Part shown: positions 1 to 5,827 of the stretch, one piece after another | Layout: every line of letters starts with the position of its first letter | Numbering within the stretch: the stretch's first letter is position 1 | Source of the DNA: a virus | Lineage: Duplodnaviria > Heunggongvirae > Uroviricota > Caudoviricetes | DNA length: 5,827 bases | Reading direction: 5' to 3' (one strand) | Virus record (IMG/VR): IMGVR_UViG_2585427710_000003 | Location: 1 to 5,827 of that record | Notes under the pieces: generated by a model | The model's input: the letters and a program-made list of their open reading frames with translations, nothing else | The model's database searches: none | Told to the model about the DNA's origin: nothing | Made by a program: the position numbers and the translations under genes

Positions 1-621
1 CACACCTGGTTTCTGGCTGGCGAAGGTGAATCCCGGGTAACCGAAGAGCGGCCAGTAAAATCTGAAGCACAGGATATGCTGACCGGGGAGGTCGAACAAA
101 AAGTTACCGCAGACATGATGATTGAGTTTATCGGTCAGGATGGGGCTAAAACGTGTGAGGAACTGGCGGGTAAGTTCGGTGTTAGCATTCGCAAGGTTGC
201 TTCCACGTTGGCGGTCGTAACAGCAACGGGGCGCCTGGCACGCGTAAATCAGAACGGTAAATTTCGTTACTGCATACCGGGCGCTGATTTACCGGCAGAG
301 CCGGAAGCTGCATCCGTAGCGGAAACCGATGGTAAAGCCTTTCCTCAGCCAACAGGTGTTGCGTTACCAGTCCAGGAAACGACGACACAGGAAGAAATGA
401 AAACAGAAATCGTGGAAGACATTGTGAAGTTACAGCCATCGGTCACCGAAACGAAAGCAGATGACCTGATTCTACCATCGCTGCATGTGGCTAACCGCGA
501 GCTGCGCCGGGCAAAAGGTCAGGTTCAGAAGTGGGAGCGTGTCTACGCCGCGCTGCGGGAACTGAACAAACACAGGGATATTCTCCGGGATATTACCGCC
601 ACCAGAGAGCTGCTGCGGTGA
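1..621 (+). CDS. Phage hypothetical protein, 5'-truncated by the window edge; winged-helix-like segment followed by a charged, probably coiled-coil C-terminus
   Basis: The reading frame is open from base 1 (no stop before the first ATG at 76) and ends at TGA 619-621. The translation has an HTH-like stretch (EFIGQDGAKTCEELAGKFGVSIRKVASTL) and a Glu/Lys/Arg-rich tail. The stop overlaps a possible GTG start of the next ORF. Function is unknown; the replication-module neighbourhood is inferred from position only. Confidence 0.55.
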   Translation, partial: HTWFLAGEGESRVTEERPVKSEAQDMLTGEVEQKVTADMMIEFIGQDGAKTCEELAGKFGVSIRKVASTLAVVTATGRLARVNQNGKFRYCIPGADLPAEPEAASVAETDGKAFPQPTGVALPVQETTTQEEMKTEIVEDIVKLQPSVTETKADDLILPSLHVANRELRRAKGQVQKWERVYAALRELNKHRDILRDITATRELLR

Positions 622-653
622 GTGGCTGGAAGAAGTGGCGCTGGGCGGAAATT

Positions 654-935
654 ATGATACTCCGGCAGTGTGCGGGAACGATGACAGTCGAAAGCATCGG
701 CAGTCTGATTGGCCGTAGTGGGGCTGCCGTCAGGACGAAAGCGCGGGAACTGGGTATCTGCATGATGTTACGGGGTGATTATCACCAGTCAGCCAAATGT
801 TCACAGCGTGATATTGAGCTGGCGCGGCAACTGCATCAGCGTGGCGTACCCCGACGGGAAATTGCCGAAAAGTTTGGGATGAAGTTGGGCGCAGTGAATA
901 ACTACGTTTATTTCGACAGGAGGGTTCAGGCGTGA
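654..935 (+). CDS. Small phage protein with two HTH-like segments (hypothetical)
   Basis: The track ORF 531..935 overlaps the upstream gene by about 90 nt, so an internal start is more likely: ATG 654, or GTG 618 overlapping the upstream TGA (GTGA). Translation from 654 contains SIGSLIGRSGAAVRTKARELGI and RREIAEKFGMKLGAVNNYV, both helix-turn-helix-like. It ends at TGA 933-935, overlapping the GTG start of the next gene. Confidence 0.45.
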   Translation: MILRQCAGTMTVESIGSLIGRSGAAVRTKARELGICMMLRGDYHQSAKCSQRDIELARQLHQRGVPRREIAEKFGMKLGAVNNYVYFDRRVQA

Positions 936-1237
936 GGGTGAGAATTTATATCGCCGGTCCGATGACGGGATATGAAAATTTCAACCGTGAGGCGTTTCAC
1001 AAGGCGGAAGAAGCACTGAAACAGGAAGGGCATACCGTATTAAATCCCGCAGTACTTCCGGACGGGCTGACTCAGCCACATTACATGGATATTTGCATGG
1101 CAATGATTCGTTGTGTGGATGCGGTTTATATGCTGGAAGGCTGGCAGCGGTCGGCAGGCGCTAAGGCAGAGCTGGCACTGGCGGAGAAACTGGGGCATGC
1201 AGTTATTTTCCAGGAGGCAACCAGTGAGCGAAATTAA
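932..1237 (+). CDS. DUF4406 / nucleoside 2-deoxyribosyltransferase-like protein
   Basis: GTG start at 932 (alternative GTG at 938) with AGGAGG at 917-922. The N-terminus RIYIAGPMTGYENFNREAF matches from memory the hallmark start of DUF4406 proteins common in prophages. Stop is TAA 1235-1237. Confidence 0.65.
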   Translation: MRVRIYIAGPMTGYENFNREAFHKAEEALKQEGHTVLNPAVLPDGLTQPHYMDICMAMIRCVDAVYMLEGWQRSAGAKAELALAEKLGHAVIFQEATSERN

Positions 1238-1247
1238 TTACCAGGAA
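1224..1247 (+). repeat. 24-bp copy of the 5' end of the 171-aa gene (21/24 identical to 1733-1756); encodes a vestigial start VSEINYQE...
   Basis: GTGAGCGAAATTAATTACCAGGAA at 1224-1247 versus ATGAGCGAGATTAATTATCAGGAA at 1733-1756. Flanks on both sides are unrelated. Compared directly in the sequence. Confidence 0.7.
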
Positions 1248-1384
1248 CTACGGCAGGTGAAAGAGAAAGCATAATCCAGAACTGAATAATTAAAATCAGC
1301 ACTGTAAATAAAATTTAATCCTTAACCGGAGGGATTCCTGCACCCTCAGAACATCAGGAGACCGCCCGGCAGGGCGGTAGTGAA

Positions 1385-1567
1385 ATGCGAAAGTTCAAAA
1401 TAATTATTGAAACGGGAATCGCCGGTGGAGATTCCGAGGATGAATTCGAAGTGAATGATGATGCGACGCCTGATGAAATTCATAACGAAGCAAAAGAAAT
1501 TTTCTTTAACTACTGCAATTACTCATATCACGAAATAAAAGACGAAGAGGAAGAACAAAATGGCTGA
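1385..1567 (+). CDS. Small, highly acidic protein (60 aa; 18 Asp/Glu against 5 Lys/Arg); candidate DNA-mimic or anti-defence accessory protein
   Basis: ATG at 1385 is preceded by AGGAG (1356-1360), then a CCGCCC-GGCA-GGGCGG hairpin (1362-1377). Composition is strongly acidic with a C-terminal DEEEEQ. The stop TGA 1565-1567 overlaps the next ATG. It lies in an AT-rich segment that differs from its flanks. Confidence 0.5.
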   Translation: MRKFKIIIETGIAGGDSEDEFEVNDDATPDEIHNEAKEIFFNYCNYSYHEIKDEEEEQNG

Positions 1568-1736
1568 TTTTGGTTCAACTAAATACAACGTCAGTTTTGA
1601 AGAATGGCATGAACTGTTAATGGACTATGCAGAGTTACGTGGTGGAAGTGCCGCCGATGCTGAAGCATGGCGTGATGACTATGAAGCAGGAAAAACTCCG
1701 GTCGAAGCATATTGTGATGAGTGGGGCGATGAATGA
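1560..1736 (+). CDS. Second small acidic protein (58 aa, MADFGSTKYNVSFEEWHELLMDYAELRGGSAADAEAWRDDYEAGKTPVEAYCDEWGDE); below the length cut-off of the supplied ORF track
   Basis: ATG 1560 overlaps the stop of the previous ORF (ATGGCTGA), and its own stop TGA 1734-1736 overlaps ATG 1733 of the next gene (ATGA). It has 16 Asp/Glu against 4 Lys/Arg. The coupling on both sides supports translation. Confidence 0.45.
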   Translation: MADFGSTKYNVSFEEWHELLMDYAELRGGSAADAEAWRDDYEAGKTPVEAYCDEWGDE

Positions 1737-2248
1737 GCGAGATTAATTATCAGGAAGGGCATGAAACGGCAGGGCAGGCAAAACCAGTGGCATGGCGATA
1801 TCGCTACGTGAAAAAAGACGTTACAGACTTTCAGGGGAAGCAGTGGGCTGGTGACTGGAAATATGTACCGACAAAAGAGGATTGTAACGACAGGCCGAAC
1901 TATGAAATTCAGGCCTTATTCATCGGCCCGCCAGTCCCGGTGACATCAGAAGGACTGGTTAAAGCTGTGCGCTTTTATGAACAGGTAAAGCGTGAGAATC
2001 CGCCAGTCGAAACAGGAGCATGGAAGGATGCTGTTGACTGGGTGCTCAGAGAGGCCTGCTGTGCTGCCATTCTGGGTAAAGCCGACAATCCACCAGCATC
2101 CGGCAATCAGGTTAGCGAATTAGCAATGTGGGTTAAACGGCTGGTCAGCCAACTGAAAAAAGCGAAGCCGGACTGCAAATTACCGGATAAGGCGATGGAC
2201 TACCTGAAGCGAAACGGACTGATAAACGAGGAGAATATTTTACGATGA
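1733..2248 (+). CDS. Hypothetical phage protein (171 aa)
   Basis: ATG start coupled to the upstream ORF, 171 codons with balanced composition. Its first 8 codons are duplicated at 1224-1247. Stop TGA 2246-2248 overlaps ATG 2245 of a micro-ORF. No family recognised. Confidence 0.6.
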   Translation: MSEINYQEGHETAGQAKPVAWRYRYVKKDVTDFQGKQWAGDWKYVPTKEDCNDRPNYEIQALFIGPPVPVTSEGLVKAVRFYEQVKRENPPVETGAWKDAVDWVLREACCAAILGKADNPPASGNQVSELAMWVKRLVSQLKKAKPDCKLPDKAMDYLKRNGLINEENILR

Positions 2249-2328
2249 CCTGGCCTGAAGCGTTCATAACGGTAGGAATTGCAATGGCGGTGGCGCTGGT
2301 GGTGTATTCGATTTGCCGCTGGGGATAA
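2245..2328 (+). CDS. Possible 27-aa hydrophobic micro-protein (MTWPEAFITVGIAMAVALVVYSICRWG)
   Basis: ATG 2245 overlaps the stop of the 171-aa gene (ATGA). The peptide has a single predicted transmembrane-like hydrophobic core and ends at TAA 2326-2328. It is too short to judge by statistics; the coupling is the only support. Confidence 0.3.
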   Translation: MTWPEAFITVGIAMAVALVVYSICRWG

Positions 2329-2335
2329 AAACGGT

Positions 2336-2363
2336 TTGCGGGGAAAGAAGAGTTAAGTAGAAT
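2336..2363 (+). promoter_or_regulatory. Candidate promoter for the hok/mok mRNA (-35 TTGCGG 2336-2341, 16-bp spacer, -10 TAGAAT 2358-2363)
   Basis: Sigma70-like hexamers with correct spacing lie just upstream of a sequence (GGTGCTTGAGGCTGTCTGCC, from about 2371) that resembles the 5' end of plasmid R1 hok mRNA as I recall it. Confidence 0.4.
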
Positions 2364-2424
2364 TGCTGCGGGTGCTTGAGGCTGTCTGCCTCGGGCATGC
2401 CGCCGTAAGGCAGACAGAGAAAAG

Positions 2425-2490
2425 CCCCAGTTAACATTATGCGTCCGGCAGGACGCTTAACATTAATCTGAGGCCATATCTATGACTTGC
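2425..2490 (-). ncRNA. sok: Sok-like antisense RNA (antitoxin of the hok/mok type I TA locus); ends approximate
   Basis: Minus strand has -35 TTGCCT (complement of 2520-2525), a 17-bp spacer and -10 TAATCT (complement of 2497-2502), which would start a transcript near 2490. That transcript is antisense to the mok SD and start (2468-2484) and contains the GCGTCC-GGCA-GGACGC hairpin (2441-2456). This matches the known hok/sok arrangement. Confidence 0.4.
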
Positions 2491-2694
2491 ACACTTAGAT
2501 TAGCCTCTTATGCGCCGAAAGGCAAGGAGCAGCAGGCTATGAAGCAGCAAAAGGCGATGCTAATCGCCCTGATCGTCATCTGTATTACCGTCGTTGTAAC
2601 GGTACTGGTAACGAGGAAAGACCTCTGCGAGGTACGAATCCGAACCGGCCAGACGGAGGTCGCTGTCTTCACAGCTTACGAACCTGAGGAGTAA
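2482..2694 (+). CDS. mok: Mok-like leader reading frame (70 aa), in frame with hok and sharing its stop
   Basis: ATG 2482 has GAGG about 9 nt upstream. The ORF runs in frame into the hok ORF, as I recall chromosomal mok/hok pairs do. The sok target would cover its start. Confidence 0.5.
   Translation: MTCTLRLASYAPKGKEQQAMKQQKAMLIALIVICITVVVTVLVTRKDLCEVRIRTGQTEVAVFTAYEPEE
2497..2525 (-). promoter_or_regulatory. Candidate sok promoter on the minus strand, inside the mok coding region
   Basis: Reverse complement of 2497-2525 reads TTGCCT-17 bp-TAATCT. The position inside mok and the orientation toward the mok start match known hok/sok loci. Confidence 0.4.
2539..2694 (+). CDS. hok: Hok/Gef-family type I toxin (51 aa, MKQQKAMLIALIVICITVVVTVLVTRKDLCEVRIRTGQTEVAVFTAYEPEE)
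   Basis: ATG 2539 with AAGGAG at 2524-2529. The translation has the Hok/Gef signature: N-terminal transmembrane helix, TRKDLCEV, and a ...EVAVFTAYE... tail. From memory it is closest to HokD(RelF)/HokC(Gef). The flanking mRNA elements (leader, mok, terminator) are all present. Confidence 0.9.
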   Translation: MKQQKAMLIALIVICITVVVTVLVTRKDLCEVRIRTGQTEVAVFTAYEPEE

Positions 2695-2762
2695 GAGACC
2701 AGGCGGGGGAGAAATCCCTCGCCACCTCTGATGTGTCAGGCATCCTCAACGCACCCGCACTT

Positions 2763-2790
2763 AACCCGTTTCGGCGGGTTTTGTTTTTTC
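2763..2790 (+). terminator. Rho-independent terminator of the hok mRNA
   Basis: AACCCG (2763-2768) pairs with CGGGTT (2775-2780), followed by TTGTTTTTT (2781-2789). It sits about 70 nt after the hok stop. Confidence 0.7.
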
Positions 2791-2860
2791 CTGGCATTCT
2801 GGTTTACAATTCGCACGCCAGCCTGAACAACTGGCACCTGCTGCGTCACCGGAGAACCCG

Positions 2861-3133
2861 ATGGCGCAACATATAAAATCCCACAATTCTGAAGCCGTCC
2901 CGGCCATTAAGCGGGGGCGGCATTCGCACGTATTTAAAACCGACTGGTACCAGCATCCCCCCTGCACTGAAGAACAGGCCGAATGGCTGATTCAGTGTTA
3001 CCGCAGGCGCGGATACGAGGTTAAGAAAGCCATCAGCCTCGATTATCGTCACTGGATAATCTCTGTCAGGCTCCCTTATTCCGAACATCCACCGCGTCCG
3101 TCCCGCACATTCCAGCAACGTATCTGGAGGTAA
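2861..3133 (+). CDS. Hypothetical phage protein (90 aa)
   Basis: ATG 2861 with GGAGA at 2851-2855. Stop TAA 3131-3133 lies 1 nt before the GTG start of the DUF968-like gene, which implies co-translation. A minus-strand ORF of similar size overlaps it but has no start context. Confidence 0.5.
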   Translation: MAQHIKSHNSEAVPAIKRGRHSHVFKTDWYQHPPCTEEQAEWLIQCYRRRGYEVKKAISLDYRHWIISVRLPYSEHPPRPSRTFQQRIWR

Positions 3134-3134
3134 C

Positions 3135-4184
3135 GTGCGGGTATTACTTCGACCTGTTCTGGTGCCGGAACTTGGCCTGGTGGTCCTTAAGCCCGGACGC
3201 GAATCACTGCCTGTTTTTCATTGCGGCAGGGTGCTGGTGGAGCCGGAACCGAAAAACATGCGCGGTCTGCCGTCCGGAGTCGTTCCTGCCGTTCGCCAGC
3301 CGCTGGCAGAGGATAAAACATTACTGCCATTTTTCTGCGATGAGCGGGTTATTCGTGCAGCAGGTGGTGCAGGTGCACTGTCTGACTGGTTATTACGTCA
3401 CGTGAAATCCTGCCAGTGGCCACACGGCGATTATCATCACAGCGAAACCGTCATTCACCGTTATGGTACCGGCGCGATGGTGTTGTGCTGGCACTGTGAC
3501 AACCAGCTGCGCGACCAGACATCAGAATCACTCGATCAACTTGCTCAGCAGAATCTGGTTGCCTGGATGATTGACGTCATCCGTCACGCAATAAGCGGTA
3601 CGCAGGAGAGGGAGTTATCGCTGGCCGAATTATCCTGGTGGGCGGCCTGCAATCAGGTGGTGGATGCACTACCTGAGGCAGTAGCGCGTTGTTCGCTGGG
3701 ATTACCAGCGGAAAAAATCCGCTCCGTATACCGTGAGAGTGACATCGTACCGGGAGAACAGACAGCCATCAGCATACTGAAGCAGCGCACAAAAAATATT
3801 GCGCTGCCACTTCACGTCCACCAGCAACAAAATCCACCACAGAAAAAAACGGTTGTCAGTATCGCCGTTGATCCGGAGTCTCCTGAATCGTTCATGAGGC
3901 GGCCTAAATGTCGCCGTTGGGTTAATGAGAAATACACGCGCTGGGTAAAGACACAGCCGTGTGCGTGTTGTGGTAAGCCAGCTGACGATCCGCATCACCT
4001 GATTGGTCATGGTCAGGGGGGAATGGGAACAAAGGCCCACGATATTTTCACGCTACCGTTGTGCCGGGAGCACCACAACGAACTTCATGCAGACCCGCAG
4101 GAGTTTGAGAAAAAGTACGGCTCTCAGATTGAGTTAATTTTTCGTTTTCTTGATCACGCCTTTGCGACTGGCGTGCTCGGGTAA
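3135..4184 (+). CDS. DUF968-like prophage protein with a C-terminal HNH/His-Me-finger-like Cys/His motif
   Basis: GTG 3135 with GGAGG at 3126-3130; an internal ATG at 3258 is an alternative start. The C-terminus reads CACCGKPADDPHHLIGHGQGG...LPLCREHHNELH, and there is an earlier C..WHCDN cluster. From memory this resembles the DUF968 proteins found next to Q in E. coli cryptic prophages. Confidence 0.75.
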   Translation: MRVLLRPVLVPELGLVVLKPGRESLPVFHCGRVLVEPEPKNMRGLPSGVVPAVRQPLAEDKTLLPFFCDERVIRAAGGAGALSDWLLRHVKSCQWPHGDYHHSETVIHRYGTGAMVLCWHCDNQLRDQTSESLDQLAQQNLVAWMIDVIRHAISGTQERELSLAELSWWAACNQVVDALPEAVARCSLGLPAEKIRSVYRESDIVPGEQTAISILKQRTKNIALPLHVHQQQNPPQKKTVVSIAVDPESPESFMRRPKCRRWVNEKYTRWVKTQPCACCGKPADDPHHLIGHGQGGMGTKAHDIFTLPLCREHHNELHADPQEFEKKYGSQIELIFRFLDHAFATGVLG

Positions 4185-4196
4185 AAGAGGTGACTG

Positions 4197-4556
4197 ATGC
4201 TCATAGATTTGGTTTTACCTTACCCGCCGACGGTGAACACTTACTGGCGACGCCGTGGCAGCACATATTTTGTATCAAAAGCCGGGGAGCGTTATCGCCG
4301 GGCAGTGGCGCTTATTGTTCGCCAGCAGCGGCTGAAATTAAGCCTGTCCGGACGGCTGGCAATAAAAATTATTGCAGAGCCACCGGATAAGCGCCGCCGT
4401 GACCTGGACAATATTCTGAAAGCACCGCTGGATGCGCTGACGCACGCGGGGTTGTTAATGGACGATGAGCAGTTTGATGAAATCAATATTGTACGTGGCA
4501 AGCCAGTATCTGGTGGACGGCTGGAGATAAAAATTACAGAGGTGGGGTGTGCATGA
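4197..4556 (+). CDS. rusA: RusA-family Holliday-junction resolvase
   Basis: ATG 4197 with AAAGAGG at 4184-4190. The 119-aa translation has the RusA hallmarks YPPTVNTYWR, DKRRRDLDN and GGRLEIKITE. Its position immediately upstream of Q is typical of lambdoid phages. Confidence 0.85.
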   Translation: MLIDLVLPYPPTVNTYWRRRGSTYFVSKAGERYRRAVALIVRQQRLKLSLSGRLAIKIIAEPPDKRRRDLDNILKAPLDALTHAGLLMDDEQFDEINIVRGKPVSGGRLEIKITEVGCA

Positions 4557-5242
4557 ATAACCAGTATTTACAGTTTGTTCGTGAGCAACTCATGATTGCC
4601 ACTGCGGATCTCAGTGGGGCGACAAAAGGTCAACTGGAAGCCTGTCAGGAAAATGCCCTGTTCGATACAGGGCGTTACAGACGCAAAAAAATTCGTTACC
4701 GCGATGAGGTAACCGGAAAAATGATCACGCGGGATAATCCCCCAATCCCGGGTAAACAATCACTGGCGAAAGGCTCATCAATTGCCCTGGTCAGTCCTGT
4801 TGAGTTTGCAACATCATCGTGGCGGCGTACCCTTCTGGAACTGGAAGAACATCAGAAGGCGTGGTTGTTGTGGTGTTATGGCGGAAACATTTGCTGGGAG
4901 CATCAGATCGCGATAACGCAGTGGGTGTGGAATGAATTTAAAACTCAGTCTGGTACCAGAAAAATTGCAGTGAAAACGCTGGAGCGTGTGAAGAAGTTGA
5001 TCTGGCTGGCGGCACAGGATGTCAGAGGATGGGTTACCGGGTGTGAGGTCTACCAGAGACAGGAGCTTGCCAGACTGTGTGGAGTTAAGCCTGATAACTG
5101 GAGCCATAATTATGCGAACTACTGGCGTGAGATGTGCGATATTTTTAAGCGCCTCGATAGAGAATCCTTGATTTGCTCCGTGAAAATAAGAGCGCAACAA
5201 AAAGCGACCTTTTCACGACGAGATATTGCAAAAGTCAATTAA
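4553..5242 (+). CDS. Q-like late-gene antiterminator (putative)
   Basis: ATG 4553 overlaps the rusA stop (ATGA) with GAGGTGG at 4540-4546; the track start at 4547 is a GTG. The 229-aa ORF sits between rusA and a short leader with an intrinsic terminator, the canonical position of Q. The assignment is mainly by synteny; I do not recognise the sequence with certainty. Confidence 0.6.
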   Translation: MNNQYLQFVREQLMIATADLSGATKGQLEACQENALFDTGRYRRKKIRYRDEVTGKMITRDNPPIPGKQSLAKGSSIALVSPVEFATSSWRRTLLELEEHQKAWLLWCYGGNICWEHQIAITQWVWNEFKTQSGTRKIAVKTLERVKKLIWLAAQDVRGWVTGCEVYQRQELARLCGVKPDNWSHNYANYWREMCDIFKRLDRESLICSVKIRAQQKATFSRRDIAKVN

Positions 5243-5303
5243 ATCGCGTATGTTTCGTATAAATCTGATATTTTGCCTATTTTGTACGCGATGACAAAAT
5301 AAG
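5243..5303 (+). promoter_or_regulatory. Candidate late promoter (pR'-like) and Q-utilisation region
   Basis: AT-rich stretch between the Q stop and the terminator, with a -10-like TATAAA at 5258-5263 and a weak -35. Q-dependent late promoters typically have a poor -35 and a short terminated leader. This is inference only. Confidence 0.3.
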
Positions 5304-5331
5304 AAAAAAACTGCCGCCAGGCGGTTTTTTT
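5304..5331 (+). terminator. Intrinsic terminator (tR'-like), symmetric with an A-tract and a T-tract, so possibly bidirectional
   Basis: AAAAAAA (5304-5310), then a GC hairpin CCGC-CAG-GCGG (5314-5324), then TTTTTTT (5325-5331). Confidence 0.7.
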
Positions 5332-5454
5332 ATGTCCGAAAATCGCGTCAGTACAGTAAACGCGCTGGCGGCGGTGAATACCGGTCTTTCAGCTTGCTGG
5401 CTTTTTCGACAAGAGTTATTGGTGTGTCACGTTAACCGAAAAAGGGAAAAAGAC

Positions 5455-5652
5455 ATGCTGAAACAGCGGGATATGACAGAAACCGCCAGAGCAGTTTTTA
5501 ATGAATTAAGTGCCACCGAACCGGCGACAGTCGGGGAGATTGCACAGAATACGTACCTTTCACGCGAACGCTGCCAGCTAATACTGACCCAGCTTGTTAT
5601 GGCGGGTCTGGCAGACTATCAGTTTGGTTGTTACAGACGCCTTCAGTCCTGA
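5455..5652 (+). CDS. Small winged-helix protein (65 aa), PapI/FaeA-like putative regulator; cargo gene downstream of the late terminator
   Basis: ATG 5455 has AAGGGA at 5442-5447. The track ORF starts at ATG 5332, directly abutting the terminator T-tract with no SD, so the internal start is preferred. The translation ...TVGEIAQNTYLSRERCQLILTQLVMAGLA... looks like a recognition helix followed by a wing. Confidence 0.5.
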   Translation: MLKQRDMTETARAVFNELSATEPATVGEIAQNTYLSRERCQLILTQLVMAGLADYQFGCYRRLQS

Positions 5653-5667
5653 AGGCTTTTTTATTTG
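5639..5667 (+). terminator. Rho-independent terminator overlapping the stop of the small wHTH gene
   Basis: GCCTTCA (5639-5645) pairs with TGAAGGC (5650-5656) around a GTCC loop, followed by TTTTTTATTT (5657-5666). The stop codon TGA 5650-5652 is inside the stem. Confidence 0.7.
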
Positions 5668-5827
5668 TGGTAAATGGGCGGCTGGTGGGGGTTAGGGGCA
5701 CTCACCAGCCATCTGCTCATGCGTTGGGGTCACAAGCAAACCTCAGGCCCATCTGCTTTGCGCAAAAGCGGTATGAGCCTATCAGAGACAGGCTTAATGA
5801 TCCATGTTTAATACTGTAAAAATATCC

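What the first reader, a model, noticed from the sequence alone, without database searches (positions are those of the whole stretch)
932..1237. DUF4406 (nucleoside 2-deoxyribosyltransferase-like) gene in the phage early region
The RIYIAGPMTG N-terminus marks a nucleoside deoxyribosyltransferase-like fold. Enzymes of this fold act on nucleosides and nucleotides. In a phage early operon this could mean nucleotide-pool manipulation, DNA modification, or degradation of a nucleotide-based immune signal. No function is established for the prophage versions as far as I know.
Basis: partly seen in the sequence, partly recalled or inferred. Interest (0 to 1): 0.4.

Follow-up and report, generated by a model that had tools for sequence, protein, structure and literature searches.

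The report
Small phage nucleotide-cleaving enzyme, function untested
This is a real 101-residue gene in the early region of an E. coli Shiga-toxin-type prophage; it belongs to the uncharacterised DUF4406 family, a cut-down relative of enzymes that cut the base off deoxynucleotides, and databases already label it, so it is ordinary as a finding although its job in the phage is still unknown.

Summary
ORF 932..1237 (+) has a GTG start, an AGGAGGG ribosome-binding site 7 nt upstream and a 4-base overlap with the upstream stop codon. It encodes a 101-aa protein that matches Pfam DUF4406 end to end (E=3.5e-37). It is under strong purifying selection (median dN/dS 0.10).

Profile alignments place Tyr6 and Glu80 on the catalytic Tyr and Glu nucleophile of NDT and DNPH1. 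Ser74-x-Gly76-x3-Glu80 copies the 5'-phosphate-binding motif of the nucleotide hydrolases DNPH1 and MilB, where true transferases have Asp. The general-acid Asp is replaced by Cys55, and the C-terminal segment that completes the active site in known enzymes is missing.

My best reading is a DNPH1-like N-glycosidase acting on 2'-deoxynucleoside 5'-monophosphates. It is expressed from the delayed-early operon and works without a dedicated partner gene. The substrate and the role in the phage are inferred, not shown.

The gene occurs in 1192 of 5426 complete E. coli genomes, and RefSeq already names it DUF4406. No functional study was found. Detection is not new; interest is modest.

The parts
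918..924 (+). Shine-Dalgarno sequence AGGAGGG, 7 nt upstream of the GTG start
   Evidence: Read directly from the sequence.
932..1237 (+). DUF4406 gene (101 aa; GTG start overlapping the upstream TGA stop as GTGA; TAA stop)
   Evidence: ORF list. Pfam PF14359 E=3.5e-37, full length. PHROG 355 E=1.5e-47. Identical PGAP CDS WP_053294093.1. dN/dS about 0.10. AF2 model pLDDT 92.9.
947..970 (+). Codons for Y6-I-A-G-P-M-T-G13. Tyr6 is the counterpart of Tyr7 (NDT) and Tyr13/24 (Rcl/DNPH1). The G9-P10-M11-T12-G13 loop follows strand 1; M11 aligns with the base-stacking Ile18/29 of Rcl/DNPH1.
   Evidence: hhalign with rat Rcl and L. leichmannii NDT. Conservation: Y6 94/105, G9 104/105, P10 99/105, M11 91/105, G13 98/105. 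Roles of Y24 and I29 in DNPH1 from PMC10603095.
1082..1096 (+). Codons for Y51-M52-D53-I54-C55. Y51 is invariant and M52 nearly so; they probably line the base pocket. Cys55 (TGC 1094-1096) occupies the position of the general-acid Asp72 (NDT), Asp69/80 (Rcl/DNPH1) and the equivalent Asn of T. brucei PDT.
   Evidence: Three independent alignments agree. Column counts: Y51 105/105; position 55 is C 85, D 8, G 4, T 4 of 105.
1151..1171 (+). Codons for S74-A-G76-A-K-A-E80. This is the Ser-x-Gly-x3-Glu motif: predicted 5'-phosphate contacts (Ser74, Gly76) and the predicted catalytic nucleophile Glu80 (GAG 1169-1171).
   Evidence: Aligns with S87-L-G-V-G-Y-E93 of rat Rcl and D92-V-G-L-G-M-E98 of NDT. 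The spacing equals S97/G99/E103 of MilB, where Ser97 and Gly99 bind the phosphate (PMC4081090). DNPH1 S98 binds phosphate and E104 forms the covalent intermediate (PMC10603095). Conservation: S74 104/105, G76 103/105, E80 104/105.
654..935 (+). Upstream helix-turn-helix 'DNA-binding protein' gene, translationally coupled to the DUF4406 gene. It is a neighbour in the same operon, not an obligate partner.
   Evidence: PGAP CDS in L001. PHROG 323 'transcriptional regulator' E=1.1e-27. In 79 close relatives the upstream gene is one of two unrelated families, 49 versus 29.
1224..1247 (+). Mosaic joint at the 3' end of the gene: GTGAGCGAAATTAATTACCAGGAA is a near-copy of the first 24 nt of ORF 1733..2248.
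   Evidence: Direct comparison of the two stretches. Downstream neighbours differ among close relatives, at least 6 families.

Best explanation
The gene encodes a stand-alone, minimal (four-stranded, 101-aa) enzyme of the nucleoside 2-deoxyribosyltransferase superfamily. It most likely works like DNPH1/Rcl, MilB and phage DmtZ, as an N-glycosidase on a nucleoside 5'-monophosphate, most probably a 2'-deoxynucleotide. In the proposed mechanism the nucleotide sits at the C-terminal ends of the strands. The base lies between Met11 and Tyr51/Met52. The 5'-phosphate is held by Ser74, the Gly76 backbone and the G9-P-M-T-G13 loop. Glu80, positioned by Tyr6, attacks C1' to form a covalent (deoxy)ribosyl-5-phosphate-enzyme ester and releases the free base; water, or possibly another base, then resolves the ester. 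The gene is transcribed with the delayed-early rightward operon between the replication genes and Q. The activity would therefore appear while phage DNA replication is running. Its likely role is editing or sanitising the deoxynucleotide pool, by removing an unwanted or non-canonical dNMP or recycling bases. What is shown: the gene is real and under selection; family membership; the fold; conservation and alignment of Tyr, Ser-x-Gly and Glu; operon position; absence of a conserved partner gene. What is inferred: covalent catalysis, the 5'-phosphate and 2'-deoxy preference, the identity of the base, and the benefit to the phage.
Against: No member of DUF4406 has been assayed, and no structure of the family is in the PDB. 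The general-acid Asp of the Tyr/Asp/Glu triad is replaced by Cys55; only 8/105 homologues have Asp, and others have Gly or Thr. The protein ends right after strand 4. It therefore lacks the segment that carries Asn123 and the C-terminus in NDT, and the Ser128' helical extension that completes the phosphate site across the dimer in DNPH1. The residue mapping rests on sequence-profile alignments of low statistical weight (hhalign E 0.06-0.12); no residue-level structural superposition could be made here. The match to PF05014 is below its cut-off (17.2 vs 28.8 bits). Destroying dNMPs during replication is not obviously useful to a phage with canonical DNA. No modified-base pathway is encoded in the window. 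The PF18909 adjacency is only 2 of 47 contexts.
Confidence: 0.5

Rival explanations
1. It is a genuine nucleoside 2'-deoxyribosyltransferase: it swaps bases between unphosphorylated deoxynucleosides for salvage, as its PHROG and many GenBank labels say.
For: PHROG 355 and many phage records carry this name. The closest Foldseek and sequence-profile matches are transferases from T. brucei, Leishmania and Chroococcidiopsis. Tyr6 and Glu80 are conserved. NDTs in dZ phages show dA-specific transfer (bioRxiv 10.1101/2025.10.22.683976).
Against: Position 74 is Ser (104/105), not the Asp92 that holds the 5'-OH in transferases. Ser at this position is the mark of the nucleotide hydrolases. PF05014 scores below its gathering cut-off. 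The Asn123 region and the C-terminal tail of NDTs are absent. The labels are homology transfers, not tests.
Confidence: 0.15
2. It is a counter-defence enzyme. It cleaves NAD+/NMN-derived or other nucleotide immune signals (for example cADPR-type Thoeris signals) or their precursors, using the same Glu as TIR-type NADases.
Against: No sequence-profile match to TIR or SLOG families, and none to any defence-system model. NDT, MilB and DUF1937 score higher than TIRs. Tyr6 argues for a 2'-deoxy sugar, whereas NAD-derived signals are ribosyl. The known anti-Kongming enzyme is a HAD phosphatase, not an NDT-fold protein, and Kongming is triggered by phage dNMP kinases, which this window does not encode. 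No anti-defence report for this family was found.
Confidence: 0.12
3. It acts on ribonucleotides, as a CMP/AMP-type N-glycosidase like MilB/BcmB or LOG-like enzymes, changing ribonucleotide or base pools rather than dNMPs.
Against: This protein and 94/105 homologues have Tyr at position 6, the residue linked to deoxyribose preference; the MilB F17Y mutation switches MilB toward deoxyribose substrates. MilB's Arg23 is a Thr/Ser here.
Confidence: 0.1
4. It is not an enzyme but a small nucleotide-binding protein, acting as a sponge or regulator that sequesters a nucleotide.
For: It is very small (101 aa). It lacks the canonical Asp and the C-terminal active-site completion. Phage sponges for nucleotide signals are a known class; this is general knowledge and was not tested here.
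Against: The nucleophile Glu80 and Tyr6 are almost invariant across roughly 40-95% identical homologues. That pattern is expected for catalysis rather than mere binding. DmtZ and T. brucei PDT work with Asn in place of the Asp.
Confidence: 0.08

Closest known systems
DNPH1 / Rcl (2'-deoxynucleoside 5'-phosphate N-hydrolase 1; PDB 2khz, 4fyh, 8qhq)
   Different: 101 aa versus about 150-170 aa. Cys55 replaces the general acid Asp69/80. There is no helical extension with Ser128' from the partner subunit and no E55/H56 element. Sequence identity is about 18-22%. Oligomeric state is unknown. No activity data.
MilB / BcmB (CMP and hydroxymethyl-CMP N-glycosidases; PDB 4ohr, 4jem, 4jen)
   Different: MilB has Phe17 (ribose preference) where this protein has Tyr6. 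MilB Asp78 and Arg23 correspond to Cys55 and Thr12. MilB is about 160 aa and works in antibiotic biosynthesis.
DmtZ of Z-genome actinophages (Gordonia phage Ghobes; PMC12884076)
   Same: A phage-encoded NDT-superfamily protein that hydrolyses a dNMP (dAMP) and lacks the canonical Asp (it has Asn77). It shows that phages use this fold on 5'-phosphorylated deoxynucleotides.
   Different: DmtZ is about 145 aa and matched no Pfam model; the authors built their own HMM. It is tied to PurZ0/DutZ genes and 2-aminoadenine DNA. The present phage region has none of these genes and presumably has canonical DNA.
Nucleoside 2'-deoxyribosyltransferases (PF05014; L. leichmannii 1f8x, T. brucei 2a0k)
   Same: Fold, Tyr and Glu nucleophile. 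Best sequence-profile hit among solved structures (2a0k, E=3e-4).
   Different: Asp92 (5'-OH contact) is Ser74 here. The Asn123 region and the C-terminal carboxylate contribution are absent. PF05014 scores below threshold.
DUF1937 (PF09152; PDB 1t1j, P. aeruginosa hypothetical protein)
   Different: Only 17% identity. The score is below the DUF1937 cut-off. Its function is likewise unknown, so it adds nothing on mechanism.

Membership tests
DUF4406 (Pfam PF14359) | Score above the curated gathering threshold over the whole domain | tested here: met
   127.1 bits vs cut-off 22, E=3.5e-37, profile 2-91/91, protein 4-93. PGAP gives the same name.
DUF4406 (Pfam PF14359) | Family signature residues (IYIAGPMxG; LNPxxLPxGL; YM; GWxxSxGAxxE) | tested here: met
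   All are present in the window protein. Near-invariant columns of a 105-sequence alignment: G9 P10 G13 N18 F22 N38 P39 P43 G45 L46 Y51 M52 G70 W71 S74 G76 A77 E80 A84.
Nucleoside 2-deoxyribosyltransferase superfamily (fold level) | Flavodoxin-like alpha/beta fold shared with NDT, DNPH1 and MilB | tested here: met
Nucleoside 2-deoxyribosyltransferase superfamily (catalytic triad Tyr/Asp/Glu) | Glutamate nucleophile | tested here: met
   E80 aligns with E98 (1f8x), E93 (2khz) and the corresponding Glu of 2a0k. Present in 104/105 homologues.
Nucleoside 2-deoxyribosyltransferase superfamily (catalytic triad Tyr/Asp/Glu) | Tyrosine after strand 1 | tested here: met
   Y6 aligns with Y7/Y13. Tyr in 94/105 and Phe in 9/105 homologues.
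Nucleoside 2-deoxyribosyltransferase superfamily (catalytic triad Tyr/Asp/Glu) | General-acid aspartate on the helix after the long loop | tested here: not met
   The aligned residue is Cys55 in three independent alignments. The column is C 85, D 8, G 4, T 4 of 105. Active members with Asn at this site exist: T. brucei PDT and DmtZ.
Nucleoside 2'-deoxyribosyltransferase proper (PF05014; nucleoside substrates) | PF05014 score above the gathering threshold | tested here: not met
   17.2 bits vs cut-off 28.8, E=0.0059.
Nucleoside 2'-deoxyribosyltransferase proper (PF05014; nucleoside substrates) | Asp92-type and Asn123-type contacts to the sugar hydroxyls; C-terminal residue of a neighbouring subunit in the active site | tested here: not met
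   Asp92 aligns with Ser74. The protein ends at residue 101, just after strand 4 (90-93), so the Asn123 region and the C-terminal tail do not exist. The residue roles in NDT are from my own knowledge of the L. leichmannii enzyme.
DNPH1/MilB-type nucleotide N-hydrolases | Serine (and the following Gly) six residues before the nucleophile Glu, binding the 5'-phosphate | tested here: met
   S74-A-G76-A-K-A-E80 compares with S87-L-G-V-G-Y-E93 in Rcl and S97/G99/E103 in MilB. DNPH1 S98 binds phosphate. S74 is in 104/105 and G76 in 103/105 homologues.
DNPH1/MilB-type nucleotide N-hydrolases | Second phosphate contact (Ser128' from the partner subunit in DNPH1, or Arg23 in MilB) and a dimeric active site | tested here: not met
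   There is no C-terminal helical extension. The MilB Arg23 / Rcl Arg19 position is Thr12. The oligomeric state could not be modelled with the tools available.
DNPH1/MilB-type nucleotide N-hydrolases | Measured hydrolysis of a (d)NMP to base plus (deoxy)ribose 5-phosphate through a covalent Glu ester | not testable with these tools
   Needs enzyme assays. No published assay of any DUF4406 protein was found.
TIR-domain NADases / SLOG signal-binding domains | Sequence-profile membership | tested here: not met

The most novel reading that the evidence does not exclude
DUF4406 could be a distinct minimal branch of the NDT fold that has dropped the general-acid Asp (Cys55 instead) because its natural substrate carries an easily leaving or unusual base. 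Candidates are an NAD-derived or base-modified immune messenger or its precursor, or a modified or damaged dNMP. On that reading this widespread small early protein would be a phage counter-defence or pool-sanitising enzyme of a kind not yet described for temperate phages with canonical DNA.
Probability: 0.12. Interest if true: 0.7.

Novelty: already known. Interest (0 to 1): 0.3.

Why it matters
DUF4406 is common. It is found in 22% of complete E. coli genomes, in 537 deposited phage genomes from Proteobacteria to Actinobacteria, and in more than 12,000 protein clusters at 50% identity. No member has a tested function. The residue analysis here gives a concrete, cheap hypothesis to test: a dNMP N-glycosidase with a Ser-x-Gly-x3-Glu site, Tyr for deoxy sugars, and Cys in place of the acid. 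If it holds, many database labels would need correcting ('nucleoside deoxyribosyltransferase', 'hydrolase', even 'deoxycytidylate deaminase'). It would also add a nucleotide-pool enzyme to the accessory early genes of Shiga-toxin and other lambdoid prophages. As a genome-scan finding it is an already annotated gene of a known family, so the value lies in the functional prediction, not in the detection.

Tried and rejected
1. Domain fusions as clues to function.
- The 'deoxycytidylate deaminase' (Arthrobacter phage Kepler gp54) and 'hydrolase' (Gordonia phages Gudmit gp64, Clown gp12) labels under tblastn hits are stand-alone 67-122-aa DUF4406 proteins, not fusions.
- Ten long representatives (190-358 aa) show no second Pfam domain.
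- One (P0249) has an N-terminal part that matches PHROG 1238/24386 and carries what looks to me like a DxDxT phosphatase motif; it is a single case.
- Partial matches to PHROG 12019 'MazG-like' and 15484 'hydrolase' cover only the DUF4406 part, and I could not recover a true fusion.

2. Conserved neighbours.
- In 79 close relatives the upstream gene is one of two families and the downstream gene one of at least six.
- In 47 diverse loci, 183 neighbours form 174 clusters. No obligate partner emerges.
- The only suggestive adjacency is PF18909 in 2 contexts.

3. Defence and anti-defence links. There is no PADLOC hit. The Kongming counter-defence enzyme is a HAD phosphatase, not an NDT-fold protein.

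4. Other databases and literature. NCBIfam has no model for the protein. Literature searches for DUF4406, PF14359, DUF1937, nin region plus deoxyribosyltransferase, and dNMP N-glycosidase in phages found no functional study of the family.

5. Failed or unavailable steps.
- The search for related loci with the 105-sequence alignment failed for lack of a conserved stretch; it was redone with 20 sequences.
- Two papers on NDT/MilB specificity (PMC3585086, PMC3750073) are not held. The Tyr/Phe and Ser points were instead taken from PMC10603095 and PMC4081090.
- The idea that the gene is a prophage-expressed defence against modified-base phages was set aside. It sits, translationally coupled, inside the lytic early operon with no promoter-like site nearby.

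Full report
**1. Observation**

The window holds an ORF at 932..1237 on the + strand.
- It has a GTG start, a TAA stop and 101 codons, and the N-terminus reads MRVRIYIAGPMTG.
- An AGGAGGG ribosome-binding site lies at 918-924.
- The start overlaps the TGA of the upstream gene (GTGA at 932-935), the usual sign of translational coupling.
- The same CDS, with the same boundaries, is annotated by PGAP as 'DUF4406 domain-containing protein' (WP_053294093.1) in E. coli 00-3076, where the gene is 100% identical.
- Against 48 distinct alleles recovered from viral contigs, dN/dS has a median of 0.10.

The gene is real and its product is under purifying selection.

**2. Genomic setting**

- Window positions 221-4524 are 98.3% identical to a prophage inserted next to potC in E. 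coli 00-3076. That prophage carries stx2a further downstream.
- The annotated order there is: regulator, YdaT-like, DnaT-like, replication protein P, DUF1627, HTH DNA-binding protein, DUF4406, DUF7167, two hypothetical genes, hok/sok, a hypothetical gene, DUF968/YdfU, RusA, Q antiterminator.
- The window's own genes match these families.
- The consensus scan found no sigma-70-like promoter or intrinsic-terminator-like site in 400-1800.
Expression timing is inferred from this position, not measured.

**3. Family and spread**

- Pfam DUF4406 matches over its whole length (E=3.5e-37, 127 bits against a cut-off of 22).
- DUF1937 and Nuc_deoxyrib_tr match only below their cut-offs.
- PHROG 355, labelled nucleoside 2-deoxyribosyltransferase, matches at 1.5e-47.
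- NCBIfam and PADLOC have no model for it.
- The gene is found in 1192 of 5426 complete E. coli genomes.
- It occurs in 537 phage records, mainly from Arthrobacter, Vibrio, Gordonia, Mycobacterium and Pseudomonas phages.
- It has 12,299 representative clusters at E<=0.001.

**4. Structure**

- With a 105-sequence alignment, AlphaFold2 gives a confident model (pLDDT 92.9, pTM 0.85). It has four strands (4-8, 35-37, 64-67, 90-93) alternating with three helices.
- Foldseek gives the same family, with query-normalised TM-scores of 0.69-0.76.
- No DUF4406 protein has been solved. The best sequence-level match of the family profile is the T. brucei enzyme at E=3e-4.
- The protein is about 50 residues shorter than the characterised enzymes and stops just after strand 4.

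**5. Active site**

I aligned the family profile to rat Rcl and L. leichmannii NDT. Both template sequences were first checked to be identical to PDB 2khz and 1f8x. Together with the HMMER alignment to 2a0k, the mapping is consistent:
- Tyr6 on Tyr13/Tyr7.
- Met11 on Ile18.
- Cys55 on Asp69/Asp72, which is Asn in the T. brucei enzyme.
- Ser74 on Ser87 of Rcl, but on Asp92 of NDT.
- Gly76 on Gly89/Gly94.
- Glu80 on the nucleophile Glu93/Glu98.

Conservation among 105 homologues:

| Position | Residue counts |
|---|---|
| Glu80 | 104 |
| Ser74 | 104 |
| Gly76 | 103 |
| Tyr6 | 94 (Phe 9) |
| Tyr51 | 105 |
| Position 55 | Cys 85, Asp 8, Gly 4, Thr 4 |

The published structures give these residues their meaning.
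- In human DNPH1 the triad is Y24/D80/E104, and E104 forms the covalent deoxyribose-phosphate ester.
- S98 and S128' from the other subunit hold the phosphate. I29 and I76 sandwich the base.
- Tyr versus Phe at the first position decides deoxyribose versus ribose; MilB F17Y reverts the preference (PMC10603095).
- In MilB, Ser97 and Gly99 bind the phosphate and E103 is catalytic (PMC4081090).

The window protein therefore has the nucleophile, the Tyr and the Ser-x-Gly phosphate motif of the nucleotide hydrolases. It lacks the acid Asp and the whole C-terminal part that supplies the second phosphate contact.

The statistical weight of the single-template alignments is low (hhalign E 0.06-0.12). 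I could not superpose coordinates, so the mapping is well supported but not proven.

**6. Context and partners**

- In 79 close relatives, the upstream gene is either a LygF-like protein (49) or the HTH protein seen here (29). The downstream gene belongs to at least six unrelated families.
- A near-copy of the start of ORF 1733 sits at 1224-1247, marking a recombination joint.
- In 47 DUF4406 loci that differ by more than 30%, the 183 neighbouring ORFs fall into 174 clusters.
- The gene is thus an independent mosaic module and the protein probably acts alone.
- The only suggestive recurrence is a dATP/dGTP diphosphohydrolase-domain gene (PF18909, E=3.2e-31) directly downstream in two contexts. 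That enzyme class produces dNMPs and accompanies the NDT-like DmtZ in Z-genome phages.
- Apparent fusions suggested by database labels were not real.

**7. Literature**

- DUF4406 is named in three papers, in two of them only once and in the third twice, and never in a title or abstract. No functional study was found.
- The nearest precedents are phage enzymes of the same superfamily but other families.
  - DmtZ is a dAMP-specific N-hydrolase that also transfers deoxyribose 5-phosphate to 2-aminoadenine. It has Asn in place of the Asp (PMC12884076).
  - An NDT that prefers dA is found in dZ phages (bioRxiv 10.1101/2025.10.22.683976).
- Depleting dAMP is a proven counter-defence against Kongming, but the enzyme is a HAD phosphatase, and the trigger, a phage dNMP kinase, is absent here.

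**8. Interpretation**

The best-supported model is a DNPH1/MilB-like N-glycosidase acting on a 2'-deoxynucleoside 5'-monophosphate through a Glu80 ester, made during early lytic growth.

Confidence by layer (0 to 1):
- Fold and Glu-based chemistry: about 0.85.
- 5'-phosphorylated substrate: about 0.55.
- Biological role (pool editing or sanitising): about 0.3.
- The statement as a whole: 0.5.

Rivals are a true nucleoside transferase (0.15), a counter-defence hydrolase of NAD-derived or other signals (0.12), a ribonucleotide glycosidase (0.10) and a non-catalytic binder (0.08).

**9. Novelty and score**

The gene is already annotated with this family name in RefSeq in more than a thousand E. 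coli genomes, so the finding itself is already known.

What this analysis adds:
- The residue-level prediction: Ser for Asp at the phosphate position, Tyr for deoxy sugars, Cys for the acid Asp, and a truncated C-terminus.
- Evidence that the protein has no fixed partner gene.
- A list of misleading database labels.

Interest is 0.3. It would rise to about 0.7 only if the missing acid reflects an unusual substrate such as an immune messenger or a modified nucleotide, which I rate at about 12%.

Noticed in passing
window 1224-1247 and 1733-1756: GTGAGCGAAATTAATTACCAGGAA at the 3' end of the DUF4406 gene is a near-copy of the first 24 nt of ORF 1733..2248 (ATGAGCGAGATTAATTATCAGGAA). The DUF7167 (1385..1567) and PHROG 519 (1560..1736) genes look like a module inserted at a recombination joint. 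A truncated reading frame (GTG ... SEINYQELRQVKEKA, to 1274) remains.
   Followed up: partly
window 2370-2694: A hok/mok/sok toxin-antitoxin locus. Rfam sok matches at 2370-2544 (114.8 bits vs 59). The Mok/Hok ORF lies at 2482..2694 and is annotated 'Hok/Gef family protein' in L001.
   Followed up: partly
window 4525-5314 (Q antiterminator gene 4547..5242): This stretch does not align to the otherwise 98.3% identical prophage of E. coli 00-3076. The window carries a different Q allele (PF06323, 231 aa), so the late-regulation module has been swapped. Positions 1-220 also fail to align.
   Followed up: partly
L211 3339-3698; L189 and L190 3775-4095: A dATP/dGTP diphosphohydrolase N-terminal domain gene (PF18909, E=3.2e-31 for the L211 ORF) lies directly downstream of the DUF4406 gene in these viral contigs. 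That is 2 independent cases among 47 diverse contexts. The pairing resembles DUF5664/DutZ plus DmtZ in Z-genome phages.
   Followed up: partly
L002 2977-3345 (Arthrobacter phage Kepler gp54); also Arthrobacter phage Galaxy gp50: Kepler gp54, deposited as 'deoxycytidylate deaminase', is a 122-aa stand-alone protein at the DUF4406 match, so the label looks like a misannotation. Galaxy gp50 carries the same label under its DUF4406 match but was not inspected. Other actinophage copies are labelled 'hydrolase' or 'nucleoside deoxyribosyltransferase'.
   Followed up: partly
DUF4406 homologues: L003 2995-3321 (Gordonia phage Gudmit gp64), L087 2501-2854 (Rhizobium phage RHph_TM3_3_10): The family is split at the position of the general acid. 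It is Cys in most enterobacterial and Vibrio copies and appears to be Gly in Gudmit gp64. The Rhizobium phage copy has AADLKW, resembling the Rcl EQDLNW motif with the canonical Asp, plus a long loop insertion. The mapping for the two phage copies was done by eye only.
   Followed up: no
window 1361-1378: A perfect 7-bp GC-rich hairpin (ACCGCCC GGCA GGGCGGT) lies in the 147-nt non-coding gap after the DUF4406 gene, ending 6 nt before the ATG of the DUF7167 gene. No T-run follows it, and the terminator scan did not call it.
   Followed up: no
window 3135-4184: A DUF968/YdfU protein (349 aa) has a C-terminal weak HNH-like match (PF16784 E=8.3e-5, below cut-off) and matches PHROG 96 'HNH endonuclease' at E=3e-172. 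A related protein recurs directly downstream of DUF4406 in three of the 47 diverse loci.
   Followed up: no

Follow-up and report, generated by a model that had tools for sequence, protein, structure and literature searches.

The region downstream of the DUF4406 gene

The window, by which we mean the whole stretch of 5,827 nucleotides that was analysed, is part of a Stx2-converting lambdoid prophage. In the region considered here (Table 1), a DUF4406 gene is followed by a short open reading frame, a conserved intergenic leader, genes for two small acidic proteins (DUF7167 and a 58-aa product) and a 171-aa open reading frame at 1733–2248. More than 100 loci have the intergenic leader, placed 5' of DUF7167 or of another gene. 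Its hairpin is predicted by RNA folding; the fold of the intergenic RNA as a whole is not significant (z = -1.48), and a scan against Rfam matched only sok. None of the six proteins tested gave a match in NCBIfam.

Table 1. Features of the DUF4406 to 171-aa region, in window coordinates
Feature	Position	Strand	Evidence
DUF4406 gene, 101 aa	932–1237	+	PF14359, E=3.5e-37
Conserved Shine-Dalgarno and spacer, AGGAGGCAACCA (first base at 1212)	1213–1223	+	precedes Ea22-like starts after unrelated genes
Copy 1, vestigial Ea22-family leader, 16 codons and stop (VSEINYQELRQVKEKA)	1224–1274	+	DNA alignment
3'-end remnant (TAATCCAGAACTGAATAA) of a downstream gene that was lost, leading into the conserved CTGAATAA boundary	1272–1291	+	17/18 identity
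Conserved intergenic leader 5' of DUF7167	1292–1384	+	Shine-Dalgarno CAGGAG, 1355–1360; hairpin ACCGCCC-GGCA-GGGCGGT, 1361–1378
DUF7167 gene, 60 aa, acidic	1385–1567	+	PF23768, E=3.5e-13
58-aa acidic gene (phrog_519)	1560–1736	+	ATGA overlap of its stop with the following start
Copy 2, 17-codon Ea22-family leader, diverged but functional (MSEINYQEGHETAGQAK)	1733–1783	+	in-register alignment to other leaders, lambda ea22 included
171-aa gene body: PVAWRYRYVKK... module and a separate C-terminal module	1784–2248	+	phrog_660, E=6e-72; shared phrog_250

A segment of 24 nucleotides occurs twice in this region, at 1224–1247 (GTGAGCGAAATTAATTACCAGGAA, copy 1) and at 1733–1756 (ATGAGCGAGATTAATTATCAGGAA, copy 2), with 21/24 identity, as an earlier sequence-only reading had reported. 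These are the only two sites in the window within three mismatches of the pattern, and the pair can be extended to 32 nt (1216–1247 and 1725–1756) at 81% identity. The first 14 nt of copy 1 are also the last 14 of the DUF4406 gene, and copy 2 is the start of the 171-aa open reading frame. The three differences between them, GTG/ATG at the start codon, GAA/GAG (Glu) and TAC/TAT (Tyr), are all synonymous, and both copies encode the peptide (M)SEINYQE. Their flanks had been described as unrelated, which is roughly right, except that codons 9–16 of both are diverged, in-register versions of a leader of the same family. Both copies lie exactly at mosaic homology breakpoints, as had been proposed, with alignments to relatives stopping at about 1217, 1249–1252, 1270 and 1754.

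The repeat as the leader of ead/Ea22-like genes

The two copies are the conserved 5' leader of ead/Ea22-like genes (Pfam PF13935, IPR025153), a mosaic accessory-gene family of lambdoid phages with lambda ea22 as its founding member. The leader consists of a ribosome-binding site, a start codon and about 16 codons encoding [M/V]SEINYQALREAAEKA, the consensus found across PF13935-family leaders. To the explanation as a whole, namely Ea22-type leaders, a stub in a first slot and a mosaic gene in a second, we give a probability of about 0.85.

The start of lambda ea22 (GTGAGCGAAATTAAC / GTGAGCGAAATTAACTCTCAGGCACTGCGTGAAGCGGCAGAGCAGGCA, encoding VSEINSQALREAAEQA) is the same in DNA and in peptide, and both copies conform to the leader motif [M/V]S[EK]I[ND]YQALRE.AE.A (profile positions 1–16). 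In six intact Ea22-like proteins from the loci studied, position 1 of the PF13935 profile aligns to residue 2. The 34 distinct leaders head open reading frames of 114–353 aa and vary synonymously at the conserved residues (Leu as CTG, CTT, TTA or CTA; Arg as CGT, CGC or CGA). A 49-nt probe from copy 1 matched 224 E. coli records, 61 of them at 95% identity or more and another 163 at 80–90%; among the roughly 45 of these 163 that were listed, almost all matches fall on annotated ead/Ea22-like genes. The motif follows many unrelated upstream genes, and the neighbours of those listed matches carry annotations as diverse as YfdS, DUF2737, TraR/DksA, eae-like and DUF551, among others.

A mosaic make-up of Ea22 proteins, in which a common amino-terminal segment is combined with dissimilar C-terminal domains, has been reported (PMC10834534; PMC7093339), and a C-terminal K/RGE motif (...IRIKGE) was present in all those analysed (PMC7093339). 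The Ea22 proteins of lambda and Phi24B have pro-lysogenic activity and form tetramers (PMC7093339; PMC10834534).

A full match to the PF13935 profile, whose gathering score is 27 bits, would cover the leader and the central coiled-coil. Controls scored 41–135 bits (lambda Ea22, L013, L006b, L009, L002a, P0079 and P0106; L and P numbers denote the related loci and proteins compared). The 171-aa protein of the window gave no PF13935 match at E<=0.01 or E<=10, and at E<=10 neither its first 30 residues nor the reconstructed stub peptide was matched. The assignment to the family is therefore based on alignments of DNA and peptide and on an intermediate, the homologue P0024, whose leader over the 17 positions of copy 2 is the canonical MSEVNYQALREAVEQAI and which has a sub-threshold PF13935 match (22.6 bits, profile positions 1–26 only).

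Copy 1 is the stub of a deleted gene

The last codons of the DUF4406 gene (ATSERN and stop) run out of frame across the ribosome-binding site and the first codons of copy 1. Phage Rac-SA53 has the same 101-aa form of DUF4406 and an identical 18-nt junction (ttttccaggaggcaacca), followed by an intact ead/Ea22-like gene. The 12 nt aggaggcaacca are likewise identical 5' of intact Ea22-like genes in L013, HK106, vB_EcoP-720R6 and Rac-SA53. Compared with the start of the intact PF13935 gene of L013, copy 1 is identical at 23/24 and 41/48 positions, besides the 12 nt before the start codon. In the window this frame closes after 16 codons, which bears out the earlier description of a vestigial gene start. 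Both leaders belong to the family, and copy 1 is the leftover stub of a mostly deleted Ea22-like relative, not a gene. No genome was found with an intact gene that has exactly the 48 nt of the stub; the nearest intact leaders are 85% identical, which weighs against our explanation. L026 and L027 were considered as the undeleted parent, since their 171-aa protein is identical to that of the window, and were rejected: the identity of their DUF4406 is no more than 87%, and the leader of their Ea22-like gene is of another subtype, MREVNYEALRE.

The sequence following the stub is 17/18 identical to the last codons (ACAAAATCCAGAACTGAATAA) of a 118-aa phrog_1621 gene present in L002, L006, L007 and L026; the ...TCCAGAACTGAATAA of that gene is retained immediately after the stub, and homology to L026 resumes at 1270. 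A stub followed by the last codons of another gene points to a loss of DNA at this position, not a gain. In L002, L007, L020, L026 and about 34 IMG/VR loci, an intact Ea22-like gene and the 118-aa gene come after DUF4406, in this order, and the same downstream block as in the window then follows (intergenic region, DUF7167, 58-aa gene, 171-aa gene). Genomes whose content between the repeat copies differs, which the sequence-only reading had proposed to look for, exist. The exact junction of the stub is best fitted by a deletion at a 3-nt CAA microhomology, probably followed by a change of AAA to TAA. This additional substitution counts against our explanation.

The stub is in decay. It also occurs after a TRM11 methyltransferase gene (L012), a DUF977 gene (L073, where indels break its frame) and DUF4752 genes (L120–126). 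Between L121 and L106 it was lost through a 43-nt deletion between GAAGAGAAA repeats (79/80 identity). Fusion of a leader to a DUF4752 tail was considered as the primary origin of the stub because GAGAAAGCATAATCCA ends some DUF4752 genes. It was rejected because the tail ending in EEKA can be derived from DUF4752 plus stub by this same 43-nt deletion, and also because GAGAAAGCA matches codons 14–16 of the leader itself. The end of the stub, GAGAAAGCATAA, coincides with the tail of some DUF4752 genes; the tail was probably derived from the stub and, less probably, the stub from the tail.

The 171-aa gene

The 171-aa gene is mosaic in sequence, an Ea22 leader of 17 codons being joined to an "AWRYRYVKK" module. 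Codons 1–7 of copy 2 are identical to the family leader motif, and from codon 8 to codon 17 it diverges in register. Its upstream flank is also shared: the identical 18-nt junction tgatgagtggggcgatga at the end of the 58-aa gene stands before full-length Ea22-like genes in L006 and L008, which also share the first 12 nt of copy 2. The AWRYRYVKK...AVDWVL module is 77–85% identical to the matching part of the PF13935-positive proteins P0079 and P0106, and it is found as well in P0089, a protein outside the PF13935 scan. These three proteins end in IRIKGE (P0079), IGIKGE (P0089) and TGIKGD (P0106); the 171-aa protein ends in ...NEENILR and has no C-terminal K/RGE motif. The phrog_250 family matches both the 171-aa protein and the Ea22-like protein of L002. 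Other homologues of the 171-aa protein have unrelated N-termini.

We propose that prophages of this type hold Ea22-type genes in two slots, the first immediately 3' of replication-module genes (DUF977, DUF4406 and others) and the second immediately 3' of the gene for the 58-aa acidic protein. Here the first-slot gene has been reduced to the 16-codon stub, its leader being joined to the last few codons of the downstream gene, with a loss of at least about 0.7 kb; relatives hold an Ea22-like gene and the 118-aa gene there. The second slot is occupied by the 171-aa gene, in which a diverged leader runs straight into a module known elsewhere as the C-terminal portion of full Ea22-like proteins.

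Alternative explanations

The sequence-only reading held that DUF4406 and the 171-aa gene were once neighbours, coupled at this start, and that recombination at the short homology later brought in the DUF7167/58-aa module of about 0.5 kb, with a duplicated start left on either side. The module is indeed flanked by the repeat, both copies of which lie at homology breakpoints, both copies have Glu (GAA) at codon 8, a position that is Ala (GCA or GCG) in most leaders, and genes with the same core and other N-termini lack the acidic module (L003, L004 and L012). However, no uninterrupted copy of a synthetic DUF4406/171-aa junction occurs among 5,426 complete E. coli genomes; the 59 E. coli records covering at least 80% of it all carried 474–639 extra bases. 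Placement of the 171-aa gene directly after DUF4406 was likewise absent from 50,697 phage records, 80 viral contigs and 78 IMG/VR loci. The DUF7167, 58-aa and 171-aa genes are in fixed linkage, the first two preceding the third in all 78 IMG/VR loci with readable upstream sequence. Nor are the two copies each other's closest relatives, identity over the full leader being 31/48 against 41/48 between copy 1 and L013, and copy 2 having identical flanks in L006b and L008b. Insertion of the module at the repeat is further contradicted by the end of another gene lying directly 3' of copy 1 and by relatives having more, not less, DNA between DUF4406 and DUF7167. The reading had itself named as fatal a conserved ribosome-binding or regulatory motif shared by unrelated genes; the repeat proves to be how a large gene family, whose members stand after unrelated genes, characteristically begins. 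Such an insertion is by those standards already largely refuted, and we consider it very unlikely. One arrangement in its favour is that of L015, a 1,007-bp short-read contig in which a 171-aa homologue directly follows a DUF977 gene, with no acidic module. This arrangement was absent from all complete genomes searched, and the contig may be a misjoin across the repeated leader. Taken at face value, L015 indicates that a 171-aa gene can sit directly in the first slot, and we count it against our own explanation.

The stub could also have been kept as a translated 16-codon upstream open reading frame, coupled to DUF4406 and tuning the DUF7167 operon, perhaps together with a hairpin between Shine-Dalgarno and AUG. 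It has a strong Shine-Dalgarno (AGGAGG) 5 nt 5' of its GTG, it is 95–100% identical across 61 records, it turns up in four genomic contexts, and the downstream intergenic region and hairpin are conserved. That identity would be expected anyway for recently diverged prophages, the UTR fold overall is not significant, and the same downstream genes are expressed without a stub in many relatives. Variants with indels that are not multiples of three (L073 type), with one codon lost (L120 type) or with the entire stub lost (L106 type) argue in the same direction and make such a function very unlikely. Still less can be said for the copies being products of local duplication or gene conversion within the prophage. 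The 21/24 identity with synonymous changes, the shared codon 8, which could hint at conversion, and a ACGGCAGG octamer 3' of both copies might suggest it, but the fall in identity beyond the 24 nt, near-identical counterparts of each copy, flanks included, in other genomes, a GAA at codon 8 in one intact family member elsewhere and the 7-nt offset that puts the octamer out of register make it highly improbable; the leader identity table also suggests that the copies belong to different clades. Chance similarity has a negligible probability: in 200 dinucleotide-preserving shuffles the pattern never matched twice, and hundreds of annotated gene starts carry the motif.

Relation to known phage mosaicism

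The Ea22-type sequences of the window share with the known family both the interchange of C-terminal modules behind a common amino-terminal segment (PMC10834534) and, in the AWRYRY module, a part of PF13935-positive proteins with IKGE- or IKGD-type ends. The 171-aa protein differs from them in having neither the central coiled-coil, as judged from the PF13935 scan, nor the terminal K/RGE motif, and copy 1 is no gene at all. In lambda, ea22 belongs to the leftward early operon (exo-xis region); the members found here lie in the rightward early region, 3' of replication genes. The annotated int-exo region of this prophage contains no further Ea22 copies.

The modular evolution of lambdoid phages, with its short conserved "linker" sequences at the boundaries of modules, has been reviewed (PMC2327257; PMC3945230). 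The Ea22 leader resembles them in being an island of about 40–50 nt of homology in unrelated DNA, exactly at a gene boundary, in being common to lambda-like, P22-like (Lederbergvirus) and Rac-like phages and phage-plasmids, and in having a second boundary, CTGAATAATTAAAT, that closes the variable slot. Unlike a non-coding joint, it is mostly coding and, as its synonymous variation shows, is maintained by selection on the peptide. The positions of the breakpoints suggest that this short leader serves as a patch of homology at which phage or host recombinases exchange or delete neighbouring modules. A stronger proposal, in which the leader and its fixed ribosome-binding site would make up, together with the downstream CTGAATAATTAAAT boundary, a dedicated cassette-exchange system, seems very unlikely to us. 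If it were true, these short sequences would be partly under selection at the DNA level for swapping, duplicating or dropping accessory genes at two slots, and the widespread stub would be a retained "empty-slot" landing pad and not junk.

The pattern is one of known lambdoid and Ea22 mosaicism, the ordinary wear of a mosaic prophage, and the understanding of phage mosaicism and of Stx phage biology is unchanged by it. For annotation, the 171-aa "hypothetical protein" of this Stx2-converting prophage becomes a leader-plus-module mosaic relative of the lambda Ea22 family, and the 51-nt open reading frame after DUF4406 a pseudogene stub, not an insertion scar. The region is a small, clear example of how lambdoid accessory regions evolve, with conserved gene starts and ends bracketing a variable slot in which deletions at tiny repeats erode genes. 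As in other decaying prophages, relatives of the window show start-plus-tail remnants and deletions between direct repeats of 7–9 nt: L016 and L024 retain a mini-remnant made of the leader and an AGIRIKGE tail, and L005 has a 371-nt deletion between AAACGGC heptamers, in addition to the change from L121 to L106. The stub junction of the window differs from these in having at most 3 nt of microhomology and one further substitution.

Two gene starts of the Ea22 family

The window sequence is contained at 100% identity in a prophage of E. coli strain 99-3311 (NZ_CP101310). Genes in the window were assigned with Pfam and PHROG for proteins and by RNA match for sok. The repressor and replication genes come first, then DUF1627, a gene for a small DNA-binding protein, DUF4406, DUF7167, the genes of 58 aa and 171 aa, hok/sok, DUF968, RusA, a Q-like antiterminator (DUF1133), tRNAs and stx2. 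This order places the repeat among the rightward early accessory genes of an Stx2-converting prophage of lambdoid type. Its two copies share 21 of 24 nt, and the three differences (GTG/ATG, GAA/GAG and TAC/TAT) are all synonymous. At up to three mismatches the pattern occurs in the window at these two sites only, and none of 200 shuffles contained two matches, which confirms the repeat described from the sequence alone.

Features of the repeat and its surroundings (window coordinates)
Feature	Position	Description
Copy 1 ORF (stub)	1224-1274	16 codons, VSEINYQELRQVKEKA and stop; repeat at 1224-1247; shares last 14 nt of DUF4406
Boundary CTGAATAATTAAAT	1283-1297	equivalents in ~100 loci
Shine-Dalgarno	1355-1360	CAGGAG
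Hairpin	1361-1378 (within 1355-1387)	ACCGCCC-GGCA-GGGCGGT; 7-bp GC-rich stem, tetraloop
DUF7167 start	1385	ATG
Copy 2	1733-1756	start of 171-aa ORF
AAACGGC heptamers	1764-1770, 2135-2141	bounds of deletion in L005
MTWPEAFITVGIAMAVALVVYSICRWG ORF	2245-2328	27 codons; start overlaps 171-aa stop (ATGA)
hok/sok	2370-2694	type I toxin-antitoxin locus
sok RNA	2370-2544	RF01794, 114.8 bits
Hok/Gef ORF	ends 2694	PF01848-positive

Database searches matched window 1212-1252 to the starts of “ead/Ea22-like” genes; the phages and phage-plasmids that carry them (HK106, a Lederbergvirus, Stx2c phages, RCS47 and Salmonella VSe13) are unrelated and share nothing else. The common start, or leader, is AGGAGGCAACCA-GTGAGCGAAATTAATTACCAGGCACTGCGTGA..., encoding VSEINYQALRE.AE.A; that of lambda ea22 is GTGAGCGAAATTAACTCTCAGGCACTGCGTGAAGCGGCAGAGCAGGCA, encoding VSEINSQALREAAEQA. 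The feature is of a known kind, in an unannotated instance. Since position 1 of PF13935 (Ead_Ea22) falls on residue 2 of six scanned intact Ea22-like proteins (lambda Ea22, L013, L006b, L009 and P0079; positions 2-3 for L002a and P0106), the leader is the beginning of the family model. Among the fetched loci, 34 distinct 51-nt leaders head ORFs of 114-353 aa, and conserved residues use several codons (Leu CTG/CTT/TTA/CTA, Arg CGT/CGC/CGA, Tyr TAC/TAT), a variation indicating selection on the peptide and not on the DNA only. A 49-nt probe from copy 1 matched 224 E. coli records: 61 at ≥95% identity, all stub forms, and 163 at 80-90%. Among the lower-identity matches listed (~45 of 163), almost all lie on annotated ead/Ea22-like genes, next to YfdS, DUF2737, TraR/DksA, eae-like, DUF551 or another Ea22-like gene. 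Ea22 proteins have been described as mosaics in which a shared amino-terminal segment and a coiled-coil are combined with C-terminal domains that are dissimilar, and those of lambda and Phi24B favour lysogeny (PMC7093339, PMC10834534).

Origin of the two copies

Both copies and the gene starts of relatives were compared in register. Copy 1 matches the intact Ea22-like gene of locus L013 at 23/24 of the first nucleotides and 41/48 overall, with 12 identical upstream nt, and Rac-SA53, where the same DUF4406 form precedes an intact ead gene, at 22/24 and 37/48, with 18 identical upstream nt. Copy 2 shares its first 12 nt and 18 upstream nt with the full-length Ea22-like genes that in L006 and L008 come after the 58-aa gene (which score 32-33/48 against copy 1), and its codons 9-16 (GGG CAT GAA ACG GCA GGG CAG GCA) align in register with the lambda codons CTG CGT GAA GCG GCA GAG CAG GCA. 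The two copies are paralogous leaders. A local duplication as the source of both was rejected, as they match each other at only 31/48, against 41/48 between copy 1 and L013, and have unrelated upstream flanks.

The sequence-only reading held that the 171-aa gene once directly followed DUF4406 and that a roughly 0.5-kb acidic-protein module, here DUF7167 and the 58-aa gene, was inserted at the repeat. This history is not supported. A synthetic query joining DUF4406 (974-1223) straight to the 171-aa gene (1733-1982) was covered to at least 80% in 59 E. coli records, every time in two pieces, with 509 bp (the window type, 39 records), 639 bp (an Ea22-like gene, 17) or 474 bp (DUF4752, 3) of extra DNA between them; no phage record covering 80% of this junction was found. 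In all 78 IMG/VR loci whose upstream sequence could be read, DUF7167 and the 58-aa gene come before the 171-aa gene; the part that varies is a slot bounded by the replication genes and DUF7167. The sole arrangement resembling the predicted one is L015, a 1,007-bp Logan contig with P0024, a homologue of the 171-aa protein, directly after DUF977; it has no counterpart among the complete genomes searched and may have been misjoined at the repeated leader.

Instead, copy 1 is a stub remaining after DNA loss, and in this its description as vestigial was borne out. L002, L007, L020, L026 and ~34 IMG/VR loci have, after DUF4406, an intact Ea22-like gene of 153 aa and a 118-aa phrog_1621 gene, and then the window-type intergenic region and the DUF7167, 58-aa and 171-aa genes. 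Homology between the window and L026 ends at 1217 and restarts at 1270 (97.9% over 1,061 nt), and TAATCCAGAACTGAATAA, directly after the stub, agrees at 17/18 positions with the final codons (...ACA AAA TCC AGA ACT GAA TAA) of the 118-aa gene. In the best-fitting junction, leader ...GAGAAAG-CAA-CG would have been joined to tail ...GCGA-CAA-AATCC at a 3-nt microhomology, giving an in-frame product ending ...EKAKSRTE and a stop, in which a single later A-to-T change would have created the present TAA. No parent gene with exactly the leader of copy 1 was found. Stub variants with a broken frame speak against a coding role.

Spread and decay of the stub

The stub is old and mobile, and it is decaying. 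GAGAAAGCATAATCCA is common to all its variants, which follow DUF4406 (window type), a TRM11 methyltransferase gene (L012), DUF977 (L073 and L101, with the frame destroyed by indels) or DUF4752 (L120-L126, one codon missing); L133-type loci carry an intact Ea22-like gene after DUF4752. The “...EEKA” end of DUF4752 in L004 (3000-3040) and L106-type loci (L106-L119) appears to have been borrowed from the leader stub. Removing the 43 nt that lie between two GAAGAGAAA direct repeats turns the L121 sequence into the L106-type one (79/80 match), so the stub was probably lost secondarily in L004- and L106-type loci.

A second, independent kind of leader-retaining internal deletion is found after DUF977 in L016 and L024 (1640-1705), where eight leader codons are followed by SIT and the C-terminal AGIRIKGE... 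tail of the family; a mutation has turned the L016 start codon into GTA. In L005 (3290-3300; E. coli 2012C-4431), a 371-nt frameshifting deletion within the 171-aa gene is bounded exactly by the AAACGGC heptamers and directly illustrates how genes in the region erode at microhomologies.

The 171-aa protein as a mosaic relative

MSEINYQE starts 46 of 120 close homologues of the 171-aa protein, among them shortened and lengthened forms of 119-264 aa; in others, the core comes after unrelated N-termini ending ...ALASLEAEP-[V/I/M]AWRYRYVKK. P0024 has the canonical leader MSEVNYQALREAVEQAI at the exact 17 positions where the window reads MSEINYQEGHETAGQAK, and gives a sub-threshold PF13935 match (profile positions 1-26). 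The AWRYRYVKK...AVDWVL module also occurs within PF13935-positive P0079 and P0106 and in P0089 (outside the PF13935 scan), all three with an IKGE/IKGD-type C-terminal end. The 171-aa protein is therefore a mosaic Ea22-family relative, composed of the leader, one common module and a different C-terminal module. Unlike the family, it has neither a coiled-coil nor a K/RGE end; it does not reach the formal Pfam threshold and was therefore not filed as a PF13935 member.

The MTWPEAFITVGIAMAVALVVYSICRWG ORF resembles a lone transmembrane helix. P0025 (198 aa), a homologue of the 171-aa protein, carries it as an in-frame fusion, and in L015 it is also present downstream of P0024.

Module boundaries

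Established ideas on lambdoid mosaicism include module exchange at short conserved flanks and the action of phage recombinases on sequences that have diverged (PMC2327257, PMC3945230). Homology breaks at ~1217, 1249-1252, 1270 and 1754, so that the copies do mark mosaic joints, as first proposed. Together with CTGAATAATTAAAT, a second conserved boundary, these breakpoints are consistent with such exchange; recombination at the leader itself we only infer. Five or more unrelated upstream genes have ...CTGAATAA as their end right at CTGAATAATTAAAT, and the intergenic leader beyond it is the same each time. The E. coli O145 prophage of L006 (1794-4462) has two copies of a block of Ea22-like, 118-aa and 70-aa genes, separated by DUF7167 and the 58-aa gene. 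Its first Ea22-like copy is frameshifted, and this tandem arrangement clearly displays the two “slots”.

The hairpin lies between the Shine-Dalgarno sequence and the DUF7167 start codon and, if formed, would put the two at a normal distance. The fold of the whole UTR upstream of DUF7167 was not significant. Twenty sequence variants retain the hairpin, mostly via wobble-compatible changes; 3 loci have a G-C to A-T double change, but 16 have an A.C mismatch.

Follow-up and report, generated by a model that had tools for sequence, protein, structure and literature searches.

Positions 2336-2790 of the window (the whole stretch of 5,827 nucleotides of phage DNA analysed here, to which all positions refer) are a complete hok/mok/sok type I toxin-antitoxin locus. 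Within this family it belongs, as an intact copy, to the hokD/hokW branch, and it is a nin-region accessory gene of a lambdoid, Stx-phage-like E. coli prophage. We consider it highly probable that this toxin-antitoxin accessory gene works by a mechanism like those of R1 and hokW, with a likely role at prophage induction. The original prediction of a complete locus was borne out, with all of the listed parts found in place, at a level far above chance. Its bounds also hold, as the start falls at the -35 element of the mRNA promoter and the end coincides with the end of the terminator T run.

Parts of the locus and their genomic setting

The toxin gene encodes a 51-residue protein that matches the entire 42-position Pfam model PF01848 (HOK_GEF) with E 1.6e-23 and 82 bits (cut-off 22), and matches PHROG 251, 'MokW-like host killing', with E 1.1e-32. 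We found 660 database relatives of this protein. It is 94% identical to K-12 HokD, 86% identical to HokW and 41% identical to the Hok of R1, and the core TRK-LCE-R-G-EVA-F is invariant in the alignment of these proteins. The 7 substitutions in 51 residues relative to HokW, and the 3 relative to K-12 HokD, all lie within the membrane helix. The hok Shine-Dalgarno (SD) sequence is likewise invariant in the alignment with 933W, K-12 hokD and R1. Upstream of hok, the leader matches the Rfam model RF01794 over its full length (model positions 1-157 of 157) at 2370-2544, with 114.8 bits (gathering score 59) and E 2e-26. The coding and transcription features are as follows.

2335-2363, + strand: hok/mok mRNA promoter, -35 TTTGCG (2335-2340), 17-nt spacer, -10 TAGAAT (2358-2363); read from the sequence
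2370-2789, + strand: full-length hok mRNA, about 420 nt; 5' end at 2370/2371 by alignment to the R1 +1 position
2420-2490, - strand: Sok antisense RNA, about 71 nt; coordinates carried over from the 933W sokW annotation, with no indels between the two
2470-2473, + strand: mok Shine-Dalgarno GAGG, 8 nt before the mok ATG
2482-2694, + strand: mok ORF, 70 aa, sharing its frame and stop codon with hok; organised like mokW of 933W
2497-2525, - strand: Sok promoter, -35 TTGCCT (2525-2520), 17-nt spacer, -10 TAATCT (2502-2497); at the family-consensus position
2524-2529, + strand: hok Shine-Dalgarno AAGGAG, 9 nt before the hok ATG
2539-2694, + strand: hok toxin CDS, 51 aa, MKQQKAMLIALIVICITVVVTVLVTRKDLCEVRIRTGQTEVAVFTAYEPEE; Pfam HOK_GEF
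2763-2789, + strand: intrinsic terminator of the hok mRNA, stem 2763-2780 (7 bp, 4 of them G-C pairs) followed by a T run; from a terminator scan

The -10 element of the hok promoter ends 7 nt before the conserved 5' end of the message, GGGUGCUUGAGG, which begins at 2370. This 5' end is supported by alignment to an R1-type locus and to 933W, and the Rfam model begins at the same position. Apart from spacer bases the promoter is identical to the hokW promoter of 933W, and a TAnnnT -10 is kept 7 nt ahead of the conserved GG(G)YGCUUGAGG in loci with otherwise unrelated upstream DNA. The Sok promoter, whose -35 element overlaps the hok SD, has the commonest family state at each of its parts: among 48 distinct loci, the -35 is TTGCCT in 32, the spacer is 17 nt in 40 and the -10 is TAATCT in 22. 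A generic sigma-70 consensus scan of the window reported neither promoter, because the hok promoter has only 8 and the Sok promoter only 7 of 12 consensus matches. We therefore accepted both promoters on the basis of positional conservation and of mutagenesis of hokW rather than on consensus strength. In that work, a promoter-less sokW mutant in which the homologous -10 (TAACCT) had been replaced, with primer YO-421, lost antitoxin activity (PMC8621323).

The RNA from the Sok promoter is predicted to fold (-31.9 kcal/mol, z = -5.9) into a long hairpin flanked by an unpaired 5' tail and a U-rich 3' end. The sequence of this 5' tail complements the mok start as well as the loop of the hairpin that pairs the mok SD with its downstream complementary box. 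At the level of sequence, the antisense RNA that had been proposed to run over the mok start from a convergent minus-strand promoter stands, but its size of about 65 nt gives way to 71 nt by homology to sokW. The other proposed transcription features, an upstream promoter, a long structured leader and a terminated 3' UTR, were recovered by promoter position, the Rfam match and the terminator scan, respectively. Insertion sequences and truncations, which affect hokC-type loci and K-12 hokD, are absent from the window locus.

The gene order around the locus, all on the + strand, is DUF1627, DUF4406, hok, DUF968 (YdfU), RusA and the Q antiterminator; the window also encodes a DNA-binding protein and members of several small PHROG families. 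A tRNA scan of the window found no tRNA. Near-identical E. coli prophages (98.4% identity over 96% of the window) carry cI/cro and O-P-like replication genes upstream and a DNA methylase downstream, with a Shiga-toxin A subunit in one case. This places the locus in the interval between the replication genes and Q (the nin region), on the strand transcribed from PR, and the early-region location that had been proposed is confirmed. In the induced or isolated phages examined the hok locus likewise lies between the replication genes and YdfU/RusA/Q, and this position is usual for lambdoid phages.

Predicted folding of the hok mRNA and its comparative support

The predicted full-length mRNA (2370-2788) has a minimum free energy (MFE) of -175.7 kcal/mol, with z = -7.1 relative to shuffled sequences, and its folds contain the following elements.

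2370-2381, + strand: tac (translational activator element), GGGUGCUUGAGG; conserved in 63 leaders
2372-2398, + strand: metastable 5' hairpin of the nascent transcript, tac with the adjacent downstream segment; predicted folds
2382-2417, + strand: stable 5' hairpin, stem 2382-2391/2408-2417; in every fold and in RNAalifold
2422-2428, + strand: ucb (upstream complementary box, anti-SD of mok), AAGCCCC; predicted folds
2503-2507, + strand: dcb (downstream complementary box), GCCUC; truncated fold, and a stem in the Rfam consensus structure
2702-2723, + strand: 3' stem-loop with a 9-bp stem; in every fold
2744-2756, + strand: fbi (fold-back inhibitory element), CCUCAA(C)GCACCC; pairs with tac in the MFE structure

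Three stages can be distinguished in these predictions. When only the first 30-45 nt are folded, GUGCUUGAGGC pairs with GCCUCGGGCAU (-18.8 to -26.1 kcal/mol), in agreement with the nascent tac hairpin of the R1 model (PMC9841398). In the full-length MFE structure, tac (2370-2381) and fbi (2744-2756) form a 12-bp helix with C2750 bulged, and the GCC at 2424-2426 in ucb pairs with the GGC at 2472-2474, sequestering the mok SD. When the RNA is cut just before fbi, tac (2370-2377) instead pairs with ucb (2422-2428), and the mok SD region GAGGC (2470-2474) pairs with the dcb sequence GCCUC (2503-2507). The predicted switch between a closed, full-length form and an open, 3'-truncated form is, element for element, the switch published for R1 (PMC9841398). 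In the alignment with R1, the 3' stem-loop at 2702-2723 corresponds to GGCGGGC-GCAG-GCCCGCC, a stem-loop that stabilises the truncated R1 mRNA (PMC9841398), and by this analogy we expect the 2702-2723 stem-loop to protect the 3' end of the active message after processing.

To compare the window with other loci, we scanned one genome per species and obtained 80 hok loci, from Escherichia, Shigella, Kluyvera, Citrobacter, Photorhabdus, Erwinia, Enterobacter and others. The pair U2373-A2753 between tac and fbi covaries across 62 distinct loci (U-A in 25, C-G in 33, U-G in 3 and a mismatch in 1), and within the stable 5' hairpin the pair 2384/2415 covaries across 63 leaders (A-U in 30, U-A in 24, G-U in 6 and G-C in 2), all of these counts coming from sequences with common ancestry and not representing independent events. 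The second pair is G-C in the window and A-U in 933W. In the Photorhabdus loci the tac sequence GAGG has become GAGA, and fbi has changed to match (CUCUC). Covariation of this kind, between tac and fbi and within the stem, agrees with the covariation that originally underlay the R1 model. From 63 distinct leaders, the tac/ucb stem and the 5' hairpin were the only structures that RNAalifold recovered. Column-wise covariation of the mok SD and dcb was dropped because the 63-leader MAFFT alignment has its R1-type rows out of register at that stem. Together, these analyses establish the presence, intactness, conservation and predicted folding of all the elements of the locus.

Proposed mechanism and likely role at prophage induction

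From the sequence and the literature on R1 and hokW, we infer how the window copy would be transcribed and processed, how it would become toxic and what its biological role may be. A weak constitutive promoter would yield a stable mRNA of about 420 nt, with the metastable 5' hairpin holding tac during synthesis. In the finished RNA, pairing of tac with fbi and masking of the mok ribosome-binding site by ucb would prevent both translation and Sok binding. Slow trimming of the 3' end back to the 2702-2723 stem-loop would then remove fbi, so that tac could pair with ucb and the mok SD could enter the SD/dcb hairpin; mok and hok would be translated in a coupled manner, and the Sok target would be exposed. 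The unstable 71-nt Sok RNA, supplied from the convergent promoter, would pair across the mok start, and the duplex would be destroyed by RNase III. Once the supply of Sok ends, Hok would be made, insert into the inner membrane and collapse it. For R1, 3' processing of the hok mRNA has been demonstrated (PMC9841398); smaller hokW RNAs have also been seen, to which the authors assigned no identity (PMC8621323).

The closest experimental guide to the role of the locus is hokW/sokW. HokW is toxic, and SokW has been detected on Northern blots and counteracts HokW, partly via RNase III and Hfq (Takada et al. 2021, PMC8621323). After mitomycin C treatment SokW disappears and HokW appears in a RecA-dependent manner, and when hokW/sokW is deleted growth arrest comes about 40 min later and the phage yield falls by half (PMC8621323). 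By analogy, Hok made after induction most likely hastens lysis and raises phage release in the prophage of the window. We rank this help with lysis first, with prophage addiction, exclusion of other phages and physiological silence as its rivals; prophage stabilisation and interference with other phages are possible as side effects. The hokW role may not transfer to the window copy, because hokW lies near attR and not in the nin region.

In every context examined, the sense strand of hok is the strand read by antiterminated early phage transcription. The nin-region copies, including that of the window, are co-oriented with the PR operon. hokW, whose neighbours are on the int/xis strand beside attR, is co-oriented with the PL operon, only once the phage genome circularises. 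This co-orientation suggests a simple, testable reason why Hok might be switched on at prophage induction. Upon induction, RNA polymerase reading through the locus could run into the convergent Sok promoter and shut it off, and early transcription could also add hok RNA. If true, such read-through would account for SokW being lost and HokW appearing in a RecA-dependent manner, for which Takada et al. gave no explanation. The one line of evidence is the orientation of copies that share ancestry, and it is weak. We therefore offer as tentative, and on balance rather improbable, the fuller proposal that the cassette is wired into the early transcription programme of the phage with Hok as an induction-timed lysis helper.

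Prophage addiction could instead be the main role: loss of the prophage would leave the cell without short-lived Sok, and the long-lived mRNA would then give Hok and kill the cell. Such post-segregational killing is the established function of hok/sok on plasmid R1, the stable-mRNA/unstable-antisense architecture that it needs is complete in the window, and the 933W record labels hokW with 'prophage maintenance'. However, an integrated prophage is seldom lost spontaneously, and the study of Sp5 reported an induction role and no stability phenotype (PMC8621323). Furthermore, chromosomal loci of intact appearance (hokA of E. coli C, hokB, and hokC of ECOR24) gave no post-segregational killing when tested (Pedersen and Gerdes 1999, as summarised in a 2026 preprint). 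We thus regard addiction as an unlikely main role.

It could also be that all the parts are present but that the locus is physiologically silent, as reported for other chromosomal hok loci; activation would then never occur, and the cassette would be selfish or a relic. Copies of this family often decay, as illustrated by the truncated hokD of K-12 and by hokC-type loci with an element inserted before fbi, and both promoters of the window copy are weak matches to the consensus. The poor sigma-70 matches also count against our main reading. The regulatory elements in the window are, however, all at or near the family consensus; the hokW/sokW pair, which is 90% identical, is an active toxin-antitoxin pair with an induction phenotype (PMC8621323); and 42 of 45 Hok homologues tested were toxic whatever their location (2026 preprint). 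We find silence quite unlikely.

Equally doubtful in our view is abortive infection as the main role, in which a superinfecting lytic phage would shut down host transcription, stop Sok synthesis and release Hok: defence genes are frequent among prophage accessory genes, and R1 hok/sok on a high-copy plasmid lowered the plating efficiency of T4 by 42% and its plaque size by about 85% (as quoted in PMC8621323), but the T4 effect is modest and was obtained at high copy number, such a role is hypothetical at single-copy hokD/hokW-type loci, and hok was not enriched near defence systems in the survey, according to the 2026 preprint. Help with lysis upon induction is therefore the role that we favour for the window locus.

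Prevalence and relation to hokW, hokD and R1

The cassette in the window is already known, and this copy is an ordinary intact one in a common location. Of 5426 complete E. coli genomes, at least 2830 contain its leader (2336-2538) at a coverage of 80% or above, some of them in as many as 8 copies, and 3799 contain the whole 531-nt locus. The locus is also carried by 102 phage records, and at least 24 public contigs encode the identical 70-aa Mok protein. On a larger scale, the 2026 preprint catalogued 44,248 Hok homologues, whose carriers include 3852 prophages and 2501 phages, and found hok to be four-fold enriched in prophages. The suggestion that an intact phage-borne copy is notable was thus not upheld, because the leader is widespread, an annotated and studied copy exists in 933W, the Mok protein is known, the toxin belongs to a PHROGs family and the placement is the usual one. 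The cassette is catalogued in Rfam, Pfam and PHROGs and a near-identical copy has been studied experimentally, so it carries little weight as a discovery. RefSeq-style annotation gives only "Hok/Gef family protein" for such loci and leaves mok, Sok, tac and fbi unannotated, and the leader matches carry the annotation "none". With these regulatory parts unannotated, a reader with only the sequence can mistake an ordinary intact locus for an unusual one.

The closest studied relative is hokW/mokW/sokW of the Stx2 phage 933W, or Sakai prophage Sp5 (AF125520), with about 90% nucleotide identity over 465 nt. Its GenBank record annotates mokW, hokW and a 71-nt sokW. The two loci have the same architecture, mok being in frame and 70 aa long and Sok 71 nt long, and both have in the Sok region an extra 16-nt hairpin that R1 lacks. 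They are identical in tac, ucb, the mok SD, dcb, the hok SD, fbi and the hexamers of the hok promoter; the Sok -10 is TAATCT in the window and TAACCT in 933W. A 27-aa hydrophobic ORF lies just 5' of the locus in both. The 171-aa ORF that precedes hok was considered as a relative of the ORF before hokW in 933W and showed no similarity to it. The cassette common to the two covers only about 2245-2765, and its position differs, being near attR past the tail genes and on the int strand in 933W, and between the replication genes and Q in the window.

The hokD (relF) gene of the K-12 Qin cryptic prophage encodes the most similar of the three toxins compared, and has the same 3' UTR, fbi and terminator as the window; this terminator differs from that of 933W. 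However, K-12 hokD matches the window only from about position 2525 onward, just 5' of the hok SD. It lacks the promoter, tac, ucb, the mok start and the Sok gene, and relBE is found there, with relE in the place of the leader. The Rfam hok/sok leader model gave no match at K-12 Qin hokD. The earlier view of this copy as degenerate and without its leader elements is therefore correct, and the loss of its leader is also stated in PMC12214031. The genomic slot is the same as in Qin, upstream of ydfU (DUF968), which is 85% identical, and Q follows further on in both. Only the window has RusA between ydfU and Q. Between hok and ydfU there is rem in K-12 and a 90-aa protein of PHROG 1212 in the window; identity of this ORF with rem was ruled out, as the two have no similarity. 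The hok genes of K-12 hokD and the window have in common a TACG Tyr codon, the one that TadA edits; the local hairpin at this site is predicted to be weak (-3 to -7 kcal/mol), and our claim is confined to retention of the motif.

The hok/mok/sok (parB) locus of plasmid R1 is the prototype of the family, and its named regulatory elements occur in the same order in the window. An expected difference, a mok frame distinct from that of hok in R1, was not seen, as the R1-type plasmid locus examined has the two in one frame. Comparison with known loci, proposed as a check with the original prediction, showed the leader and promoter elements of the window to be intact. The R1-type Sok promoter, TTGCGC-17-TATCCT, is at the homologous position, and tac differs in a compensated manner, with GGCGC in R1 and GGGUGC in the window and fbi changed to match. 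Compared with the window, R1 has a longer 5' hairpin and no 16-nt hairpin insert in its Sok region. The R1 locus is carried on a plasmid, whereas the window copy is carried by a prophage.

Leader and coding sequence of hok

The Rfam model RF01794, which is named 'sok antitoxin', matches window 2370-2544 (+), that is, the sense strand of the hok mRNA from the translational activator element (tac) to the hok start codon. The same model likewise falls on the hok sense strand in Stx2 phage 933W and in an R1-type plasmid, and because the match is to this strand in all three loci, we conclude that the model describes the hok leader, on the strand opposite to the Sok RNA.

Within the hok reading frame we found one potential recoding site:
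2677-2680, +, TACG motif, formed by the Hok Tyr47 codon TAC and the next base G

TACG is the target of TadA, whose A-to-I editing recodes Tyr to Cys, and editing of K-12 hokD has been reported at about 6% (PMC5630033, PMC12214031). In our alignment the sequence around the window motif is identical to the flanks of K-12 hokD, and folding predicts a weak local hairpin at the site.

L021, L030 and L052 are hokC-type loci from the one-genome-per-species scan. In L021 the 3' UTR before the fold-back inhibitory element (fbi) is replaced by foreign sequence, and in L052 Hok is frameshifted; both are instances of decay, which the window copy has been spared. Separately, PP818812.1 (9161-17644), a record labelled 'Actinobacillus phage vB_Apl-pPE4', contains a lambdoid nin region of the E. 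coli type, and the hok locus there is 92.8% identical to that of the window; the host given for this phage seems questionable.

Sequences flanking the cassette and Q

Directly upstream of the hok promoter lies an unannotated ORF:
2245-2328, +, hydrophobic putative ORF of 27 aa, MTWPEAFITVGIAMAVALVVYSICRWG

Its start overlaps the stop of the preceding 171-aa ORF (ATGA), and a PHROG search with it gave no match. Phage 933W has the same ORF directly before the hokW promoter although the larger upstream ORFs of the two phages are unrelated, which argues that the putative ORF is a passenger of the hok cassette. The two copies differ by about 3 synonymous and about 6 non-synonymous changes, so the ORF is no more than a candidate coding sequence.

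Downstream of Q, the interval 5243-5660 contains two hairpins flanking an ORF:
5313-5325, +, strong terminator-like hairpin
5332-5652, +, ORF of 106 aa, PHROG 331
5639-5656, +, strong terminator-like hairpin

A short late leader RNA, dependent on Q, may terminate at the first hairpin. Some Stx phages carry tRNA genes; a tRNA scan of the window found none.

Toxin-antitoxin modules around hok

In prophages whose Mok protein is identical to that of the window, a RelE/HTH type II toxin-antitoxin pair has been inserted immediately behind hok and is encoded on the other strand (L085-L090, 6316-6997; L003, 3847-4373). The neighbourhood of hok in the nin region seems to be a collecting place for toxin-antitoxin modules. 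In the K-12 Qin prophage, relBE lies immediately before hokD, where the hok leader would be.

Follow-up and report, generated by a model that had tools for sequence, protein, structure and literature searches.

On the plus strand of the DNA analysed here (the window, 5,827 nucleotides) lie two overlapping reading frames, mok and hok, which are accompanied by a series of putative regulatory elements. According to the list of open reading frames, mok (70 aa) is in frame with hok and shares its stop codon, a layout that is also that of the annotated mokW and hokW of phage 933W, and by analogy hok would be translated via mok (translational coupling). The hok product, of 51 aa, is HokD/RelF-like and fits the small hydrophobic toxins of the Hok/Gef type: its identity to proteins that bear the annotation Hok family toxin or HokD, all of them PF01848, is 90-98%. 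Rfam family RF01794 (hok-leader/sok) matches positions 2370-2544 over its full model (1-157) with 114.8 bits, the gathering score being 59. The features of the locus are listed below.

2336-2363, plus strand: putative hok promoter (-35 TTGCGG at 2336-2341, 16-nt spacer, -10 TAGAAT at 2358-2363)
2370-2381, plus strand: tac (translational activator element), the likely mRNA 5' end, GGGUGCUUGAGG; begins at the first position of the RF01794 match
2382-2417, plus strand: leader hairpin (stem 2382-2391/2408-2417, 10 bp, pair probability 0.83-1.0)
2388-2398, plus strand: nascent-hairpin partner of tac, in a predicted metastable hairpin (2372-2382/2388-2398)
2420-2490, minus strand: Sok-like antisense RNA (putative antitoxin), positioned through its homology to the sokW annotated in 933W
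2422-2430, plus strand: ucb (upstream complementary box, anti-SD), AAGCCCCAG
2470-2473, plus strand: mok Shine-Dalgarno (SD) GAGG, 8 nt before the mok ATG at 2482, read from the sequence
2482-2694, plus strand: mok reading frame
2494-2503, plus strand: dcb (downstream complementary box), CUUAGAUUAG
2525-2497, minus strand: putative sok promoter (-35 TTGCCT at 2525-2520, 17 nt, -10 TAATCT at 2502-2497), read from the sequence
2539-2694, plus strand: hok toxin gene, with AAGGAG upstream at 2524-2529
2702-2723, plus strand: G+C-rich 3' stem-loop (9 bp, GAAA loop), predicted in the full-length and the trimmed folds
2744-2756, plus strand: fbi (fold-back inhibitory element), CCUCAA-C-GCACCC with C2750 bulged, the partner of tac
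2763-2790, plus strand: intrinsic terminator of the hok transcript (stem 2763-2780, then a T-run), from the terminator scan and the full-length fold

The locus has early-region ORFs on one side and DUF968, RusA and Q-like genes on the other. By their gene content, these surroundings are what is usually seen in the early right region of lambdoid prophages, and on sequence the locus is carried in the nin-like region of such a prophage of E. coli. The hok locus shows 98.3% identity to E. coli prophage DNA, and the whole window shows 98% identity to prophages from bovine and human E. coli isolates. The hok segment, annotated there as hokD, is matched in 4733 of the 5426 complete E. coli genomes, and sequenced E. 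coli prophages contain thousands of copies that are almost the same as the window locus at the level of the DNA letters. Its identity to the hokW/mokW/sokW loci of phages 933W and VT2-Sakai (Sp5) is 88.8%.

The codon for Tyr47 of hok, UAC, is followed by a G. The tetranucleotide UACG (window 2677-2680, within ...ACAGCUUACGAACC) is a TadA recognition motif that is said to allow A-to-I editing, and hence a change of Tyr to Cys, in hokC/D/E mRNAs (bioRxiv 10.1101/2025.08.07.668861); its context, TTACGAA, is nearly invariant in 54 aligned loci (alignment columns 314-321). Just upstream of the hok promoter there is a hydrophobic ORF of 27 aa (window 2245-2328, MTWPEAFITVGIAMAVALVVYSICRWG), whose start, ATGA, overlaps the stop of an upstream ORF of 171 aa, and which may encode a small membrane protein.

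Homologous loci, transcript ends and the Sok region

A phmmer search with the window Hok gave 91 cluster representatives. Our comparative set consists of 73 loci encoding relatives of this protein, one genome per species, sampled from ten genera (Escherichia, Shigella, Kluyvera, Photorhabdus, Pantoea, Erwinia, Pseudocitrobacter, Citrobacter, Mixta and Enterobacillus). The loci were found with an alignment of five Hok sequences, broader sets (29 and 9 sequences) having no stretch that was conserved enough; the set is thus one of Hok proteins with a TRKDLCEV-type core, and the R1, srnB and pnd branches lie outside it. The mRNA 5' ends of the homologous loci were set by the Rfam model, and 54 distinct full-length homologous mRNAs were aligned with MAFFT (alignment A4).

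Several of these loci have particularities of their own. The hok/sok locus adjoins a CRISPR array in Erwinia sp. CGal63 and Kalamiella sp., with direct repeats (Rfam CRISPR-DR4; L066 253-400 and L070 362-389) about 100-240 nt upstream of the hok mRNA start. Mixta mediterraneensis (L063 1044-1127) and Erwinia tracheiphila (L071 976-1065) have Rfam sRNA-Xcc1 matches at a distance of about 190-200 nt downstream of the hok stop. Photorhabdus temperata and Enterobacillus tribolii contain tandem hok/sok loci on the same strand, about 560-630 nt apart (L040 556, 1185; L058 456, 1019), and in an Enterobacteriaceae isolate (L034, 1-140 and 533) a second leader lies upstream, cut by the end of the locus. 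Near-identical E. coli-type hokD loci (89-94% protein identity) were also found on contigs whose labels are Veillonella parvula MAG, Acinetobacter idrijaensis and Xanthomonas pisi (L002, L026 and L033). Two of these contigs measure just 275 and 431 bases, and the occurrences are probably due to contamination or mis-binning.

Judging from the sequence, the hok transcript most likely starts at G2370, because the RF01794 model begins there and a conserved -10 box ends 6 nt upstream. In almost every one of the 60 distinct upstream sequences, a TAnAAT-like hexamer precedes the GGG start by exactly 6 nt, and the sequence upstream of this hexamer diverges among the homologues. The hok -35 is weak and its conservation is limited to the hokD/W subgroup. 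When the window was scanned for consensus sigma-70 promoters, neither the hok nor the sok promoter was called at the threshold of the scan, and both are proposed here from their conserved position rather than from the consensus scan. Near the other end of the transcript, the 3' stem-loop is paired in 96.6% of the cells of the homologues, and five of its nine pairs have changed on both sides. By analogy with the mutagenesis of R1 (PMC9841398), this stem-loop is likely to be the 3' end protector of the processed mRNA. It should be noted that we infer the transcript ends and the 3' trimming of the window RNA from homology, that is, from R1 and the hokW literature.

The annotated sokW of 933W occupies positions 391-461 of its locus (L001), on the minus strand, and its offset to the window is constant at 2029 bases (alignment A4). 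In the corresponding region of the window the repeat finder detected a long hairpin (2431-2466), which is followed by CUGGGGCUUUU; a U-run accompanies the hairpin. The predicted Sok RNA would consist of a single-stranded 5' tail over the mok start and SD, the long hairpin, and CUGGGGCUUUU. We infer that the sok promoter lies at 2525-2497; the block that contains it (TTAGATTAGCCTCTTAC..GCCGAAAGGCAAGGAG) is nearly invariant in the 54 homologues.

Leaders of the hokD/hokW type contain an extra insert of about 18-20 nt, with a GCGUCCGGCAGGACGC core (window 2431-2466; A4 columns 75-94). The insert lengthens the hairpin that is the target of Sok and, on the other strand, the stem of the Sok terminator. 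Of the 54 loci, 21 have the insert, and those of the hokC type and those of Photorhabdus and Erwinia lack it.

Pairing between the ends of the hok mRNA

An initial annotation of this DNA had described positions 2371-2381 as nearly the reverse complement of 2744-2755, with a 1-nt bulge, and had compared this pairing with the fold-back inhibition of hok mRNAs. The letters are found where they were said to be, and so is the bulge. The extent of the helix needs correction, however: it comprises 12 bp counted from G2370, and not 11, since the transcript most likely starts at that nucleotide. The predicted fold of transcript 2370-2790 (RNAfold) pairs 2370-2375 with 2751-2756 and 2376-2381 with 2744-2749 (6+6 bp), leaving C2750 bulged. 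Each of these pairs has a probability of 0.97-1.00 in the whole-transcript fold, which has an MFE of -175.7 kcal/mol (z = -6.6 versus 100 dinucleotide shuffles), and both halves of the complementarity were recovered by the repeat finder as well (2376-2388/2737-2749 and 2367-2375/2751-2759).

Two extensions of this helix were considered and rejected. The upstream one, TGC 2367-2369 with GCA 2757-2759, is situated upstream of the probable transcription start and lacks conservation, other loci having GGC or other triplets there and non-complementary bases after fbi. The inner one, 2383-2388 with 2737-2742, competes with the leader hairpin, is absent from the MFE and shows no visible conservation.

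A 6+6 match with a bulge is not astronomically rare in a window of 5.8 kb, and it could be argued that a G+C-rich 5' segment matches the 3' UTR by chance. None of the 145 other 12-mers of the leader binds the 120-nt 3' UTR as well as tac does (-21.1 kcal/mol), while two out of 200 shuffled 5' 12-mers bind it equally well. What decides the matter is the comparison between loci, which refutes a chance match and leaves us giving it practically no credence. Firstly, an alignment-free test showed that the first 12 nt of the mRNA are complementary to a site at the same distance from the hok stop codon, 45-56 nt after it, in 56 of 61 loci, spanning ten genera; in all but one of these 56 the 5' 12-mer binds better than every other 12-mer of the leader. 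The five loci without an fbi site at this distance are damaged or unreadable: the K-12-type hokC (L018) has foreign DNA, most likely an insertion sequence, within the 3' stem-loop, by which fbi was removed; in L064 Hok is frameshifted and fbi is degraded; part of L048 is masked; L058b is truncated; and in L060 an fbi-like site follows the second hok copy, beyond the tested stretch. Secondly, the full-length MFE structures contain at least 10 tac/fbi base pairs in all 54 homologues, and in 53 of them the mok SD is on the ucb side.

Thirdly, compensatory changes between tac and fbi are found at several positions, as expected from the fold-back reading. The pair formed by position 4 of tac and its fbi partner is U-A in 39, C-G in 11 and U-G in three of the 54 mRNAs, with one mismatch. 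MAFFT sets the fbi variants that have the bulge off by one column from those that lack it, which depresses the apparent pairing of the distal half of the helix, and the variants were re-registered with RNAduplex. After this correction, which is fitted and therefore gives a lenient count, all 12 pairs are present in 44 of the 54 loci and none has fewer than 10. Position 12 is then G-C in 33 loci and A-U in 18, and rarer double changes occur at positions 7-11. In the Mixta locus the distal half of the helix is largely different (CUGGA with UCCA.G), and pairing is kept.

We consider it very probable that positions 2370-2790 (plus strand) correspond to a hok mRNA, that its locus is a complete type I toxin-antitoxin system (hok/mok/sok) belonging to the hokD/hokW subgroup, and that the reported complementarity is its tac/fbi helix. 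The tac/fbi element of hok-family mRNAs has already been described, and the pairing in the window adds nothing new to it.

Conformational switch and proposed mechanism

Two further results agree with the fold-back reading: a place in the window can be assigned to every element of the R1 hok model, and the predicted full-length and 3'-trimmed folds of the window RNA correspond to the inactive and active conformations. The partner of tac depends on the predicted state of the RNA, being fbi in the full-length form, ucb in the trimmed form and 2388-2398 in the nascent form. For the first 29-51 nt of the transcript, the MFE structure is the hairpin 2372-2382/2388-2398. Bases 2388-2391 of its 3' arm are shared with the 5' arm of the leader hairpin, which forms later. 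The leader hairpin had been reported with a stem of 9 bp; the hairpin is real, and its stem has one pair more. Its pairs are formed in 92% of the cells of the homologues, five of the ten having changed on both sides. In the full-length fold, ucb is paired with the mok SD region (2464-2474). The trimmed transcript was taken as 2370-2728, cut at an arbitrary point right after the conserved 3' stem-loop. In its fold, tac and ucb pair as 2370-2372/2426-2428 and 2374-2377/2422-2425, and in the MFE structure the SD region (2463-2472) is paired with dcb and no longer held by ucb. According to these models, 3' trimming would move tac onto ucb and free the mok ribosome-binding site, as in R1.

The competing helices are also conserved. 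The nascent hairpin is paired in 97.3% of the cells in the 54 homologues, compared with 25-49% when the partners are slid, and five of its pairs have double changes; the pair involving tac position 4 is U-A in 40, C-G in 12 and U-G in two of them. This position is bulged in the tac/ucb helix, yet it covaries with both its nascent-hairpin partner and fbi. The dcb helix is paired in 69.6% of cells, with three pairs changed on both sides. For the whole full-length fold the figures are 85.6% against about 41% for slid partners, with 53 pairs changed on both sides; these figures are to be read in the light of the fact that the window sequence itself was the source of one of the tested structures, giving this structure an advantage over the slid controls, that the aligned sequences are related and that the controls are lenient. 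Coupled covariation in hok family mRNAs was reportedly described by Gultyaev, Franch and Gerdes in 1997, and the covariation pattern of the window family is the same.

It is conceivable that the 5'/3' helix is real and conserved but serves mainly to shield the RNA ends from RNases, thereby building up a long-lived pool of toxin mRNA, and that translation is controlled by the ucb/SD pairing and Sok alone. The helix indeed closes the molecule end to end, and the R1 literature credits the closed form for the stability of the full-length RNA (PMC9841398, PMC3851714). Moreover, when the homologues were trimmed, at cut points that are arbitrary, the MFE structure switched to tac/ucb in only 21 of the 54. 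The SD/ucb pairing was kept in 33, so that removal of fbi does not always free the SD thermodynamically. By these models the switch is not uniformly predicted across homologues, though it is predicted for the window. We nevertheless regard a purely protective role as improbable. On the one hand, removal of fbi from the window RNA flips tac onto ucb and frees the SD in the predicted fold. On the other hand, the tac/ucb helix is paired in 99.2% of cells in the homologues, and in the Enterobacillus locus L058 a change of tac U7 to C is accompanied by a change of its ucb partner (U-A to C-G), while fbi pairs this C as C-G too. This conservation and this double change argue that the competition between tac, ucb and fbi is under selection. 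Besides, the protective and translational roles are not mutually exclusive in R1.

For a helix that acts as a translational switch, the mechanism would follow the R1 scheme, from which the names tac, fbi, ucb and dcb are also taken (PMC9841398, PMC3851714). During transcription, the local hairpin with 2388-2398 would hold tac. Upon completion of the 3' end, fbi (2744-2756) would capture tac (2370-2381) and close the molecule, and ucb (2422-2430) would sequester the mok SD, the full-length RNA being stable, untranslatable and closed to Sok. Slow 3' exonucleolytic trimming to the stem-loop at 2702-2723 would then remove fbi, allowing tac to pair with ucb and the mok SD region to pair with dcb (2494-2503), and the trimmed RNA would be open both to mok-coupled translation of hok and to binding by Sok. 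As long as it is made, Sok (antisense, about 2490-2420) would block the processed RNA; once it is lost, Hok would be produced. The analysis bears out the pairings, shows that they are conserved and covary, and predicts the change of conformation for the window sequence; the action of Sok and the toxicity would be as in the R1 and hokW literature.

According to reports summarised in bioRxiv 10.1101/2025.08.07.668861, hok loci on chromosomes do not bring about post-segregational killing, and the biological output of the window locus may therefore differ from that of R1. The same source reports an enrichment of hok genes in prophages. In a prophage, the output may be assistance of phage release or prophage maintenance rather than killing of the plasmid type.

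Known hok systems and the state of the window locus

The hokW-mokW-sokW locus of the Stx2 phages 933W and VT2-Sakai (Sp5) shares with the window locus the subgroup, the layout with mok in frame with hok, and its carriage by a prophage. Its tac (GGGTGCTTGAGG) and fbi (CCTCAACGCACCC) are identical to those of the window. The two loci differ in about 11% of their bases, and the C-terminus of Hok reads FVDYESEK in hokW and FTAYEPEE in the window. They also differ in their surroundings: the 933W locus lies near one end of the genome, beside a YgiW/YdeI-like gene, whereas that of the window is embedded between the early-region ORFs and the DUF968/RusA/Q-like genes. It has been shown experimentally that hokW-sokW is a working type I toxin-antitoxin system, with toxicity, antitoxin action and induction-linked production of Hok, and it has been reported to assist phage release (PMC8621323). 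That study, in which tac and fbi are not discussed, also shows shorter hokW RNAs on northern blots that were left unassigned there.

The hok/sok (parB) locus of plasmid R1 has tac, fbi, ucb, dcb, the mok SD, the 3' stem-loop and the antisense Sok, which in the window is putative, in common with the window, and its full-length, trimmed and nascent conformations, as described (PMC9841398, PMC3851714), are those predicted for the window RNA. The window differs from R1 in the 1-nt bulge of its tac/fbi helix and in the extra insert of its leader. In addition, its context is a prophage and that of R1 a plasmid, so post-segregational killing is not necessarily the outcome in the window. Searches of plasmids with the window query (tblastn and blastn) returned only hokD-like copies, mostly of the P1 type, and no R1 hok, which blastn missed because its DNA is too diverged from the query; the comparison with R1 is thus one made through Rfam and the literature, not by direct alignment.

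The hokD (relF) gene of the Qin prophage of K-12 encodes a Hok that is almost the same as that of the window (92-94%), and its 3' UTR, fbi and terminator are almost the same too. K-12 hokD, however, matches the window only from position 2525 onward; the promoter, tac and ucb are missing from it, as are the Sok region and mok. Likewise, the K-12-type hokD loci in our set (L010 and L011) have kept fbi and the terminator and have lost tac and the whole 5' leader. The fbi of K-12 hokD is therefore an orphan, whereas the window has a complete locus. Since many chromosomal hok copies have been inactivated, K-12-type hokD, K-12 hokC and L064 being examples, the window copy might also be a decaying relic that inherited the complementarity from a functional ancestor and no longer expresses a regulated toxin. 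We judge this to be very unlikely, even more so than the purely protective role. Both ORFs, both SDs, the -10 box, tac, ucb, dcb, the 3' stem-loop, fbi and the terminator are all intact in the window, and the closely related hokW-sokW is active (PMC8621323).

The bulge at C2750 is kept in the tac/fbi helices of hokD/hokW/hokC-type loci, which have about -21 kcal/mol, compared with about -25 kcal/mol for the perfectly paired helices of the Photorhabdus type. It is tempting to speculate, at rather long odds, that the bulged and weaker lock and the longer Sok-target hairpin of the prophage subgroup jointly tune the production of Hok to prophage induction, in which it would assist phage release as reported for hokW-sokW, and not to loss of the element. 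If true, the bulge and the longer hairpin would be a phage-specific retuning of the classical switch.

Beyond the annotation of the locus, the significance of the finding is small, and it provides a clean positive control for the detection of long-range RNA pairings by eye. For the prophage in the window, it means that, judged by its parts, it carries an intact and fully regulated hok/mok/sok cassette, unlike the relic hokD of K-12. For the family, it means that the RNA folding pathway of the R1 type has been kept, with coupled covariation, in prophage and chromosomal copies from at least ten enterobacterial genera.

Follow-up and report, generated by a model that had tools for sequence, protein, structure and literature searches.

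A predicted YdfU-type (DUF968) HNH nuclease and its translationally coupled small neighbour upstream of rusA and Q in a Shiga-toxin-type prophage

Introduction

[quoted passage not shown] Its N-terminus is a disordered basic tail and not a folded domain (PMC4330346). Gp16 of the staphylococcal phage ΦNM1, characterised in 2026, is a nickase that binds RecA and is stimulated by it; the zinc-finger mutations C148A, C181A, and H184A abolish the growth inhibition that it causes, while H185A/H189A relieve it in part (PMC12817073). The DUF968 and DUF1364 families have been placed in group 7 of the His-Me finger nucleases by work that named YdfU, noted RusA and Q among the neighbouring genes, and reported fusions of other DUF968-family members to ERF, Rad52, or RusA (Jablonska et al. 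2017, PMC5714182). YbcO of DLP12 and phage 82 (DUF1364, PDB 3g27) is a bare 96-aa HNH domain, and λ NinG/Rap belongs to a different Pfam family; neither carries the N-terminal domain of YdfU.

Here we compare with these systems a pair of genes found in a 5,827-nucleotide stretch of Caudoviricetes DNA (IMG/VR record IMGVR_UViG_2585427710_000003, positions 1 to 5,827), which we refer to as the window. The second gene of the pair encodes a DUF968 protein that is 85% identical to YdfU of the E. coli K-12 Qin prophage over all 349 aa. This gene and ydfU are alike in having a GTG start and Q as a neighbour; in Qin, rem lies 5' of ydfU and rusA is missing, whereas the window has rusA and a Stx-phage context. 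Most of what we find is known biology.

Results

The two genes are a delayed-early 'nin region' pair of a Stx2-type lambdoid prophage, located between a hok/sok cassette and rusA-Q (Table 1). Both open reading frames were found exactly where the original prediction had placed them, with family matches and conservation well above anything chance would produce, and its assignment of the next two downstream genes as rusA and Q agrees with the Pfam matches. On the upstream side, the sok RNA (2370-2544; Rfam RF01794, 114.8 bits) and the Hok reading frame, which ends at 2694 (Pfam HOK_GEF, E=4e-23), are followed at 2763-2790 by a terminator-like hairpin and T-run, the intrinsic terminator of the hok region. 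No promoter was detected between this terminator and the small gene, and transcription of both genes is assumed to be read-through from the early operon. Downstream, rusA begins 12 nt past the DUF968 stop codon, and the Q start used in related RefSeq records (4553) produces a 4-nt overlap with the rusA stop.

Table 1. Features of the gene pair and its surroundings (positions in the window)
Feature	Position	Strand	Remarks
hok/sok type I toxin-antitoxin cassette	2370..2790	+	directly 5' of the small gene
Shine-Dalgarno (GGAG) of the small gene	2851..2854	+	6 nt 5' of the ATG; read from the sequence
Small gene	2861..3133	+	ATG start, 90 aa; PHROG 1212
Coupling junction GGAGG-TAA-C-GTG	3126..3137	+	sequence read; Shine-Dalgarno, stop, 1-nt spacer, start
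DUF968 protein gene	3135..4184	+	GTG start, 349 aa
DUF968 N-terminal domain, aa 1-222	3135..3800	+	mixed α/β fold; not NinB/Orf-like
N-domain Cys/His site	3411..3497	+	C93-Q94 ... Y-[C/H]103-H104 ... β-hairpin ... C118-W-x-[C/H]121-D122-N
Interdomain linker, aa 223-244	3801..3866	+	predicted flexible; length varies among homologues
ββα-metal (HNH / His-Me finger) nuclease domain, aa 245-349 and stop codon	3867..4184	+	
HNH motif block	3960..4088	+	C276-A-C-C279, H288, K300, D303, C310, H313, H314, H318; invariant alignment columns
rusA, Holliday-junction resolvase	4197..4556	+	Pfam RusA E=2e-17; relatives annotated RusA
Late antiterminator Q	4547/4553-5242	+	Pfam Phage_antiter_Q E=3e-82

A direct reading of the junction between the two genes (GGAGG at 3126-3130, TAA at 3131-3133, C at 3134, GTG from 3135) bears out the earlier observation that the 90-aa reading frame stops 1 nt before the GTG. 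The final two sense codons of the small gene (TGG AGG) constitute the Shine-Dalgarno sequence of the DUF968 gene, and a junction of the form GGAGGTAA[C/T][G/A]TG is kept in all 87 Escherichia-clade loci. Because the 3' end of the small gene supplies the ribosome-binding site, expression of the putative nuclease is tied to translation of the small gene.

Membership of the downstream protein in the DUF968 family, as originally predicted, was confirmed by a match to Pfam DUF968 (PF06147) of 256.3 bits (E=1.9e-76), against a curated gathering threshold of 27.8 bits; the match spans aa 160-346 and positions 1-171 of the 171 in the model. PHROG 96 ('HNH endonuclease') covers the protein over its full length (E=3e-172). 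The gene is thus the usual predicted HNH nuclease gene of the YdfU type (DUF968) that lambdoid prophages of E. coli carry. The true start had been considered uncertain, on account of an atypical N-terminus. Of 80 distant loci in other Enterobacterales, 77 have a start codon at the position matching residue 1 (GTG in 41, ATG in 32, and TTG in 4), and the alignment of distant homologues shows a conserved N-terminal motif, MxxLLxP..LG.V.LKPG; on this comparison the GTG start can be regarded as settled, and the earlier doubt was misplaced.

The C-terminal domain has the ββα-metal fold of the His-Me finger / HNH superfamily in an AF2 model of the protein (pLDDT 84); among solved structures it comes closest to P1 Ref (PDB 3plw) and YbcO (PDB 3g27). 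Both of the Cys/His clusters recognised in the original prediction, the C-terminal one (C276xxC279, H287 H288, H292, C310, H313 H314, H318) and an earlier one (C93, H103/H104, C118, C121), are present and are conserved in distant homologues. Its reading of the C-terminal cluster as an HNH/His-Me finger motif likewise holds, given the fold and the invariance of H288, H314, and H318; these residues align with H157, H185, and H189 of Gp16 and correspond to the catalytic histidine and the helix metal-ligand His/Asn positions. From the conserved positions, we predict that C276/C279 and C310/H313 form a CCCH zinc site, that H288, at the end of β1, is the catalytic histidine, and that H288, D303, H314, and H318 make up the full catalytic set.

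A characterised homologue of this domain is found in ΦNM1 Gp16, to which hhalign aligned the HNH region alone (probability 94-95%, 36-38% identity). A CxxC...H...CREHHNExH motif is common to both proteins, with CREHHNELH in the DUF968 protein and CREHHNEQH in Gp16. Residues C145, C148, H157, C181, H184, H185, and H189 of Gp16 have residue-for-residue matches in the DUF968 protein, in which all six mutated residues are kept. The genes are also alike in setting: each is an early phage gene of a replication/recombination module with RusA nearby. The resemblance ends at the N-terminal domain, which is NinB/Orf-like in Gp16 and unrelated in the DUF968 protein (220 aa). Gp16 belongs to Pfam HNHc_6 (PF16784) and also scores on the DUF968 model; the window protein reaches 22.7 bits on HNHc_6, over the HNH part only, below the threshold of 26.6. 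No similarity was found between the DUF968 protein and YbcN (NinB family), and the NinB-like N-terminal domain that characterises HNHc_6 is absent. P1 Ref, although related in fold, was not picked up by the DUF968 sequence-profile search.

No relative of the N-terminal ~220 aa was detectable among solved structures, and the full-length DUF968 profile yielded no matches to PDB sequences. Within this domain, distant homologues show little or no variation at C93, Q94, C118, W119, and D122, and the predicted secondary structure of the Cys/His site is β105-110, β113-118, and α119-125. The site is probably a structural zinc site, and the domain as a whole may provide recognition of DNA or of a partner. 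Between the two domains, residues 224-243 have pLDDT values below 50, and the same stretch is indel-rich in the homologue alignment. Apparent fusions of the N-terminal domain to tail fibre, tail tip, capsid, or Q proteins were not accepted as architectures, since they resemble chimeras left by deletions in prophages that have decayed.

One full-length homologue, P1 PdcB (26% identity, 95% coverage), shares the N-domain motif LCWHHDN, but its catalytic histidines are replaced (HITPYIV, CQSCQRDI). PdcB is among some full-length homologues in which the N-terminal domain and the zinc cysteines persist but the catalytic histidines are gone; the family must therefore have a function for which catalysis is not needed. 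The P1 gene is dispensable for plaque formation (PMC10695390). One reading of these homologues is that the DUF968 protein is a non-catalytic regulatory or DNA-binding protein tied to late-gene activation: the gene always stands directly before a late regulator, Q here and lpa in P1, where pdcB is immediately 5' of it, and one member of the family carries a phage transcriptional regulator annotation (PMC5714182). We consider this improbable. The catalytic residues are all invariant in the window protein and in most homologues, which argues for catalysis in that lineage, and a position before Q is common to all nin genes.

Still less probable, in our estimation, is that the gene encodes a selfish homing endonuclease, or a terminase-associated HNH protein like HK97 gp74. 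Phage HNH genes are commonly homing endonucleases or packaging cofactors, and relatives are annotated 'HNH homing endonuclease' in some records; a homing gene, however, is expected to show a sporadic distribution or an intron/intein or insertion-like context, neither of which was observed. In 80 species-level loci the gene keeps a fixed syntenic position in the early operon, ahead of rusA/Q and far away from the terminase. The N-terminal domain is large and conserved, and the gene is near-universal in E. coli prophages: of 5426 complete genomes of the species, 4784 contain the 2.2-kb segment.

The 90-aa reading frame is, as had been proposed, a genuine gene; it is conserved and coupled in translation to DUF968. 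The PHROG 1212 profile matches its product in full (positions 1-66 of 66, on aa 25-90; E=5.1e-36). These residues (2933-3130) make up a 66-aa core with a β-α-β-β arrangement and a basic C-terminal tail, ...PPRPSRTFQQRIWR, homologous to N15 Orf QD1 and Gifsy-2 STM1021.1n. The core is under strong purifying selection (dN/dS = 0.096), all 87 close loci have an unbroken reading frame, and the protein is basic (pI about 10). Escherichia members of PHROG 1212 differ in having an additional 24-26 aa at the N-terminus, an extension that results from the loss of the ancestral Met, whose place Phe25 has taken; in the window it comprises residues 1-24 (2861-2932), is Escherichia-specific, and is weakly constrained. 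A homologue is also present, unannotated, in the rem-ydfU gap of the K-12 Qin prophage (NC_000913.3, 1644306-1644584, minus strand).

Several other identities were rejected. An antisense 90-aa reading frame (2846..3118), the mirror image of the small gene, has a dN/dS of 1.3. Rem is unrelated to the small protein, the true Qin homologue being the one in the rem-ydfU gap. The positional analogues NinE and P1 PdcA, the latter encoded by a 66-aa gene 5' of pdcB, each gave an hhalign probability of 0.2%, and PdcA is unrelated to the small protein. Some RefSeq records name the protein a GIY-YIG nuclease; neither the profile nor the fold of that family was found, and the label appears to be wrong.

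We compared (i) the loci that carry a DUF968 gene with (ii) those that carry the small gene. A small-gene homologue is present in 16 of the 80 species-level DUF968 loci and missing from the other 64, where the gene 5' of DUF968 is KilA-N (40), RusA-like (19), or another. The reverse holds for the Gifsy-type loci: DUF968 is lacking in 79 of 80 that carry the small gene and occurs in only one; there the small gene lies 5' of a RusA-like gene, YbcO, or NinG. Loci of the Citrobacter type have a RusA-like gene between the two. Direct adjacency is confined to the Escherichia and Klebsiella clades, where it is seen in all 158 informative loci. The small gene is not a dedicated partner of DUF968.

These distributions bear on the two-gene unit of the original prediction, a nuclease with a specificity or immunity partner, in which the 90-aa protein would bind the DUF968 nuclease and restrain or target it, in the style of a toxin-antitoxin or colicin-immunity pair. 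Tight translational coupling and the unbroken adjacency in Escherichia and Klebsiella are what such a pair would show, and the conserved C-terminal tail of the small protein is a possible docking peptide. Further, the host is poisoned when the related Gp16 is overexpressed (PMC12817073), and restraint on the DUF968 nuclease would therefore make sense. The obligate co-occurrence of a toxin-immunity or nuclease-inhibitor pair was nevertheless not observed: the co-occurrence check that the prediction itself had named failed on the counts of 16 of 80 DUF968 loci and 1 of 80 Gifsy-type loci, with KilA-N or RusA-like genes upstream instead or intervening. Since coupling between neighbours is the rule for almost every gene of these nin operons, it is by itself no signal. 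Neither protein had a match in PADLOC, and membership in a defence or anti-defence system was rejected. As pairing is not obligate across loci, a nuclease-immunity unit is unlikely and can be set aside.

Slightly better placed, though doubtful, is the idea that the small protein is an accessory to the nuclease of the nin-region slot in general, whichever of DUF968, YbcO, NinG, or a RusA-like protein occupies it, acting for instance by binding DNA, SSB, or RecA. In every sampled clade the gene is directly 5' of, and coupled to, a nuclease gene; it is often 3' of a NinB/DUF1367 recombination mediator, and both the strong selection on its core and the basic charge of its product would fit such a role. 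Yet nearly all lambdoid nin regions have a nuclease of this kind before Q, so that the background of adjacency is high, and the small gene is absent from most DUF968 loci. It precedes a cytosine methyltransferase gene in Erwinia phage 59 and a gene for an RNase_T/Lar protein in N15, and we found no fold or motif in its product indicating binding of DNA or protein.

Discussion

The reading that we favour, and regard as probable, is that of a coupled nin gene pair in which the DUF968 HNH protein nicks or cuts the DNA of recombination and replication, the small gene being a non-dedicated 5' neighbour. We infer that the DUF968 protein is a nuclease whose likeliest job would be to nick or cut DNA in phage recombination and replication, with recombination or replication intermediates as substrates and host RecA possibly helping. 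It may act at a step before the RusA resolvase, the product of the adjacent gene, and, occupying the same genomic slot, it would be the functional counterpart of λ NinG/Rap and DLP12 YbcO. The flexible linker would tie an N-terminal recognition domain to the C-terminal HNH nuclease. Dependence on RecA is not confidently transferable to the DUF968 protein, because its N-terminal domain differs from those of both Ref and Gp16. The small gene, in turn, encodes a basic protein with a folded 66-aa core and is conserved as the 5' neighbour of any nuclease in the slot.

The original prediction held that DUF968 proteins have no assigned function, which is half true: DUF968 has been classed as a His-Me finger family (PMC5714182), PHROGs label the family 'HNH endonuclease', and the homologous HNH domain of Gp16 has been characterised.

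Most E. coli genomes contain the DUF968/YdfU gene, which in Shiga-toxin phages belongs to the early operon and stands a short way 5' of Q, whose antiterminator product turns on stx. The K-12 MG1655 reference annotation misses a conserved 92-aa gene, the homologue of the small gene described here. The link to ΦNM1 Gp16 and P1 Ref provides a testable hypothesis, that of a RecA-assisted nickase feeding RusA. A bolder proposal, which at present we think unlikely, is that PHROG 1212 is a shared subunit of the slot, gating or targeting nucleases on RecA- or SSB-coated intermediates, and that YdfU-type proteins are RecA-assisted nickases driving recombination-dependent replication of Stx prophages; if this were true, Stx prophage induction and toxin yield would be influenced.

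Organization of the locus

The window lies within the early right operon of an E. coli lambdoid prophage of the Stx2 type. A prophage in strain UC4224 matches it with 98.7% identity; there, a DNA methyltransferase, tRNA genes, and stx2AB come after these genes. The original prediction described a small ORF coupled to a DUF968 gene just before rusA and Q, and every detail of that observation was confirmed by the ORF listing, the junction sequence, and the neighboring genes. One nucleotide separates the small-gene stop codon from the start of the DUF968 gene, whose Shine-Dalgarno sequence is formed by the last two sense codons of the small gene. A complete hok/sok type I toxin-antitoxin cassette sits between the small gene and the early genes further upstream, one of which encodes a DUF4406 protein distantly resembling nucleoside 2-deoxyribosyltransferases. 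Because no sigma-70-like promoter was found between the hok/sok terminator and position 2861, genes downstream of the cassette presumably depend on antiterminated read-through.

Positions of features in the window
Feature	Position	Strand	Location and evidence
DUF4406 protein, DUF1627 protein (early genes)	932-1237 and 76-621		upstream
171-aa ORF	1733-2248		no Pfam match
hok/sok cassette	2370-2790		upstream of small gene; Rfam sok (2370-2544), Hok ORF (Pfam HOK_GEF), terminator
Intrinsic terminator of hok/sok	2763-2790
Antisense 90-aa ORF	2846-3118	-	mirror image of small gene, in phase with it
Small gene	2861-3133	+	90-aa ORF, ATG (ORF listing)
Junction GGAGG-TAA-C-GTG	3126-3137	+	read from sequence
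DUF968 gene	3135-4184	+	349-aa ORF, GTG (ORF listing)
rusA	4197-4556		downstream of DUF968 gene
Q			downstream of DUF968 gene, with rusA
106-aa ORF	5332-5652		downstream of Q; weak winged-helix matches to TrmB and HTH_24 (E about 2e-3 to 6e-3), weak PADLOC SWIM_XIII match

The small gene

The 90-aa ORF, a member of PHROG 1212, is a genuine gene. It was intact in 87 of 87 close loci, and the junction to the DUF968 gene was kept. Small-gene clusters number 143 in Escherichia/Shigella (90-92 aa), with 204 more across Enterobacterales (66-68 aa). Outside Escherichia the protein begins at the position of Phe25 (MKKSWFQH...), and the Escherichia forms carry an additional, variable extension of 24-26 aa. 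Among 50 distinct Escherichia alleles, dN/dS was 0.096 for the core (residues 25-90) and 0.53 for the extension. AF2 predicted, with confidence, a β-α-β-β core, followed by a basic C-terminal tail. The antisense ORF, with a dN/dS of 1.3, was dismissed as a shadow ORF.

Most RefSeq/PGAP copies of the small protein are named "hypothetical protein"; the name "GIY-YIG nuclease family protein", found on only some (e.g., WP_032306591.1, at 6462-6734 of related locus L001), was unsupported by Pfam, NCBIfam, or the fold. E. coli K-12 MG1655 encodes an intact 92-aa homologue (73% identity) at NC_000913.3 1644306-1644584 on the minus strand (4307-4585 of locus L003), in a gap between rem and ydfU that bears no annotation in the RefSeq record. 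Its junction to ydfU, GGAGGTAACGTG (TAA-C-GTG), is identical to that of the window, and gene calls on at least 1000 other contigs give exactly this protein.

The invariant C-terminal Trp codon and the Arg or Gly codon that follows (TGG AGG or TGG GGN) overlap the Shine-Dalgarno sequence of the next gene, at 3126-3131 in the window and at the homologous junctions of L005-L011, L039, and L046. Conservation of this Trp may reflect a dual constraint, on coding and on ribosome binding.

The DUF968 protein

An HMM search bore out the DUF968 assignment (Pfam, 256 bits), and PHROG 96 ("HNH endonuclease") covers the full length of the protein. It is 85% identical to K-12 YdfU. When complete E. coli genomes were examined, 4784 of the 5426 contained the 2.2-kb segment. 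With HMMER, a full scan covering 1.8 billion representatives yielded 3201 relatives, about 25 of them full-length (26-58% identity), with alignments mostly beginning at residue 1 or a few residues off. The original prediction had doubted the GTG start. We consider it correct, because start codons align at residue 1 (GTG in 41, ATG in 32, and TTG in 4 of 80 loci from other Enterobacterales) and the N-terminal motif MxxLLxP..LG.V.LKPG is kept among homologues. Many database "proteins" fuse the first 150-270 aa of DUF968 with tail-tip, tail-fibre, or capsid sequences or with Q (P0266, P0305, P0307, P0358, P0292, P0272); these look like deletion scars in decaying prophages, with one breakpoint within the DUF968 gene.

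The AF2 model (27-sequence alignment, mean pLDDT 84) predicts an N-terminal domain to about residue 220 and a C-terminal ββα domain, joined by a linker (224-243) that is disordered. The best PDB sequence for a profile of the C-terminal domain only was YbcO (E=0.056), and the structural comparison of this domain also took in the IscB and Cap5 HNH domains and McrA. The HNH motif proposed originally proved complete, and invariant among close and mid-distance homologues: C276xxC279 with C310/H313 as a CCCH zinc site, then H288, D303, H314, and H318. The earlier Cys/His cluster of that prediction, C93-Q ... [C/H]103-H ... C118-W-x-[C/H]121-D-N, surrounds a modeled β-hairpin and helix; C93, Q94, C118, W119, and D122 are invariant or nearly so, and we infer a structural zinc site. 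No convincing PDB match was found for the N-domain. A NinB/Orf-like domain has been reported for Gram-positive DUF968 proteins (Curtis et al. 2014); for the N-domain here this assignment was rejected, as hhalign against YbcN (NinB family) gave nothing and only the HNH part aligned with Gp16 of Staphylococcus phage ΦNM1.

The HNH reading is thus right, yet not new, because DUF968 and DUF1364 were already placed in His-Me finger group 7, with YdfU and YbcO named and RusA and Q noted as DUF968 neighbors (Jablonska et al. 2017, PMC5714182). Xu et al. (NAR 2026, PMC12817073) showed that the early phage protein Gp16 is a RecA-binding, RecA-stimulated nickase. It suppresses host replication, and the phage requires it to replicate efficiently. 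An HNHc_6 protein in Pfam, it also exceeds the DUF968 threshold. The two HNH domains align with 94-95% hhalign probability and 36-38% identity, pairing CREHHNEQH of Gp16 with CREHHNELH, and all six residues mutated in the Gp16 study are identical here. The best structural match was bacteriophage P1 Ref, described in PMC4330346 as a RecA-dependent HNH nuclease. The N-domain is unlike those of Ref and Gp16.

P1 also encodes PdcB, a nonessential protein (PMC10695390) and full-length YdfU homologue (26% identity), just before lpa (pdcA-pdcB, 1219-2490 of the P1 locus L408). In PdcB the catalytic histidines of the HNH are gone, although its zinc cysteines and N-domain motif remain; related representatives likewise lack these histidines and retain the N-domain. 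The upstream pdcA, at 66 aa, matches the small-gene core in size but is unrelated to it.

Co-occurrence of the small gene and DUF968

The original prediction further proposed a two-gene unit, a nuclease with a specificity or immunity partner. Among 80 DUF968-anchored loci (one genome per species), the gene directly upstream encoded a KilA-N protein in 40, a RusA-like protein in 19, and the small protein in nine; only 16 contained the small gene anywhere. Nearly all upstream genes were equally tightly coupled (e.g., by ATGA overlaps). Viewed from the small gene, DUF968 came directly next in all 158 informative Escherichia and Klebsiella loci, was present in 60 of 75 Citrobacter-type loci, usually with a RusA-like gene between, and occurred in one of 80 Gifsy-type loci. 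From these counts by clade, we therefore conclude that the pairing is lineage-specific synteny and is not obligate; the small protein is unlikely to be a partner dedicated to immunity or specificity. Overall, the HNH reading stood, the start was settled, and the partner unit was not upheld.

A weaker pattern was seen, in which the small gene is the conserved, coupled 5' neighbor of whichever nuclease occupies the slot before rusA/Q. In Gifsy-type loci it has a DUF1367/NinB-like gene on one side, and the gene downstream of it varies among NinG (Gifsy-2, Edwardsiella phage GF-2), YbcO (mEp237, phiES15), a RusA-like gene, a cytosine methyltransferase (Erwinia phage 59), and an RNase_T/Lar protein (N15). 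This adjacency may stem from an accessory function that these loci share, or simply from nin-region mosaicism.

Proposed role

Among analogies with an experimental basis, the closest is a nickase linked to recombination and possibly RecA-assisted. We think it fairly probable that the DUF968 protein is a delayed-early, two-domain nickase or endonuclease, whose HNH domain would nick or cut phage recombination and replication intermediates while the N-domain recognizes DNA or a partner; RusA would resolve junctions downstream of this step. The DUF968 protein would correspond in function to NinG/Rap and YbcO, which occupy this slot in other phages, and the embedded Shine-Dalgarno sequence would couple its translation to that of the small gene. 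Most of what was found here is already in the literature and databases; the worth of the locus lies mainly in a testable link to RecA-dependent nickases, an uncharacterised small-protein family, and a missing K-12 annotation.

Follow-up and report, generated by a model that had tools for sequence, protein, structure and literature searches.

A winged-helix gene and a structured leader RNA upstream of an M.EcoGII-type adenine methylase gene in prophages

The window analysed here, a 5,827-nt stretch of phage DNA, contains a 65-codon open reading frame (ORF) downstream of an antiterminator Q gene. We found that this ORF is the usual partner of an M.EcoGII-type DNA methylase gene and not free-standing cargo, and that a conserved, folded and previously undescribed leader RNA lies between the two. 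The presence of a conserved structured RNA between both genes argues for a phage-internal function tied to the methylase. The features of this module are as follows.

5394-5418, + strand: conserved motif in the 5' UTR of the small gene, TTGCTG (5394-5399) ... AGAGTTA (5412-5418)
5455-5652, + strand: gene for a 65-aa minimal winged-helix protein (phrog_331; WP_032324269.1), Shine-Dalgarno site AAGGG at 5442-5446
5639-5662, + strand: second intrinsic terminator, T2; stem 5639-5656 (GCCUUCA/UGAAGGC) overlapping the stop codon, then T6
5666-5806, + strand: structured methylase leader RNA of ~140 nt
5674-5679/5715-5720 (P1b), 5680-5687/5703-5710 (P2) and 5746-5759/5765-5779 (P4), + strand: main leader helices in the R1 alignment
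5715-5721/5731-5737 (P3) and 5776-5780/5790-5794 (P5), + strand: alternative leader helices, of which P5 sequesters an SD-like AGG
5727-5732/5798-5803 (P6), + strand: long-range helix just 5' of the methylase AUG
5804-5827, + strand: start of the gene for an M.EcoGII-type non-specific adenine DNA methyltransferase; the window ends inside the gene

The small winged-helix gene and its methylase partner

The 65-codon ORF is a genuine gene on which purifying selection acts, with dN/dS of 0.06-0.08 among close relatives and a median of 0.26 over all pairs. The initial annotation had made its reading depend on conservation of this ORF, which these values bear out, and it had correctly assigned the ORF its own Shine-Dalgarno site and terminator; AAGGG lies 8 nt 5' of the ATG at 5455. 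The N-terminal sequence MLxQxDM is invariant even in homologues that are only 43% identical, indicating that 5455 is the true start. A 106-codon reading from an ATG at 5332, called in some annotations, was rejected: its N-terminal extension falls in differing frames among homologues. Sequence variation spares helix 3 (CQLILTQL) and the N-terminus (MLxQxDMT) almost entirely and falls in the rest of the protein. Upstream, the TTGCTG...AGAGTTA motif was invariant in 7 of 7 diverse aligned phages, including Hafnia and Morganella phages, and the 5' UTR of the ORF had no significant RNA fold (z = 0.0). A promoter scan returned no passing sigma70 promoter, either from tR' to the ORF or ahead of the methylase gene; the candidate TTGCTG-N17-TAYnnG, which lacks the -7 T, was discarded. 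The gene is widespread: a query spanning 5200-5827, which contains the ORF, matched 2169 of 5426 complete E. coli genomes (~40%).

[quoted passage not shown] The three-helix plus beta-hairpin fold is shared with TrmB, MarR and HTH_24 as well as with PapI/FaeA. Accordingly, the winged-helix part of the earlier label "PapI/FaeA-like winged helix" stood; its PapI/FaeA part did not, in view of the structural neighbours described below and of the profile searches that had been suggested. Pfam FaeA (PF04703, gathering score 20.7 bits) gave no match at E <= 1 with either the 65-aa or the 106-aa reading, and the sole weak FaeA match in the window (14 bits) was to a DUF1627 protein at 76-621. The genomic setting of PapI/FaeA, a fimbrial operon with an Lrp/Dam phase-variation switch, was not seen either; the setting was always Q, wHTH, methyltransferase and lysis genes in prophages. 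The best Pfam matches were TrmB (PF01978; 19.9 bits, E 6.7e-4, against a gathering score of 25.6 bits), HTH_24, DprA_WH and the MarR-like family MarR_2, all under their curated cut-offs, and no NCBIfam model reached its cut-off. PGAP nonetheless names WP_032324269.1 a "TrmB family transcriptional regulator". Unlike TrmB, MarR and HTH_24 proteins, this one is a bare domain with sub-threshold matches and without a sensor or dimerisation domain: a TrmB-type coiled-coil or sugar-binding effector domain is absent, and the 65 residues make up the wHTH alone.

The family that does fit is phrog_331, whose PHROG profile matched residues 1-64 (E 9.6e-37, 126 bits) and whose function is unassigned. It is small and confined to phages and prophages, with just 93 matching clusters (50% identity) at E <= 1e-3 among 1.84 billion proteins. 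Most of the top structural neighbours were DNA-binding repressors (BlaI/MecI-like, ArsR, MarR and IclR N-terminal domains); RNA- and Z-nucleic-acid-binding winged helices (SelB, Zalpha) were also present, and the top Foldseek matches were small-molecule methyltransferases with winged-helix domains. The protein has a net charge of about zero and two cysteines, and the Pfam scan gave no match to the four-cysteine Com zinc ribbon (PF10122, Zn_ribbon_Com). Two Gifsy-1 candidates, AnrP and orf45, were dismissed as homologues: they are unrelated, AnrP being antirepressor-like (STM2616, 564 nt) and orf45 a 45-codon leader ORF.

The initial annotation had cast the ORF as independent cargo aimed at host operons, a claim that its surroundings contradict. 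In 35 of 37 loci, ranging from Escherichia to Plesiomonas (Enterobacterales), the methyltransferase starts 138-154 nt past the wHTH stop codon, with the structured RNA in between; the two exceptions were a truncated copy and a spurious match. These apart, the ORF was never found in the 37 loci without an M.EcoGII-type methyltransferase downstream. Extending the search downstream, as had been proposed, led to the lysis genes; the order Q, wHTH, methylase, lysis was the same in all phage records inspected, and the assigned position between tR' and the lysis cassette, the slot of stx2 and tRNAs in related phages, was thus confirmed. Viewed from the methylase side, a wHTH or wHTH-like ORF occupied this place in about 211 of 223 leader-bearing loci, while about a dozen had the leader and an intact methylase without a wHTH ORF. 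The protein is therefore dispensable in ~5% of loci; this is easier to reconcile with a modulator or repressor than with an essential activator. In several of the wHTH-less loci, the nearest upstream ORF looks Q-like by eye.

An iterated HMM search for divergent winged-helix-like ORFs did not converge further at E <= 1e-3; by profile comparison one such ORF matched (87% probability) and another did not. In distant members of the methylase family a Com-like ORF, a zinc ribbon of the form CxxC...CxxC, lies directly upstream, and Com-like ORFs were seen in these distant relatives only. One branch carries a winged-helix-like ORF, the leader and a Com-like ORF together, indicating that the wHTH protein is not simply a replacement for Com.

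The methylase gene is complete in an identical prophage (L001:9605-10663), where its product is 93% identical (325/349 residues) to M.EcoGII, the reference sequence being that in the supplement of PMC11551740. Its motifs follow the beta-class order: DPPY (residues 35-38) comes first and FMGSGS lies close to the C-terminus. By sequence the downstream gene belongs to the M.EcoGII family, and sequence-independent adenine methylation is predicted; M.EcoGII and M.EcoGI are non-specific adenine DNA methyltransferases of E. coli O104:H4 prophages. M.EcoGII was first characterised in PMC5778455 and later engineered as an RNA-methylation tool (PMC11551740). It is prophage-located, silent in the lysogen and harmful if constitutively expressed, and it needs no partner for activity in vitro or in vivo (PMC5778455); as to its silencing, that paper only noted non-expression in the lysogen. 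Term searches found no mention of the upstream small ORF or the leader in PMC5778455, and none of a methyltransferase, a methylase or any open reading frame in the Stx pR'-region paper PMC6266700. A search by sequence found no solved M.EcoGII structure. The gene lacks a canonical Shine-Dalgarno site, and a GATC (5799-5802) closely precedes its start.

The second terminator and the structured leader RNA

Between the two genes, the transcript would first encounter T2, which was found by the terminator scan and by folding (-10.5 kcal/mol, z = -3.2). Among homologues its hairpin covaries, with compensatory changes in 4 of 7 pairs; its T-tract is strong in the E. coli group only.

Beyond T2, the leader (5666-5806) is more conserved at the nucleotide level than the coding sequence on either side. 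Because plain MAFFT alignments of the diverse leaders misplaced the hairpins and so defeated RNAalifold, covariance models were built. Searched against 78 sequences, 75 of them methyltransferase loci, model R1 found 56. In the R1 alignment 92.4% of cells were paired, compensatory changes were present in 19 of 24 pairs, and the covariation score was 0.33, compared to 0.14 for shuffled and <= 0.09 for slid alignments. Support is weaker for helices P3, P5 and P6 than for P1b, P2 and P4: the former three were 73-74% paired, and the P3 and P5 alignments were fitted to the model. The minimum-free-energy fold of the window sequence yields P1b, P2, P4 and P6, and the thermodynamic fold sequesters the region directly 5' of the methylase AUG. 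P1b and P3 are mutually exclusive. The length of the leader is constrained, and invariant single-stranded blocks are kept. Rfam gave no plus-strand match in 5667-5806, even at E <= 10.

We considered whether the leader is coding and rejected this reading. A 45-codon ORF at 5674-5811, which overlaps the methylase start, is not conserved, spanning 3-58 codons with shifting frames in 56 relatives. The AUG at 5674 itself is almost always kept (49 of 56 sequences), at 22-26 nt past the wHTH stop; the ORF that begins there often reads MGGWWVL-stop and has no Shine-Dalgarno site. Irrespective of how the protein acts, we consider it likely that the leader is a real, hitherto unrecognised structured RNA with a regulatory role, and it probably controls the amount of methylase made.

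The late leader upstream of the module

The module is preceded by elements that resemble the late control region of phage 82.

4547-5242, + strand: antiterminator Q gene of phage 82 / 434 / Gifsy-1 type (Pfam PF06323 Phage_antiter_Q, E 2.6e-82)
5226-5261, + strand: predicted late promoter pR'; -35 TTGCAA (5226-5231), 17-bp spacer, -10 TATGTT (5249-5254)
5266-5285, + strand: predicted sigma70-dependent pause / Q-loading element of 82 type, TGaTATTTT-GCC-TATTTTGT; TG 5266-5267, -10-like TATTTT 5269-5274, GCC 5275-5277, AT-rich TATTTTGT 5278-5285
5278-5301, + strand: small AU hairpin in the short pR' transcript, UAUUUUGU ... ACAAAAUA
5304-5332, + strand: intrinsic terminator tR'; core stem 5313-5325, A7/U7 pairing extension, T-tract to 5332

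The Q gene shares 76% DNA identity with phage 82 Q, and its product is 62% and 60% identical at the amino-acid level to the Q proteins of phage 434 and Gifsy-1. The putative pR' overlaps the 3' end of Q, and from the sequence its transcripts would start near A5261. It scored 8/12 in our promoter scan, whose threshold was 9/12, and an alignment with PPompW, phage 434 and Gifsy-1 shows the two hexamers conserved at matching places (TTGCAA, 17 bp, TATGTT/TATATT/TATACT). In Gifsy-1 the equivalent promoter gives rise to the sRNA IsrK (PMC4825925). The published description of the phage 82 pR', with an extended -10-like element, GCC at +15-17, an AT-rich stretch at +18-25 and a pause at +25/26 (PMC5001585), agrees with 5266-5285 if +1 is 5261; the comparison was made against that description and not against the phage 82 sequence. 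The element TGrTATkTT is common to PPompW and 434 in the alignment.

The leader after Q has a G+C content of 33-35%. RNA from 5259 to 5334 folded at -20 kcal/mol (z = -3.6); the AU hairpin within it is kept in PPompW and missing from phage 434. The terminator tR' alone (5300-5334) reached -15.1 kcal/mol (z = -4.8), a value equalled by 0 of 200 shuffles, and it was also found by the terminator scan; in phage 434 a terminator is annotated at the corresponding place. In the window tR' coincides with a mosaic junction, since homology to Stx2a phages with a different Q sets in at ~5307. The Q-like gene, AT-rich leader and strong terminator of the initial annotation are thus upheld as a pR'/tR' arrangement, by the PF06323 match, the conserved -35 and -10 hexamers, the 82-type pause element and the tR' fold. 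Judged by sequence, a late leader of phage 82 type, predicted to depend on Q, is in place, with an 82-family Q upstream, a candidate promoter and pause element, and a terminator nearby; promoter, pause site and transcript ends are predictions from homology.

The predicted pR'-tR' RNA of ~70 nt is the positional equivalent of StxS (PMC7547250) and IsrK. As for lambda 6S RNA, for StxS of Stx1/Stx2a phages (PMC7547250) and for IsrK, a constitutive late promoter directly after Q, a sigma70 pause and an immediate terminator are predicted here. We rejected homology to IsrK, AgrB and similar RNAs, for which Rfam scores were far under gathering and mainly terminator-based (isrK, 21.9 bits against a gathering score of 50), and we kept the positional equivalence; we attribute no IsrK-type Hfq-binding or trans-acting role to this RNA. 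Gifsy-1 shares this Q family; IsrK is its counterpart of the short RNA, and there too regulators, not lysis genes, come first downstream (PMC4825925). Unlike the orf45-anrP pair of Gifsy-1, however, the downstream genes here are those of the wHTH protein and the methylase, and the sequence similarity to IsrK is marginal.

A possible control circuit and its alternatives

The order of the module, with the wHTH gene first after tR' and followed by T2, the ~140-nt leader and the M.EcoGII-type methylase gene, suggests how it could work. In a lysogen, transcripts from pR' would end at tR' and any leakage would end at T2. Upon induction, the 82-type Q would allow RNA polymerase to pass both terminators, and the small protein and the leader-methylase mRNA would be produced together. 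One fold of the leader (P1b plus P6/P5) would bury the methylase start region, and the other (P3) would free it. The wHTH protein would bind the leader RNA and shift or lock the balance between folds, thereby tuning translation of a dangerous enzyme. Here we infer Q-dependent expression, protein-leader binding and the direction of the effect. That the wHTH protein is a dedicated methylase controller that acts via the leader RNA, a winged-helix counterpart of Mu Com-mom, is our preferred but tentative reading, held with less than even confidence; that the 65-aa protein and the ~140-nt leader form an unrecognised protein-RNA switch gating translation of an M.EcoGII-type hypermethylase, with the leader a new cis-regulatory class, is possible and somewhat doubtful. 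The linkage to the methylase, the silence and toxicity of M.EcoGII, the conservation and covariation of the leader, the invariant helix 3 and N-terminus, the RNA-binding winged helices among the structural neighbours and the Mu precedent all speak for the controller reading. On the other side, the wHTH fold is equally typical of DNA-binding repressors, the net charge is about zero and RNA binding is a proposal; the loci without a wHTH ORF, the branch in which a Com-like ORF is also present and the weaker support for P3, P5 and P6 count against it as well.

The protein might instead be a DNA-binding transcription factor of its own module, C-protein-like or a small repressor, with the leader RNA acting independently of it. 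An operator in the 5394-5418 motif or in leader DNA would then serve to time or cap transcription of the wHTH and methylase genes. Most of the top structural neighbours are DNA-binding repressors, the best, sub-threshold Pfam matches are transcription-factor wHTH families, the invariant TTGCTG...AGAGTTA lies upstream without an RNA-fold signal, and dispensability in ~5% of loci is what one expects of a repressor or modulator. However, a dyad-symmetric operator is not evident, and the sole inverted repeat of the leader, P2, covaries in sequence and is therefore not a fixed protein-recognition palindrome. Moreover, the scan detected nothing like a sigma70 promoter from tR' to the methylase gene, and the protein has no obvious dimerisation element. 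We regard this explanation as rather unlikely. It is improbable, in our view, that the wHTH protein acts with the methylase product and not on its expression, binding the enzyme or hypermethylated DNA so as to direct or limit methylation, to protect m6A-rich phage DNA or to serve as a decoy against m6A-dependent type IV restriction with winged-helix sensors. Such a role would leave the conserved spacing and the structured leader unexplained, M.EcoGII works unaided in vitro and in vivo (PMC5778455), and structural comparison showed no particular resemblance to the sensor domains of DpnI or Mrr. What favours it is the strict one-way dependence, the wHTH never being found without the methylase, together with the use of winged helices as m6A sensors in prokaryotic DpnI-like and type IV enzymes (PMC11037411) and as protein-protein modules in many small-molecule methyltransferases, the top Foldseek matches.

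Two further explanations appear very unlikely. Because the slot between tR' and the lysis genes also carries stx, tRNAs, nanS-p and other morons, the ORF could be an independent moron, a PapI/FaeA-like regulator that reprograms fimbrial or phase-variable operons of the host on induction; its own Shine-Dalgarno site and terminator and its spread, with 2169 of 5426 complete E. coli genomes matching the 5200-5827 query, are consistent with this idea. Against it stand the absence of a FaeA/PapI match and of a detected promoter of its own, the constant company of methylase and leader across genera with differing host regulons, and the tiny, phage- and prophage-confined family; in addition, a regulator produced after commitment to lysis would have scant time to affect the host. 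Equally slim are the chances that translation of the small ORF, and not its product, is what matters. Ribosomes that finish at the stop codon (5650-5652) within T2 would restart at AUG 5674 or melt P1b/P2, the leader would flip to the P3 form, and methylase translation would be tied to translation upstream. Although this coupling would make sense of the nearly invariant AUG 5674 22-26 nt after the stop, of a stop codon inside a conserved hairpin and of the mutual exclusion of P1b and P3, the purifying selection on the protein and its confident fold indicate that the product itself is selected. The ORF from AUG 5674 also varies from 3 to 58 codons and lacks a Shine-Dalgarno site, and the leader is kept in loci without the wHTH.

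For the controller reading, the closest analogue appears to be Mu com-mom. Com of Mu binds the mom leader and activates mom translation (PMC6483171), and Mu-like prophages have Com-like genes in front of non-specific adenine methyltransferases (PMC3299994). As in com-mom and in the FluMu hin1523, Pnm1 nma1821 and hia5 pairs, a tiny regulator gene lies directly 5' of a late, toxic adenine-modifying enzyme. In Mu, the start region of the enzyme lies in an inhibitory RNA structure (PMC6483171; PMC3299994); here, such sequestration is predicted, with P5 and P6 partly backed by covariation. By contrast, the partner here is a 65-aa winged helix whereas Com is a zinc ribbon, the genes are a ~140-nt multi-helix leader apart whereas those of Mu overlap, and transcription is predicted to depend on lambdoid Q antitermination whereas Mu uses C with Dam/OxyR. 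The arrangement also recalls the C proteins of restriction-modification systems, in that a small, putatively DNA-binding protein is encoded 5' of, and predicted to be co-transcribed with, a modification gene whose timing needs control; C proteins, however, are Xre-type HTH dimers that bind C-boxes, and no such fold, box or restriction partner was found here.

The module suggests control of an M.EcoGII-type enzyme in three layers: Q antitermination through two terminators, a structured leader and a dedicated small protein. With the leader, the catalogue of structured RNAs would receive a new and widespread entry, and the phrog_331 wHTH family would gain a function if the controller reading is true. 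A plain DNA-binding regulator of its own operon would be a modest result that still corrects the "TrmB family" and "PapI-like" labels. In many Stx2-converting phages the module lies immediately upstream of stx2, between Q/pR' and the tRNA-stx2 genes, and its terminators and RNA structures are consequently on the path of every toxin transcript.

Prophage setting and late leader

The 5.8-kb window spans the point where the early-right region meets the late region in a lambdoid prophage from enterohaemorrhagic E. coli. Positions 5200-5827 match O145:H28 and other STEC chromosomes at 100% identity; of 5426 complete E. coli genomes, 2169 contain related sequence, in as many as 8 copies each. Genes for a DUF1627 protein, a DUF4406 protein and several small ORFs are followed by hok/sok, a 90-aa ORF, a DUF968 protein gene, RusA and the antiterminator gene Q, beyond which lie the late features:

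ends 5242, antiterminator Q, 231 aa (Pfam PF06323)
5304-5332, first terminator, tR'
5455-5652, small ORF, 65 codons, winged helix-turn-helix (wHTH)
5639-5662, second terminator, T2
5666-5806, spacer, the putative leader of the methylase
5804 to the window end, adenine methyltransferase (methylase) gene, M.EcoGII type, incomplete

In an identical prophage, the small ORF is followed by the DNA methyltransferase, tRNA-Met, a SASA esterase (nanS-p type) and then the holin, lysozyme and spanin, the lysis genes that the initial annotation had expected downstream. Stx2a-converting phages carry the same small ORF and methyltransferase, then three tRNAs, then stx2AB.

The hok/sok type I toxin-antitoxin locus (2370-2694) is complete: sok has an Rfam match of 114.8 bits at 2370-2544, and the Hok/Gef ORF ending at 2694 (PF01848, E 3.9e-23) is named hokD in the identical prophage. 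The adjacent 90-aa ORF (2861-3133), between hok and the DUF968 gene, had no Pfam matches and is "hypothetical" in the identical prophage; PPompW phages, which have the same Q type, carry a same-sized ORF in the same place.

Q belongs to the phage 82/434/Gifsy-1 family. We aligned its 3' end and what follows it in four sequences: the window, PPompW, phage 434 and Gifsy-1. The 65 nt directly after Q are AT-rich, and TTGCAA, 17 bp and TATGTT (TATATT or TATACT in the other phages) are conserved in position across the four sequences, followed by TGATATTTT. The 82 pR' pause signal comprises an extended -10-like element, GCC at +15-17 and an AT-rich stretch at +18-25, with pausing at +25/26 (PMC5001585). 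Window positions 5266-5285, TGaTATTTT-GCC-TATTTTGT, agree exactly with this signal for a transcription start at A5261, 7 nt past the -10. Because the promoter is conserved by position and the window matches the published signal, the pR'/tR' reading of the initial annotation is well supported by homology. The features it had listed (the Q-like gene, the AT-rich leader and its terminator, and the small ORF with a Shine-Dalgarno site and a terminator of its own) are all present. tR' has a GC stem at 5313-5325 between A7 and U7 (-15.1 kcal/mol), and no shuffled sequence folded as well. The predicted ~70-nt terminated pR'-tR' RNA would be the positional equivalent of StxS (PMC7547250) and of Gifsy-1 IsrK (PMC4825925), although it is only marginally similar to the Rfam isrK model.

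PPompW has Q, pR' and tR' in common with the window, then tRNAs in place of the wHTH-methylase module. Stx2a phages with an unrelated 126-aa Q share everything from tR' onward, and the start of this homology at ~5307, at the terminator, makes tR' a mosaic boundary too; Q and its own promoter travel together, and the module 3' of the terminator is exchangeable. In at least one strain, E. coli 95-3192, Q is interrupted by an IS3-family insertion (L001:7041-9043 in our set of methylase loci, corresponding to window 4547-5242) and the module is otherwise identical. Antitermination into the wHTH-methylase-lysis operon of this prophage should fail.

A winged-helix gene and its methylase partner

The small ORF is a real gene. 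AAGGG lies 8 nt 5' of its start, and its stop codon falls within the second terminator-like hairpin (5639-5656), which is followed by T6. PGAP annotates it at the same coordinates, and its conservation is borne out by matches to 296 protein clusters at E <= 1e-3, by seven N-terminal residues that are invariant among homologues down to 43% identity, and by dN/dS of 0.06-0.08 for close relatives (median 0.26). A longer, 106-codon reading was rejected; its frame is not conserved.

The product had been called PapI/FaeA-like, a label that is not supported. A Pfam search gave no FaeA or PapI match to the 65-aa protein; the winged-helix families TrmB (19.9 bits; cut-off 25.6), HTH_24, DprA_WH and MarR_2, in that order, matched below threshold. 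NCBIfam holds no model for it, and among the PHROGs it falls in phrog_331, listed as "unknown function". AlphaFold2 with 27 homologues predicted, with confidence (pLDDT 91.8), a winged helix alone. The N-terminus and helix 3 (R-C-Q-L-I-L-T-Q-L) hardly vary, while helices 1-2 and the wing do. The family is very small, with 93 clusters (50% identity) among 1.84 billion proteins, and is confined to Enterobacterales prophages. The sole FaeA-like match of the window (14 bits, under cut-off) belongs to a weak N-terminal winged-helix signal in the DUF1627 protein (76-621), which also matches FeoC and PafC-HTH; if any protein here is FaeA-like, it is that one rather than the 65-aa product.

Seven phages, ranging from those of Escherichia to those of Morganella, share an unchanged TTGCTG ... 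AGAGTTA (5394-5418) within the small ORF's 5' UTR. The motif does not make a good sigma70 promoter and does not fold significantly as RNA; it may serve as an operator, or as a promoter that depends on an activator.

The order in mEp460, SfV, phiNP, Hafnia yong2 and Morganella IME1369_02 is invariably Q, (terminator), small ORF, a ~140-155-nt gap, a ~351-aa methyltransferase and lysis genes. The methyltransferase of this prophage is identical to M.EcoGII at 325 of 349 residues (93%); M.EcoGII is a non-specific adenine methyltransferase, silent in the lysogen and harmful under constitutive expression (PMC5778455). A search from the methylase side yielded 246 loci with sufficient upstream sequence: 176 have the ORF and a conserved spacer, 47 the spacer without an HMM-detectable ORF, and 22 neither. 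About 35 of the 47 have a divergent 75-98-aa winged-helix-like ORF in the same place (motif E-MTE-A ... EFIIEQM ... GRYSLTPEY; hhalign 87% probability for one ORF). About 12 have no winged-helix ORF, and in several of these the nearest upstream ORF is Q-like by eye. These counts make the small protein a very frequent (~95%) yet dispensable companion of spacer and methylase.

The small ORF is not independent cargo. The initial proposal of a host-directed cargo gene gives way to the linkage found in a one-genome-per-species scan, where the methyltransferase starts 138-154 nt past the small-ORF stop in 35 of 37 ORF-bearing loci (the other two being a truncated copy and a spurious match), and to the fact that the protein was never seen without spacer and methylase. 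Three loci with leader and methylase and no wHTH (L208:827-1063, L215:774-1010 and L217:774-1010) have a 78-aa ORF that is DinI-like by eye and an 80-88-aa helical protein upstream; the slot is thus open to other small genes.

A structured leader RNA

Nucleotide identity is 72-84% in the spacer, which is tightly constrained in length; the small ORF (60-85%) and the methylase gene (66-79%) are less conserved. Thermodynamic folding of the window sequence alone yields helices P1b, P2 and P4. A covariance model of these helices matched 56 of 78 sequences searched, 75 of them methyltransferase loci, and none of three Q82-type phage loci without a methylase. In the alignment fitted to this model, which inflates the figures, pairing holds in 92.4% of cells and compensatory double changes occur in 19 of 24 pairs (126 cells). 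Covariation there scores 0.33; shuffled alignments score 0.14 (0 of 500 reach 0.33) and slid partners at most 0.09. An unfitted MAFFT alignment is already 86% paired, against ~40% for slid partners.

A second covariance model described alternative helices. P3, which shares the P1b 3' strand, is 74% paired with compensatory changes in 7 of 7 pairs (for example, C-G 33 against U-A 17). P5 joins AGCCU to an AGG, the sole SD-like sequence ahead of the methylase AUG, and is 73% paired; the methylase gene has no canonical Shine-Dalgarno site. The long-range helix P6 (GGGUCA 5727-32 with UGAUCC 5798-5803, adjoining the AUG) is in the MFE fold; it is 74% paired, where slid controls reach ~30%, and covaries weakly.

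A leader peptide was considered and rejected. The reading frame from the conserved AUG at 5674 runs for 3-58 codons in relatives and is conserved in neither length nor frame; the element is therefore an RNA structure. In the window this frame is a 45-codon ORF (5674-5811) that ends 5 nt past the methylase start codon and looks like a coupling ORF.

Proposed control of the methylase

We propose a layered control. Homology suggests its first two steps: in the lysogen, pR' transcripts would end at tR', with leakage caught at T2; after induction, Q82-type antitermination would proceed through both terminators. Covariation and folding suggest that alternative leader folds set methylase translation, and gene linkage and analogy suggest that the winged-helix protein may act on the leader. 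A plain DNA-binding role for the protein is a serious rival to this last step. Because loci lacking the protein retain both the leader and an intact methylase, its role is more likely that of a modulator (possibly one that represses or times) than that of a strictly required activator.

The closest paradigm is phage Mu. Its toxic late adenine-modifying Mom is translated only once the small Com protein has bound the leader of the mRNA and opened up an inhibitory fold there (PMC6483171), and Mu-like prophages carry Com-like genes ahead of non-specific adenine methyltransferases (PMC3299994). Similarly, distant relatives of the present methylase have a 38-42-aa CxxC...CxxC ORF directly upstream, with Zn_ribbon_Com as top Pfam match (below threshold) and a match to phrog_6417, "translational regulator". 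One branch has the order wH-like ORF, leader, Com-like ORF, methylase. Com-like zinc-ribbon ORFs (two CxxC pairs) lie at these methylase loci:

L244:1458-1583
L246:1462-1587
L255:1419-1535
L264:1462-1578
L268:1451-1579
L196, within 1423-1677

Some stand between a structured leader and the methylase; others are leaderless, in an apparently Mu-like context with large unannotated upstream ORFs.

The gene (annotated "TrmB family" or hypothetical), the methylase M.EcoGII and the Q/pR'/tR' logic are already known. In term searches, neither the M.EcoGII paper nor the comparative paper on Stx pR' regions showed any mention of the wHTH-methylase pairing, the structured leader or the com-mom parallel. 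Since both papers are silent, the leader matches no Rfam family and the PHROG has no function, the near-obligate pairing, the leader and the parallel are apparently undescribed. The module would represent control of a toxic phage DNA-modification gene by a small regulator and a leader.

A Dam site, GATC (5799-5802), lies 1-5 nt 5' of the methylase ATG and within the proposed helix P6. It is near-invariant in the enterobacterial and Providencia/Morganella groups, within the conserved CUGAUCYAUG. Mu mom is Dam-regulated.
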